This document shows positions 1 to 64,000 of a DNA stretch of 64,000 nucleotides, piece by piece. Below the pieces are notes generated by a model. The model was given only the letters and a program-made list of their open reading frames with translations. It searched no databases and was not told the DNA's origin. Position 1 is the first letter of the stretch, and every line of letters begins with the position of its first letter. Source of the stretch: an uncultured Actinomycetes bacterium (GTDB lineage: Bacteria > Actinomycetota > Thermoleophilia > Solirubrobacterales > Solirubrobacteraceae); NCBI GenBank assembly GCA_963743055.1, contig CAVUOK010000005.1:76666-140665 (forward strand). Reading direction: 5' to 3'. The translations under genes were made by a program, and so were the position numbers.

Positions 1-533
1 CAGTAGCGGACGGTGCCCTCGGCGGTGTCCGCGAGGCCGGGATCGATGTCGCCGATGTCGGCCGCGGGCGCGGCCTTGATCGCGTCCGGGTCCGACGAGT
101 CGTCGAACAAGAAGATGGCGACGACGGCGACGAGCGCCGCCGCTGCGACGCCACCGGCCGCCAGCCGCAGAACGCCGACGGACCGTGCTCGTGCGAGCAA
201 GCGCCGAGACCACGTATCGGACCACAGCACGCCACTCTCCTCGACCCGCTTCACGAGCTCGATGCGGCGCGGTCCCGGCGGCAGATGGTCGTCGACTCCG
301 AACTCGGAGAACAGCTGACGCAGGCGCAGTCGCAGAGCTTCGTCATCCAGCTCGAAGCCCTGCTGCCCGAGCTCCTCGCGGATCTGCGCGTCGCTGGCCG
401 GGACCGGAAACTGGCGCTTCTCGATGTACGGCCGGCACAGCGCGACGAGGATCGCGCGATCGACGTCGGAGACCTCCACGGGGCTCAACCCGGCTCCCCG
501 GAACGCGGGGTCACCGACAACCGCAGATTGCAC
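1..533 (-). CDS. hypothetical membrane-anchored protein, N-terminal part only (gene runs off the left edge)
   Basis: This open minus-strand frame is absent from the ORF track because it has no stop inside the window. Hand translation from GTG at 533 gives VQSAVVGDPAFRGAGLSPVEVSDVDRAILVALCRPYIEKRQF...LRLAAGGVAAAALVAVVAIFLF (one hydrophobic helix)...DIGDIDPGLADTAEGTVRY. Third codon positions are G/C-rich. The start codon is uncertain. Confidence 0.35.
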   Translation of the reverse strand, partial: MQSAVVGDPAFRGAGLSPVEVSDVDRAILVALCRPYIEKRQFPVPASDAQIREELGQQGFELDDEALRLRLRQLFSEFGVDDHLPPGPRRIELVKRVEESGVLWSDTWSRRLLARARSVGVLRLAAGGVAAAALVAVVAIFLFDDSSDPDAIKAAPAADIGDIDPGLADTAEGTVRY

Positions 534-603
534 GGGCCTTGCATGCGGGTGCGGTCCTCCCCGGTCGTTGGCTAGCGGCGAAGGCTAGCGGACATGTGTG
601 ATT

Positions 604-627
604 CTCCTGTGACGGTGGTCACAGGAG
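604..627 (-). terminator. perfect 10-bp stem / 4-nt loop hairpin downstream of the TPR gene
   Basis: CTCCTGTGAC-GGTG-GTCACAGGAG lies 60 nt past the TAA (689..687) of the 687..2660 gene. There is no clear U-tract, which is common in high-GC genomes. Confidence 0.4.
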
Positions 628-686
628 GGCCATTTCCGGTTAATGCGCCCGGCGGTCGCGCTGCGACGGATGACGTCCTCGGAGGA

Positions 687-2660
687 TTACCGAGTCCGAG
701 GCGCCGCGATCCGCTGCTCGAGCTCGGCGCGCTCGTCCGGATCGGCCTCGCGCTCGAGCGCCGCGGCGAGGTCGGCGGCCGCGTCGGCGAAGCGCCCGAC
801 GTGCTCGTAGGCCAGCGCGCGGTTCGCGAGGATCGTCGGGTCCGGCCCGCCCGTCTGCAACGCGCGGGTCAGCAGGTCGATCGCGGCGGCGATGTCGCCG
901 CGGTCGAAGGCGAGCACCGCGCGGTTGCTCCACGCGCTGACGAGCGACGGGTCGCGATCCAGCGCGGCAGCGTACGCGGCATCGGCGGCGCTCGCCCGGC
1001 CGCGCAGCCCGAGCAGCGTGCCGCGCAGAGCGTGCAGGTGCGCGTCGTCGGGCGCGATGTCCAGGCCGGCCGCGACGTCGCGCTCGGCACCGTCCACGTC
1101 GCCAAGCTCGAGCAGCACCGAGGCGCGGTTGAGGTGCGCGTCGCGGAACGCCGGGTCGAGCTCGAGCACGCGCGAGAAGTCGGCCAGCGCGCCCTCGAGG
1201 TCGCCGAGCTCGAGCGCCAGGTCGGCGCGGTTGTAGAACGCCTCGGGGTAGGGCGGGCTGAGGCGGATCGCGTCGTCGAGGTCGGCGCGCGCCGCGTCGT
1301 AGCGCCCGAGCTTGCGGTGCAGCGCGGCGCGGTCGAAGCGGTACTCGGAGTGGTTGGGGTCCTCGGCGATCAGCCGGCCGTACTCCTCGATCGCGGCCGG
1401 CAGGCCCTCGACGCGGGTGAGTAGCTGCGCGCGGTTGTAGCGCAGGACCGAGCGATGCAGCGCGTGCTGGCCGGGCTCGAACTCGCGCTCGATGCGCTCG
1501 AGGCCGGCGTCCACGAGCCGCAGCGCCTCGTGCAGATCGCCGAGGTGCATCTCGATGAGCGCGAGGCCGTTCTCGTTGAACGTCAGGCTGAACGCGCGCC
1601 TGCGCTCGTCGTCGAGCAGGCTCGAGATCGCGATCGCGATGTTGATCTCGGCCTTCGCCTTGGCGTGGTCGCGCCGCGGCTTGTCGTAGAAGCGCGTGTG
1701 GAGCATCGCGCGGCCGTAGGCGGCCTGCAGGTGCACGAGCGGGTCGGCCGTGCGCGAGCAGGCGTCGTCGTAGAGCGCCGCGGCCTCGTCCGCGCGGCCC
1801 ATCGCGGTCAGCGCCGTGACCCACTTCGCGACGACGAGCCAGCACCGGCGCGGGTCCGAGTCCCAGTCCATGAGCGCAAGGGCGCGCGGGCACAACTCGA
1901 GCACCGCGTCATAGCAGCCGGCGAGCAGGCAGCGCTCGAGCGCCGAGCGCAGCGCGGCGACACCGGCCGCGCGGTCCGAGCCGTGCTCGCGGTGAAAGGC
2001 GATCGCGCCGAGCTCCAGCGAGCGGTCGCCGCGGGCCTCGAGCTCGAGCGCGCGCTCGTCGTGCAGCCGTGCCCGCGTGGCGGCGTCCAGCGCCGCGTAC
2101 GCCTCGGCCTCGGCGCGGCGCTCGCTCGTGCACTCCCCGGCCACGTACGCCGTCGCGAGCTCGATCGGGGAGCGCAGGTCGTGCTCGTCGCCACCCGCGA
2201 CGTTCGGGCGCACGACGATCCGCAGCTGCGCGGGATCGGCACGGCGCTGCAGGATCGCGACGAGCTCGGCGTCGGTCGCGTCGGCCTCGTCCATGCGGCG
2301 CAGCTCGATCGTCGCGCCGCCGAGCTCCTGCGCCCAGCTCATGAGCAGCTCCGCGATCCCGTGCGCGACGCGGCGCGTGTGGGCGTCGGGGTAGAAGCGC
2401 GTGCGCTCGTCGCCCGACGACGACGACGTGAGCGTCGCGCGGCGGTTCTCGACGAGCCCGTCGAGGTCGGGCGCGGCGGTGAGGATCTCGAAGTCGTGGC
2501 GCTCGGCGAGGTCGGGGCGGCGCTCGACGATCTCGGGGACGATCGCGCGCAGGATCGAGCCGGCAGCGGTGTACGGCCCGCGCAGGCGCCGGTGCGCGTC
2601 GACGTCGGCGATCGTCGGGTGCGAGGCGGTGGCGGCGGACGAGACGTAGGTAGCGGTCAT
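687..2660 (-). CDS. TPR-repeat protein (657 aa) with an unassigned ~270-aa N-terminal domain
   Basis: This is the track frame 687..3497, trimmed to the ATG at 2660 (MTATYVSSAATASHPT...). The upstream part overlaps the 2657..3823 gene and translates as Arg/Ala junk. There is an ATGA stop/start overlap at 2657-2660. The C-terminal half consists of tandem 34-aa TPR-like units (...AIEEYGRLIAEDPNHSEYRFDRAALHRKLGRYDAARADLDDAIRLSPPYPEAFYNRADLALELGDLEGALADFSRVLELDPAF...). Confidence 0.8.
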   Translation of the reverse strand: MTATYVSSAATASHPTIADVDAHRRLRGPYTAAGSILRAIVPEIVERRPDLAERHDFEILTAAPDLDGLVENRRATLTSSSSGDERTRFYPDAHTRRVAHGIAELLMSWAQELGGATIELRRMDEADATDAELVAILQRRADPAQLRIVVRPNVAGGDEHDLRSPIELATAYVAGECTSERRAEAEAYAALDAATRARLHDERALELEARGDRSLELGAIAFHREHGSDRAAGVAALRSALERCLLAGCYDAVLELCPRALALMDWDSDPRRCWLVVAKWVTALTAMGRADEAAALYDDACSRTADPLVHLQAAYGRAMLHTRFYDKPRRDHAKAKAEINIAIAISSLLDDERRRAFSLTFNENGLALIEMHLGDLHEALRLVDAGLERIEREFEPGQHALHRSVLRYNRAQLLTRVEGLPAAIEEYGRLIAEDPNHSEYRFDRAALHRKLGRYDAARADLDDAIRLSPPYPEAFYNRADLALELGDLEGALADFSRVLELDPAFRDAHLNRASVLLELGDVDGAERDVAAGLDIAPDDAHLHALRGTLLGLRGRASAADAAYAAALDRDPSLVSAWSNRAVLAFDRGDIAAAIDLLTRALQTGGPDPTILANRALAYEHVGRFADAAADLAAALEREADPDERAELEQRIAAPRTR

Positions 2661-3823
2661 GCGAGGCTCCCCGCGCTTGGCCGGGTGGCCCGCCGCTCGC
2701 GGAGCGCGACCGCGAGAGCGAGCGAGAGCTCGAACAGGGTGAGGCTCAGCAGCACGGCCGAGCCGAGCGTCTGCGAGCCCGCGGGCTCGCCGGCGAGCCA
2801 GCGCAGCGCCGGCCCGAAGAAGTGCGCCGCGAGCGGCACGATGACGAGCGCGAGCATCGTCACGGACAGCGCGTAGCCGGCGACCATGAGCGGCGCGTAC
2901 CAGCGCGCGGCGCGCCGGTCGCGGTCGCCGAAGACCCGCGCCGTGGTGGCCTCCCGCCCGTTGCGGCGCACGAGCTCGCGCAAGCGCTGGCGCGCGGCAC
3001 CGTCGAGGTCGTCGAGTCCGAGGACGGTCGTGATGAGGTAGTACACGTCCGTGCGCAGGTGAAAGAGAAACTGCCACATGATCCGCGGCAGGGTGGTGAA
3101 CGCGAGCGCGAGGCACAGGCCGCGCAGCGTGCCGCTCGTCGTGGCGGCGACGAGGATCAGCGTGGCGACGACGAGCACGTCGGCGAGCAGGCCCGCGAGG
3201 ATCACGAGGTAGCGCCGGCGGCGCGGGACGCTGACGAGGCCGTCCAGCCGCGTCTCGTAGACGGCGTAGTAGAAGCGCCGCGAGATGCGCACGCTCGTGT
3301 TCAAGCCCAGCCGGCGGCCGGCGAGCACGTGGAAGCTCTCGTGGACGAGGGCGAGCAGGGCCTGGCCGGCGAACAGCGCGACGCCGGAGATCAGCAGCGA
3401 GTCGCTGAAGCGGATGTCGGAGGCGCCGGGGACGAGCGCAGGATCGGACACGCACGCGGCGAGCGCGGCGGCGACGGCAAGCGCGTAGAGCGCCCAAGCG
3501 AACGGTGAGAAGAGCGCGCGGCCGATCCGCTGCCAGCGCAGCGGGCGGGCCGCGGCGGCGGCGGTGTCCGGCGCGTCGCCGTCGCGCACGAAGCCGAGCT
3601 CGTGCAGCGTCGCGACGACGTCGTCGATGTCGATCGCCTCGCCGTAGGTGTCGCGGTACCAGCCCGCGGCCTGCGCGGGGGAGCTACCGGCGCCGAGCTG
3701 GCGGACGAGCGCGGCGCCGTCGGGCGGGAAGTAGGCGTAGCTGTCGACGTCACGGCGCCCGATGACGACCTCGTCGCCGTCCTCGAGGAAGGACAGCGGG
3801 TGCAGAGACAGTAACGCGGACAT
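2657..3823 (-). CDS. membrane protein: PqqD/RRE-like N-terminal domain fused to a HExxH (site-2-protease/M50-like) six-TM domain
   Basis: This is a 388-aa ORF. Residues ~10-85 fit the PqqD-type pattern (DGDEVVIGRRDVDSYAYFPPDGAALVRQL...IDIDDVVATLHELGFV). About six hydrophobic helices follow. HESFH sits inside a helix and LGLDDLDG lies downstream, matching the HExxH plus LDG arrangement of M50-type enzymes. The assignment rests on motifs only. Confidence 0.75.
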   Translation of the reverse strand: MSALLSLHPLSFLEDGDEVVIGRRDVDSYAYFPPDGAALVRQLGAGSSPAQAAGWYRDTYGEAIDIDDVVATLHELGFVRDGDAPDTAAAAARPLRWQRIGRALFSPFAWALYALAVAAALAACVSDPALVPGASDIRFSDSLLISGVALFAGQALLALVHESFHVLAGRRLGLNTSVRISRRFYYAVYETRLDGLVSVPRRRRYLVILAGLLADVLVVATLILVAATTSGTLRGLCLALAFTTLPRIMWQFLFHLRTDVYYLITTVLGLDDLDGAARQRLRELVRRNGREATTARVFGDRDRRAARWYAPLMVAGYALSVTMLALVIVPLAAHFFGPALRWLAGEPAGSQTLGSAVLLSLTLFELSLALAVALRERRATRPSAGSLA

Positions 3824-3849
3824 GGGAGGAAGAGAGAAAGCGCGAAGGG

Positions 3850-3876
3850 CCCGCGGCGCGCATCCGGCGCCGCGGG
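3850..3876 (-). promoter_or_regulatory. 10-bp GC hairpin between the small peptide gene and the downstream genes (attenuator or processing-type element)
   Basis: On the plus strand this reads CCCGCGGCGC-gcatccg-GCGCCGCGGG. It begins 15 nt after the peptide stop codon and ends 26 nt before the ATG at 3823. In mRNA sense it is followed by a pyrimidine-rich stretch, CCCTTCGCGCTTTCTCTCTTCCTCCC. Confidence 0.45.
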
Positions 3877-3891
3877 ACCGGTTGCGAGTGA

Positions 3892-3978
3892 CTAGTTGCC
3901 GGCGCAGCAGCAGCAGCCGTAGCAGAACGCGGCGGTGAGACGAATGCTGCCGGCCTTGCGGATCTTCATGGTCTTCAT
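3892..3978 (-). CDS. 28-aa cysteine-rich peptide MKTMKIRKAGSIRLTAAFCYGCCCCAGN (candidate RiPP precursor or Cys-sensing leader peptide)
   Basis: Hand translation of the minus strand. The ATG is at 3978..3976 and the TAG at 3894..3892. AAGGAG (3993..3988) lies 9 nt upstream of the ATG. All five Cys codons are TGC. The ORF is below the length cutoff of the supplied track. It is the first gene of a unit bracketed by hairpins at 4046-4085 and 604-627. Confidence 0.6.
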   Translation of the reverse strand: MKTMKIRKAGSIRLTAAFCYGCCCCAGN

Positions 3979-4045
3979 TTCGGGTGACTCCTTGGGTGTG
4001 TTTGAGGTGAGTTCAAGCAACGCCGAGCCAGTCTCGCGTCGCAGC

Positions 4046-4085
4046 GCACCGCGACCAAGGTGGGCGGGCTCCCCAGTCGCGGTGC
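4046..4085 (-). terminator. 10-bp stem / 20-nt loop hairpin after the SGNH hydrolase gene
   Basis: GCACCGCGAC...GTCGCGGTGC lies 25 nt downstream of the stop at 4110. It separates the hydrolase gene from the peptide cassette. Confidence 0.45.
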
Positions 4086-4109
4086 GGCTAGCCCCACCTG
4101 TGACTCACC

Positions 4110-5756
4110 TCACGGTCCCTTGGAGAAGAGCCGCCTGAAGAAGCCGTACTTGTCGTCGAGCCAGCCGATGATCGCGAGATCGCCCGACAGCGACCGGGGC
4201 GGGTCGGAGATCAGTGAGTCCTCGCGGATCAGGCGGGCGAAGTCGATCTGCACGGGCCCGGGTGGCCGGTGCTCGCCGAACGACACGCCGGCGATCTCCA
4301 TCACCTTGATGAACTCTTGGGCCATCAGGCCGTAGAGGATCGTCGTGGGGTGGACGCCGTCCAGCGAGAAGAGGCCGCCCCGCGTGCGACCGTGCTCGGG
4401 GTCGGCCCGCAGGAAGCGCGAGTCGGGCACCGGCGATAGCTCGCGCAGCGCACGGGGCAGCGGGTACGGCGTCCACCACGGCGGGCGCGAGGCGGCATCG
4501 TCGATGTAGCGTCGCGCGGCGAGCCGGTCGAGCAGCCCACAGATGTCGAGCAGGTACCAGTCGAGGCCCGCTTCCCGAGCGTTGTGCACCGCCTCCTCGA
4601 TCGCCTCGTTGTAGAGATCGATCGCGGCGTCGATCGCCCGCGCGTCGTCAGCCGTGAGGTGGTCGTGCTTGCGGGGATCGAAGTCCTCGTCGCTGACCCA
4701 CGGGCGCGCGTAATAGGGGAAGTAGCGCGAGCCGTCGGACACCTTGTCGCCGATCCCGCGCGCGATCGGCGCGATCGTCACGTGCGGGACAGTCCCGAAG
4801 ATCACGTGCCGCGCGCGGACCATCCGTGCGGCCTCCACGAGTGCAGCCAGGTCCTGGCGGAAGTACGCGGGGTCCCAGACGGTGTAGTCCTTCGCATCCT
4901 TGCGATCGTCGGACGGGCTCGGCGGCGACCAGCACGCACGCAGCTTGACGACGGTGTCGAGCGCGTTGTTGGCGCCCAGGAGCACGATGAGCGTCTCGAT
5001 CCCGTCTCCCGAGCCGGGGTTCTCCAGCGTGCCGTCGGCGCCGAGCGCGGCCACGGTAGCCATCGGGCTCAGGCTCTCCTGGCCCGCCGGCCCGGGCGCG
5101 AGCACTCGCAGCGCCGCGCGCTCGTTGGCGTTCTGGACGAGCTGCTTGAGCAGCGCATTGGTCGGCTCGACGATGTCCGCGCGGCATGCCGCGGCGGTCC
5201 GCGTGTTCGCGTCGTGGAAGTCCCAGCCGTAGACCCCGAGGTTGTGGTTGCGGGTGAGGAACCGATTGGGGAGTTGCTCGTCGCGCTCCCACCAGTCCTC
5301 GATCTCGTCCATCATGTCGCGGATCTTCAGCGCCGCGAACGGCAGCTCCCAAGGGCTGATCTTGTCGCCGAAGCGCGCCTCGAGCTCGCGCAGGAGGTAC
5401 TCGATGTTCATCGGAAGGCCACCGAACCGGTCGTAGCTCGGGTGCTGGAAGCGGTTGTAGACGCCGAGCTCGCGAGCAATCAGCGCTGGATAGGAGAGAT
5501 CGGTGTTGTGGATCGCACCGCTCTGAAAGCCGTGTGTCAGCGAGTCGCCGACCGCCACCAGGCGGTGCGTCGGCTCCTCCTCGGACGGCTTGCGCGCCAC
5601 CGCGATGCCGAGCGTGGGATCGGTCTGCGGCGCACGTGACACGCCCCCCGGACGCGCCGCGTCCTCCGCCACGCGCTGGCGCACCTCGGCCGGAACCTCC
5701 CTGACGCACTCTCTTGGCATGCCGCAACTCCGCTCTCGTCGTGTCGTCGCGGGCAC
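4110..5756 (-). CDS. SGNH/GDSL-family hydrolase (large, with inserted regions)
   Basis: Three conserved blocks are present: VAVGDSLTHG (block I), LLGANNALD (block III) and LDGVHPT (block V). The true start may be an internal Met (MPRECV...). Confidence 0.8.
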   Translation of the reverse strand: MPATTRRERSCGMPRECVREVPAEVRQRVAEDAARPGGVSRAPQTDPTLGIAVARKPSEEEPTHRLVAVGDSLTHGFQSGAIHNTDLSYPALIARELGVYNRFQHPSYDRFGGLPMNIEYLLRELEARFGDKISPWELPFAALKIRDMMDEIEDWWERDEQLPNRFLTRNHNLGVYGWDFHDANTRTAAACRADIVEPTNALLKQLVQNANERAALRVLAPGPAGQESLSPMATVAALGADGTLENPGSGDGIETLIVLLGANNALDTVVKLRACWSPPSPSDDRKDAKDYTVWDPAYFRQDLAALVEAARMVRARHVIFGTVPHVTIAPIARGIGDKVSDGSRYFPYYARPWVSDEDFDPRKHDHLTADDARAIDAAIDLYNEAIEEAVHNAREAGLDWYLLDICGLLDRLAARRYIDDAASRPPWWTPYPLPRALRELSPVPDSRFLRADPEHGRTRGGLFSLDGVHPTTILYGLMAQEFIKVMEIAGVSFGEHRPPGPVQIDFARLIREDSLISDPPRSLSGDLAIIGWLDDKYGFFRRLFSKGP

Positions 5757-5810
5757 CGCGGCTCGCGACCTCCACCTGCAAGGAGGCGCGTCGGCGGCGC
5801 TGGATACGAC

Positions 5811-6926
5811 TTACCGGCCGAGGGCTTGCTGCACGGCGGAGAACGCGGGCTTCGGGCGCAGCGCGTCGTCGAGCAGCGTGGCGGCGCCCATCCCGGCCTG
5901 CGTCTCGGAGATCCACGAGCGCCCGTCGGTGTAGCCCCAGAACGTCAGCGACGCGCACTTGACCGCGAGGCATGCCCGCACGATCTGCGCGTAGATGTCC
6001 GCCTGTACCTGCAGGTCCGCCGGGCTCGGGGGCAGCTTCAGCGCGACGTCCGCCTCGGTGATCGCGACGTCGAGGCCGAGCGCGCGGAAGCGCTGCATGT
6101 TCGCGACGAAGTCCGCGGGCAGGCCCTGGAGGTTCGCGTGCGTCTGAAAGCCGACGCCGTCGATCGGCACGCCGCGCGCCTTCAGGTCGCGGACGATCTC
6201 GTACAGGCGGTTTGACTTCGGGCCGATCCCCTCGGCGCCGATCTCGTTGAGGTAGAGCTTCGCGTCGGGGTCCGCGACGCGCGCGGTGCGAAACGCGTCC
6301 TCGATGAAGCCGGGCCCGAGGCGGCGGGCGAAGACCGAGGGCCGCAAGCCTCCGCCGTCTGCGATCGGCTCGTTGACGACGTCCCACACGCCGACGTCCT
6401 CAGAGAAGTGCTCCATGACGGTGCGGATGTGCTCGCGCATCGCCTGGCGCAGGTCGTCGCGGCCGAGCTGGCGCACCCAGCCCGGCAGCTGGAAGTGCCA
6501 GACGAGCGTGTGCCCGCGCACCTTCTGCTTCGCCTCGCGGGCGCGCTTGACGATGTCGTCGGCGGGGCCGAACTCGTAGTCGCCGCGCGTAGGCTCGACG
6601 AGCTCCCACTTCATCTCGTTCTCTGGCGTCACGGTCGAGAACTGGGCCGCGACGAGCTGGCGGTAGGCGCGGTTGCGCTTGAGCACGTCGCCGCGGACGG
6701 CCGTCCCGATCTCCATCCCCCGCGCCTTGGCGAGGAACTTCAGCGAGTGCCCCGGCAGCGGCTTCGCATCGCCCCCGCCCCGGATCACCCAGACGGACGC
6801 GGCGACCAGCACCAAGACGAACAGCGCCGTAACCGCGACGTTGCGTGGCTTCAGAACGCGCCCTTGCGCGTGAACACTGCCGGCACGGTCTTGACGAGGA
6901 TCGAGAGATCCAGGAACACCGACCAC
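5811..6926 (-). CDS. glycoside hydrolase family 10 endo-1,4-beta-xylanase, N-terminally anchored or secreted
   Basis: Motifs present: TPENEMKWELVEP, TLVWHFQLPGW, VVNEP (acid/base) and ITEADV (nucleophile). There is an N-terminal hydrophobic segment, VTALFVLVLVAASVWVI. The ATG at 6926 gives a 76-nt overlap with the upstream gene, so the start is uncertain. Confidence 0.9.
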   Translation of the reverse strand: MVGVPGSLDPRQDRAGSVHAQGRVLKPRNVAVTALFVLVLVAASVWVIRGGGDAKPLPGHSLKFLAKARGMEIGTAVRGDVLKRNRAYRQLVAAQFSTVTPENEMKWELVEPTRGDYEFGPADDIVKRAREAKQKVRGHTLVWHFQLPGWVRQLGRDDLRQAMREHIRTVMEHFSEDVGVWDVVNEPIADGGGLRPSVFARRLGPGFIEDAFRTARVADPDAKLYLNEIGAEGIGPKSNRLYEIVRDLKARGVPIDGVGFQTHANLQGLPADFVANMQRFRALGLDVAITEADVALKLPPSPADLQVQADIYAQIVRACLAVKCASLTFWGYTDGRSWISETQAGMGAATLLDDALRPKPAFSAVQQALGR

Positions 6927-8389
6927 CGCTCGAGATACAGGAAGTCCAGCCGCACCAGGTCGTCGAAGTCAAGCTCCGAGCGGCCCGAGACCTGCCACAG
7001 GCCGGTGATCCCCGGCGTGACGAGGTAGCGCTTCTTGTGCCACTCCTCGAGGCGGTCGAAGTCGCGCTCGGGCAGGGGCCGCGGCCCGACCAGCGACATC
7101 TCGCCACGCAGCACGTTGAACAGCTGCGGCAGCTCGTCGATCGAGTACTTGCGCAGCAGCCGCCCGACCGGCGTCATCCGCGGGTCGTCGCGCATCTTGA
7201 ACAGCGCGCCCGTCGCCTCGTTCAGCGACTCGAGGTCGGCCTGGCGCTGGTCGGCGTCGCGGTACATCGTGCGGAACTTCAAACACGCGAACGGCCTGCC
7301 GCCGATCCCGGGGCGCATCGAGCGGTAGACGATCGGGCCGCGCGAGCTGAGCCGCACGGCGATCGCGGCCGCGGCCAGCACGGGGCTCATCATGAGCAGC
7401 AGCAGCGACGAGCCGACGATGTCGAACGTGCGCTTCAGCGCGTAGTCGAAGCCCTCGAAGACCGGCGGCTTGAGCTCGAACAGCGGCACCGCCTCGCCGG
7501 GCACAAACTCCGCGCGATGGACGAGCAGCTCCATGGTCGACGGCGCGATCCGCACGCGCACGCCCTGGCTGTGGCAGATGTCGACGAGCTCGACCGCCTT
7601 CTGCTGCGGGAAGTCGGGGTCGGCGATGATGACCTCGTCGATGCGGTGCGCGACGATCACCGCCGACAGCTCGCCGAGCGTGCCGAGCGACACGAGCCCG
7701 TTGTTGGGCCGCGGCGTCAGCGAGATGAAGCCGACGACGTTGACGGTCGGCGTCGCGGCGTCGCGCAGCGCATGCCCGACCGCCTCGATGTGCTCGCCGC
7801 TGCCGACGAGCACGGCGCGGCGCTGGTAGCCCGCAAGCCGCAGCAGCGTGCCCGTGAACTTCTCGTAGCTCAGCCGCAGCAGCGAGACGTAGATGACGGC
7901 GAAGAACAGCGTGCCGTAGAAGAGGTAGTACGAGTCGTACTGGTGGCGGTTGCCGGTGCTCACGACGAAGACGAACGCGACGAGCGCCACCTGGAACAGC
8001 GACGACACGATGCGGGTCATGCCGGGGCGCTCGCCGCGCGACGAGTACAGCCCGGAGCGCGCGAACAGCAGCACGGTCGCCAGGAACGCGAACTGGAACT
8101 CCGGGTCCATCGCTCCGGCCTGGTGGCGCGGGTTCCAGTCGCCGTTGAGCAGCCCCGCCTTGAGCAGCAGCGCCGTCAGCAGCGCCATGTAGATCCCGAA
8201 GAAGTCGAGCGTGAACAGCGCGCTGATGCGCACGACCTTGCGCACCGTGTCGAGCTTCAAGAAGAAGGCGAGGACCGGCGGGCGCTTGCGCCGCACGTCG
8301 CGATTGCTCAGCGTGAAGTCAGGCGCGGGCCTTCCCTCCTGCGCCTCCCCCGTGCTGCCGTCCCGTGGCTGCTGCTGCGTCGTCGGCAT
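6851..8389 (-). CDS. polyprenyl-phosphate glycosyl-1-phosphate transferase (bacterial sugar transferase, WbaP/WcaJ type)
   Basis: N-terminal TM helices are followed by a C-terminal domain: KRTFDIVGSSLLLLMMSPVLAAAAIAV...FKMRDDPRMTPVGRLLRKYSIDELPQLFNVLRGEMSLVGPRP...PGITGLWQVSGRS. Confidence 0.9.
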   Translation of the reverse strand: MPTTQQQPRDGSTGEAQEGRPAPDFTLSNRDVRRKRPPVLAFFLKLDTVRKVVRISALFTLDFFGIYMALLTALLLKAGLLNGDWNPRHQAGAMDPEFQFAFLATVLLFARSGLYSSRGERPGMTRIVSSLFQVALVAFVFVVSTGNRHQYDSYYLFYGTLFFAVIYVSLLRLSYEKFTGTLLRLAGYQRRAVLVGSGEHIEAVGHALRDAATPTVNVVGFISLTPRPNNGLVSLGTLGELSAVIVAHRIDEVIIADPDFPQQKAVELVDICHSQGVRVRIAPSTMELLVHRAEFVPGEAVPLFELKPPVFEGFDYALKRTFDIVGSSLLLLMMSPVLAAAAIAVRLSSRGPIVYRSMRPGIGGRPFACLKFRTMYRDADQRQADLESLNEATGALFKMRDDPRMTPVGRLLRKYSIDELPQLFNVLRGEMSLVGPRPLPERDFDRLEEWHKKRYLVTPGITGLWQVSGRSELDFDDLVRLDFLYLERWSVFLDLSILVKTVPAVFTRKGAF

Positions 8390-8482
8390 CTCCCTGCTCC
8401 TAACGGGACACGATCGCAGATGTTCCGGTTGCGTGCCCCGGTATCCCCGGCGTCCGTGGGCCGGGGCCGGGGCGGGTCGGGC

Positions 8483-9433
8483 TCAAGTCCCGCTCGCGCC
8501 GACGAGCGCGTCGGTGCCGGAACGCTCGATCGTCCGCAGCAGGCCCTCCCGTAGCTCGATCTCGGGCTCCCAGCCGAGCAGCTCGCGGGCAAGCGAGATG
8601 TCGGGCTGGCGCACCTGCGGGTCGTCGGTGGGCAGCGCCTCGTAGACGATCTCCGAGTCCGATCCCGTGACCTCGATGATCGTCTCGGCGAGCTGCAGCA
8701 GCGTGAACTCGTTCGGGTTGCCGATGTTGATCGGCCCGACCTCGCCGGACTCGGCGAGCGCGATCATGCCGCGGACGAGGTCGTCGACGTAGCAGAACGA
8801 GCGCGTCTGGCTGCCGTCTCCGAAGATCGTGATCGGCCGGTTCTGCAGGGCTTGGCGCATGAAGGTCGGGATCGCGCGGCCGTCGTAGGGGCGCATCCGG
8901 CTGCCGTACGTGTTGAAGATCCGCATGATCGCCGTGTTGACGCCCTGCTGGCGGTGGTAGGCCATCGTCAGCGCCTCGGCGTAGCGCTTGGCCTCGTCGT
9001 AGACGCCGCGCGGGCCGATCGGGTTGACGTGCCCCCAGTAGGTCTCGGGCTGCGGATGCACCTGCGGGTCGCCGTACACCTCGCTCGTCGAGGCGATGAG
9101 GAAGCGCGCGCGGTGCTTCTTCGCGAGGCCGAGCGTGTGGTGCGTGCCATACGAGCCGACCTTCAGCGTGTGCAGCGGCAGGCGCAGGTAGTCGATCGGC
9201 GACGCCGGCGACGCGAGGTGGTAGACGAAGTCGACCGGCTCCTCGACGAAGTACGGCTCGACGATGTCGATCAGCTCGAAGCGGAAGTCCGGCGAGCGGA
9301 TGTGCTCGACGTTCTTCAGCGAGCCGGTCTCGAGGTTGTCGACGCAGACGACGCTGTGTCCGCGGCGCAGCAGCTCGTCGCACAGATGCGAGCCGAGGAA
9401 GCCTGCGCCACCGGTGACGAGGCAGGTGGCCAT
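8483..9433 (-). CDS. UDP-glucuronate decarboxylase (UXS-type SDR)
   Basis: Motifs present: [29 protein letters not shown] (YxxxK) and IFNTYGSRM. The protein resembles UXS along its full length. Confidence 0.9.
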
Positions 9434-9457
9434 CGCTGCCAGGCTATCGCGCGGTGG

Positions 9458-9643
9458 CTACGCCGCGCGCGAGCGTGCGGCTTTGAGCTGCTTCTTCGTC
9501 GCGTCCGGCGAGATCACGATCATGCCGCTCTTGCGGCGCGTCGCGAGCCCGCGGACGACGAGGCGCTTGGCTACGACAGGACAGCGCTTGCAACGCGGGT
9601 TGCTCTTGCAGCACCCCTTCTTCGGCTTGAAGCGCGCCGCCAT
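9458..9643 (-). CDS. small basic Cys-rich protein (61 aa, CCx5CxxC)
   Basis: The sequence is MAARFKPKKGCCKSNPRCKRCPVVAKRLVVRGLATRRKSGMIVISPDATKKQLKAARSRAA. Third codon positions are G/C-rich. I cannot name a family with confidence. Confidence 0.5.
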   Translation of the reverse strand: MAARFKPKKGCCKSNPRCKRCPVVAKRLVVRGLATRRKSGMIVISPDATKKQLKAARSRAA

Positions 9644-9656
9644 TAGGTGAACCTAA
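9643..9656. promoter_or_regulatory. palindrome TTAGGT-ga-ACCTAA in the divergent region between the small Cys-protein gene and ferritin
   Basis: This is a perfect 6-bp inverted repeat. Its arms are identical to the outer half-sites of the DtxR/IdeR iron-box consensus (TTAGGTTAGSCTAACCTAA), but they are spaced 2 nt apart instead of 7. It lies 48 nt upstream of the ferritin ATG. Confidence 0.3.
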
Positions 9657-9703
9657 CACGTCCTCGCCCCGCGTCAAGGCGCCCCGAGGTAAAGTTCCGC
9701 CGC

Positions 9704-10240
9704 ATGCCCGCCTCCTCCTTCGTCGTGCGCCTCAACGAGCAGATCGGCCACGAGTTCGCGGCCTCGCAGCAGTACCTCGCCATCGCCGCCTACTACGACG
9801 ACGACACCCTCCCGCGCCTTGCGGCGTTCTTCTACGCGCAGGCGCTCGAAGAGCGCAACCACGCCTTGATGATGGTTCAGTATCTCCTCGACGCGGGGGT
9901 CGAGGCGCCGATACCCGGCGTCGACGCGCCGCGCAACGACTTCGGCGACGTCGTCGAGCCGGTCGCGCTGGCGCTCGACCAGGAGCGCCGCGTGAGCGAT
10001 CAGATCAACGCGCTCGCCGCCGTCGCCCGCGAGGAGGGCGACTACACGAGCGAGCAGTTCATGCAGTGGTTCATCAAGGAGCAGGTCGAGGAGGTCGCGA
10101 CGATGAACGACCTGCTGAAGGTCGTGGAGCGCGCGCGCGACAACCCGCTGCTCGCCGAGGAGTACATCGCGCGCGAGGGCTTCGGCGCCTCCGAGGGCGC
10201 GGACCCGACCGCCCCGCCCGCGGCCGGCGGCGCCATCTAA
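9704..10240 (+). CDS. ftn: ferritin (non-haem, bacterial ferritin family)
   Basis: Sequence features: LNEQIGHEFAASQQYLAIAAYYDDDTLPRLAAFFYAQALEERNHALMMVQYLLD...EQFMQWFIKEQVEEV. I use the internal ATG at 9704 (MPASSFVV), which has GAGG upstream, rather than the track start at 9647. Confidence 0.9.
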   Translation: MPASSFVVRLNEQIGHEFAASQQYLAIAAYYDDDTLPRLAAFFYAQALEERNHALMMVQYLLDAGVEAPIPGVDAPRNDFGDVVEPVALALDQERRVSDQINALAAVAREEGDYTSEQFMQWFIKEQVEEVATMNDLLKVVERARDNPLLAEEYIAREGFGASEGADPTAPPAAGGAI

Positions 10241-10367
10241 GAAGCTGCTCGGCAGGTCCCTCACCGCAATCGCGCAGCTGCGTGCGCGCGCGGGCAAGGC
10301 CACCCCGCCGCGCGCGGAGCTGATCGCTCGCCATGTCGCCGGGCGGTCGTTCGTCGACGTCGGGTGC

Positions 10368-10877
10368 ATGTGGACGATCCACGGCGCGCTGTGCTTCGCC
10401 GCCGAGGACGCCGGCGCCGCGACCGTCACCGGCGTCGACGTCATGGCGCCGTCCGAGCAGTTCGAGAGCGAGCGCGTGCGCCGCGGCTCGAAAGTCCGCT
10501 TCGTCGCGGGCGACGTCCACGCGCCGGCGACGATCGAGGAGATCGGCGTGCACGACGTCGTGTGGTGCTCGGGCGTGCTGTACCACGCGCCGCACCCGCT
10601 GCTGACGCTCGAACGGCTGCGCTCGATCACCGGCCAGACGCTGCTGCTCGCGACCGAGACCGTCGCCGAGACGCCCGGCCGGCGCAACACCTGCATCCTC
10701 GCCCCCGGCCGCGACGAGCACCCGAACGCCGAGCCGGCGACGGGCGCCGGTCAGGGCTTCGGCCCGTGGTACTGGGGCATCACCCCCTCGGCGCTGCGGA
10801 CGATGCTGACGCTGAGCGGGTTCACGGTCGTCGAGGAGTTCCGGACGCCGTTTCACGTGACGGTCGTCGCGCGCTAA
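10368..10877 (+). CDS. class I SAM-dependent methyltransferase (5' end unresolved)
   Basis: Sequence features: GVDVMAPS...VRFVAGDV...DVVWCSGVLYHAPHP. The motif-I-like FVDVGC is encoded in frame immediately upstream of the first canonical start. See the finding at 10119-10370. Confidence 0.7.
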   Translation: MWTIHGALCFAAEDAGAATVTGVDVMAPSEQFESERVRRGSKVRFVAGDVHAPATIEEIGVHDVVWCSGVLYHAPHPLLTLERLRSITGQTLLLATETVAETPGRRNTCILAPGRDEHPNAEPATGAGQGFGPWYWGITPSALRTMLTLSGFTVVEEFRTPFHVTVVAR

Positions 10878-11003
10878 CGATCGGTCCTGCCGTAGCGACA
10901 CGGGCGATGGGTGTGATCTTTCTGATCGTATGAGTTGACCGATCCGCCATTAACCGTCAAGCTCCGCGCGGCTTGACGTACACACGGTCATACAGGGAGA
11001 CAC

Positions 11004-14000
11004 ATGAATCGGCACGGAATGCCTACCGGTATTGCAGGGATGCTGTGCGCGCTCGCGCTCTGCTTGGCGCCAGCGGCGCACGCCGCCAACAGTCCCGGCA
11101 CCGGCGACAGCGGCTTCTACACGTTCATCGGTGACTCCGCGGGCGCCAAGGTCAACGTCGCCAGCGGCAATCTCCTCGTCCGCGAGCGCGACCTCGCCGA
11201 CAGCGAGGCGAACCACCACGTCGTCGTCGACCGCGCCTACAACAGCGTGGCTTCGAGCGCTTTCTCGATTCTCGGCCCGCGCTGGAGCTTCGACGTCGGT
11301 CCCGGCACGCGCGTCGCGCCGCAGCCGTCGGGCGACATCCTGCTGACCGGCCCCTCGGCGTACGTCCTGCGCTTCGCGCTGCGCAGCGACGGCGGCTACG
11401 ACGCTCCCGCGGGATTCGACGGGCTGCTGACACGCGCGGGCTCGGGCTGGGAGCTGCGGCGCGACTCGTCCGGCGACACGTGGACGTTCGACGCGTCGGG
11501 CGTTCTCACCGGCACGCGCGACGTCTCCGGGCGTGCCTTCACCGTGCAGTACACGAGCGCGGCGGGCCGCACCGTCCTGTCGAGCTACGGCACGACCTCG
11601 GGACGGCGCGTGAACCTCTCCTACAACGGCGACAGCCTCGTTCGCGAGCTCGACGACCCCGCCAGCGGACATCACTACTACCGCTACGTCGCAGGCCGGC
11701 TGACGGAAGTCGACGCCCCCGCCGGGCCGCAATCGCGCTACGGGTATGACGCGGGCGGCCACCTCGCGCGCATCGACGCGGCGGACGGCACGGTCGTCGA
11801 GCTCGTCGTCGACGGCGGCGGGCGCGTGACCTCGTACACGGCGACGGGCGGCTCCGGCTCGGCGCTCGCCGGCCTGCCGCAGACCACGACGCTGGCCTAC
11901 TTCGACCATCGCACGGTCGTCACCGACCCGGACGGAGGCAGCACCACATACGTGTACGACGACGACTGGCGCGTCATCTCGACGCTCGCCGACGCTCAAG
12001 TCTGGGCGACGCTCGGCGCCGGTGAGCAGGCGCTGTTCGGCGACGCGACCGGTGACGGCGCCGCCGATCTCGTGACCGTCGACGAGGCCGGGACGGTCGC
12101 GGTCCGCCCGAGCACGCAGACCGGATTCGGCGCGCCACAGCAGTGGGGCACCACGACGGCGCGCGACTCCATGGCGCTCGCCGACACCGACGCCGACGGC
12201 GACGCCGACCTCGTGGCCCGCCAGGGCACCGCCGGGGCGGTGCTCGTCCTCGTCTCCTCGGGCTCGGGATTCGCACCCGCGCAGGAGTGGTCGCCAGGCG
12301 GACCCGGCCGCATGCTCGTGGGCGACGTCGACGGCGACGGCGCCTCGGATCTGCTGCTTCAGGCCTCCGACGGCACGGTGGAGGCCGCCTACAGCTACGA
12401 CGGCGGCTTCTACGACCAGGGCCCGTTCGCCGACGTCGGCCCCGCCGCGAACCTCCACGTCGCGTCCGTCGACGACGACGAGACCGCCGACCTCGTGCAG
12501 GTGCTCCCGTCGGGCGCCGTCCACGTCAGGCGCTCCGACGGCGGCGCCGTGGGAGCACCCGAGGTCTGGGGCTCGGTTCCGGCCGGAGCCGACGTCGCGC
12601 TTGCGGACATGGACGGCGACGATCGCGCCGACCTCGTCGCGCGCGCCGCCGACGGCTCCGTCTCGGTCAGCCCCGCCGGCGACGGGTCGTTCGGGCCGCC
12701 CCGCCCGGCCGGAGCCTGGCCGGCGGCCCGGACGCTCGGCGTCGCCGACGTGGACGCCGACCTGCGCGGCGACCTCGTGGGGGTCGAGGGAAGCTCGGTG
12801 TGGGTCTCGCTCAATCGCGGGCCGTACTCCGCGACGGCCCCCGGGGCATACGCCCCCGAGGCCGGCGAGCAGGAGGATCCCGAGGATGACGGCCTCGCGT
12901 CCCGCGCCACCGCAGCGCCGGCCGCGACGTCGCGCATGGCGCTGAGCTGGAGCGACGACAACTTCCTCGTCAACTTCCTCAATCCCGACCGCGGAACCCC
13001 CAACCCCGTGGCTGCGAAGCTCGCGTATGACCGCATCGGGCAGTCCGGCGCGGCGTGGGTCCGCATCAACGTCATGTGGGGCCAGTACGAGGGCAGCGCG
13101 AACTACCGCGCCGCGCTGCGTGCGAGCGTCGCCGAGGCCAACGCCCGCAACCTCACCGTGTACTTCACGCTGATGAGCGCCGCGTACGACTCCCCGGCCC
13201 ACAACGTCAGCCCGTCCGCCGACGAGTTCGGCGACTTCGTCGGGCGGGTCGTCAACGACTTCGAGAGCCTTGGCGTGCGGCGCTTCGCGATGTGGAACGA
13301 GCCGAACCTCCCCAGCGGCGTGTTCCTGAAGGTCACATGCGCGAACGGCAAACGCCACAACACGGCCGCCAAGTACCGGGAGCTCTACCTCGAGGGATAC
13401 CGGCGGGCGAAGCTCGCACAGGCAGGCGCGCGGATCTACCTCGGCGAGCTGTCCGAGCAGTCGCGCGGCGGACAGGACACCTGCTCCGGGCCGCGGCGCA
13501 CGCACAGCCTGAGCGCGACCGAGTACCTCTCCAAGGTCGTCGCGGACGGCGACGTCCGCGCCCACGGCATCGCCTGGCATCCGTATCAGCACCGCACATC
13601 ACCGCGCGTCAACAGCCGCGGCATCGGCATCTTCGACACGAAGATCATGCGCGACCGGATCCGGAGCCTGTGGCGGCAGGTCGGCGGCCAGCGCCGGCTG
13701 GCGACGCCGACCGGCAACCTCCCCAGCCTGTACATGACCGAGTTCGGCTACTTCAACGTCCCATATCCGAACCCCGGCAGCCGCGTGAACGCCCACACCG
13801 AAGCGCAACGCGCGACGTACCTGCGCAGCGCGCTGCAGGTCGCGGCGTCCAACGGCGTGGGCATGTTCAACTCCTGGGTGCTCGCCGAGGGATACCCGTC
13901 GGCCGCAGCGGCGGTGGGACCCAACCCGCTGTTCGACACGGGCATGTTGAGCCTGGGACCCGACCTGCTGTCCGCGAAGGGGATCCGCCCGTACGGGATC

Positions 14001-14111
14001 GGACCGACTCCCGGCGTGGCCAACCCACAACCGCGGCAGGCCTACTGCGCGGTTCGCGACTGGGCGCGCGGGAAGGGCTACCCACTGCCATCATCCAACC
14101 CATGCGCCTGA
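11004..14111 (+). CDS. secreted multidomain protein: YD/RHS-like repeats, FG-GAP/VCBS-like repeats and a clan GH-A glycoside hydrolase domain
   Basis: The signal peptide is MNRHGMPTGIAGMLCALALCLAPAAHA. YD-type units include YGYDAGGHLARIDAADGTVVELVVDGGGRVTSYT. There are six or more D-x-D-x-D-G...DLV units (GDATGDGAADLVTV, ADTDADGDADLVAR, GDVDGDGASDLLLQ, ADMDGDDRADLVAR...). The C-terminal TIM-barrel motifs are FAMWNEPN and YMTEFGY. Confidence 0.85.
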   Translation: MNRHGMPTGIAGMLCALALCLAPAAHAANSPGTGDSGFYTFIGDSAGAKVNVASGNLLVRERDLADSEANHHVVVDRAYNSVASSAFSILGPRWSFDVGPGTRVAPQPSGDILLTGPSAYVLRFALRSDGGYDAPAGFDGLLTRAGSGWELRRDSSGDTWTFDASGVLTGTRDVSGRAFTVQYTSAAGRTVLSSYGTTSGRRVNLSYNGDSLVRELDDPASGHHYYRYVAGRLTEVDAPAGPQSRYGYDAGGHLARIDAADGTVVELVVDGGGRVTSYTATGGSGSALAGLPQTTTLAYFDHRTVVTDPDGGSTTYVYDDDWRVISTLADAQVWATLGAGEQALFGDATGDGAADLVTVDEAGTVAVRPSTQTGFGAPQQWGTTTARDSMALADTDADGDADLVARQGTAGAVLVLVSSGSGFAPAQEWSPGGPGRMLVGDVDGDGASDLLLQASDGTVEAAYSYDGGFYDQGPFADVGPAANLHVASVDDDETADLVQVLPSGAVHVRRSDGGAVGAPEVWGSVPAGADVALADMDGDDRADLVARAADGSVSVSPAGDGSFGPPRPAGAWPAARTLGVADVDADLRGDLVGVEGSSVWVSLNRGPYSATAPGAYAPEAGEQEDPEDDGLASRATAAPAATSRMALSWSDDNFLVNFLNPDRGTPNPVAAKLAYDRIGQSGAAWVRINVMWGQYEGSANYRAALRASVAEANARNLTVYFTLMSAAYDSPAHNVSPSADEFGDFVGRVVNDFESLGVRRFAMWNEPNLPSGVFLKVTCANGKRHNTAAKYRELYLEGYRRAKLAQAGARIYLGELSEQSRGGQDTCSGPRRTHSLSATEYLSKVVADGDVRAHGIAWHPYQHRTSPRVNSRGIGIFDTKIMRDRIRSLWRQVGGQRRLATPTGNLPSLYMTEFGYFNVPYPNPGSRVNAHTEAQRATYLRSALQVAASNGVGMFNSWVLAEGYPSAAAAVGPNPLFDTGMLSLGPDLLSAKGIRPYGIGPTPGVANPQPRQAYCAVRDWARGKGYPLPSSNPCA

Positions 14112-15004
14112 TCGCTTGCACGCTCGTCTGCCTCGTCGCCGGCCTGGCCTGCGCCGCCTCGGCGCAGGCCAAGCTCGTCTTCGAGCGCGACGGCGCGATC
14201 TGGACGGCGAACGAGGACGGGTCGCTGCTGCGTCGCGTCACGACGGGCACGGCGCCCGAGCCGTCGCCCGACGGCCGCTGGATCGCGTACCTGCGCGCCG
14301 GCCGCCGGAATGTCCGGCCGGGCACCGATCTGTGGGTCCGCCCGATCCGCGGTGGGCAGCCGCGGCGCCTGCTCGAGCAGGCCGTCGGGATCACGTGGGA
14401 TCACGACAGCCGGCGGATCATCTCCGAGCGCGGGGGACGCTTGTACGCGGTCGGACCCCGTATCCGCCGCGCACGGCGAACGGTGCAGGTGGGCGAGGAC
14501 TGCGGCAGCAGCTTTGCCCCCGACGGCCGTCTCGCCGTCGCCGAGTGCGGTCAGATCACGGTCCTGAACCGGCGCCTTGAGCCTGCCAGCCAGCGTGATC
14601 TCGTGGAGGGCAGAAACCCTCTTTGGGGCACGCGGGGCTTGGCGTTCGCGTGGCAGAACGGCGACGGGAGGTACCAGCAGGCCACCGTCTCGCAGCTGCG
14701 GCTGCTGACCCCCGGCGGCAAGCGTCGCACGATCCTCGCGACCGACGGTCGCGGCGTCGTGCCTGTCACGTGGTCCGCTGACGGCGCCTGCCTGCTCGTC
14801 CAGCTGGGCGCCGCCCCGGCGGTCGTCAGCGTGGGCACCGGCGCGGTGCGGCGCCAGATGCCCGACGGCCAAGCACAGGATCTGTCCGCCGACGGCAGCC
14901 GCGCGCTCGTGCGCCGCGACGACGGCCTGCACGCGATCGTGGTCGCCGACGGCAGCGATCGGCTCGTCGCCCCCGGCGCGGCCAACGGGCGCTCGACGCT
15001 GTAG
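14102..15004 (+). CDS. secreted TolB/PD40-like beta-propeller repeat protein
   Basis: This is the in-frame C-terminal part of track ORF 13055..15004, starting at ATG 14102 (MRLIACTLVCLVAGLACAASAQA). It overlaps the previous stop by 10 nt. PD40-like units are present, such as SPDGRWIAYLR and APDGRLAV. Confidence 0.75.
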   Translation: MRLIACTLVCLVAGLACAASAQAKLVFERDGAIWTANEDGSLLRRVTTGTAPEPSPDGRWIAYLRAGRRNVRPGTDLWVRPIRGGQPRRLLEQAVGITWDHDSRRIISERGGRLYAVGPRIRRARRTVQVGEDCGSSFAPDGRLAVAECGQITVLNRRLEPASQRDLVEGRNPLWGTRGLAFAWQNGDGRYQQATVSQLRLLTPGGKRRTILATDGRGVVPVTWSADGACLLVQLGAAPAVVSVGTGAVRRQMPDGQAQDLSADGSRALVRRDDGLHAIVVADGSDRLVAPGAANGRSTL

Positions 15005-15169
15005 GGCGCTCGCGGCCGCTGGATTCGAACCCGGCCGATGAGTTTCGCGCACGACCGCGGTCTTAGGACCAAATGCCGATGGTTCCTGCGCCGCGTCGGT
15101 CGCTAGCGTGAGAGCACAGAGGCTCCCGCCGAACGACCCCGCCGCCGACAGCGAGAGGATGACACCCCC

Positions 15170-16663
15170 GTGACTCTGGACAACCGCACCCGCTGGTTCG
15201 CGCTGATCGTGCTGTGCGCGGGCAACCTGATGATCGTCCTGGATACGACGATCGTGAACGTCGCCTTGCCGTCGATCCGCGAGGACCTCGGCTTCTCGGA
15301 GACTTCGCTGGCGTGGGTCGTCAACGCGTACCTCCTGACGTTCGGTGGCTTCCTGCTGCTCGGCGGCAGGCTGGGCGATCTCTTCGGCCACCGCAAGCTG
15401 TTTCTCGTCGGGCTGTCGCTGTTCACCGTGGCCTCGCTGGCGTGCGGCACGGCGCAATCGCAGGAGTTCCTCATCGCGGCGCGCGCGATCCAGGGGTTCG
15501 GCGGCGCGCTGGTCGCCGTCGTCGCGCTGTCGCTCGTCATGACGCTCTTCACCGAACCCGCCGAGCGCGCGAAGGCGATGGGCGTGATCGGCTTCGTCGC
15601 CTCCGGCGGCGGCACCGTCGGCGTCGTGCTCGGCGGCATCCTGACCGACGCGCTCGATTGGCACTGGATCTTCCTCGTCAACCTCCCGATCGGGATCGCC
15701 GTCTTCGTCGCGGTCGTGAAGCTGCTGCCCGCAAGTCGCGGCCCCGCGAGCGACATGCAGCTCGACGTCGGCGGCGCAGTGACCGTGACGACGGCGCTCA
15801 TGATCGCCGTCTACGCGATCGTCAACGGCAACGACAAGGGCTGGACCTCCGCGCAGACGCTCGGCATGCTCGCCGTCGCGATCGTGCTGTTCGCCGTCTT
15901 CATCGCGATCGAGGCGAGCTCCCGCTCGCCGCTCATGCCGCTCGGCCTGTTTCGCAAGCGCAACGTCGCCGTCGCGAACGTCGTCGGCGTGCTGTGGGCC
16001 GCCGCCATGTTCGCGTGGTTCTTCCTGTCGGCCCTGTACCTGCAGCTCGTGCTGCACTACAGCCCGCTCGAGGTCGGTCTCGCGTTCTTGCCCGGCAACC
16101 TCGTGATGATGTTCTTCTCCGTCGTGCTGTCGGCGAAGATCGTCATGCGCTACGGCTTCCGGCTGCCGCTCGGCGCAGGGCTGACGGTCGCCGCGCTCGG
16201 GCTGCTGTGGCTCGCGCGCGCGCCGGTCGACGGCGACTTCGTCGTCGACGTCCTGCCCAGCATGATCCTGCTCGGCGTCGGCGCGGGCATCGCGTTCAAC
16301 CCGGTGCTGCTCGCCGCGATGAGCGACGTCGAGCCGCAGGACGCCGGCCTGGCCTCCGGAGTCGTGAACACCGCGTTCATGATGGGCGGCGCGCTCGGCC
16401 TCGCCGTGCTCGCGAGCCTCGCGGACTCGCGCTCGAGCAGCCTGCTCGCCGACGGCGAGAGCGCGCTGTCGGCGCTGACCAGCGGCTACCACCTGTCGTT
16501 CGTCGTGGGCGCGCTGTTCGCGCTCGCCGCGGCCGCGATCGGCGCCGGGCTGCTGCGCAACGCCCAGATGGGTCCCCCACCCGGCCACGGCGCGGGGACG
16601 CCCGAGCACGACGAAGCAGCGCAGCCGGAGCCCGTCGAGCGCGTTCCGGAGACGGTCTCCTAG
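15170..16663 (+). CDS. MFS transporter, DHA2 (EmrB/QacA, 14-TM) drug:H+ antiporter family
   Basis: Sequence features: LIVLCAGNLMIVLDTTIVNVALPSI...AWVVNAYLLTFGGFLLLGGRLGDLFGHRKLF. About 14 hydrophobic segments are present. Confidence 0.9.
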   Translation: MTLDNRTRWFALIVLCAGNLMIVLDTTIVNVALPSIREDLGFSETSLAWVVNAYLLTFGGFLLLGGRLGDLFGHRKLFLVGLSLFTVASLACGTAQSQEFLIAARAIQGFGGALVAVVALSLVMTLFTEPAERAKAMGVIGFVASGGGTVGVVLGGILTDALDWHWIFLVNLPIGIAVFVAVVKLLPASRGPASDMQLDVGGAVTVTTALMIAVYAIVNGNDKGWTSAQTLGMLAVAIVLFAVFIAIEASSRSPLMPLGLFRKRNVAVANVVGVLWAAAMFAWFFLSALYLQLVLHYSPLEVGLAFLPGNLVMMFFSVVLSAKIVMRYGFRLPLGAGLTVAALGLLWLARAPVDGDFVVDVLPSMILLGVGAGIAFNPVLLAAMSDVEPQDAGLASGVVNTAFMMGGALGLAVLASLADSRSSSLLADGESALSALTSGYHLSFVVGALFALAAAAIGAGLLRNAQMGPPPGHGAGTPEHDEAAQPEPVERVPETVS

Positions 16664-16708
16664 CAGGCGAGCCTTGCCGTCGCCTCGTGAGCGTGCGAAC
16701 ATACGTTC

Positions 16709-17905
16709 GTGCCTCGCGAGGCGACGATCCTGCACGCCGACCTCGACGCGTTCTTCGCCTCGGTCGAGCAGCGCGACGACCCGTCGCTGCGCGCCCGGCC
16801 GGTCATCGTCGGCGGCGGGGTCGTGCTCGCCGCCAGCTACGAGGCGCGCGCGTTCGGCGTCCGGTCGGCGATGGGCGGCGCGAAGGCGCGGCGCCTGTGC
16901 CCGCAGGCGATCACCGTGCCGCCGCGCTTCGCCGCGTACGTCGAAGCCAGCAAGGCCGTCCGCGCGATCTTCGTCGAGACCTCGCCGACGGTCGAGTGCG
17001 TCTCCATCGACGAGGCGTTCCTCGACGTCCGCGGACTCGAGACGATCATCGGCACGCCGCTTGAGATCGCGACCCGGCTGCGCGGCACGGTGCGCGATCA
17101 GGTCGGCCTGCCGCTGACCGTCGGGATCGCGACGACGAAGCTGCTCGCGAAGGTCGCCAGCGGGGTGGCGAAGCCCGACGGGCTGCTGCTCGTCGCGCCC
17201 GACGAGGAGCTCGCGTTCCTGCACCCGCTGCCCGTCGGCCGGCTGTGGGGCGTCGGCGCCGTCACGGGCCGCAAGCTCAACGACCGCGGCATCGCCACCG
17301 TCGGCGACCTCGCGCAGGCCGGCGAGGCCGCGCTCGTCGCGATCGTCGGCCGCTCGTCGGGGCGCTACCTGCACAACGCCGCGTTCAACCGCGACGTGCG
17401 CCCGGTGCGCTCGGGCCGGCGGCGGCGCTCGATCGGCTCCCAGCGCGCGCTGGGGCGCAACGCGATGACCCCCAAGCAGCTCGACGGCGTGATCGTCGCG
17501 CTCGTCGACCGCGTCACCCGCCGCATGCGCCGGGCCGGGCTGACCGGTCGCACGATCGCGCTGCGGCTGCGCTTCGACGACTTCAAGCGCGCGTCGCGAT
17601 CGCGCACCCTGGCCCGCGCGACCGCGGCCACCGACTCGATCCTCTTCATCGCACGCGCGCTGCTCGAAGCGGCGGGGCCGCTCATCCAGCGCCGCGGCGT
17701 CACGCTCGTCGGCATCACGATCTCGGGCATCGAGCGCGACAGCGGGCAGCTCGCGCTGCCGCTGCACGGGCACGATGCCGGGACGCTCGACGCCACGCTC
17801 GACGACGTCCGCGAGCGCTTCGGCACGGCGGCGATCACCCGCGCGACGCTGCTCGGCACGACGGACCCCGGCCTCGAGCCGTGGCTCGAGCCCGGTGGCC
17901 TGTGA
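16709..17905 (+). CDS. dinB: DNA polymerase IV (Y-family)
   Basis: Sequence features: ILHADLDAFFASVEQRDDPSLRARPVIVGG...SIDEAFLDV...GIATTKLLAKVAS. Confidence 0.95.
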   Translation: MPREATILHADLDAFFASVEQRDDPSLRARPVIVGGGVVLAASYEARAFGVRSAMGGAKARRLCPQAITVPPRFAAYVEASKAVRAIFVETSPTVECVSIDEAFLDVRGLETIIGTPLEIATRLRGTVRDQVGLPLTVGIATTKLLAKVASGVAKPDGLLLVAPDEELAFLHPLPVGRLWGVGAVTGRKLNDRGIATVGDLAQAGEAALVAIVGRSSGRYLHNAAFNRDVRPVRSGRRRRSIGSQRALGRNAMTPKQLDGVIVALVDRVTRRMRRAGLTGRTIALRLRFDDFKRASRSRTLARATAATDSILFIARALLEAAGPLIQRRGVTLVGITISGIERDSGQLALPLHGHDAGTLDATLDDVRERFGTAAITRATLLGTTDPGLEPWLEPGGL

Positions 17906-18022
17906 AGCTCGGCGAAACGACCCGCCGACGTCCATCGTGCACGTCGAGCCCGGCCGCTGCGGCGCCGGCCGGGTGGCGAGCCTCGGCCCCCGCCCCCGGC
18001 GAGCGGGCAACCCGGGCGATGC

Positions 18023-19210
18023 TCAGCCGGGCTGCTGCTGCGCCTGCGAGGGGCGGGTGCCGAGCTTGACAGCGACGACCTTCTTCTCACCGCCGCGCTG
18101 CACCGTGACGTCGACCGACTTGCCGGGCGGCAAGCTCGCGATCGCCGCGGCGACGCCGTCCGCGCGCTCGACCGCGCGCCCGCCGATCGCGACGATGCGA
18201 TCGCCGGCTCGCAGGCCGGAGTCGTCGGCCGGCCCACCGGGGACGACCGACCCGACGACCGCGCCGGTCCCGGTCGCGGCGTCGGCGGTCTGGATGCCGA
18301 GGTAGCCCCGCTTGATCTCCTGGCCGGTCTTCAGCTGCGGCAGCACCTGCTTGGCGGTGTCGATCGGGATCGCGAAGCCGACGCCCGAGTTGGACTGCGT
18401 CGAGGTCGCGATCTGCGCGTTGATGCCGACGACCTTGCCGCTCGCGTCGAGCAGCGGCCCGCCGGAGTTGCCGGGGTTGATCGCGGCGTCGGTCTGCACG
18501 ACGTTGTCGATCGAGAAGTCGTTGGGCGCCTGGATCGAGCGGCCCAGCGCGGAGATGACACCCGTCGTCAGGGTGCCCTCGAGGCGGAACGGGCTGCCGA
18601 TCGCGATCGCGGGCTGGCCGACCTTCAGGTCCTTGGAGGATCCGAGCTGAAGCGGCGTGAGCTTGCGCCCGGCCGGATCGATCTTCACGAGCGCGAGGTC
18701 CGTCGACGGGTCGACGCCGACGACGCGCGCCGTCACTGGCGCGCCTTCGCCGAAGCGCACGCGCACGGTCTGCGCGCCGTCGACGACGTGGTCGTTGGTG
18801 AGGATGTAGCCGTCGCGGTCGAGCACGAAGCCCGAGCCGGTGCCGCCGCCTTCGGCGGTCGTGACCTCGACGGACACGACGCCCGGGCTCACGCGCTCGT
18901 AGAGCGCCGACACGTCGGTCGCGCTGCGCGCGGGCGCCGCGGCCGGGGCCGAGGCCGAGGCCGGCGCCGGCGCCGCCGCGACGGAGGGGGTCGCGGCGGC
19001 ACCGGTGCTCCCGGAGGAGGAGCTCGACGTCGAGAAGGCCCCGCCGATGGCGAGGCCGAGGATCGGGAGAGCGACGACGAGGGCGCCGAGCAGCCCGGCG
19101 AGGAAGTGCGAGCGGCGCAGGTCGGTTCGGGGGGCGGGAGAGCGGGGTTCCGTAGCGGTAGCCATGGCCGTCACTACATCCGAGCGCGCTGAACCAAAGC
19201 TCACCCGCAC
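18023..19210 (-). CDS. HtrA/DegP-family serine protease with C-terminal PDZ domain
   Basis: Sequence features: GSGFVLDRDGYILTNDHVV...DLALVKI...NPGNSGGPLLD, with a PDZ-like tail. An alternative start is the ATG at 19165 (MATATEP). Confidence 0.9.
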   Translation of the reverse strand: MRVSFGSARSDVVTAMATATEPRSPAPRTDLRRSHFLAGLLGALVVALPILGLAIGGAFSTSSSSSGSTGAAATPSVAAAPAPASASAPAAAPARSATDVSALYERVSPGVVSVEVTTAEGGGTGSGFVLDRDGYILTNDHVVDGAQTVRVRFGEGAPVTARVVGVDPSTDLALVKIDPAGRKLTPLQLGSSKDLKVGQPAIAIGSPFRLEGTLTTGVISALGRSIQAPNDFSIDNVVQTDAAINPGNSGGPLLDASGKVVGINAQIATSTQSNSGVGFAIPIDTAKQVLPQLKTGQEIKRGYLGIQTADAATGTGAVVGSVVPGGPADDSGLRAGDRIVAIGGRAVERADGVAAAIASLPPGKSVDVTVQRGGEKKVVAVKLGTRPSQAQQQPG

Positions 19211-19293
19211 GTAAGAAAAACGCGAGAAGCGGGCCCGAAATCCACCGGCTCGCGCACCGCCGAGCCGCCTTGGCGCGGGTACGCTAGGTCGCT

Positions 19294-20904
<1,611 letters not shown>

Positions 20905-20987
20905 CAGCGCGCGGCTGGTTTGGATCCATCTCGGGTAACAAACGCCCACGTTCATCGGGGCAGGTCGCTTCCTGGGGGGTCGTTCAC

Positions 20988-23900
20988 ATGCAGGGATTCG
21001 CACGTCACACGGTCCGGGTCACGCTGGTCGCCGCGCTGGGGCTGGCAGCGTTCGCCGGCTCGGCGCAGGCCGCCGCCGGGCTGAACGGCTACCGGGTCAA
21101 GGCGACCCCCGCCAACCTCAAGGCCCTCGCGGCGCAGGGCTTCGACCTCACCGAGGGGCGTGACTCCAAGCGCGGCACGATCGACGTCGTCGGCACCGCC
21201 GCCCAGATCGGCTCCGCCAAGGTCGACGCGCGCAAGCTGACGAGCTTCACCCGCGAAGCCACCCGCAACGGCCCGCGCAGCGCCCAGAGCGACGCCACCG
21301 CCGGCGCGACCGACGCCGCGTTCGACGTCTGGACGAAGTACGACCGCGTCACCGAGCCCGGCGGCCCCGAGAACCAGAAGGTGCAGTACCTCGAGCAGTA
21401 CGACCGCCTCCTCGAACGCTTTCCGGATCTCGTCAAGCAACGGGTCGTCGGGACGACCTACGGCGGTCGCGACATCATCGCGATGCAGGTCACCAAGGGC
21501 GCGACCGGCGCGGACATCGCCGGCCGGCCCGCCGTCCTCTACAACGCCATGCAGCACGCCCGCGAGTGGCTCGCCGGCGAGACGTGCCGTCGCACGCTGG
21601 ACTACTTCCTCGACAACTACGGCAAGGGCACGAGCGCCGGCCTCGAGGTCACGAAGCTCGTCGACTCGACCGAGCTGTGGTTCGTCTGCGTCAACAACCC
21701 CGACGGCTACGAGTACACGTTCACGCCCGGCAACAGGCTGTGGCGCAAAAACCTGCGCGACAACGCGACGCCGGGCCATCCGCTGGGCGACGGCATGATC
21801 GACAACAAGGACGGCGTCGACCCCAACCGCAACTTCTCGTCGAACTGGGGCCGCGACGACGACGGCTCCTCGCCGCGCGTCGACTCCGAGACCTACCGCG
21901 GCCCGGAGGCGGCATCCGAGCCCGAGACGAAGGCCATGGAGGCGCTGTTCGCCGAGATCAAGCCGGTCTTCCAGAAGAACGACCACACGGCGGCCGAGCT
22001 GCTGCTGTACCCGCAGGGCTTCCAGCAGGACACCCCCTCCGCCGACGACGAGATCTTCACGGCGCTGGCGGGCGACCCGTTCAAGCCGGGCATCGAGGGA
22101 TTTTTGCCCGAGCTCTCCGCCGGGCTCTACATCACCAACGGCGACTTCACCGACTGGGCGTACAACGTCAAGAGCACCCTGTCGTTCACGCCGGAGGGGA
22201 CGCAGGCCGAGGACCCGAACGTCACGGGCTTCGAGTACCCCGACTCGCCGCAGCAGATCCAGCAGGAGTTCCGCCGCCACCTGCCGTTCGTGCTCGATCT
22301 CGCGAAGTCCGCGGCCGACCCGTCCGAGCCCGTCTCGCACCTCGACAACGTGGCGGAGGACTTCACGGTCGACACGTTCGCCGAGTCCTACGGTGACCCG
22401 CAGCCGGTGGGCGCCGTCGTCAAGCGCAAGCTCGGCGCGGTCACGATGCGCTTCAAGGTCAACGGCGGAGCGACGCAGGTCGTGCCGACGCGCGAGTACG
22501 CCGGTGGCGACCGCTACTACAAGGACCCCGGCGTCTTCTACCACCGCGTGCGCGGGTTCGTCGTCGGCACGTCGCCCGGCGACTCGGTGGAGGCGTGGTT
22601 CACGGCCGGCGGCAAGACGTCTGCGCACTTCACGTACAAGGCCGTGGTCGAGAGCAGCAAGCCCCTGCTGATCCTCGCCAACGAGGACTACTCGGGCGTG
22701 CAGCCGAACACCACCCCGACCACGCAGACCGCCCCGAAGTACCTCTCCTACTTCACGGCGGCGCTCGACGCCGCGGGCGTGAGCTACGACGTCTACGACG
22801 TCGACGCGCACGGGCGCCGTCCTCCGGACCCGCTGGGGATCCTCGCGCACTACTCGCACGTGGTCTGGTTCACGGGTGACGACTACCTGCCGCGCGAGCC
22901 CGGCCAGCCGGCCGGCTCGGGGATCACCAAGAGCGCGATCGACACGCAGAACGCCGTGCGCGACTTCATGAACGACGGCGGCAAGGTCTTCTTCACCGGC
23001 AAGAACGCCGGCCGCGCCTTCGCCGAGGGCTACCAGTACAACCCGTTCCAGGCCGAGGAGCACGAGTTCTGCCTGGACAACCCGTCGTGCATCGCCGTCC
23101 AGGACGACTTCCTGCAGTACTACCTCGGCGCCTACCGCTACGTCGTCGGCGGCGGCGAGGACGAGAACGGCGTTCCGTTCCCGGTCCAGGGGACGGTGAG
23201 CCCGTTCACGCCGTTGACGTTCGACTTCAACGGCGCCGACTCGGCGCGGAACAACGACAGCACCGCGACGCTGCTGACGACGTCCTCGGTGCTCGACCCG
23301 GGCCTGCATCCGCTGTTCAAGGACTCCAAGGCGGTCGCGGCGTGGCAGCGGCCGTTCGCGTCGCCGTTCAACCCGCATGCCGGCAGCCAGTTCCTCTCGG
23401 CGGGCGCGGACGATCGCGCCTACAAGCGGCTGCAGAAGACCTTCACGATCCCGGCAGGGGGCGGGAAGGTGAAGCTCTGGACGTCGTACGACCTCGAGCC
23501 CGACTACGACTACATGTTCGTCGAGATCCACTCGGCAACCGGCCCGAACACGGATGACTGGACGACGCTCGAGGACGAGAACGGCCATACGAGCGACGAC
23601 ACCGGGCTGTCGTGCCCGACCGACGCCGGCGGCGTCGGCTCGGCATGGCAGACCAACCACCCGTTCCTGGCCCACTACCAGACGGTCCAGGCGTCCGGCG
23701 ACGACTGCGATCCGACCGGTTCCAGCGGCGAGTGGAACGCGACGACTGGCAACTCCGGCGGCTGGCAGGAGTGGTCGCTGCCGATCCCGGCGGCCTACGC
23801 GGGCAAGACCGTCGACATCGCGGTGACCGTCGCGACCGATCCTGGCACGCTCGGCCTTGGCACCTGGCTCGACGAGCTGCGCGTCGTCGACTCGGCGAAC

Positions 23901-24608
23901 GCCCCGATCAACAGCGCCGACCCCTCGTTCGAGGCGGGGATCGACGGCTGGACGCTCCCCGGGCCTCCCGGGCCGGCGGGGTCGGGCGGTCAGTCGCAGG
24001 AGACCGGCTGGATGCGCGCGCAGTCCGCGCCGTTCATCGAGGCTCCGGTCGTGACGACGGACGACAGCGTCTACACGGGCTTCGCGTTCGAGGCGATCAC
24101 CGGCGCGGCGAACCGCAACGCGTTCATGAAGGCCGTGCTGACGCATCTCGGCGCGCCGAGCAAGCCGGCGTTCAACGCGCCCGCGGGCCAGCCCGAGACG
24201 GTGCCGCCACCACCGCCCCCACCACCACCGCCGCCACCACCACCCCCGCCGCCGGCTCCGCCCTTCACGCGGCAGATGAGCCTGACGGCCCCGAGCACGC
24301 AGAAGCTCGCGATCGTGCGCAGCAAGGGCGTCCTCACGACGCTGCGGTGCAATGCACGCTGCGTGGTGCGCGTGGATCTCGTGGTGGACCGCGCGACGCA
24401 GCGGGCCTACAAGCTTCCCTCGCGGCGGATCGGGCGGCGCACCGTGACGGTGTCGGCGGGACGCACGACGAAGTCCCGGACGAAGCTCACGTCCCAGGCC
24501 AAGCAGCGCCTGCGGCGCGCGACCAAGCTGCGCGTGTCCGTGCAGGCGACCTGGACCGGCGTGCGGCCCGCGGTCACGAAGACCCGCTCGGTGCGCCTCA
24601 CGCGCTGA
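20988..24608 (+). CDS. secreted zinc carboxypeptidase (peptidase M14) with a large C-terminal extension, poly-Pro linker and basic C-terminal module
   Basis: This is the in-frame part of track ORF 19485..24608, from ATG 20988 (MQGFARHTVRVTLVAALGLAAFAGSAQA), with a G-rich RBS upstream. M14 motifs are MQHAREWLAGE, NPDGYEYT, WRKNLRDN and GVDPNRNF. There are 17 consecutive Pro residues at 24204-24254. Confidence 0.85.
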   Translation: MQGFARHTVRVTLVAALGLAAFAGSAQAAAGLNGYRVKATPANLKALAAQGFDLTEGRDSKRGTIDVVGTAAQIGSAKVDARKLTSFTREATRNGPRSAQSDATAGATDAAFDVWTKYDRVTEPGGPENQKVQYLEQYDRLLERFPDLVKQRVVGTTYGGRDIIAMQVTKGATGADIAGRPAVLYNAMQHAREWLAGETCRRTLDYFLDNYGKGTSAGLEVTKLVDSTELWFVCVNNPDGYEYTFTPGNRLWRKNLRDNATPGHPLGDGMIDNKDGVDPNRNFSSNWGRDDDGSSPRVDSETYRGPEAASEPETKAMEALFAEIKPVFQKNDHTAAELLLYPQGFQQDTPSADDEIFTALAGDPFKPGIEGFLPELSAGLYITNGDFTDWAYNVKSTLSFTPEGTQAEDPNVTGFEYPDSPQQIQQEFRRHLPFVLDLAKSAADPSEPVSHLDNVAEDFTVDTFAESYGDPQPVGAVVKRKLGAVTMRFKVNGGATQVVPTREYAGGDRYYKDPGVFYHRVRGFVVGTSPGDSVEAWFTAGGKTSAHFTYKAVVESSKPLLILANEDYSGVQPNTTPTTQTAPKYLSYFTAALDAAGVSYDVYDVDAHGRRPPDPLGILAHYSHVVWFTGDDYLPREPGQPAGSGITKSAIDTQNAVRDFMNDGGKVFFTGKNAGRAFAEGYQYNPFQAEEHEFCLDNPSCIAVQDDFLQYYLGAYRYVVGGGEDENGVPFPVQGTVSPFTPLTFDFNGADSARNNDSTATLLTTSSVLDPGLHPLFKDSKAVAAWQRPFASPFNPHAGSQFLSAGADDRAYKRLQKTFTIPAGGGKVKLWTSYDLEPDYDYMFVEIHSATGPNTDDWTTLEDENGHTSDDTGLSCPTDAGGVGSAWQTNHPFLAHYQTVQASGDDCDPTGSSGEWNATTGNSGGWQEWSLPIPAAYAGKTVDIAVTVATDPGTLGLGTWLDELRVVDSANAPINSADPSFEAGIDGWTLPGPPGPAGSGGQSQETGWMRAQSAPFIEAPVVTTDDSVYTGFAFEAITGAANRNAFMKAVLTHLGAPSKPAFNAPAGQPETVPPPPPPPPPPPPPPPPPAPPFTRQMSLTAPSTQKLAIVRSKGVLTTLRCNARCVVRVDLVVDRATQRAYKLPSRRIGRRTVTVSAGRTTKSRTKLTSQAKQRLRRATKLRVSVQATWTGVRPAVTKTRSVRLTR
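24204..24254 (+). repeat. CCN run encoding 17 consecutive prolines
   Basis: Counted from the nucleotides: ccg cca cca ccg ccc cca cca cca ccg ccg cca cca cca ccc ccg ccg ccg. Confidence 0.9.
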
Positions 24609-24616
24609 GGATCTCG

Positions 24617-24646
24617 GACGGGCCGGGCCTCGGTGCCCGGCCCGTC
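24617..24646 (+). terminator. perfect 12-bp stem / 6-nt loop hairpin after the first M14 gene
   Basis: GACGGGCCGGGC-ctcggt-GCCCGGCCCGTC lies 9 nt after the TGA at 24606-24608. Confidence 0.5.
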
Positions 24647-24756
24647 AGAACCCTCGCGATGCGGGCCCGGGGGTTGACAGGGTGGAGACGGTGTGGGTCC
24701 ATGCAGGAGCGGAAGACGCGCTCGTTCACTTGACAGGCCGCTCCAGGGGGTTCCAC

Positions 24757-28495
<3,739 letters not shown>

Positions 28496-28517
28496 CCCAT
28501 CTCGGGGGGTGACGGCC

Positions 28518-28545
28518 CGCCCGCGCCGCGTTGACGGCGCGGGCG
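28518..28545. terminator. 10-bp stem hairpin between convergent genes
   Basis: CGCCCGCGCC-gcgttgac-GGCGCGGGCG lies between the stop at 28495 (plus strand) and the stop at 28556 (minus strand). Confidence 0.5.
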
Positions 28546-28555
28546 GCGCCCGAGC

Positions 28556-29935
28556 TCACCGGCGCTCGACGCGCTCGCAGCCGGAGATCCGGTCGTCGCG
28601 GTCGACGTAGACGGTGTCGAGGCCCGGCCCGCAGTCGATCGCGGTGGACCCGGCGCTGTAGCTGTGGACGGTGTCGTTGCCGGGCCCCGCGTCGATCGCG
28701 TTGGGGCCGCGGCCACGCGTGCGGATGACGTCGTCGCCGTTGCCGCCGTAGATCGCGTTGCGACCCGCGCCGCCCTGCAGGAAGTCGTCGCCGTCCTCGC
28801 CGCGGATCGTGTTGCGGCCGGGGCTGCCGTAGATCGTGTCGGCTCCGGCGCCGCCGAAGAGGCGGTCCAGCGCGCGGCTGGCGTCGCCGTGCAGTTGGTT
28901 GCCCCAGATGACGTCGCTGCCGCCGAGGCCGTGGATGATGTCGGCGCCGCTGCTGCCGAGCAGCGTGTCGTCGCGGCGCGTGCCGCGCTTGGATGCGCCG
29001 CGCTTCGGGCCGAGCCAGGTGATGCCGCGCGACGGGTCGGCCTTCGGCGCCGGCGCGTAGCTCACGGTCTCGCAGCCGCGCACGCGGCCCCTGCGCAGCA
29101 TCTGGTCGTCGGAGACGCCGCCGCGCGCACCGCGTGCGTCGAGGATCACCGTGTCGGTGCCGGGTCCGCAGTCGACGTAGTCCTGGCGGCCGCCGTCGTT
29201 GGCGTGGATCGTGTCGTCGCCGTCGCCGCCGAGCAGGCGGTCGGGTCCCGAGTCGGCGTAGAGGAAGTCGGGGCCCGAGCCGCCGAGGATCGTGTCGGTC
29301 CCCGAGCCGCCGTGCAGGACGTCGGCGCCGGCGCCGCCGACGAGGCGGTCCTGGGCGGCCTGGCCGTAGAGCAGGTCGTCGCCCGACGAGCCGTAGAGGC
29401 GGTCGTGGCCGAAGCCGCCCGCGAGGACGTCGGCGCCGGCGCCCGCGAGCAGCACGTCGTCGCCGGACGAGCCGTCGAGCCAGTCGGCGCCGGACTCGCC
29501 GACGAGCCGGTCGGGGCCGGTCTGGCCGAAGATCTGGTCGGCGCCCGCGCGGCCGAGGAGGCGGTCGGCGCCGCCCTCGCCCTGGATGAGGTCGGCTCCC
29601 GCGCGGCCGCGGATGGCGTCGGGCCCGGCGCCGCCGGTGATACGGCGCAGCCGGCCGAGCGGCAGCGGCTGCGCGGGCGGGTTGGCGAGCGACGCGTCAT
29701 GGCCGGGCGGGACGCTCGGCGGCAGCAGGCGCACGCCCGGCATGGCGGGCGTCTCGGGGCTCGGTGCCGGGGCGGGCGGGATCGGCGCTGGTGGTGGTGG
29801 TGGCGGCGGCGCGGGTGCCGGCTTCGGGCAGAGGATGATCAGCGGGCACGTCGGCGCGGCCAGCGCTGCTGCGGGCGGGGCGAGCAGCGCGCCGGCGGTG
29901 GCGAGCAGGGCGATGGCGAGCGAGCGGGCGAGCAC
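28556..29935 (-). CDS. secreted calcium-binding RTX-like repeat protein with a Pro-rich N-terminal region
   Basis: There is a signal peptide (MLARSLAIALLATAGALLAPPAAALA) followed by PAPAPPPPPPPAPIPPAPAP. Many GGxGxD-type nonapeptide units follow (GGAGADVLHGGSGTDTILGGSGPDFLYADSGPDRLLGGDGDDTI...). Confidence 0.85.
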   Translation of the reverse strand: MLARSLAIALLATAGALLAPPAAALAAPTCPLIILCPKPAPAPPPPPPPAPIPPAPAPSPETPAMPGVRLLPPSVPPGHDASLANPPAQPLPLGRLRRITGGAGPDAIRGRAGADLIQGEGGADRLLGRAGADQIFGQTGPDRLVGESGADWLDGSSGDDVLLAGAGADVLAGGFGHDRLYGSSGDDLLYGQAAQDRLVGGAGADVLHGGSGTDTILGGSGPDFLYADSGPDRLLGGDGDDTIHANDGGRQDYVDCGPGTDTVILDARGARGGVSDDQMLRRGRVRGCETVSYAPAPKADPSRGITWLGPKRGASKRGTRRDDTLLGSSGADIIHGLGGSDVIWGNQLHGDASRALDRLFGGAGADTIYGSPGRNTIRGEDGDDFLQGGAGRNAIYGGNGDDVIRTRGRGPNAIDAGPGNDTVHSYSAGSTAIDCGPGLDTVYVDRDDRISGCERVERR

Positions 29936-29980
29936 GCTCGCTCATCGGCATGGCGCGGGCGGTGCTTGAGCGCCGGCGCG

Positions 29981-30199
29981 TTAGCGCGAGCAGGCGATGT
30001 GGTGCGTGATCTCGGGGGTCGCGTCGGTGGCGCCGCTGGCCTCGAGCTGCGCTCGGACGGCCTCTTCGGCGCGGCGCTTGGACTCCCCGTAGGAGGAGCT
30101 CTCGACGCTCCAGCCCTTGAGGTCGGGGCTGTCCGCAGTCCAGCCGTCGCCGGACTTCGTGTTGCAGTGGAGCACGCGGATCGTCTGCACCTGAAGCAT
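29981..30199 (-). CDS. small HicB-like/DUF1902-like protein (orphan)
   Basis: Read from the internal ATG at 30199, the sequence is MLQVQTIRVLHCNTKSGDGWTADSPDLKGWSVESSSYGESKRRAEEAVRAQLE... This pattern is typical of the HicB N-terminal fold. There is no room for a hicA partner nearby. Confidence 0.45.
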   Translation of the reverse strand: MLQVQTIRVLHCNTKSGDGWTADSPDLKGWSVESSSYGESKRRAEEAVRAQLEASGATDATPEITHHIACSR

Positions 30200-30326
30200 G
30201 TCGTTGCAGGGTAGCCGAGCGGGCGCGCGGGCCGGTGCCAACCGCCGACGGGCGGGTCGTTGCAGCCGGCGTCAGGTTTGGGTCGTCGGCGCAGGAGTCC
30301 GCCGGGGGCGCACGAACCTCGGAGCC

Positions 30327-31058
30327 ATGAAGCAGTCCGCCACGCGCCGCCTCGTCAAGTCGCCGCCCGAGCTGTGGGCGGAGGTCAGCAGCGAGGACTC
30401 GCTGGGCCGCCACCTCGCGGAGTTCGGCGAGATCAAGATCACCCGCGTCAAGCCGGAGACCACCGTCGCCTGGGAGGGCGATCGCGCAAGCGGCACGGTG
30501 GAGCTGGCCCCGACGGGGTGGGGTACGAAGGTGATCCTGACCGCGACCCCGGCGAAGGCACCGCCGCCCGCGGCGGAGGTTCCGCCCGAGCCCATCGCAG
30601 CGATGCCTGCCGCGCCCGCCGCCCAGAGATCGGCGGCGCGCCAGTTCTCGAAGGTCACGCAGACAGCGGAGCCCGCTGCGACGCCGGCACGGATCGAGCC
30701 GCGCCCGCAGCCCGCTCCGCCGCAGGAGTCGCGCGGCTTCTTCTCGCGGCTCTTCCGCAAACGCGCGCAGCAAGGGGTCGCTGCCGAGCGGGTAGCCCCT
30801 GCGGATCCTCCGCGGCCCACGCCGGCCGCCTCGATCCCGGCGCCGCCCGCACCGGCGCCCGACCCCGCTCCGCCCACGCCGACACCCCAACCGGGGCCCA
30901 TGCCGCCCGCGCCCGACCCAGTCCCGCCGACGCCCGCGCCGCAACCGCCGCCTCCGCCGCAGATCCGCTCGCTGGACTCCGCACGGACCGAGGAGATCCT
31001 CGGCGAGGTCCTCGACAACCTCGGCTCCGCGCACCACCGCCCCTTCTCCCGCGACTGA
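30327..31058 (+). CDS. hypothetical protein: ~90-aa globular N-terminus plus a long Pro/Ala-rich tail
   Basis: The start is ATG 30327 ([53 protein letters not shown]...). The tail reads [42 protein letters not shown]. The N-terminus weakly resembles an SRPBCC-type fold. Confidence 0.55.
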
Positions 31059-31152
31059 CGCAACAGCCTTCGGGGCCAGAGCCTCGCCTCGGGACAAGCG
31101 GCTCCCAACCCCGAGGCGAGGCGAGCGCCGTAGCGCCTACCATCGACGCGTC

Positions 31153-32724
<1,572 letters not shown>

Positions 32725-32795
32725 CCAGGCCGGGACACCTTGGCCCACCGTGGTCGGTTGAGCGCGGCAGGGGTCTATGCGAGGGTCTGCAGGCC

Positions 32796-35411
32796 ATGGC
32801 CACACGCACGGTCGATAGCAACATCCGAGATCTGATCGCAGATCTCGCCGTGCTGACGAATCGGCTCCGCGAGGTCCGAGACGTTGGCGGCCAGCGGCGA
32901 CTGACGCTGACCGTCAGCGCATTTCTCCTGGTGAACACGCCGATCATCCAGCGCGCCGTCGAGGCCTGGGACGCCACGCCAGAACAAGAGCTCAAGGTGC
33001 TCGATGGCGACCATCGGGAGCTCGATCAATCGGCCACGCATCGCGCATTCCGAGATATCGCGCTGGAACCCGTGCGCTACGCACACGACGTGCTCGGCTC
33101 ACCCGCCGGCCTGGAACTGCTGGGGCCGGATGACGATCAACTTCACATGCTCAGTCGGCTGCTCGAGTTTGCGAAGTACCTGGCCCAGACGAGCGATCTT
33201 AACCTGCGATGGTCGCCCGTGGCTCGCGTTCTGGACACTCCTGACGCGGATGCGCTCGTCAACGCCGCGCGCGCGATGGCCGTCGCGGACCTACGCCCCG
33301 GGATCGTGGAGGCGCCACGCGCAAAAGGGCAGGCGTCCGGCGACGCAGCAGAGAGGACCGAACGCGATGAGTCCGCGCGCACCGATGCCAGCGGCAGCAA
33401 GACGTCGGCCCCACCAGAGGCGCCGGTGATCGCAGGTGCGGCACGCTGGCCGCTGGACACCCCCGCAGGGATGTCGTTCCTCGACGGCCGCGCCGAAGAT
33501 GCGGCGCGCGCGAGCCGCGCGGCAGAAGCCGAGCTTGAAGCACCATCCCCGGATGCCGACGAATCCCACGCGGTGCGCGACGAGGCGCCCACGCCGAGGC
33601 CTGCGGGTACCGATTACCGACCCTCCGCCACGATCTCGCGAGATTACTGGACCGTCGATGACCGGCTCGGCTACGACTTCTATGCCGACGCAGTCGCCGC
33701 CTTCATCCAGCACCGGGACACGCGTCCCCCGCTGACGATCGGCATCAAGGCGCCTTGGGGCGCTGGCAAGACATCCCTCATGCGGATGGTCCGGCAACGG
33801 CTCGATCCGGACCTGACAAGCGAGCTGAATCCTCGCGCGGCGAGCGCGACGATCAGCAACAAGGAGGTACTTGAGCACACACGTGTCGCGCGGGATGACC
33901 GACGAGTGCCCATCGATGATCTGCAGGCGTCGGCCGACGAGGACCAGCGGCCCACAGTGTGGTTCAACGCCTGGATGTACCAGAGCGCTGAGCAGGTCTG
34001 GGCCGGTCTCGGCGACGCGATTATCGGTCAGCTGACACTCCGCATGCCACGCATCGTGCGAGAGCGCTTCTGGGCGCAGCTCAACCTGCGCCGCGTCGAT
34101 ACGGCGCTCGTGCGTCGGCGGATCTACAGGGCGCTCTTGGAGCGACTCCTACCGTTCGCGCTGGGATTGACCGTCGCCTGGACCATCTCACTGGGACTCC
34201 TCTTCATACCCGGTTCCCGCGAGGCTGCCGGCGCCCTTGGTATCGGCTCGGTCGCGGTATTCGCCGCCGGCGCCGTAGCCAAGTCACGCAAGTTCCTGAA
34301 CGATCCAGTCGCCGGGTCGTTCGGAGAACTCGTCTCCGAGCCCGATTACAAAGGAAAGGCCGGCTACCTGCACCACGTCCGGTCGGACATGGACCGCGTC
34401 CTTGACCTCGTCGCCACGCCCGAACAGCCGGTCGTGGTCTTCGTGGACGACCTTGACCGATGTTCGTATCAATCCGTCGCGCAGGTCATCGAAGCGATCA
34501 ACCTCTTTCTAGCCGGCGAGTTCCCGAACTGCATCTTTGTGATCGCGATGGAGCCCGACATGGTGGCCGCACAGATCGAGGTCGCCTACAAGGATCTGTT
34601 CGAGACCGTCAAGGGTGACCTATCCGCGCGCGAGCAGGGTCAGCTCGGTTGGCGCTTCTTGGAGAAGATGGTGCAGCTACCGCTCAGCCTCCCGCCGCCC
34701 AACAAGACCCAGGTCGAAGCATTTGTCAGCTCGTTGCTGGTGGGCGAGGCGGACGAAGAGATGTTCGACGCAAGCAGCGTCGAGAGCGCTCGCCAGATGC
34801 TTCACGAGACGATGCGCAGGCTCGGTGCCGATCCGCCGATTGATCGTATCGGCGCGATCTCGGAAGCAGCCAAGCAGCTATACGACGCACCGGGGATCGC
34901 CGAGGAGGACGTGATCCGCGCCGCCGAGGCAGAGTTCAGCGAGCGCTTTCGCGACGACGATCCAATCGTCCAAGAGGCAATCCGTTCCCAAGCGACGACG
35001 CTGTCCAGCAACCCGCGCGAGATCAAGCGCTACATCAACGTCTTCCGCTTCTACGCATTCATCCAGGTGCGACGCGATCTGCGCCAACTCGAGACCCCGT
35101 CCTACGAGCAACTCGCGAAGCTCTCGGCGCTCGCGATCCACTGGCCGCATCTCCTTGGCTTGTTCGGGCAGAGCACGGCGGCGGGATCGAGCGTGCTCGA
35201 CGAGCTCGAACGCCTCGCTATCCGAGCCAAGGCAGGTGACGACGCTGACGAATCGGGCGTCGTCTCCGCCAACGGGCGCAACGTTTGGCTGGAGGGCATC
35301 AAGGCCGCCGGGTTCCCGGAGGGCCGATCGAGCGACCTCGCGGCACAGGACCTACGCACGCTCCTCGCGCAGGAGCCCATGATCGGCTCGTCTGCCAGCG
35401 GCTTCCTCTAG
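32796..35411 (+). CDS. KAP-family P-loop NTPase (871 aa) with a ~290-aa N-terminal extension
   Basis: This is the in-frame part of track ORF 31677..35411, from ATG 32796. Walker A is GIKAPWGAGKTSLMRMV. Hydrophobic helices are inserted in the NTPase domain (LLPFALGLTVAWTISLGLLFIP, ALGIGSVAVFAAGAV). Walker B is VVVFVDDLDRC. The KAP-typical NPREIKRYINVFRF is also present. G+C is visibly lower than in the neighbours. Confidence 0.85.
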   Translation: MATRTVDSNIRDLIADLAVLTNRLREVRDVGGQRRLTLTVSAFLLVNTPIIQRAVEAWDATPEQELKVLDGDHRELDQSATHRAFRDIALEPVRYAHDVLGSPAGLELLGPDDDQLHMLSRLLEFAKYLAQTSDLNLRWSPVARVLDTPDADALVNAARAMAVADLRPGIVEAPRAKGQASGDAAERTERDESARTDASGSKTSAPPEAPVIAGAARWPLDTPAGMSFLDGRAEDAARASRAAEAELEAPSPDADESHAVRDEAPTPRPAGTDYRPSATISRDYWTVDDRLGYDFYADAVAAFIQHRDTRPPLTIGIKAPWGAGKTSLMRMVRQRLDPDLTSELNPRAASATISNKEVLEHTRVARDDRRVPIDDLQASADEDQRPTVWFNAWMYQSAEQVWAGLGDAIIGQLTLRMPRIVRERFWAQLNLRRVDTALVRRRIYRALLERLLPFALGLTVAWTISLGLLFIPGSREAAGALGIGSVAVFAAGAVAKSRKFLNDPVAGSFGELVSEPDYKGKAGYLHHVRSDMDRVLDLVATPEQPVVVFVDDLDRCSYQSVAQVIEAINLFLAGEFPNCIFVIAMEPDMVAAQIEVAYKDLFETVKGDLSAREQGQLGWRFLEKMVQLPLSLPPPNKTQVEAFVSSLLVGEADEEMFDASSVESARQMLHETMRRLGADPPIDRIGAISEAAKQLYDAPGIAEEDVIRAAEAEFSERFRDDDPIVQEAIRSQATTLSSNPREIKRYINVFRFYAFIQVRRDLRQLETPSYEQLAKLSALAIHWPHLLGLFGQSTAAGSSVLDELERLAIRAKAGDDADESGVVSANGRNVWLEGIKAAGFPEGRSSDLAAQDLRTLLAQEPMIGSSASGFL

Positions 35412-35511
35412 CGACGGCTCGCTCGTGTTCGGGCGCTTCACCCCCCGATGGCGAGCGCGTGATGGAGCGCAAGGGTGAGCGAGCGGCGACGCGAGTTGCG
35501 AAGATTCGCCG

Positions 35512-36003
35512 ATGTCTGCCGTCGCCCGCTTCGTCACGCTTGCCGATGGCACCGGCGCCAAGGACCCGGCCGATATCCGGCCAGTGATATCGGTCCACGA
35601 CATCGAGGAGACGGCGCGGGTCGTGGTCGGGCAGGACGAGCCCGTCGACGGGCGCTCAGCGGAGGACATGGAGGTCGATCACCGGGCATGGCTCGTCGCG
35701 GCGCTGAGACGCCACGGCGTCGCGGTGGACCCGCAAGCGCTGAAGCACCTACCGCACGACGTCGTGCTCAGCGACCGGCTTCGCGCGCGAGCTCGCGGTT
35801 ACGGCGGTGGTCTCTTGACGCCACGCGACAGGGGGCTTCGGCGCGAGTGTCATCGCACTCATCCCTCGCGATACCGTCCGCGCCATGGTTCGCACAGTCG
35901 TCCAGCTACGCGAGGTTGTGCGCGCCGCTCGGCGTCGGGGCGTTTCGAGAGCCGCCGCGCTCTGCGAGGCATTCGATCCGCCGATCGCGCGCGCGGGCAG
36001 TGA
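35512..36003 (+). CDS. hypothetical ORF; only the first ~95 codons look coding (possibly decayed)
   Basis: MSAVARFVTLADGTGAKDPADIRPVISVHDIEETARVVVGQDEPVDGRSAEDMEVDHRAWLVAALRRHGVAVDPQALKHLPHDVVLSDRL... has G/C-rich third positions. After about 35790 the codon bias is lost and the product becomes Arg/His/Ser junk. Confidence 0.25.
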   Translation: MSAVARFVTLADGTGAKDPADIRPVISVHDIEETARVVVGQDEPVDGRSAEDMEVDHRAWLVAALRRHGVAVDPQALKHLPHDVVLSDRLRARARGYGGGLLTPRDRGLRRECHRTHPSRYRPRHGSHSRPATRGCARRSASGRFESRRALRGIRSADRARGQ

Positions 36004-36106
36004 CGCACTCGACCGCGCGCTCGCGGCCGCAGGCTCGGGCGCGTCCGGTGTGAGCGATCTCGGTCAGCGCCACGAGAAGTACCTCGCCGACGGCTGCGGC
36101 GGGTGA
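35885..36106 (+). CDS. possible antitoxin-like small protein (VapB/RHH-like)
   Basis: The sequence is MVRTVVQLREVVRAARRRGVSRAAALCEAF...DLGQRHEKYLADGCGG. There is a GTGA stop/start overlap with the following PIN-like ORF. The resemblance is weak. Confidence 0.3.
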   Translation: MVRTVVQLREVVRAARRRGVSRAAALCEAFDPPIARAGSDALDRALAAAGSGASGVSDLGQRHEKYLADGCGG

Positions 36107-36303
36107 CGTACGTCGGCCCCTCGGCGCTCCCCGCCTCGCTCGACCGCGACGCCGCAGGCCACACAGCGCACCTCAAGGCGGTGCGGCGCCGGTCCTCGCT
36201 CGTCGACCACGTGAGCTTCGAGGTGATGCGGCGCCGCGGCCTCGAGGCCGCGCTCGCGCTCGACGCCGACTTCGCCGCCGCCGGCTTCCGGGTGGTGCCA
36301 TGA
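36103..36303 (+). pseudogene. PIN-domain (VapC-like) remnant, internally deleted
   Basis: This ORF is 66 aa. The N-terminal YVGPSALPASLDRDAAGHTAHLKAV resembles the VapC start (Y-x-D-T-S-A-L...LDRRD..H..A). The C-terminal SLVDHVSFEVMRRRGLEAALALDADFAAAGFRVVP resembles the VapC end. The central ~60 aa of a normal PIN domain are missing. Confidence 0.35.
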
Positions 36304-37772
36304 CCCGGCGCATCCCGCCCATGCTTGCGCTCGTGTGCGTCGCCGGCGCGGTGCTGCGCTTCGCGACGCTTGACGGGCAGAGCCTCTGGTACGACGAGGC
36401 CGTCACCGCGCAGCTGCTGCGGATGGATCTCTCGGGGCTGCTGCATGCGATCCCCGACAGCGAGTCCTCGCCGCCGCTGTACTACGTGCTCGCGTGGCTG
36501 TGGACGCACGTCTTCGGCACGGGCGAGGTCGGCTTGCGGTCGTTCTCGGCGCTCGTCGGAACGGCGACGATCCCGGTCGTCTGGGCGCTCGGGCGCAGGC
36601 TCGGCGGGGAGCGGGCGGCGCTTTACGGAGCGGCGCTCGTCGCGATCAACCCGATGCTCGTCTGGTTCAGCCAGGAAGCGCGCGCGTACGGGCTGCTCGT
36701 GCTGCTCGCGGCGCTGTCCGCGCTGCTGTGGCTGCGCGCGCTCGAGCAGCCGGCGCCCGGGCGAGCCGCCGCCTGGGGGATCGTCGCGGCGCTCGCGCTC
36801 GCGACCCACTACTACGCGATCTTCCTCGTCGCCCCGCAGGCGCTCTGGCTGCTGCTGGCGGGGGCGCGCGACACCCGCGCCCGCGCCGCCGCGCTCGCGC
36901 CGCCGCTGATCGTGCTGGTCGCGCTGGCACCGCTGGCGCTCGGGCAGCGCGCCAACGACAGCGCCGCGTTCATCGGCGACAGCGCGCTCGGGACGCGGAT
37001 CCTGCAGGTTCCCAAGCAGCTGCTCGTCGGCTACGACTCGCCGGCCGAGACGCTGCTCGCGGTGCTGTCGGGGATCGTGCTGCTCGTCGCGCTCGCCGGG
37101 CTCTGGTCGCTGATCAAACGTGGGGCCCGTGGGCGAGCGCGCGACGACGCCACGCAGCTCGCCGCGCTCCTCGCGACCGCCCTCCTGCTCCCCGCGCTCG
37201 CCGCGCTCATCGGCGAGGACCACCTCATCACCCGCAACCTGCTCGCCGTCGCGCCGATCGGCGCCGCGCTCGCCGGCGCCGGGCTCGTGCAGGCCGAGCA
37301 CATCTGGCCGGCCGTCCGCCCTGCCGCGATCACCGCCGCCTGCCTGCTCGGGCTGACAGCGGTCGTCGGCGTCGCGCTCGACCCGCGCAGCCAGCGCGAC
37401 GACTGGCGCGGCGCCGTCCGCGCCCTCGGAACGGTGCCGGGCCCGCGGATCCTCGTGGCCAGCCCCGCCTCCGCCCTCCCGCCGCTGCGCTACTACCTGC
37501 CCGGCGCGCAGCCGCTTACGCAGGGCGCCGTGGCGACCGCCGAGATCGACTACATCGCGCTGTCGGAGCGCAGCCCGGGCGAGCGGCCGAACCCGCCACG
37601 GCCGCGGGATCCCCCCATGCCGGCGCCCGGGTTCGCACTCAACGCGCGCCGCGAGGCCGACACCTTCACCGTCCTGCGCCTGCGCGCCGCGACCACGCTG
37701 CCGATCCCGAAAACGGCGGTCGTCCTCGGCCTGGATGGCAAGGCCGGCGCCGTGCTCGTCGCCACGAGGTAG
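36300..37772 (+). CDS. membrane glycosyltransferase, GT39/PMT_2 (ArnT-like) family
   Basis: Sequence features: LRFATLDGQSLWYDEAVTAQLL...SSPPLYYVLAWLWTHVFGTGEVGLRSFSALVGTATIPVVWALGRRL...NPMLVWFSQEARAYGL. There are about 9 TM helices and a soluble C-terminus. Confidence 0.85.
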   Translation: MTRRIPPMLALVCVAGAVLRFATLDGQSLWYDEAVTAQLLRMDLSGLLHAIPDSESSPPLYYVLAWLWTHVFGTGEVGLRSFSALVGTATIPVVWALGRRLGGERAALYGAALVAINPMLVWFSQEARAYGLLVLLAALSALLWLRALEQPAPGRAAAWGIVAALALATHYYAIFLVAPQALWLLLAGARDTRARAAALAPPLIVLVALAPLALGQRANDSAAFIGDSALGTRILQVPKQLLVGYDSPAETLLAVLSGIVLLVALAGLWSLIKRGARGRARDDATQLAALLATALLLPALAALIGEDHLITRNLLAVAPIGAALAGAGLVQAEHIWPAVRPAAITAACLLGLTAVVGVALDPRSQRDDWRGAVRALGTVPGPRILVASPASALPPLRYYLPGAQPLTQGAVATAEIDYIALSERSPGERPNPPRPRDPPMPAPGFALNARREADTFTVLRLRAATTLPIPKTAVVLGLDGKAGAVLVATR

Positions 37773-37825
37773 GCGCTCGCGCGCAAATGTGACGCCCCCG
37801 TCATGTTTAGGGTACGCTCACGTTC

Positions 37826-39466
37826 ATGGCACGGTCAGCCATCAAGCACGACTTCGATTGGATCGTCGTCGGATCCGGCTTCGGCGGCAGCGTCTCGGCG
37901 CACCGCCTGACCGAGAAGGGCTACCGCGTCGGCGTCTTCGAGTCCGGCCGGCGCTTCGCCGACCACGAGTTCCCGAAGTCCACCTGGGACCTCCGGCGCT
38001 ACTTCTTCGCGCCGCGCCTCGGCCTGCACGGCATCTTCCGCCTCTCGCTGTTCAAGGACGTCTCGATCGTCAGCGGCGCGGGCGTCGGCGGCGGCAGCCT
38101 CGGCTACGCGAACACGCTGTACCGCGCCCGCCCGCGCTTCTACGAGGACGCGCAGTGGGCGGCCCTCGAGGACGACTGGGAGGAGGCGCTCGCGCCGCAC
38201 TTCGACGAGGCGGAGCGGATGCTCGGCGTCGCAACGGTCACCACAGACGACCCCGCCGACGACACCCTGCGCGCCTTCGGCGAGCACATCGGCGCCCAGG
38301 CGAGCTACGCCAAGACCCGCGTCGGCGTGTTCTTCGGCGAGCCCGGCGTCAAGGTCGACGACCCCTACTTCGACGGCGCGGGCCCGCCGCGCACGGGCTG
38401 CATCGGCTGCGGGCGCTGCATGGTCGGCTGCCCCACCGGCGCGAAGAACACGCTGCCGAAGAACTACCTCTGGATGGCCGAGCACGCGGGCGCGAAGATC
38501 CTCCCGAACCGCACGGTCGTCGACGTCCGCCCGCTCGGCGCCACGAACGGCGAGGACGGCTACGAGATCGTCACCGAGCGCACCGGCGCGTGGCTGCGCA
38601 AGGATCGCCAGACGCACACCGCCGGCGCGGTCGTCCTCGCGAGCGGCCCGCTGGGGACCAACCGGCTGCTGCAGCGCTGCGTCCACAACGGCTCGCTGCC
38701 GAGGGTGTCCAAGCGCCTCGGCGAGCTCGTGCGGACCAACAGCGAGGCCATCCTCGCCGTTACCGCGAAGGACGACAGCGTCGACTTCACCAAGCGCGTC
38801 GCGATCTCGGGCTCGATCTACCCCGACGAGAACACGCACATCGAGACCGTGAGCTACGGCCACGCCGGCGACGGCATGAGCCTCCTGCACACGCTGCTCG
38901 TCGGCGACGGCACGAAGGTCACGCGTCCGCTGAAGCTTGTCATGGCCGCGCTGCGCCACCCGATCGACTTCGCCCGCCTGTTCGATCCGCGCGGATGGTC
39001 GCGGCGCACGATCATCCTGCTCGTCATGCAGACACTCGACAACGCGATCGCGCTGCGCCCGCGGCCCGGTCGCCGCGGATCGATGCGACTGCAGACCGAG
39101 CAGGATCCGCTACGCCCGGCGCCGACGTTCATCCCCGTCGCCAACCAGGCCGCGGAGTGGATCGCCGAGGAGATCGGCGGCGTGCCGCAGAGCTCGCTCA
39201 TGGAGGCGATCGCGAGCATCCCGACGACCGCGCACATCCTCGGCGGCGTCGTCATCGGCCGGACCCCCGAGGAGGGCGTCGTGGACGGACGCCACCACCT
39301 CTTCGGCTACGAGAACCTGCTCGTCTGCGACGGCTCGGTCGTGCCGGCGAACGTCGGCGTGAACCCGAGCCTCACGATCACCGCGCTCGCCGAGCGCGCG
39401 ATGAGCTTCGTGCCGGCCGCCAACTCGGCGCAAGCCGACGCCGCCGACCCGGTGCTCGCGGCCTGA
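37826..39466 (+). CDS. choD: GMC-family FAD oxidoreductase, cholesterol-oxidase (ChoD)-like
   Basis: Sequence features: DFDWIVVGSGFGGSVSAHRLTEKGYRVGVFESGRRF...SGAGVGGGSLGYANTLY...GCIGCGRCMVGCPTGAKNTLPKNYL...GVNPSLTITALAERA. The protein is colinear with mycobacterial ChoD as I recall it. Confidence 0.9.
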   Translation: MARSAIKHDFDWIVVGSGFGGSVSAHRLTEKGYRVGVFESGRRFADHEFPKSTWDLRRYFFAPRLGLHGIFRLSLFKDVSIVSGAGVGGGSLGYANTLYRARPRFYEDAQWAALEDDWEEALAPHFDEAERMLGVATVTTDDPADDTLRAFGEHIGAQASYAKTRVGVFFGEPGVKVDDPYFDGAGPPRTGCIGCGRCMVGCPTGAKNTLPKNYLWMAEHAGAKILPNRTVVDVRPLGATNGEDGYEIVTERTGAWLRKDRQTHTAGAVVLASGPLGTNRLLQRCVHNGSLPRVSKRLGELVRTNSEAILAVTAKDDSVDFTKRVAISGSIYPDENTHIETVSYGHAGDGMSLLHTLLVGDGTKVTRPLKLVMAALRHPIDFARLFDPRGWSRRTIILLVMQTLDNAIALRPRPGRRGSMRLQTEQDPLRPAPTFIPVANQAAEWIAEEIGGVPQSSLMEAIASIPTTAHILGGVVIGRTPEEGVVDGRHHLFGYENLLVCDGSVVPANVGVNPSLTITALAERAMSFVPAANSAQADAADPVLAA

Positions 39467-39527
39467 TCCGCGCCGCGCTCGTCGCCGCATTGACCGCTAT
39501 GGACGACACCGGCGTGGGCGAGGATCG

Positions 39528-39929
39528 ATGGCTACTAGGCTGATTGCAATGGGCAGCACGGAACCGCAGCGGCCGCCGCTGATCGAGCGGCTGCAAGCGC
39601 AACGTGATCGCCACCGCAAGCGCGCGCGGCCGATCCGCGCGCTGTACGTCGTCGCAGGCTTCACGATCGTCCTCGCGGGGATCATCATGCTCATCACGCC
39701 GGGGCCGGCGTTCGTCGTCATCCCGATCGGGCTCGCGGTGCTCTCGCTCGAGTTCGCGTGGGCCGAGCAGCTGCTCGAGGCCGCCGTCAAGAAGGGCGAG
39801 CAGGCCAAGGCGCGGGCCCAGACCTCCTCGCGGACCGAGCGCGTGCTCAGCACGATCGCCGTGCTGCTCGCGTGCGGCGCGGTCTTCGCGTGGGGCTGGT
39901 TCAGCGACATCCCGGTCCTGCCTGTCTGA
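39528..39929 (+). CDS. PGPGW-domain small membrane protein
   Basis: The sequence YVVAGFTIVLAGIIMLITPGPAFVVIPIGLAVLSLEFAWAE is characteristic of the PGPGW transmembrane family. Confidence 0.8.
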   Translation: MATRLIAMGSTEPQRPPLIERLQAQRDRHRKRARPIRALYVVAGFTIVLAGIIMLITPGPAFVVIPIGLAVLSLEFAWAEQLLEAAVKKGEQAKARAQTSSRTERVLSTIAVLLACGAVFAWGWFSDIPVLPV

Positions 39930-40007
39930 CGCGGCGCGCCCCCGGCGGCGCTGCGCCTGCCGGGCGATCGGGCGCCACTTCCGCGCTCGCCGCGCGTTAT
40001 CGCTGGT

Positions 40008-41285
40008 GTGACCCATCGCGTCACGGTCGCTCTCGCCGTGGTGTCGCTGTCAGCGCTCGCCGCGACAGCGGGAGCGAGCGCGGCCCGGGCACCGGTTGTG
40101 CGCGTGTCCACACCGGGCGAACTCAGCGCTCCGCGGATCGGGATCGACGCGCGCGGCGTCGCGACGTTCAGCTGGCTGCGCCGCAGCGGGGACGTCGTCC
40201 GCGTGCAGGCCCGGCGGCGATCGGCCGACGGCAACCTCGGTCCCGTCCTCGCCGTGTCCGCGCCCGGGCAGTCCGCGGCCAGCGCGCAGCTCGCCGTCGC
40301 GCCGAGCGGGCACGCCGTCGTCGTCTGGATCGTCCGGCGCAAGCGGCGGCCGGCGATCGTCCGGGCGCGTGCGCTGCCGGCGACGGGCGCACCCGGCCCG
40401 CCGGTCGTCGTCACCGAGGCGGCGAGTCGCGACGGAGCGCAGGTCGTCGTCGACGCGAGCGGCGACGCGCTGCTGACATGGACGCAGCGGACGGGCAACG
40501 CCGCCGCCGTGATGGCGCGCAGGTGGCCGCGCGGCGGCGCACCGGGGCCGGCCGTCGACATCTCGGCCGCGACGCCGGGCACGGGCTTCAATCCTCCGAG
40601 CGTCGCGATCGACGCCGGCGGCGACGCCCTGTTCGCCTGGGAGGCAGGCGGCGGCGGCGCCGTTCGCATCCTCACCCGCCCATGGCCGCGCTCGGCGCCG
40701 CCGGGCGCGATCGCGACCGTCTCGGCGCCGGGCGTCTACTCGCAGGCGCCGCAGCTCGTCCTCGATGCCGGCGGCGCCGGCATCGTGGCGTGGGGCGCCT
40801 CGCCGGGCGGGCGCTCCGCCACCCCGCTGCACGTCCGGCGGCGATCGGCGGCGGGCAAGCTCGGCCCGATCCGCGACCTCGGCATCGGCGACCACCACGC
40901 CGGGCTCGCGCTCGGGCCGGACGGGACGGCCTACCTCACGGGCTCCTTCGACATCGACCCCGAGGGCGAGGTCCGCGCCGCCACCCTCTCGCCGTCCGGG
41001 GTGCTTGCCACGACCGACCCGTTCACGAGCGACCACGAGGCGATCCAGATCGCGGCCCTGCCGAGCGGCGGTGCGCTACTCGTCTGGTCGCACCGCGGCG
41101 AGGCGAGCGTGCTCGCACGGTCGCTGTCGGCCGCGGGTGAGCTCGGAGCGCCCGTCACGGTGTCGCCGCCGCGCCGCCGGACGCGCCAGCCCGCGCTCGC
41201 CCTCGGCCCGGGCGGCCGGCCGCAGGTCGCGTGGATCGGAGGCATGGCCGCGAGCCGGATCGTGGAGACCGCGGCCGCGCCGTGA
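40008..41285 (+). CDS. secreted protein built from ~8 tandem ~50-aa repeats (propeller-like), unknown family
   Basis: The start is GTG. The signal peptide is MTHRVTVALAVVSLSALAATAGASA. The repeating pattern is [VL]x[VIL]DxxGxAxxxW...V.aR....G..GP...[VI]S (IGIDARGVATFSW, VVVDASGDALLTW, VAIDAGGDALFAW, LVLDAGGAGIVAW, ...). Confidence 0.7.
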   Translation: MTHRVTVALAVVSLSALAATAGASAARAPVVRVSTPGELSAPRIGIDARGVATFSWLRRSGDVVRVQARRRSADGNLGPVLAVSAPGQSAASAQLAVAPSGHAVVVWIVRRKRRPAIVRARALPATGAPGPPVVVTEAASRDGAQVVVDASGDALLTWTQRTGNAAAVMARRWPRGGAPGPAVDISAATPGTGFNPPSVAIDAGGDALFAWEAGGGGAVRILTRPWPRSAPPGAIATVSAPGVYSQAPQLVLDAGGAGIVAWGASPGGRSATPLHVRRRSAAGKLGPIRDLGIGDHHAGLALGPDGTAYLTGSFDIDPEGEVRAATLSPSGVLATTDPFTSDHEAIQIAALPSGGALLVWSHRGEASVLARSLSAAGELGAPVTVSPPRRRTRQPALALGPGGRPQVAWIGGMAASRIVETAAAP

Positions 41286-41353
41286 CGGCGGCGGCGGGGG
41301 CCGCGCGGGCGCTCGAAACCCCACGCGTCGGCCTGCGGCTGTACGTTCGCCGG

Positions 41354-42217
41354 ATGAGATCTCCCTCGCGCACGCTCAGGGCCGCTCGCCGAGCTCGCCC
41401 GGGACGCGGATTGTGCGTGCTCGCGGGGTCGATCGCGGTGCTCGCGTGCGCGCTGCCGGCACCCGCCCTGGCGGCGGGCGAGCCGCAGATCATCGCCGCT
41501 GGCATCGACGCGACCGACCGCTTCATCGTCTCGTGGCGCCTGGAGCCGGACACGACGTTCGAGTTCCTCGAGTTCTCCTCGGTCGCGATCTCCAATCCGT
41601 TCATGCCGACGTCGTTCGCGGGGCGCAACGTCGTGGGGTCCGCGTGCGTGCTGCCCGAGCAGGGCTGCACGGCTCCGCCCTCGCTGTCGGCGTTCCGCGC
41701 GCCCGACCGGGTCTCGCGCGACCGTCGCTACTTCGTGCGGATCAACGCGCGTCGCGCAGGCCGCGCGGTCGTCTCGTCGGACACCTGGGTGATCGACCAG
41801 ACGAAGCCGCTGCTGCCCGGCGGCGGCCGGCCGACGGCCACCCCGACGGACAAGCCCGTGCTCGGACAGCCCTATTCGCTGCCGGCCCGCAACACGATCC
41901 CGCAACCGCGGATCAGCGTGCCGTCGCCGCCGAAGAGGATCGCCGCCGTCATCCGCGACGGCGTCCGCGTGCAGGTCAGCTGCCCGGTCTACGTGTGCTA
42001 CGCGGTCGTCGGGTTGCTGCTCGGCAAGGAGACGCTCGTCTTCTCCGACGCGACTCCGCGCCCGAACGCCCGCGCGACGTTCGTCCTGCGTCCGCGGCCC
42101 GCGAGGCGCGCGCTGCTGCAGCGCCGCAAGCGGGCTCGCCTGCAGGTGTTCGCCGACATCGTGCAGCCCGGCGGCAAGCGCACGCAGATCACCCGGCGCT
42201 TCACCGTCCGGCGGTAA
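41354..42217 (+). CDS. secreted hypothetical protein with a basic C-terminal module shared with the M14 paralogues
   Basis: The start is the internal ATG at 41354 (MRSPSRTLRAARRARPGRGLCVLAGSIAVLACALPAPALA). The C-terminus is ...IRDGVRVQVSCPVYVCYAVVGLL...ATFVLRPRPARRALLQRRKRARLQVFADIV...TRRFTVRR. Confidence 0.65.
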   Translation: MRSPSRTLRAARRARPGRGLCVLAGSIAVLACALPAPALAAGEPQIIAAGIDATDRFIVSWRLEPDTTFEFLEFSSVAISNPFMPTSFAGRNVVGSACVLPEQGCTAPPSLSAFRAPDRVSRDRRYFVRINARRAGRAVVSSDTWVIDQTKPLLPGGGRPTATPTDKPVLGQPYSLPARNTIPQPRISVPSPPKRIAAVIRDGVRVQVSCPVYVCYAVVGLLLGKETLVFSDATPRPNARATFVLRPRPARRALLQRRKRARLQVFADIVQPGGKRTQITRRFTVRR

Positions 42218-42303
42218 GGGACCCCGCAGGGAACGGACCTGCACGGAGGTCGCGCGAGAGGCCCCCCGCAGGCAACGACCTCCAGGGAGGTCGCGCCCGC
42301 CCG

Positions 42304-43251
42304 TCAGAGACGCAACGTGCCGGCCTGCACCACGCCGTCGCGAGCCGCCTGCAGCGCCGCCACCGAGACCGCGAGATCCTGGATCGCGAGGCCGGTCGAG
42401 TCGAAGAGCGTGACCGCCTCGGGCGTCCCGCGCCCCGGGGCGTCGCCCGCGAGGACGGCGCCGAGCGGCGTGACCTGCTCGCGCACGACGAGCCCCGACG
42501 CGACCGCGCCGGCAAGCTCACCACCGTGGGAGGCCTGCTCCCACTCGTCGCAGTACAGCTCGCAGCGGCTGATCGCGTCGAGCGTCGCCTCGGCCTTGCC
42601 CGAGCCGTCGGCGCCGAGCATGTTGAGGTGCTGGCCGACCTGCAGATGCGCCTCGTCGACGACGAGCTCGGCGCCCGGCGTCACGCAGCAGACGATGTCG
42701 CACGCGAGCGCGGCCGCGCGGTCGCCGGCGGCCCAGCCGAGCTCGGCCGCGAGCGCGCCGGCGACGTCGGCGCGAGGGTCGCAGCAGACGCCCGGCCCGT
42801 AGCCCGCAGCCGCCATGCAGCGAGCGACCCACGCCCCGTTCAGGCCGCAGCCGACGAGGCCCACGGTGCGCGCCTCGGGCCGGGCCAGCGCGAGCGACGC
42901 GACGGCCGCGACCGCGCCCGTGCGAAGCGCCGTGACGGCGGGCGCGTCGAGCAGCGCGAGCGGCAACCCGGTCTCGGCGTCCGACAGGCAGACGACGCCG
43001 TTGACCGTCGGCAGCCCGCGCGCCGGGTTGCCGGGAAACGAGGTGATCCACTTCAGCAGCGCGAAGCCGCCGCCGAGCGCGGGCATCGCGCGGAAGTCGC
43101 CGAACGGCGGGCTCTGGACGTAGACCTTCGCCGGCATCGTCCACGCGCCGCTGTGATGGCGCAGGAAGCCCTCGCGCGTGGCCTCGATCGCGGCGCTGGC
43201 TGAGACAGCGGCAAGGACCGCGTCGTGATCGAGGACCGCAAGATCGGGCAC
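42304..43251 (-). CDS. ornithine cyclodeaminase/mu-crystallin family protein
   Basis: This is the C-terminal 315 codons of track ORF 42304..45213. Sequence features: GDFRAMPALGGGFALLKWITSFPGNP...NGVVCLSDAETGLPLALLDAPAVTALRTGAVAAVAS...VGLVGCGLNG...LNMLGADGSGKAE. The start is assigned to GTG 43251 (uncertain). The upstream part of the track ORF is antisense to sirA. Confidence 0.85.
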   Translation of the reverse strand: MPDLAVLDHDAVLAAVSASAAIEATREGFLRHHSGAWTMPAKVYVQSPPFGDFRAMPALGGGFALLKWITSFPGNPARGLPTVNGVVCLSDAETGLPLALLDAPAVTALRTGAVAAVASLALARPEARTVGLVGCGLNGAWVARCMAAAGYGPGVCCDPRADVAGALAAELGWAAGDRAAALACDIVCCVTPGAELVVDEAHLQVGQHLNMLGADGSGKAEATLDAISRCELYCDEWEQASHGGELAGAVASGLVVREQVTPLGAVLAGDAPGRGTPEAVTLFDSTGLAIQDLAVSVAALQAARDGVVQAGTLRL

Positions 43252-43392
43252 GGCGGGGAGCGTAGTCGCTGCGTGTTGCAGACAAACCCGCTCTGCAATA
43301 TCTACATAGATCCACCTCAAACTCCTAAAAGCGGACAGAGATTGCCCTGTATAGTCCGTCGCTCTGCACGCCACCACGGAGTCCTGACGCCC

Positions 43393-45207
43393 ATGGAGCC
43401 CAGCACAACCGCCGGCCGCCAGGGAACACTCGAGAACCCCGAGGTTCGCGAGGATGTCCCCGGCCACATCATCCCGATCATCCAGCGCGAGTTCGACGAC
43501 TTCGACACGGAGTCCCAGCGCTTTCTGCGGGGCGACATCGAGGAGACGGAGTTCATCAAGTTCCGCCTCAAGCAGGGCGTCTACGGCCAGCGCCAGCCCG
43601 ACGTGCAGATGATCCGGATCAAGCTCCCGTGGGGCGGCGTCACACCCGACCAGCTCGACGCCTTCGCCGACGTCATCGAGAAGTACGTGCCGCTGAACAA
43701 GGGCCACATCACGACGCGCCAGAACATCCAGCTGCACCACGTCCCGCTGCCCGACGCCGCCGCCGCGATCCGCGAGCTGTCGGACGCCGGCCTGTCCTCG
43801 CGCGAGGGCTGCGGCAACACGGTGCGCAACGTCACCGGCGACCCGTGGGCCGGCGTCGCGCCCGACGAGCTCTTCGACCTCACGCCCTACGCGGGCGCGT
43901 ACGTGCGCTACTTCGTGCGCCACCCCACGACGCAGATGATGCCGCGCAAGATCAAGACGGCCTTCGACGGCACGCCCGAGGCCGACCGCTCGCTGACCGG
44001 CATTCACGACATCGCCTTCCTCGCACGCGAGCGCGACGGCGTGCGCGGCGTCGAGGTGCGCGTCGGCGGCGGCACGTCGATCATGCCGCGCGTCGCGCCC
44101 ACGCTGTACGACTTCGTCGGGCTCGACGACGGCGAGTACCTCAAGGTCGCCGAGGCGTGCCTGCGGATCTTCGACCGCCAGGACTTCCTGCGCGTCAACC
44201 GCGCCCGGGCGCGCATCAAGGTGCTCGTCGACAAGGTCGGCATGGACCGCTTCCGCGAGATGGTCGAGGAGGAGCTCGCCGGCGATTGGGTGAACGAGCG
44301 CGACTTCGACGTCGACGGCCTGCGCTTCGACGTCGACGAGGAGGCGCTGGCGCCGGCGCAACCCGAGACGTACGCGTCGCCGAACGGCGACCTCTCGCAG
44401 TTCGAGCGCTTCGCCGCCGACAACGTGCAGGCCCAGCGCCAGGGAGGCTTCAGCACGGTCCACGTGAAGGTCACGCGCGGCGACCTCACCCCCGAGCAGC
44501 TGCGCGGGATCGCGGACATCATGCGCCGCTACTGCAACGGGTTCATGCGCATGACGGTGCACCAGAACTTCCTGCTGCGCTGGGTGCGCGACGAGACCGT
44601 CTACGAGGTCTGGCAGGCGCTCGACGCGCTCGACCTCGCCGACACCGGCCCGGACAAGATCACCGACGTCGTCTCGTGCCCGGGCACCGACTCGTGCAAG
44701 CTCGGCATCACGTCGTCGATGGGCCTGAACGCGGCGCTCCAGCAGCGCCTCGAGGAGATGCAGATCACCGATCCGCTGACCCGCGCGATCCACATCAAGA
44801 TGAGCGGCTGCCCGAACGGCTGCAGCCAGCATCACATCGCGAACATCGGCTTCTACGGCGCGTCGATCAAGGTCGGCGAGCACACGATCCCGGCGTACGT
44901 CGCCCACATCGCCGGCAACTTCGAAGGCGGCGAGATCGTCTACGGGACGCGGCTGAAGGTACGCCTGCCCTCCAAGCGCATCCCCGACGCCGTCGAGCGC
45001 TGGCTGCGCTGGTATGAGGCCGACCGCCTCGACGGCGAGCCGTTCAACGACTTCGCGTCGCGCGCCGGGGCGAAGGCGTTCGAGGACCTCGTCCGGGACC
45101 TCGCGCTGCCGGCCGAGTTCAGCCTCGACACGATGAACACGTTCATCGACTGGAACAAGGACGTGCCGTTCGTCGTCGCGCGCGGCGAGGGCGAGTGCGC
45201 GGTCTAG
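43393..45207 (+). CDS. sirA: ferredoxin-dependent sulfite reductase (NirA/SirA type, sirohaem-[4Fe-4S])
   Basis: The start is ATG 43393 (MEPSTTAGRQ...). Sequence features: FRLKQGVYGQRQPDVQMIRIKLPWGGVTPDQL...TTRQNIQLHHV...SREGCGNTVRNVTG...SCPGTDSCKLGIT...SGCPNGCSQHHIANIG. Confidence 0.9.
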   Translation: MEPSTTAGRQGTLENPEVREDVPGHIIPIIQREFDDFDTESQRFLRGDIEETEFIKFRLKQGVYGQRQPDVQMIRIKLPWGGVTPDQLDAFADVIEKYVPLNKGHITTRQNIQLHHVPLPDAAAAIRELSDAGLSSREGCGNTVRNVTGDPWAGVAPDELFDLTPYAGAYVRYFVRHPTTQMMPRKIKTAFDGTPEADRSLTGIHDIAFLARERDGVRGVEVRVGGGTSIMPRVAPTLYDFVGLDDGEYLKVAEACLRIFDRQDFLRVNRARARIKVLVDKVGMDRFREMVEEELAGDWVNERDFDVDGLRFDVDEEALAPAQPETYASPNGDLSQFERFAADNVQAQRQGGFSTVHVKVTRGDLTPEQLRGIADIMRRYCNGFMRMTVHQNFLLRWVRDETVYEVWQALDALDLADTGPDKITDVVSCPGTDSCKLGITSSMGLNAALQQRLEEMQITDPLTRAIHIKMSGCPNGCSQHHIANIGFYGASIKVGEHTIPAYVAHIAGNFEGGEIVYGTRLKVRLPSKRIPDAVERWLRWYEADRLDGEPFNDFASRAGAKAFEDLVRDLALPAEFSLDTMNTFIDWNKDVPFVVARGEGECAV

Positions 45208-45818
45208 ACACACCCATCGACGTCGCCGGGTCCCTCACCGAGACCCTGCGGCTCGCGGCCGCCCACGAGCGGCTGGTCTTCCTGTGCTCGTTTCAGAAGG
45301 AGGAGTCGGTGATCCTCGACGAGCTGCTCGCGATCGCGCCGCACGTCCGCGTCGTGACGATCGACACCGGGGTGCTGTTCGACGAGACGCTTGCGACGTG
45401 GCGGGCGTTCGAGGAGCGCTTCGGCGTGCGGGTGCAGGTCGAGGAGGCGTACGGCAGGCCGCCGTGGACCGGGCCGGAGCACTGCTGCGGGTCGCAGAAG
45501 GTCGCCGCGCTGGACCGCGCGCTGGCCGGGGCCGACGCCTGGATCACCGGGCTGCGCCGCGAGCAGGGGCCGACGCGCGCGGGAACCGAGTGCGTCGAGG
45601 CCGACGAGAAGCGCGGTGGCATCGCGAAGTACAGCCCGCTCGCGCACTGGACCGAGCGCGACCTCTGGCGGCGCATCCACGAGCGCGACCTGCCGTATCA
45701 CCCGCTGCACGACGCGGGCTACGAGTCGATCGGCTGCGCCCCGTGCACGAACCCCGGCAGCGGCCGCGACGGGCGCTGGGCGGGCACCGACAAGACCGAG
45801 TGCGGGCTGCACGTCTGA
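45195..45818 (+). CDS. cysH: adenylylsulfate (APS)/PAPS reductase, Fe-S-type CysH
   Basis: Sequence features: SFQKEESVILDELLAI...VVTIDTGVLFDET...EHCCGSQKV...SIGCAPCTNP...ECGLHV. The CC...CxxC cysteines are typical of APS reductases. The GTG start overlaps the sirA end by 13 nt. Confidence 0.9.
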   Translation: MRGLDTPIDVAGSLTETLRLAAAHERLVFLCSFQKEESVILDELLAIAPHVRVVTIDTGVLFDETLATWRAFEERFGVRVQVEEAYGRPPWTGPEHCCGSQKVAALDRALAGADAWITGLRREQGPTRAGTECVEADEKRGGIAKYSPLAHWTERDLWRRIHERDLPYHPLHDAGYESIGCAPCTNPGSGRDGRWAGTDKTECGLHV

Positions 45819-45858
45819 TGCGTCGCGCCTCCCGAGCCGTCGCCGCGGGGGTCCGCTG

Positions 45859-46758
45859 ATGGACCCGCTGGTCATCGCCTTCGGCTTCGGCGTCGGCATC
45901 CTCATCGGCCTGACCGGGATCGGTGGCGGGTCGCTCATGACGCCGCTGCTCGTCCTGTTCGCGGGCGTGCACCCGGTCGTCGCGATCGGCACCGACCTCG
46001 CGTACGGCGCGGTCACGAAGACGCTCGGCGGCTGGCGGCACCTGCGCAAGGGCACGGTCGACCTCGGCGTGTCGAAGTGGCTCGCGGTCGGCAGCGTGCC
46101 GGGCGCGCTGCTCGGCGTCTGGCTGCTGGACCGCCTGCACGCCGCCTACGGCAAGAGCTTCGAGCCGACGCTGCTCATCGCGATCGCGATCGCCCTGCTG
46201 ATCGTCGCGCTGACGATCCTCGGGCGGGCGATGTTCATGCCCAAGCTCGTCGCTCGCGAGGTCGAGGCGATCGAGCAGACCCGGCGCACGAAGGTCACCG
46301 CCGTGTCGATCGGCGCGTTCCTCGGGCTCATCCTCGGCGTGACGTCGGTCGGCAGCGGCGCGCTGATCGGCCTCGCGCTCATCCTCGTCTTCAAGCTCAC
46401 GCCGCACCGCGTCGTCGGCACGGATGTCTTCCACGCGGCGATCCTGCTGTGGGCGGCGGGCCTCGCGCACCTCGTCAGCGGCAACGTCGACTTCGTCTTG
46501 ATGGGGACGATCCTCGCCGGCTCGCTGCCGGGCGTGCTCGTCGGGACGGCGCTCATCAGCCACGTCCCGTCCGGCGTGCTGCGGCCGACGCTCGGCTGCG
46601 TGCTGCTCGGCTCGGCGCTCGGCGTGCTGTCGAAGGCCGGCCTGGACGTGCCGCCCGCCGCACTGGTCGGCATGCCGATCGCGGTGGGAACGCTTGCTTA
46701 CATGATCTCGCGCGGACGCCGCGTGTCCCCGAACGACGTAGAGGTGGTGCCAGCATGA
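45859..46758 (+). CDS. TauE/SafE (DUF81) family sulfite/anion exporter-like membrane protein
   Basis: The start is ATG 45859. Sequence features: MDPLVIAFGFGVGILIGLTGIGGGSLMTPLLVLF...VGSGALIGLALILVFKL. There are about 8 TM helices. Confidence 0.9.
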   Translation: MDPLVIAFGFGVGILIGLTGIGGGSLMTPLLVLFAGVHPVVAIGTDLAYGAVTKTLGGWRHLRKGTVDLGVSKWLAVGSVPGALLGVWLLDRLHAAYGKSFEPTLLIAIAIALLIVALTILGRAMFMPKLVAREVEAIEQTRRTKVTAVSIGAFLGLILGVTSVGSGALIGLALILVFKLTPHRVVGTDVFHAAILLWAAGLAHLVSGNVDFVLMGTILAGSLPGVLVGTALISHVPSGVLRPTLGCVLLGSALGVLSKAGLDVPPAALVGMPIAVGTLAYMISRGRRVSPNDVEVVPA

Positions 46759-47660
46759 CCGCACGGCTCACGCACCTGCAGGCCTTGGAGTCCGAGGCGA
46801 TCCACGTCATGCGCGAGGTCGCCGCGGAGCTGTCGCGGCCCGTGCTGCTGTTCAGCGGCGGCAAGGACTCGATCGTGCTGCTGCGCCTCGCCGAGAAGGC
46901 GTTCCGGCCGGGGCGCTTCCCGTTCCCGTTGATGCACGTCGACACGGGTCACAACTTCCCCGAGGTCATCGAGTTCCGCGACCGGCGCGTGGCCGAGCTG
47001 GCCGAGCGGCTGATCGTCGCGTCGGTGCAGGAGTCGATCGACGCGGGGCGCGTCAAGGAGGAGACGGGGCCGCGCGCGTCGCGCAATCGCCTGCAGACGA
47101 CGACGCTGCTCGACGCGATCGAGGAGCACGGCTTCGACGCGGCGTTCGGCGGCGCGCGTCGCGACGAGGAGCGCGCGCGGGCGAAGGAGCGGATCTTCTC
47201 CTTCCGCGACGACTTCGGCGGCTGGGATCCGAAGAACCAGCGGCCCGAGCTGTGGTCCATCTACAACGGGCGCATCCGGCGCGGCGAGAGCGTGCGCGTG
47301 TTCCCGATCTCCAACTGGACCGAGCTCGACGTGTGGGAGTACATCGCCGAGGAGGAGCTCGAGGTGCCGTCGATCTACTTCGCGCACGAGCGCGAGGTGT
47401 TCGCCCGCGACAACATGCTCTACGCCGTGTCCGACGTCGTGGAGCTGTTGCCCGACGAGGCGCCGTTCACGACGTCGGTGCGCTACCGGACCGTGGGCGA
47501 CATGAGCTGCACCGGCGCGGTGGAGTCCTCCGCCGCCGACCTCGGGTCGGTCGTCGCGGAGATCGCCAAGACGCGGATCACCGAGCGTGGCGAGACGCGC
47601 GCCGACGATCGAGTGTCCGAAGCGGCGATGGAAGATCGCAAGATCGCGGGGTACTTCTAA
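46755..47660 (+). CDS. cysD: sulfate adenylyltransferase subunit 2
   Basis: There is an ATGA overlap with the upstream gene. Sequence features: LQALESEAIHVMREVAAE...LLFSGGKDSIVLLRLAEKAF...PLMHVDTGHNFPEVIEFRD...RVFPISNWTELDVWEYI. Confidence 0.95.
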   Translation: MTARLTHLQALESEAIHVMREVAAELSRPVLLFSGGKDSIVLLRLAEKAFRPGRFPFPLMHVDTGHNFPEVIEFRDRRVAELAERLIVASVQESIDAGRVKEETGPRASRNRLQTTTLLDAIEEHGFDAAFGGARRDEERARAKERIFSFRDDFGGWDPKNQRPELWSIYNGRIRRGESVRVFPISNWTELDVWEYIAEEELEVPSIYFAHEREVFARDNMLYAVSDVVELLPDEAPFTTSVRYRTVGDMSCTGAVESSAADLGSVVAEIAKTRITERGETRADDRVSEAAMEDRKIAGYF

Positions 47661-48913
47661 TGGGGCTGGCAGCGGCTGACCTGATGCGCCTCGCAACGGC
47701 GGGATCCGTCGACGACGGCAAGTCCACGCTGATCGGGCGGTTGCTGTTCGACTCGAAGCAGGTCTTGACCGACCAGCTCGAGCACGTCGAGGAGGCGTCG
47801 CGGCGGCGGGGCGGCGAGGGGGTCGTGGACCTGTCGCTGCTCGTGGACGGGCTGCGCGCCGAGCGCGAGCAGGGCATCACGATCGACGTCGCGTACCGCT
47901 ACTTCGCGACCGCGCGGCGGACGTTCATCATCGCCGACACCCCCGGGCACGTGCAGTACACGCGCAACATGGTCACGGGCGCCTCGACGGCCGACCTCGC
48001 GGTGATCCTGGTCGACGCGCGCAAGGGCGTGCTGGAGCAGTCCAAGCGCCATGCGTACATCTCGTCGCTGCTCGGGATCCCGCACATGGCGGTCGCGGTC
48101 AACAAGATGGATCTCGTCGACTTCTCCGAGGACGTCTTCGACACGATCGTGCGCGAGTTCTCGGAGTTCGCGCGGGGCCTCGGCGGCGTGCGCGACATCA
48201 CCTACTTCCCGATCAGCGCCAAGCACGGCGACAACGTCGTCGACCGCTCGGAGCGGATGCCGTGGTACGGCGGCGTGCCGCTGCTCGAGCATCTCGAATC
48301 CGTGCAGGTCGCCGACGACCGCAACCTCGACGACGTGCGCTTCCCCGTGCAGTGGGTCATCCGCGACCACGACACGGACTACCGTGGCTACGCCGGCCAG
48401 GTCGCCGGCGGCGTGCTGCGGCCGGGCGACGAGATCCAGGTGCTGCCGTCGGGCGCGCGCTCGCGGATCGCCCGGATCGACACGTTCGACGGACCGGTCG
48501 GCGAGGCGTTCGCCCCGATGTCGGTGACGCTGCTGCTCGAGGACGAGATCGACGTCTCGCGCGGTGACCTCATCTGCGCGGTCGACGGCGCACCGTCGCT
48601 TGAGCGCGCGGTCGAGGCGACGGTCTGCTGGATGACCGACGCCCCGCTGCGCGCCGGCGCGAGGTACGCGATCAAGCACGCCACGCACGCGGCGCGCGCG
48701 GTCGTCGACGAGGTCGTCGACCGCGTCGACGTCGACACGCTGCAGCCCGACGGCGAGGCGACCGAGCTGTCGCTGAACGACATCGGCCGCGTGCGCCTGC
48801 GCACCTCCAAGCCGCTCGCGTTCGACCCCTACGCGCGCAACCGCGCCACCGGCTCGTTCATCCTCATCGACGAGGCCACGAACGACACCGTCGGCGCGGG
48901 CATGATCTGCTGA
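47660..48913 (+). CDS. cysN: sulfate adenylyltransferase subunit 1 (GTPase), without a fused APS kinase domain
   Basis: There is a TAATG overlap with cysD. Sequence features: GSVDDGKSTLIGRLL...REQGITIDVAYRYF...DTPGHVQYTRNM...NKMDLV. The protein is 417 aa and ends before any CysC-like domain. Confidence 0.95.
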   Translation: MGLAAADLMRLATAGSVDDGKSTLIGRLLFDSKQVLTDQLEHVEEASRRRGGEGVVDLSLLVDGLRAEREQGITIDVAYRYFATARRTFIIADTPGHVQYTRNMVTGASTADLAVILVDARKGVLEQSKRHAYISSLLGIPHMAVAVNKMDLVDFSEDVFDTIVREFSEFARGLGGVRDITYFPISAKHGDNVVDRSERMPWYGGVPLLEHLESVQVADDRNLDDVRFPVQWVIRDHDTDYRGYAGQVAGGVLRPGDEIQVLPSGARSRIARIDTFDGPVGEAFAPMSVTLLLEDEIDVSRGDLICAVDGAPSLERAVEATVCWMTDAPLRAGARYAIKHATHAARAVVDEVVDRVDVDTLQPDGEATELSLNDIGRVRLRTSKPLAFDPYARNRATGSFILIDEATNDTVGAGMIC

Positions 48914-48931
48914 CGACGCGGGGCGCGTTGA

Positions 48932-48947
48932 GGGGCGGCTTCGCCCC
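48932..48947 (+). terminator. short GC hairpin after cysN
   Basis: GGGGCG-gctt-CGCCCC lies 19 nt after the stop. It is nested in a longer GCGGGGCG...CGCCCCGC pairing. Confidence 0.35.
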
Positions 48948-48995
48948 GCGCCTCGATTTCACCGGCGCGTCACGCGTGCGTGCGGATCCGCGGGT

Positions 48996-50138
48996 TTGCT
49001 GTCGCGCATGCTCACCTCCCGCCGACGCGCGCTCCTGCTCTGCGCCACCGCACTGCCGCTGCTTGCGGCCGTTGCCATGCTCGCCCCTTCGATGGCCGGC
49101 TCCGCATCGGCCCACCGCGGCAACGACCGTGACAACCGCCCCACGATCTACGGCCACCGCGGGGCCGCCGGCTACCGGCCGGAGCACACGCTCGCGTCGT
49201 ACCGGCTCGCCGCGCGCATCGGCGCCGACTACATCGAGCCCGACCTCGTGTCGACGAAGGATCACGTCCTCGTCGCTCGCCACGAGCCGGCGATCGGCGG
49301 CACGACCGATGTCGCGGACCACCCCGAGTTCGCGAGTCGCCGGACGACGAAGGTCATCGACGGGACGACGTTCGCCGACGAGTGGTTCACGGAGGACTTC
49401 ACGCTGGTCGAGCTCAAGACCCTGCGCGCGAAGGAGCGCCTGCCCGACGTGCGCCAGCGCAACACGATCTACGACGGGCGCTACACGATCCCGACCTTCC
49501 AGGAGGTCATCGCCGTCCGCGACCAGCTGTCGCGCGAGCTTGGCCGCGAGGTCGGGCTCATCCCCGAGCTCAAGCACTCGACGTACTTCCGCTCGATCGG
49601 ATTGGCGCTCGAGGAGCCGTTCGTCGCCACGCTGACTCGCAACCGCATCGCCGACCGCGGCGCGAAGGTGACGGTCCAGTCCTTCGAGGTCGCCAACCTC
49701 AAGGCGCTGAGCCGGGTGCTGCGCGACGTCCCGCTCGTCCAGCTCTACGACGCCAAGGCGCGCAAGCCCGGCGACGTCCTCGCGGCGGGCGGCTCGACGA
49801 CCTACGGCGACATGGCGACGCCGGCCGGCCTGCGCGATGTCGCGAAGTACGCCGACGTCGCAAGCCCGTCGAAGGACTACATCGTGCCGCGCGACGCGAG
49901 CGGCGCGTCGCTGCCGCCGACGAGCTTCGTGTCCGACGCGCACAGGGCCGGCCTGGACGTCGTCGCGTACACGTTTCGCCCGGAGAACACGTTCCTGCCG
50001 CTCGAGCTTCGCTCCAGCGCCAACCCCGTCGAGTACGGCAACGCGATCGCCGAGTTCAAACAGTTCTTCGCGCTCGGGGTCGACGGCGTGTTCACGGATA
50101 ACGCGGACATCGCGAAGGCAGCCCGCGACGACGAGTGA
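48996..50138 (+). CDS. glpQ: secreted glycerophosphodiester phosphodiesterase
   Basis: The signal is Tat-like (SRRRALLLCATALPLLAA). Sequence features: IYGHRGAAGYRPEHTLASYRLAARIGADYIEPDLVSTKDHVLVARHE...IPELK. Confidence 0.9.
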   Translation: MLSRMLTSRRRALLLCATALPLLAAVAMLAPSMAGSASAHRGNDRDNRPTIYGHRGAAGYRPEHTLASYRLAARIGADYIEPDLVSTKDHVLVARHEPAIGGTTDVADHPEFASRRTTKVIDGTTFADEWFTEDFTLVELKTLRAKERLPDVRQRNTIYDGRYTIPTFQEVIAVRDQLSRELGREVGLIPELKHSTYFRSIGLALEEPFVATLTRNRIADRGAKVTVQSFEVANLKALSRVLRDVPLVQLYDAKARKPGDVLAAGGSTTYGDMATPAGLRDVAKYADVASPSKDYIVPRDASGASLPPTSFVSDAHRAGLDVVAYTFRPENTFLPLELRSSANPVEYGNAIAEFKQFFALGVDGVFTDNADIAKAARDDE

Positions 50139-50506
50139 CCACGCCACGCAGGATCGAGGCCGTGCTCTGGCTGCATCCGGCGACGCCCGCCGCTCGGCGC
50201 CGCCCTGCCGCTCGAGCTGGCACCCTCGCGGCGACGGCTGGGAGCTTCGCGTGCGCACGAGGGTCCGCGCCCGCCGCTTCCCACTCGCGCTCGTCATGCG
50301 CAGTCTGCAGGTGGGAGGACGGCGACGTGCGCGAGTTCTCGGTGCGCATGCGGGGCCGCGCCCGGCTCGCGCGCGTGGAGGTCGAGCGTGGCGGGCCGTC
50401 GTCGCTGCGCGGCCGGCTCGCGGCGGGCTGCCACGTCGCGGTGGCGATCACGGGCCGGCAGCGACGTCTCGCCGCCACGCCCGGCGCGGCGTTAGCCTGA
50501 AGCGCT

Positions 50507-50722
50507 GTGAACCGCCGCCCGAAGCTGCGCATCGTCGCCCCCGCCGCCTCGCCCGAGGAGGCGGCCGCGATCGTCGCGGCGCTCGAGCGTTTCATGCGCG
50601 ACACCGCTCCGACGCCCGCCCCCGCGCCGCCTGCCGGTCCGCCGGCCTGGGCGCGCGCCGGGCTGCTCGAAGGCACCGGTCACGCGCGCGACGAGCGCAC
50701 GCCGTGGGGCACCGGCGGGTAG
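50507..50722 (+). CDS. possible acyl-CoA carboxylase epsilon-subunit-like small protein
   Basis: The start is GTG. KLRIVAPAASPEEAAAIVAALERFMRD...PAWARAGLL fits the AccE/PccE pattern ([LI]x[IV]VxGxPTxEELAAL...). The Pro/Ala-rich middle and the Trp near the end also fit. This short ORF sits in junk-rich DNA. Confidence 0.45.
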   Translation: MNRRPKLRIVAPAASPEEAAAIVAALERFMRDTAPTPAPAPPAGPPAWARAGLLEGTGHARDERTPWGTGG

Positions 50723-50732
50723 CGCTCGCCGC

Positions 50733-51401
50733 GTGCGACCGGACCCGCCGGACCTGCCCACTCGGCTCGACCCCGCGCAAACGCTCGACGAGGAGGGGCT
50801 CCACGACGCGACGCTGTCGGACGTCGCGCTCCCGGGGCTGCACGCGCCCGGCCTGACGATCGACGCCTGCGTCCTCGACAGCGTCGTGCTTGCCGGCGCG
50901 CGCCTCGGCGGCGCCAAGCTGCGCGACGCCGAGCTGCGCCGGTGCGACCTCGCCAACGCCGACCTGCGCGGTGCGCGCGCCAGGCGCGTGCGCATCGCCG
51001 GCGGCAGGCTCACGGGCGCGCTGCTGTCGCAGGCCGATCTCGGCGAGCTCGAGCTCGCGGACTGCCGCGCGGATCTCGCATCATTCGCCGGCGCGAAGCT
51101 CGACCGCGTCCGGGTCGCGGGCTGCGACCTGCGCGACTCCGACTGGCAGTCAGCGCGGCTGCACGAGGTGCTCATCGAGGACAGCGACCTGACCGGCGCC
51201 GATCTCAGCGGAGCGCGCTTCGAATCAGTCGAGCTGCGCGGATGCCGGCTGGACGGCATCCGCGGCGCGACGACGCTGCGCGGCGTCCGCATGAGCTGGG
51301 ACGACGTGCTCGCGAACGCCCACGTCTTCGCGGCCGCATGCGGCGTGAGCATCGCCGACCCGCAACCATCCCCGTCGCCCGCCGACGAGCGCGCGGGGTA
51401 G
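50733..51401 (+). CDS. pentapeptide-repeat protein
   Basis: A(D/N)LxX-type units are continuous: ADLRGARARRVRIAGGRLTGALLSQADLGELELADCRADLASFAGAKLDRVRVAGCDLRDSDWQSARL... Confidence 0.85.
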   Translation: MRPDPPDLPTRLDPAQTLDEEGLHDATLSDVALPGLHAPGLTIDACVLDSVVLAGARLGGAKLRDAELRRCDLANADLRGARARRVRIAGGRLTGALLSQADLGELELADCRADLASFAGAKLDRVRVAGCDLRDSDWQSARLHEVLIEDSDLTGADLSGARFESVELRGCRLDGIRGATTLRGVRMSWDDVLANAHVFAAACGVSIADPQPSPSPADERAG

Positions 51402-51418
51402 AGCATGGCCGCCCGGAT

Positions 51419-51874
51419 CTACGGCACGTACGGCGGGGCTTCGCCCCAGCCCCAGCGCGGGACCGGCGCGTGCTCGACCACCGCGGCGTCGGGCTGCGAG
51501 TTGCCCAACGCCAACCGCGTGCCCCACTCGACGTACGCCATGAACGCCGAGCGGAACTCGGGGTCGTCGGGCAGCGCGGCGTCGTCGGCGGCGCGGCTCA
51601 TCGTTGACGCGAAGCGAAAGCGCTGCTCGGGCGTGATGCCCAGGCCGCGGTGCTTGCCGAGCATCCGCTCGTAGCCACCGAGCTCGTCGGTGTAGCGCGC
51701 CGGGCCGCCGAAGACCTCCGTCCACCACGCGATGACGTGCAGCCGGTGCTCCTCGCTCACCCCGCCCGGAAACAGCCCCGACAGCAGGTCGTCGCCCTCG
51801 ACGCGGTCGTAGAACGCGTCGATGAGCCGCTCGAACGCCGCCGCGCCGCCGGCCCATTCGTAGAGCGATGTCAT
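51419..51874 (-). CDS. glbO: group II truncated haemoglobin (trHbO-like)
   Basis: Read from the internal ATG at 51874, the sequence is MTSLYEWAGGAAAFERLIDAFYDRVEGDDLLSGLFPGG...HVIAWWTEVFGGPARYTDELGGYERMLGKHRGLGITPEQRFRF... Confidence 0.85.
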   Translation of the reverse strand: MTSLYEWAGGAAAFERLIDAFYDRVEGDDLLSGLFPGGVSEEHRLHVIAWWTEVFGGPARYTDELGGYERMLGKHRGLGITPEQRFRFASTMSRAADDAALPDDPEFRSAFMAYVEWGTRLALGNSQPDAAVVEHAPVPRWGWGEAPPYVP

Positions 51875-52187
51875 CGCGCCATCGTAGTCCGCCAAAGTCG
51901 AAGTCTCGGGCACGCGGCGGCCGATACCGACCGTGCACGGAGCCGTGCCACGTGGACACCGGCGTGGTCGTCGGCCAGCGGCTGGTACCCGCTGGCCTGA
52001 CGCGTCCTCAGCGGATTTGACCCGTACCTCCGGCTGTTCCGCACAGGCGTGAGTGAGCCGGGGATGCCCGTCCTCGCCGCCACCGCGGGTACCGGCCAGC
52101 CGGCCACCGCGTGATCGTCTGAACAACGACAACGACCGCCCTCCATGGCGGCCGCGGGTCGCTCAGTGGTGTCCTCTGACGGCGAGC

Positions 52188-52733
52188 TCAGTCGGCGTCG
52201 CGATCGCCGATCGCGACGCGGCGCACGTCCACCGCGCCGTAGCGGTCGGCGACGCTCGTGCCGGGCGCGGCGCAGCGCGGCTTCGTGACCGCGATGCGGC
52301 CGACCACGTGGACGCGATCGCCGGGCGACGGGGTGTCGGCGCCCTGGTAGCCGCGCAGGCGCAGCCTGTACGCGTCGCCGGCGGGCACCGTGTAGACGAA
52401 GCCTCGCGGCTGCACGCCCTTCTTGGCAGCGTTCTGATCGGCGATCTCGCCCGACTTGCGGGCATGGCGGTTGGCGGCGGTCAGCGCGAGCGTGACGGTG
52501 GCCTCGCTCGCGGGGGTCGCCGGGTTGTCGGCCGTGACGCTGACGAGCTTGCCGGTGACCACGAAGGCGGCGTGGTGCGCCTTCGCGCAGGCAGCGGCCT
52601 TGCCGGCCTTGCCCTTGCTCGTGTCGTGGCGCATCTTCGCCAGCCCGGAGGCCGGAACGGCGAGCATCGTGCCGGCAGCGGCCAGCGCGGCCAGCGTCCG
52701 CCCGGGTGTGATCTGCGTCTTCGAGAGAGTCAT
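52188..52733 (-). CDS. secreted hypothetical protein
   Basis: There is a signal-like N-terminus (GRTLAALAAAGTMLAVPASGLA). G/C third-position bias is strong. I recognise no family. Confidence 0.6.
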   Translation of the reverse strand: MTLSKTQITPGRTLAALAAAGTMLAVPASGLAKMRHDTSKGKAGKAAACAKAHHAAFVVTGKLVSVTADNPATPASEATVTLALTAANRHARKSGEIADQNAAKKGVQPRGFVYTVPAGDAYRLRLRGYQGADTPSPGDRVHVVGRIAVTKPRCAAPGTSVADRYGAVDVRRVAIGDRDAD

Positions 52734-52818
52734 GGGTGAATGGTTGCCCGCGGGGTAGGCCGGGTGGCGCCGCTCTCACGTAGTCCTCACGAATCGAGCG
52801 CGGCCGTATTCTGGACGC

Positions 52819-54597
52819 GTGTTCTCGAAGATCCTCATCGCCAACCGCGGCGAGATCGCGGTCAGGATCATCCGCGCCTGCGACGAGCTCGGGGTCGCGT
52901 CGGTGGCCGTCTACTCGGAGCTCGATCGCGACGCGCCGCACGTCGCGCGGGCCGGCGAGGCGTACCTGCTCGGCGGCGCGGCGCCTGCCGAGTCCTATCT
53001 GAACGCCGAGCGGATCCTCGAGGTCGTGCGCGAGTCGGGCGCAGAGGCCGTGCACCCCGGCTACGGCTTCCTCGCCGAGAACGCGCCGTTCGCACGGGCG
53101 TGCGAGGACGCGGGCGTCGTCTTCATCGGCCCCTCGGCCGACGCGATCGACGCAATGGGCTCGAAGACGCGGGCGCGCGAGCTCATGCGCGACGCGGGCG
53201 TGCCGATCGTGCCGGGCACGGTCGAGCCGGTCCCCGACCTGAAGACGGCGCGCAAGATCGTCGACGACGAGATCGGCTATCCCGTGGCCGTCAAGGCTGC
53301 GGGCGGGGGCGGCGGCAAGGGCTTTCGCGTCGCGCTGAGCGCCGGCGAGCTCGAGGCCGCGTTCGAGGGCGCGGCGCGCGAGGGCGAGAAGTTCTTCTCC
53401 GACGCGACGGTCTACCTCGAGCGCTACCTGCCCGACCCGCGCCACGTCGAGGTGCAGATCCTCGCCGACGCCGGCGGCACGACGATCCACCTCGGCGAGC
53501 GCGACTGCTCGATCCAGCGCCGCCACCAGAAGCTCGTCGAAGAGTCGCCGGCGCCGTCGTGGATCGTGGACGACGAGCTGCGCGAGCGGATCGGGACGAT
53601 CGCGGTCGAGGCGGCGCGCGCGGTGTCCTATCGCGGCGCCGGGACAGTCGAGGGGCTGCTGGCATCCGACACCGGCGAGTACTTCTTCCTCGAGATGAAC
53701 ACGCGGGTGCAGGTCGAGCACTGCGTCACGGAGATGACGACCGGGATCGACATCGTCAAGGAGGGCATCCGCGTCGCGGCCGGCGAGCCGCTCTCGGTCA
53801 CCCAGGCCGACGTCGTCCTGCGCGGGCACGCGATCGAATGCCGTATCAACGCCGAGGACGCATCGAAGAAGTTCGCGCCGGCGCCGGGCGCGATCGGGGC
53901 GTACGTCGAGCCGTCGGGGCCGGGCGTGCGCGTCGACTCGGGCGTGCGCGCGGGCAGCGTCGTGTCGCCGATGTACGACCCGATGGTCGCCAAGCTCATC
54001 GTCTGGGACGCCGACCGCGAGCAGGCCACGGCGCGGATGCTGCGGGCGCTCGCCGAGTATCAGATCGAGGGCTTGAAGACGCTGATCCCGTTTCACCGCG
54101 CGCTGCTGGCAAGCGAGCAGTGGGCGCGCGGGGAGACATGCCGCGACCTGCTCGAGGATCGCGACTGGCTGAAGGCGCTCGCATTCGAGCCGGCCGCGAA
54201 GCCCGACGACGAGGAGGATGCCGTCGAGCAGACCTACACCGTCGAGGTGTCCGGGCGGCGCTTCGACGTGCGCGTGATCGGCGCGGCACCCGAGGCCAAC
54301 GGCGCGGCGCCCGCCGGGCCCGCGCGGCCCGCGCGCGCCACGCCGGCCAAGCGCCAGCGCGCCGCCAAGCCGGGCAGCGACACGCTGACGTCGCCGATGC
54401 AGGGCAACGTCTGGAAGGTGCCGGTTCAGCAGGGTCAGAAGGTCGCCGAGGGCGACATCGTGACGATCATCGAGGCAATGAAAATGGAGAACGAGATCAC
54501 CGCGCACAAGGCCGGCGTCGTCGCCGAGCTGCCGATCTCGGTCGGCGACTCGGTCCGCAGCGGCGACACCCTCGCCGTCATCGAGGACGCACCGTGA
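52819..54597 (+). CDS. accA: acetyl/propionyl-CoA carboxylase alpha subunit (biotin carboxylase plus BCCP)
   Basis: Sequence features: MFSKILIANRGEIAVRIIRA...HPGYGFLAENA...GGGGKGFRV...EMNTRVQVEH... The C-terminal biotinyl motif is EAMKMENEI. Confidence 0.95.
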   Translation: MFSKILIANRGEIAVRIIRACDELGVASVAVYSELDRDAPHVARAGEAYLLGGAAPAESYLNAERILEVVRESGAEAVHPGYGFLAENAPFARACEDAGVVFIGPSADAIDAMGSKTRARELMRDAGVPIVPGTVEPVPDLKTARKIVDDEIGYPVAVKAAGGGGGKGFRVALSAGELEAAFEGAAREGEKFFSDATVYLERYLPDPRHVEVQILADAGGTTIHLGERDCSIQRRHQKLVEESPAPSWIVDDELRERIGTIAVEAARAVSYRGAGTVEGLLASDTGEYFFLEMNTRVQVEHCVTEMTTGIDIVKEGIRVAAGEPLSVTQADVVLRGHAIECRINAEDASKKFAPAPGAIGAYVEPSGPGVRVDSGVRAGSVVSPMYDPMVAKLIVWDADREQATARMLRALAEYQIEGLKTLIPFHRALLASEQWARGETCRDLLEDRDWLKALAFEPAAKPDDEEDAVEQTYTVEVSGRRFDVRVIGAAPEANGAAPAGPARPARATPAKRQRAAKPGSDTLTSPMQGNVWKVPVQQGQKVAEGDIVTIIEAMKMENEITAHKAGVVAELPISVGDSVRSGDTLAVIEDAP

Positions 54598-55070
54598 GCG
54601 GCGCCCGCGCCTGGGTCGCCCAGCCTGACGAGGCCGAGGTCGTGGCCGCGCTGCTCGTCGAGTTCCGCGACCACATGGGCGCGGACTGGCCGTCGGAGAA
54701 CTCGTTTCTCGCGTCCGTCGAGCGGCTGTTCGAGGACAGGGACACGGCGTACCTGCTCGCGTCCCCCGACGACGACTCCCCGCCCGCGGGCGTCCTGCAG
54801 CTGCGCTTTCGCTTCAGCGTGTGGACGGCCGCGCCGGACGCGTGGGTCGAGGACGTCTTCGTCCGCGCCGACGCTCGCCGCGCCGGCGTCGGCGACGCGC
54901 TGGTCGGGCTCGCGATCGCCGAGGCAGGCGAGCGCGGCGCCAAGCGCATCGAGCTCGACGCCAACGAGGAGAACGCCGCCGCGCTGGCGCTCTACGAGCG
55001 CCACGGCTTCTCGGCTCGCGCGAAGGGCGGCGGCGGCCGCGACCTCTTCCTCGGGCGGCCCATCGACTAG
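54594..55070 (+). CDS. GNAT-family N-acetyltransferase
   Basis: The start is GTG in a GTGA overlap with the accA stop. Sequence features: VEDVFVRADARRAGVGDALVGLAIAEAGERGAKRIELDANEENAAALALYERHGF. Confidence 0.8.
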   Translation: MSGARAWVAQPDEAEVVAALLVEFRDHMGADWPSENSFLASVERLFEDRDTAYLLASPDDDSPPAGVLQLRFRFSVWTAAPDAWVEDVFVRADARRAGVGDALVGLAIAEAGERGAKRIELDANEENAAALALYERHGFSARAKGGGGRDLFLGRPID

Positions 55071-55115
55071 CGCCGGCGCGGTGGCCGAGGAGCGCGGGCG
55101 CGCGCTCAAGCTCCG

Positions 55116-56462
55116 GTGGCGACCCGCCGACAATGCGAGCAGCGGATGAGGACGATCAGGGGCATTCACTCAAGGCTCTCGCGTGGCTGGCGGATCGCGC
55201 TCGCCGCGACCGCGGCCGTCGCGTGCGGCGGCGTCGCGCACGCGGCCGCGCCGAAGGCACCGCCGATCGACCCCTGCGCCACCCCGACGGACTCCAACTA
55301 CCTCGTCGCCGACGCGACGAAGCCCGGCACGATCGACCTCGTCTTCTACAACGCCAAGGGCGCGCGCGTCGTGTTCTTCGAATGCGTCGGCGATCGGCTC
55401 AAGCGACTCGGCGCCAAGCGCGCCGCACCCGACGTCGCGCCGACGATCTTCGAGGACGCGGCCGCGTGGTCGTGCGATCGGGTCGCACGGCGCTTCGCCG
55501 GCGTGTCCGTGCTCGCCGACGGCACGATCGCGTTCGGCTCCTACAGCGTGCGCACGCCGTCGTGCACGAGCCGCTTCACCCTCAGCGCGCCCCGGCGGAT
55601 GAAGCCCGGCGCGAAGGCGACCGTGCGCGTCGTCGACCGCTGGGGCATCGGCGGCATCCACCCCGACCTGTGCATCGGCCGCGTGGGCTCGGACCCGCAT
55701 TGCAAGACGCTCGCCTTCCCGCACGCCGTGACCGTCGCGAGCCGCCGCTTCCGGGCGAGCGAGCGTGGCCGCTGGCGGGTCGAGCTGCGGGCGCACCGTG
55801 CGCGCATCCGCGCGGCGTTCGACGTCGGCGGCGCGAGCGGTCCGCCGCCGAAGCCGCTGCCGATCGTCCTCGCCTCCGGCGACTCGACGATGCAAGGCAT
55901 CGACAGCTTCCTGTCCGACGAGCTCGCCGGCTGGGCGAGCGTCGTCAGCGACGCACGACCCGGCAGCGGCGTCTCGCGCGGGGTCTACTGGGAGTGGCAC
56001 GCGAAGTCGCAGACCAAGCGGCTGCGCCAGCGCGCGACCGTGATGTCGGTCGGCGCGGCCTCGGACGGCATGCCGATCCCGAACCCGATCGGCGTGCTGC
56101 AGGCGTGCTGCGGCGAGCCGTGGATCGAGCAGTACGCCAATCGCGTGCGCGGGCTCATGCAGACGTTCCTGCGCGAGGGACGGGGACGCGTCGTGTGGCT
56201 CACGCCGCCCGAGCCGCGCTACGGGCCGCGGGCGCAGATCACGCACGCCGTCAACGTCGCGATCGAGCGGGCGGCCGAGGGCCTAGAGGGCGTGAAGGTC
56301 CTGCGGATCGACCTCATGTTCTCGCCGCACGGCTACGCGGACTCGATCCTGTACCGCGGCCGCCAGGTGCGGGTGCGCGAGTCCGACGGCGTGCACCTCA
56401 ACGTCGCGGGCACGGCGATCGCCGCGAAGGCCGTCGCCGAGGCGATCCGCGAGCTGCACTAG
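55116..56462 (+). CDS. secreted protein with a C-terminal SGNH-hydrolase-like (DUF459-like) domain
   Basis: The probable true start is ATG 55146 (MRTIRGIHSRLSRGWRIALAATAAVACGGVAHA). The C-terminal half has LASGDSTMQG (block I) and ESDGVHLN (block V). Confidence 0.7.
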   Translation: MATRRQCEQRMRTIRGIHSRLSRGWRIALAATAAVACGGVAHAAAPKAPPIDPCATPTDSNYLVADATKPGTIDLVFYNAKGARVVFFECVGDRLKRLGAKRAAPDVAPTIFEDAAAWSCDRVARRFAGVSVLADGTIAFGSYSVRTPSCTSRFTLSAPRRMKPGAKATVRVVDRWGIGGIHPDLCIGRVGSDPHCKTLAFPHAVTVASRRFRASERGRWRVELRAHRARIRAAFDVGGASGPPPKPLPIVLASGDSTMQGIDSFLSDELAGWASVVSDARPGSGVSRGVYWEWHAKSQTKRLRQRATVMSVGAASDGMPIPNPIGVLQACCGEPWIEQYANRVRGLMQTFLREGRGRVVWLTPPEPRYGPRAQITHAVNVAIERAAEGLEGVKVLRIDLMFSPHGYADSILYRGRQVRVRESDGVHLNVAGTAIAAKAVAEAIRELH

Positions 56463-56516
56463 CTTTCGCGCCTCGGACGGCCGTCGCGCGGCGGCGAGGC
56501 TCCGCCACCGAGGGGC

Positions 56517-57461
56517 TTAGGGCAGGCGGCCGTTGAGACCCAGCGACGCGGCCATCGCGCCCGCGAGCAGCAGCAGCGCGGCCCCGGCGAAGACGACGGT
56601 GATCTCGCGCTTCTCGGGCTTCGTGCCGATCTGCGAGCCGAGCCGGTCGTAGACGGCGCCGAGCTCGTCGGAGTCCTCGGCCTTGAACGCGTCGCCGCCC
56701 GACAGCGACGCGATCCGCTGCAGCGCCTCGATGTCCGGCGGCACCCGCAGCACCTGACCGCCGAGCTCGATCGTCCCGTCCGGCGTGCCGAGCGCCACGG
56801 TGTAGATCGGCACGCGCAACCGCTTGGCCTCGGCGGCGACCTCGTAGGCCGCGGTGCCGTCGGTCGCCGAGCCGTCGGACAGCAGCACGATCGCCGCCGG
56901 CGGGCGCCGCGCGGAGGTGTCGCCGCCGATCTTCAGGTCGTCGAGCGCCGTGCGCAGGCCGGCGCCGGTCGCCGTGCCCGAGATCGGCTGCAGCGTCTTC
57001 AGCGCGCCGGACACGAGCTCGCGATCGGTCGTCGGCGTGCGCAGCGTCTGGGCGGCGTCCGAGAACGAGACGAGGCCGACGCGCAGCTCGGCGGGGACCT
57101 TGTCGAGGAAGCTCTGCGCGGCGTGGCGCGCGGCCTCGAGGCGGGTCGGGCTGACGTCGGTCGCCGACATCGAGCGCGAGACGTCGGTGACGAGCACGAC
57201 CGACGCGCGCTCGACCGGCACGGCCACGGTGCGCTCCGGGCGCGCGAGCGAGAGCGTCAGCGCCGCGACCGCGAGCGCGAAGAGGGCGAACGGGAGGTGG
57301 CGGCGCCAGCGCGGCTCCTGCCCGGCGACCGCGGCGAGCGTGGACAGCGCCGTATAGCGCACGGGGTAGCGCCGGCGGCGGCGCTGCGCGGCGACGTGCG
57401 CGAGCACGGCGAGCGGCACGGCGGCGAGGCACAGCAGCGCAAGCGGGGTCGCAAAGGTCAT
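56517..57461 (-). CDS. VWA-domain membrane protein (BatA-like)
   Basis: The start is ATG 57461 (MTFATPLALLCLAAVPL), matching the paralogue at 59524-60483. The MIDAS-type motif is VLVTDVSRSMSATD. There is also a C-terminal TM helix. Confidence 0.85.
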   Translation of the reverse strand: MTFATPLALLCLAAVPLAVLAHVAAQRRRRRYPVRYTALSTLAAVAGQEPRWRRHLPFALFALAVAALTLSLARPERTVAVPVERASVVLVTDVSRSMSATDVSPTRLEAARHAAQSFLDKVPAELRVGLVSFSDAAQTLRTPTTDRELVSGALKTLQPISGTATGAGLRTALDDLKIGGDTSARRPPAAIVLLSDGSATDGTAAYEVAAEAKRLRVPIYTVALGTPDGTIELGGQVLRVPPDIEALQRIASLSGGDAFKAEDSDELGAVYDRLGSQIGTKPEKREITVVFAGAALLLLAGAMAASLGLNGRLP

Positions 57462-57494
57462 CGCGAGCACGCGTACGCCCCCGATCCGCGCGGT

Positions 57495-57535
57495 CTTGTC
57501 GAATAGTCCGCGTATAGAGCGGTATTGGCGACAAG
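57495..57535 (-). promoter_or_regulatory. A/T-richer imperfect stem-loop inside the DUF58-VWA intergenic gap
   Basis: The outer arms CTTGTCG...CGACAAG pair, with inner AATA/TATT and CCGC/GCGG pairings around the loop gtatagag. It lies in the 91-nt gap between 57553 and 57461. Confidence 0.3.
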
Positions 57536-57552
57536 ACGGGGCTGGTGAGCGG

Positions 57553-58449
57553 TCATCGCAGCGCCCGCCCGAGCGCGCGCAGCCAGTCGCCCTGTGTCGA
57601 GAGCACGATGTGGTCGGCGCCGGCGCGGCGCAGCGCGAGGGCGACCCCGGCGCGCTCCTCGGCCGCCGCGGCGGCGAACCGCTCGCGCAGCTTGCGCCGC
57701 GACGTGTCGACCTCGACGTGGCCGCCCGTCTCAGGATCGACGAGCGCGAGCCGGCCGGCCGGCTCGAGGCGCTCCTCGCGCGGATCGCGGATCTCGACGG
57801 CGAGCAGCCGGTGGCGCGCGGCGATCGCGCGCGCCGAGCGCTGCCAGTTCAGCTCGCCCCGGAAGTCGGACACGACGACGACGAGTCCCGGCTGGCGGGC
57901 GAGCCGCCCCACGCGGTGCAGCACCGGCGCGATGCCACGGTCGCCGGCCCCGTCCACCGAGACGCCCTCGTCGAGCAGCTTGCGCAGCGCGAGCTTCGCG
58001 TTCGGGCCGCCGCGCGGCGGCAGCATCCGCTCGACGCCCGCGGTGAAGACGGCGAGCCGGCCGCCGTGGCGGGTCGCCGCCCGGGCGACGACCTGCGACA
58101 CGCCCTCGGCGACGTCGGACTTCAGGCGATCGGCCGTGCCGAACGCCATCGACGCGGAGAGGTCGAGCACGAGCCAGGTCGTGAGGATCCGCTCCGGCAC
58201 CTGCAGGCGCACGTGCGCCTGACCCGTGCGCGCGCTCGCGGCCGGATCGAGCTGGCGGACGTCGTCGCCGATCTGGTAGGGGCGCAGCTGCGCGAGCTCC
58301 GTGCCGCTGCCGACGCCGGGCGCGAGGCGGTCGCCCGGCAGCACGCCGGCACCGCGGCGCGCGAGCGACAGCGCGAGCGCGTCGACGAGCGGAGCCGGGA
58401 TCGGCCCCGGCCCCTGGCGCGCCGGAGGGACGTGCAGCGACGAGCTCAT
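57553..58449 (-). CDS. DUF58-domain protein
   Basis: Sequence features: LRPYQIGDDVRQLDPAASARTGQAHVRLQVPERILTTWLVLDLSASMAFG. Confidence 0.85.
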   Translation of the reverse strand: MSSSLHVPPARQGPGPIPAPLVDALALSLARRGAGVLPGDRLAPGVGSGTELAQLRPYQIGDDVRQLDPAASARTGQAHVRLQVPERILTTWLVLDLSASMAFGTADRLKSDVAEGVSQVVARAATRHGGRLAVFTAGVERMLPPRGGPNAKLALRKLLDEGVSVDGAGDRGIAPVLHRVGRLARQPGLVVVVSDFRGELNWQRSARAIAARHRLLAVEIRDPREERLEPAGRLALVDPETGGHVEVDTSRRKLRERFAAAAAEERAGVALALRRAGADHIVLSTQGDWLRALGRALR

Positions 58450-58455
58450 CCGGGT

Positions 58456-64000: not shown

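Follow-up and report, generated by a model that had tools for sequence, protein, structure and literature searches.

An apparently undescribed family of RiPP-like precursor peptides encoded beside a predicted RRE-fused intramembrane protease

The daptides, which RRE-guided genome mining brought to light in 2023 through an RRE-S2P fusion acting as their leader peptidase (bioRxiv 10.1101/2023.03.08.531785), combine a precursor, MpaA, with an RRE-fused intramembrane site-2 peptidase, MpaP/DapP (bioRxiv 10.1101/2023.03.08.531785; NF041824). M50 proteases likewise mature the epipeptides (YydF/EpeX, by YydH/EpeP) and the pearlins (TglG/TmoG), and EpeP is thought to cleave as well as export (PMC10885120). 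A further group of short ORFs with consecutive Cys codons comprises the mycobacterial polycysteine sORFs, in which the Cys codons are functional, the mRNAs are leaderless and the regulated loci are cysteine-responsive (Canestrari et al., bioRxiv 10.1101/834739). The initial annotation had named these attenuators as a precedent, and they do exist in mycobacteria (bioRxiv 10.1101/834739).

Our analysis of a 64-kb stretch of DNA from an uncultured Actinomycetes bacterium (hereafter the window) concerns a Cys-rich sORF that stands in front of two genes, one encoding a membrane protein with an HExxH motif and the other a TPR protein. Comparison of sequences and predicted folds makes it probable that the sORF encodes the leader and core of a ribosomally made precursor peptide that is matured by the products of the two genes following it. 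The precursor family is RiPP-like, new and apparently undescribed, and its cassette is widespread.

The precursor gene and its family

The precursor peptide gene lies at positions 3892..3978 on the minus strand, the strand being the one detail missing from an otherwise correct initial description of the 28-aa sORF, and consists of 28 codons and a TAG stop that encode MKTMKIRKAGSIRLTAAFCYGCCCCAGN. A Shine-Dalgarno sequence, AAGGAG (3988..3993, minus strand), can be read 9 nt 5' of its ATG, and relatives mostly show GGAG or GGAGG at the same distance 5' of the sORF start. The leader region (residues 1-17, MKTMKIRKAGSIRLTAA; 3928..3978, minus strand) accounts for the basic N-terminus reported earlier, with K2, K5, R7, K8 and R13 all present, while the alignment and the statistics of the tails delimit residues 18-28, FCYGCCCCAGN (3895..3927, minus strand), as the core region. 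Within the core are the codon for Tyr20 (3921..3919, minus strand), a Tyr conserved family-wide, and the Cys22-25 run (3915..3904, minus strand), which is a perfect (TGC)4/(GCA)4 trinucleotide repeat. The codon usage given in the initial annotation also held: TGC encodes each of the five Cys, which fall within residues 19-25, and four of these codons stand in a row.

A perfect repeat of this kind raises the alternative that the sORF is a chance ORF generated by (GCA)4/(TGC)4 in GC-rich intergenic DNA. The CCCC run is unique in the six-frame translation of the window, but the same translation holds ten CCC runs in GC-rich, non-coding frames, and composition alone is therefore no proof that the sORF is real. 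Such proof comes from homologues at the same position. Relatives of the HExxH protein number 377 in species-representative genomes and are present on 356 metagenome contigs; the locus counts given below refer to the best 80 of the 377, of which the 79 with upstream DNA are informative, and to 80 metagenome loci. A homologous sORF is found just 5' of the HExxH gene and on the same strand at all 79 informative genome loci, and in the same position at 70 of the 80 metagenome loci, with the GC content of these loci spanning 37-72%. Together with the Shine-Dalgarno sequences 5' of the sORFs, the codon-position-specific conservation of the leader and the use of both TGT and TGC as Cys codons across the family, these comparative data refute a chance origin, to which we assign a negligible probability, and the 28-residue Cys-rich sORF is, on this comparative basis, a real gene.

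Across 84 distinct precursors the leader follows the consensus M-K-K-I-x-[VI]-R-K-[APV]-G-x-V-R-L-T-[SA]-[AS]-A, in which K2, R7, K8, G10, R13, L14 and T15 are invariant. In the codons of these invariant residues the first two positions have an entropy of 0 bits and the third one of up to 1.5 bits; the leader, comprising the ~17 N-terminal residues, is conserved at the protein level with third codon positions free. The core, comprising the C-terminal 8-25 residues, is hypervariable in the family alignment, although every one of the 84 distinct tails contains at least one Cys and 83 contain a Tyr. Only 19 of the 84 have at least five Cys, and 45 have a single one. The combination of a conserved leader with a variable core, a generic criterion for RiPP precursors, is thus a feature of the family as a whole. 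The core of the window belongs to a poly-Cys core type, [FY]-C-Y-[GCA]-x-C-C-C followed by a variable tail, which is also found in the cultured carriers Lentzea terrae NEAU-LZS 42, Nocardia yamanashiensis NBRC 100130 and Dactylosporangium aurantiacum NRRL B-8018. The distribution of core types, the poly-Cys clade included, agrees fully with the tree of the HExxH proteins. Several loci carry 2-7 tandem precursor copies whose cores differ from one another.

A second, distant branch of the family, recovered from metagenomes, has the related leader MKKFxIREVETLKTTAAxY and tails rich in Cys, and shares the TPR partner. A gene for a MacB/FtsX-type permease often follows its cassette, in line with export of the peptide.

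Neither Pfam nor NCBIfam holds a model that covers these precursor peptides, which in annotations are either uncalled or labelled "hypothetical protein". A protein search with the 42-aa extended ORF returned only one relative, of 28 aa, as sORFs like this one hardly ever get called, and in the searchable literature no relevant paper was found for the leader and core sequences of either branch.

The hairpin 3' of the precursor gene

A GC-rich hairpin with a perfect stem of 10 bp and a loop of 7 nt (3850..3876, minus strand) begins 16 nt after the stop codon of the precursor gene. Its arms, 3876..3867 (CCCGCGGCGC) and 3859..3850 (GCGCCGCGGG), both on the minus strand, can be read directly from the sequence, confirming the hairpin that the initial annotation had placed here, and a pyrimidine/U-rich tract lies 3' of it. 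The 70 nt past the sORF stop fold with an energy of -29.6 kcal/mol (z = -2.3). Hairpins of different sequence follow precursor genes family-wide, with a median z of -2.66 (upstream control, -0.51) and a median uninterrupted stem of 12 bp (control, 7 bp), and compensatory stem changes are seen among three loci from uncultured Actinomycetes MAGs (L001-L003). They occur whatever the Cys content of the peptide, being found in single-Cys members and after each tandem copy. This structure is probably a partial terminator or an mRNA-stabilising stem-loop situated between the precursor and the maturation genes.

These observations bear directly on the proposal that the sORF is a cis-regulatory leader peptide, its translation under cysteine limitation controlling the downstream genes in the manner of the mycobacterial polycysteine attenuators. 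In favour of such a role are the four consecutive TGC codons near a strong hairpin, the fact that the mycobacterial precedent needs only at least two consecutive Cys codons (bioRxiv 10.1101/834739), and the complete absence of synonymous changes from the sORFs of the four closest relatives. However, the initial annotation had suggested weighing the conservation of the flanking residues against that of the Cys codons, and it is the N-terminal flank that is conserved as amino acids, with variable third positions, whereas the Cys run is not, as the 45 single-Cys precursors attest. The presence of the hairpin at members and tandem copies irrespective of Cys content argues in the same direction, as, more tentatively, does the Shine-Dalgarno sequence, which speaks against leaderless translation of the kind seen in the mycobacterial sORFs. 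The hairpin, at 16 nt past the stop, would be out of reach of a Cys-paused ribosome, to judge from footprint size; it is self-contained, and the downstream gene has no Shine-Dalgarno sequence to sequester; and the 201-nt region 3800-4000 folds no better than its shuffles (z = +0.88), retaining the terminal hairpin and showing no alternative structure, in keeping with the earlier failure to find a convincing antiterminator pairing by eye. The genes downstream, encoding an RRE-protease and a TPR protein, would process peptides and, as had already been remarked, have no obvious link to cysteine metabolism. Cysteine-responsive attenuation is accordingly very improbable here.

A sigma-70 promoter scan, which is uninformative for high-GC actinobacteria, gave no site. 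Rfam returned nothing relevant for the region at E<=1 or for the whole window at gathering thresholds, and there are no tRNAs within the window.

The RRE-protease and its TPR partner

The gene after the hairpin (2657..3823, minus strand), before which no Shine-Dalgarno sequence is visible in the window, encodes a 388-aa membrane protein with a predicted RRE and an M50-like domain, which we propose to be the leader peptidase. It had been described as a membrane HExxH protein; it is polytopic, and the motif is indeed present as HESFH at residues 161-165 (3343..3329, minus strand). In the AF2 model (pLDDT 88), residues ~8-85 adopt a PqqD-like winged helix of three strands and three helices. This N-terminal domain matched lasso B1 (6jx3_B), TbiB1, McbB, ThcOx, TigE and SkfB with Foldseek probabilities of 0.84-1.0 and the RRE of PbtF with a probability of 0.41, and the membrane part matched SpoIVFB (8vjm) at 0.63 and RseP (7w6y) at 0.33; the E-values for the protein are weak (0.1-4), the RRE probabilities being high nonetheless. 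A co-encoded RRE protein, another generic criterion for RiPP loci, is thus indicated by the AF2 fold, with sequence matches to Pfam PqqD that are weak and confined to 5 of 32 members.

The PF02163 (M50) model, with a cut-off of 27.2 bits, scores 14.8 bits and gives weak matches in 15 of 32 members (best E 0.0032). All 32 sequences compared have H161-E162-x-x-H165, which falls within a predicted helix, 143-171, so that the HExxH of this protein appears to lie in a transmembrane helix as expected of the M50 proteases. Two further invariant residues, D215 (LAGxLAD) and D259 (RTDxY), are candidates for the Asp zinc ligand that a second conserved membrane motif, of the LDG type, supplies in site-2 proteases. 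The NCBIfam daptide_HExxH model reaches at best 25.4 bits in the family against a cut-off of 300, the E-value being 6.8e-6 for a member of the distant branch and no lower than 7.8e-4 among the actinobacterial proteins, and does not match the window protein at E<=0.1; the YydH/LiaK model (NF058609) is similarly weak (E = 0.11 for the window protein and 0.0097 at best). None of these matches, nor those to PqqD, comes near the curated cut-off. Searches of PDB sequences with the profile of the HExxH protein gave no meaningful matches, and the same profile matches ~1,600 protein clusters at 50% identity. By its predicted fold, the gene product joins an RRE to an intramembrane metalloprotease of a divergent site-2 (M50-like) type.

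The nature of this neighbour, together with the formal C-a-a-X spacing of C-A-G-N in this one sequence, had led to the speculation that the C-terminus is a C-a-a-X-like end with adjacent Cys residues as possible acylation sites. On such a reading it would be a prenylation or processing box, with the membrane HExxH protein acting like the CaaX protease Ste24. The alignment refutes this for the family, since a Cys at position -4 is not conserved and the C-terminus past the Cys run varies even inside the poly-Cys clade, where 1-12 residues follow the last Cys and the sequences end in L, TGN, AGN, AVRAL, GGRAAI or SGGFGPPPIRIV. The membrane domain is, moreover, similar to the site-2 proteases SpoIVFB and RseP, with no Ste24/M48 protein among the 50 best matches listed, and a prenyltransferase is absent from the conserved synteny. 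We regard such a processing box as having next to no likelihood.

The third gene (687..2660, minus strand), whose start overlaps the stop of the HExxH gene (ATGA) such that the two are translationally coupled, encodes a 657-aa cytoplasmic partner protein. It consists of an alpha/beta domain (residues ~16-160) of degenerate STAND/AAA_16-like type that lacks the Walker A lysine, and of a TPR superhelix (residues ~165-657; AF2 model, pLDDT 93.8). E58, T78, R88, Y90, R139 and R140 of the first domain are conserved in both branches of the family. Weak AAA_16 matches are found in 12 of 15 members (best E 3.3e-5). Foldseek with the whole protein matched only TPR folds, such as the TPR domain of OGT, and as these solenoids dominate the results the N-terminal domain is left unplaced by fold; PDB sequences gave no meaningful matches to it either. 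This gene directly follows the HExxH gene at 78 of 80 genome loci and 66 of 80 metagenome loci.

Comparison of neighbouring genes by tblastn from reference loci limits the whole-family synteny to the genes for the peptide, the HExxH protein and the TPR protein; a GDSL-like gene upstream is not conserved beyond close relatives. At curated thresholds, NCBIfam, Pfam and PADLOC assign these three genes to no family other than TPR repeats in the third, a PADLOC match in the cassette being TPR noise. A co-encoded modification enzyme, a further generic criterion for RiPPs, is not found among the three conserved genes by Pfam and NCBIfam, and no post-translational modification enzyme is recognisable nearby in the window; the window cassette also contains no transporter. 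Certain accessory genes do recur elsewhere: a flavin-reductase-like (Flavin_Reduct) gene, absent from the window, occurs in ~41 loci, following the cassette in clades with particular core types only, and SARP regulators, which are typical of actinobacterial secondary-metabolite clusters, stand beside the cassette in ~30 loci. The metagenome contigs with the cassette have 37-69% GC. A keyword literature search combining RRE, M50 and TPR found no description of this cassette.

The presence of a TPR protein brings to mind the SHP/Rgg and RRNPP systems, in which the M50 protease Eep processes a propeptide and a TPR receptor binds the resulting peptide. By analogy, the protease might cut the sORF product to a short, unmodified or only oxidised Cys/Tyr peptide for the STAND-like TPR protein to sense, either as a pheromone or as a signal inside the cell. 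The absence of a modifying enzyme from the conserved cassette, the typical sensor architecture of a TPR and degenerate STAND NTPase module, and the short precursors with their basic N-terminus and variable C-terminal part are all consistent with this. However, no DNA-binding or other output domain was found in the TPR protein, single loci encode several precursors with differing cores, the neighbouring SARP regulators and MacB/FtsX permeases better fit a secreted bioactive peptide, and RiPP maturation is the setting in which RRE-S2P fusions have been known so far. A signalling function is hence an unlikely alternative, albeit the most credible of those considered above.

Proposed maturation and comparison with known systems

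The reading of the sORF as a leader-core precursor matured by its two neighbours draws on the position of the sORF, selection on the leader, the variable core, the three-gene synteny and the RRE/S2P-like fold, and additionally on the co-evolution of core and protease, the cassette of the distant branch, the accessory genes, the family-wide hairpin and the precedent of the daptides. One suggestion of the initial annotation, a RiPP core, is borne out in its general form by the conserved leader and hypervariable core beside an RRE-fused intramembrane protease; the disulfides, thioethers or metal binding that it had in mind would be candidate chemistries. As no modification enzyme is recognisable in the cassette or near it in the window, the product may or may not be a RiPP in the strict sense of a modified peptide, and cleavage could be all that it undergoes.

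In the proposed pathway, the cytoplasmic RRE would bind the leader as an added beta-strand, and the intramembrane metalloprotease would remove the leader by a cut somewhere between T-[SA]-A-A, a stretch of small residues, and the conserved Tyr, perhaps also releasing the core at the membrane or to its other side, as has been proposed for the daptide MpaP and the epipeptide EpeP/YydH. The TPR protein might bind the peptide, or hold it for the protease or for modification of Tyr or Cys. The hairpin would cut read-through or stabilise a short transcript, yielding the precursor in excess over the processing proteins. The mature product of the poly-Cys type is likely to be small and rich in thiols, and either to be cross-linked or to bind metal.

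A more specific possibility, which we put forward only tentatively, is that the cassette defines a new RiPP class of Actinomycetota and metagenomes, with the STAND/TPR protein as a class-defining maturase or chaperone acting on the near-invariant Tyr and the Cys residues beside it, and the RRE-protease removing the leader and releasing the product; a Tyr-Cys or Cys-based cross-link, or a thiol-rich metal-binding peptide, would then be assembled. If so, the core FCYGCCCCAGN would represent a poly-thiol subclass without known counterpart. The cassette, which appears to be unannotated so far, offers a sister lead to the daptides that is of comparable or larger extent (a relative in 377 species-representative genomes and on 356 metagenome contigs). 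With no known modifying enzyme, it points either to a new TPR/STAND-like chemistry or to a minimal leader-guided release of peptides, and its small size (three genes, 3.3 kb) would make heterologous expression straightforward. It also calls for caution in the annotation of sORFs, as an actinobacterial poly-Cys sORF with a hairpin need not signify a cysteine attenuator.

With the SHP/Rgg/RRNPP systems the cassette shares a short propeptide with a basic N-terminus, an M50-type protease and a nearby TPR-type protein. It differs in that the TPR protein has a degenerate NTPase module and no HTH output, the protease carries an RRE and is cluster-specific where theirs is a housekeeping enzyme, and the cores are Cys/Tyr-rich and not hydrophobic. 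The polycysteine attenuators are likewise short, operon-first actinobacterial ORFs with consecutive Cys codons and an RNA structure before the next gene; the present family, by contrast, can dispense with the Cys run but conserves the peptide sequence at the N-terminus, a Shine-Dalgarno sequence is present and the genes downstream are predicted to process peptides. The likeness to the epipeptides and pearlins lies in a membrane M50-type metalloprotease that is encoded in the same operon as the small precursor and matures it, or here would do so. Those systems, unlike this cassette, have the radical-SAM epimerase YydG or PEARL/MNIO enzymes, and their precursors are unrelated; the protease here has an RRE.

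The daptides share with the cassette a short and often multi-copy precursor in which a variable core follows a leader with a conserved motif, a leader peptidase (here a proposed one) that joins an N-terminal RRE to an intramembrane HExxH site-2-type protease (here by predicted fold), and occurrence in Actinomycetota, the daptides being found in Bacillota as well. The ELExMEAP motif and the invariant C-terminal Thr of the daptides are missing, the leader here being MKKIxVRKAGxVRLT and the C-termini N, L, A, V, F and others. Their DUF-RRE protein MpaB, oxidative decarboxylase MpaC (alcohol-dehydrogenase-like), aminotransferase MpaD and methyltransferase MpaM have no place in the synteny, and a Pfam scan of the flanking ORFs of the window, the GDSL-like gene included, detected none of these families. 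What characterises the present cassette in their stead is a STAND-like TPR protein and cores built around Cys and Tyr.

The precursor family and its conserved leader

The short ORF (sORF) on the minus strand at 3978..3892 encodes the 28-residue peptide MKTMKIRKAGSIRLTAAFCYGCCCCAGN followed by a stop codon, and an AAGGAG ribosome-binding site lies on the same strand 9 nt 5' of its ATG. As the initial annotation stated, all five of its Cys codons are TGC, with four in a row at 3915..3904. When the window is translated in all six frames, CCCC appears only here; ten CCC runs are seen in GC-rich frames and the Cys run is itself a (TGC)4 repeat, so composition is insufficient to establish the sORF as a gene. 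A profile of the HExxH protein encoded by the next gene recovered 377 relatives from species-representative genomes, and the best 80 of these loci were examined. Nearly all of these are from Actinomycetota, including Streptomyces, Kitasatospora, Lentzea, Micromonospora, Dactylosporangium, Nocardia, Acidimicrobiia and Solirubrobacterales, and the proteins nearest to those of the window (79-84% identical) come from uncultured Actinomycetes MAGs. By simple motif search a same-strand short ORF lies directly upstream of the HExxH gene in 77 of the 80 loci. As the locus L026 is truncated and the apparent exceptions with upstream DNA, L048 and L075, nonetheless carry slightly divergent copies, the sORF is truly present in 79 of 79 loci with upstream DNA. 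Most copies have a GGAG-type ribosome-binding site.

The aligned peptides share an N-terminal leader with the consensus M-K-K-I-x-[VI]-R-K-[APV]-G-x-V-R-L-T-[SA]-[AS]-A and, in over 90% of the precursors, a Tyr equivalent to Tyr20 of the window, whereas the other 8-25 residues are hypervariable. Across 84 distinct genes, codons of the invariant leader residues have an entropy of zero at their first and second positions and of up to 1.5 bits at the third, and purifying selection therefore acts on the peptide rather than the RNA. All 84 tails contain Cys and 83 contain Tyr; 45 have a single Cys and just 19 have five or more. Several loci carry tandem precursor arrays with differing cores (seven copies in L061, four in L059 and three in L075). 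Judged by these sequence comparisons, the family has the anatomy of leader-plus-core precursor peptides.

The sORF of the window shows synonymous differences from the related loci L001, L002 and L003 at 0/23, 0/27 and 0/22 identical-residue codons, respectively; in the adjacent HExxH gene, 64 of 314 such codons (about 20%) differ across the same four closest relatives. Its ATT and CGT codons, presumably rare at this GC content, are retained in all four. The lack of synonymous change may reflect nucleotide-level constraint or merely the short length of the gene. One locus, L035 (CAVPCF010000161.1), is labelled as a Candidatus Melainabacteria MAG, yet its precursor (MKKITVRKAGSVRLTSAAQPLYGGCVAV) and cassette are of the actinobacterial type, and the contig is probably mis-binned.

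The two partner proteins

Across the whole family just two genes are syntenic with the sORF. The first encodes a protein of 388 residues (3823..2657, minus strand), the membrane HExxH protein of the initial annotation. In its AF2 model (pLDDT 88), an N-terminal three-strand/three-helix domain matches RiPP recognition elements (RREs) in the fold search, namely those of lasso B1 (6jx3_B; TM 0.69 on the target, rmsd 2.5), TbiB1, McbB, ThcOx, TigE and SkfB (probabilities 0.84-1.0) and more weakly that of PbtF (0.41). The membrane domain matches the site-2 proteases SpoIVFB (0.63) and RseP (0.33), and H161, E162, H165, D215 and D259 are invariant. Sequence models of the Pfam/NCBIfam type gave weak matches, all below curated cut-offs, among 32 members: Peptidase_M50 in 15, PqqD in five, and daptide_HExxH and the YydH/LiaK epipeptide protease in three each.

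The second gene (2660..687, minus strand), whose start overlaps the HExxH stop codon (ATGA), encodes a TPR protein of 657 residues. Its model (pLDDT 93.8) combines a small alpha/beta domain (residues 16-160) with a long TPR superhelix; the fold search returned generic TPR solenoids, the OGT TPR domain among them. The N-terminal domain shows weak similarity to the AAA_16 model's C-terminal half in 12 of 15 members and lacks the Walker A lysine; hence, it can be interpreted as a STAND-type NTPase module in degenerate form. Generic TPR repeat models apart, no curated family was found for either partner, and databases annotate both as 'hypothetical' or 'tetratricopeptide repeat protein'.

The RRE of the HExxH protein would bind the leader, and its HExxH domain would cut in the interval from the T-[SA]-A-A stretch to the conserved Tyr, perhaps setting the core free at the membrane. 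The TPR protein might bind or present the peptide, or carry out an unrecognised modification, and the poly-Cys product could be a small peptide rich in thiols that is cross-linked or binds metal. The proposal in the initial annotation of a RiPP core is upheld in outline by the leader/core anatomy and the RRE-bearing, S2P-like neighbour; the chemistry suggested with it is not part of that outline.

Core types, accessory genes and a distant branch

In a neighbour-joining tree built from the HExxH proteins, the groups coincide fully with the core types, indicating that the processing protein follows the core and not the leader alone. The poly-Cys clade, comprising 20 loci including the window, has the core [FY]-C-Y-[GCA]-x-C-C-C and spans Microbacterium, Lentzea, Nocardia, Dactylosporangium, Dermatophilaceae, Frankiaceae, Kineosporiaceae, Acidimicrobiia and Solirubrobacterales. 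Within it, 1-12 residues follow the last Cys, and this variation leads us to reject the suggestion that the C-terminus is a C-a-a-X-like end. Other clades have C-x-x-Y cores (e.g. SSACSHYPSPA), AYCCG/CYCGG cores, or cores of the form x-L-Y...C.

About 41 loci, mainly of the C-x-x-Y and YCCG/YCGG clades, have a Flavin_Reduct (PF01613) gene immediately 3' of the TPR gene (among L010-L079, some 3.0-3.9 kb downstream of where the HExxH match starts; e.g. L022, 9303-9797); the gene is absent from the window and most poly-Cys loci, a hint that redox tailoring is confined to the sub-families that have it. About 30 loci have SARP-type regulators. In Lentzea terrae (L082, QFWW01000008.1, 954-9525) the cassette adjoins two of these and a class II lanthipeptide cluster with LanM (DUF4135 and LANC_like), a DUF6229 peptide and an ABC transporter; its 32-residue poly-Cys precursor is called as a gene, labelled just 'hypothetical protein'. 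On the contig of the closest relative MAG (L081), two genes with TIR_2 domains (15056-17396) stand a few kb downstream of the cassette. In the window the cassette is flanked by minus-strand genes, upstream at 4110-5756 (548 residues, with a weak N-terminal GDSL-lipase match) and downstream at 1-686 (running off the window start); since both are kept beside it in the closest MAGs only, they are probably unrelated neighbours.

A whole-library HMM search with the HExxH family recovered 1,603 clusters at 50% identity (E<=0.001), and the RRE and HExxH architecture is retained in distant members. In one of these (P0360, 722 residues) a PqqD-like domain and a ThiF/E1-like adenylyltransferase domain accompany the RRE and the HExxH membrane domain, a predicted fusion connecting this protease family with other RiPP-type enzymology. 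In 80 distant-branch metagenome loci (L083-L162; 356 relatives, GC 37-69%), 70 encode a leader of the form MK[KR][FI]x[IV]RE[VA]ET[LV]KTTAAxY followed by Cys-rich tails; Cys is present in 74 and Tyr in 75 of 76 tails, and poly-Cys cores such as VACYCCCCGNGNG recur. A homologue of the N-terminal domain of the TPR protein lies directly downstream in 66 of the 80 loci, sharing G28, E58, T78, R88, Y90, G101, R139 and R140 with the first branch, and a duplicated MacB_PCD/FtsX permease (~850 residues) comes next in about 30.

The intergenic hairpin and relation to known systems

On the minus strand, a GC hairpin with a perfect 10-bp stem (3876..3867 / 3859..3850) starts 16 nt past the sORF stop and is followed by a pyrimidine-rich tract and the ATG of the HExxH gene. 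Directly before this ATG (3824-3845) stands CTTTCTCTCTTCCTCCC, a pyrimidine tract with CCTCC, and no Shine-Dalgarno sequence was seen before the gene in the window sequence, which suggests that its initiation may be weak or unusual relative to that of the precursor. Precursor genes throughout the family have a strong GC hairpin after their stop codon: the 70 nt past the stop have a median z of -2.66, as against -0.51 in a 70-nt upstream control, and median uninterrupted stems of 12 bp as against 7 bp. Its sequence varies among loci, with compensatory changes visible in the closest relatives, and it also follows single-Cys precursors and every copy in tandem arrays. Stem-loops after precursor genes are common in RiPP operons, and this one may set the ratio of precursor to processing-gene expression by partial termination or short-transcript stabilisation. 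In L031 (~5870-5930) the hairpin region has homopolymers of about 25 G and 12 C, and L048 (~5700-5830) has a masked stretch translating as XXXX between poly-Gly/poly-Pro flanks; both look like assembly artefacts.

The sORF had also been proposed as a cysteine-responsive attenuator. In the mycobacterial attenuators the sORFs are leaderless, the consecutive Cys codons are the functional element, and paused ribosomes open a duplex concealing the following gene's ribosome-binding site (bioRxiv 10.1101/834739). In contrast, the sORF has a Shine-Dalgarno sequence, and comparison of relatives reveals conservation of the peptide N-terminus but not of the Cys run. Further, the hairpin is self-contained, and a ribosome paused at the Cys codons would not reach it; folding of the sORF-hairpin region gave no alternative pairing, and the downstream genes are predicted to process peptides. 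On these grounds the attenuator reading is rejected in favor of a precursor peptide.

The analysis establishes the leader/core anatomy, the RRE and S2P-like folds next door, the obligate TPR partner and the co-evolution with core type. Curated models gave no match to the peptides, and precursors, where called, are labelled 'hypothetical protein'. In the literature searched, no paper contained the leader or core strings of either branch, and a description in a subscription journal or supplement is possible. From sequence and predicted structure we interpret the cassette as a putative RRE-dependent ribosomal peptide pathway; there is an appreciable, though less than even, chance that it is a RiPP class of its own whose maturase is non-canonical. 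Its closest precedent is the daptide pathway, from which it differs in having no ELExMEAP leader, no invariant C-terminal Thr and none of the MpaB/C/D/M enzymes, ruling out its identity as a daptide system. M50 proteases also mature epipeptides and pearlins (PMC10885120).
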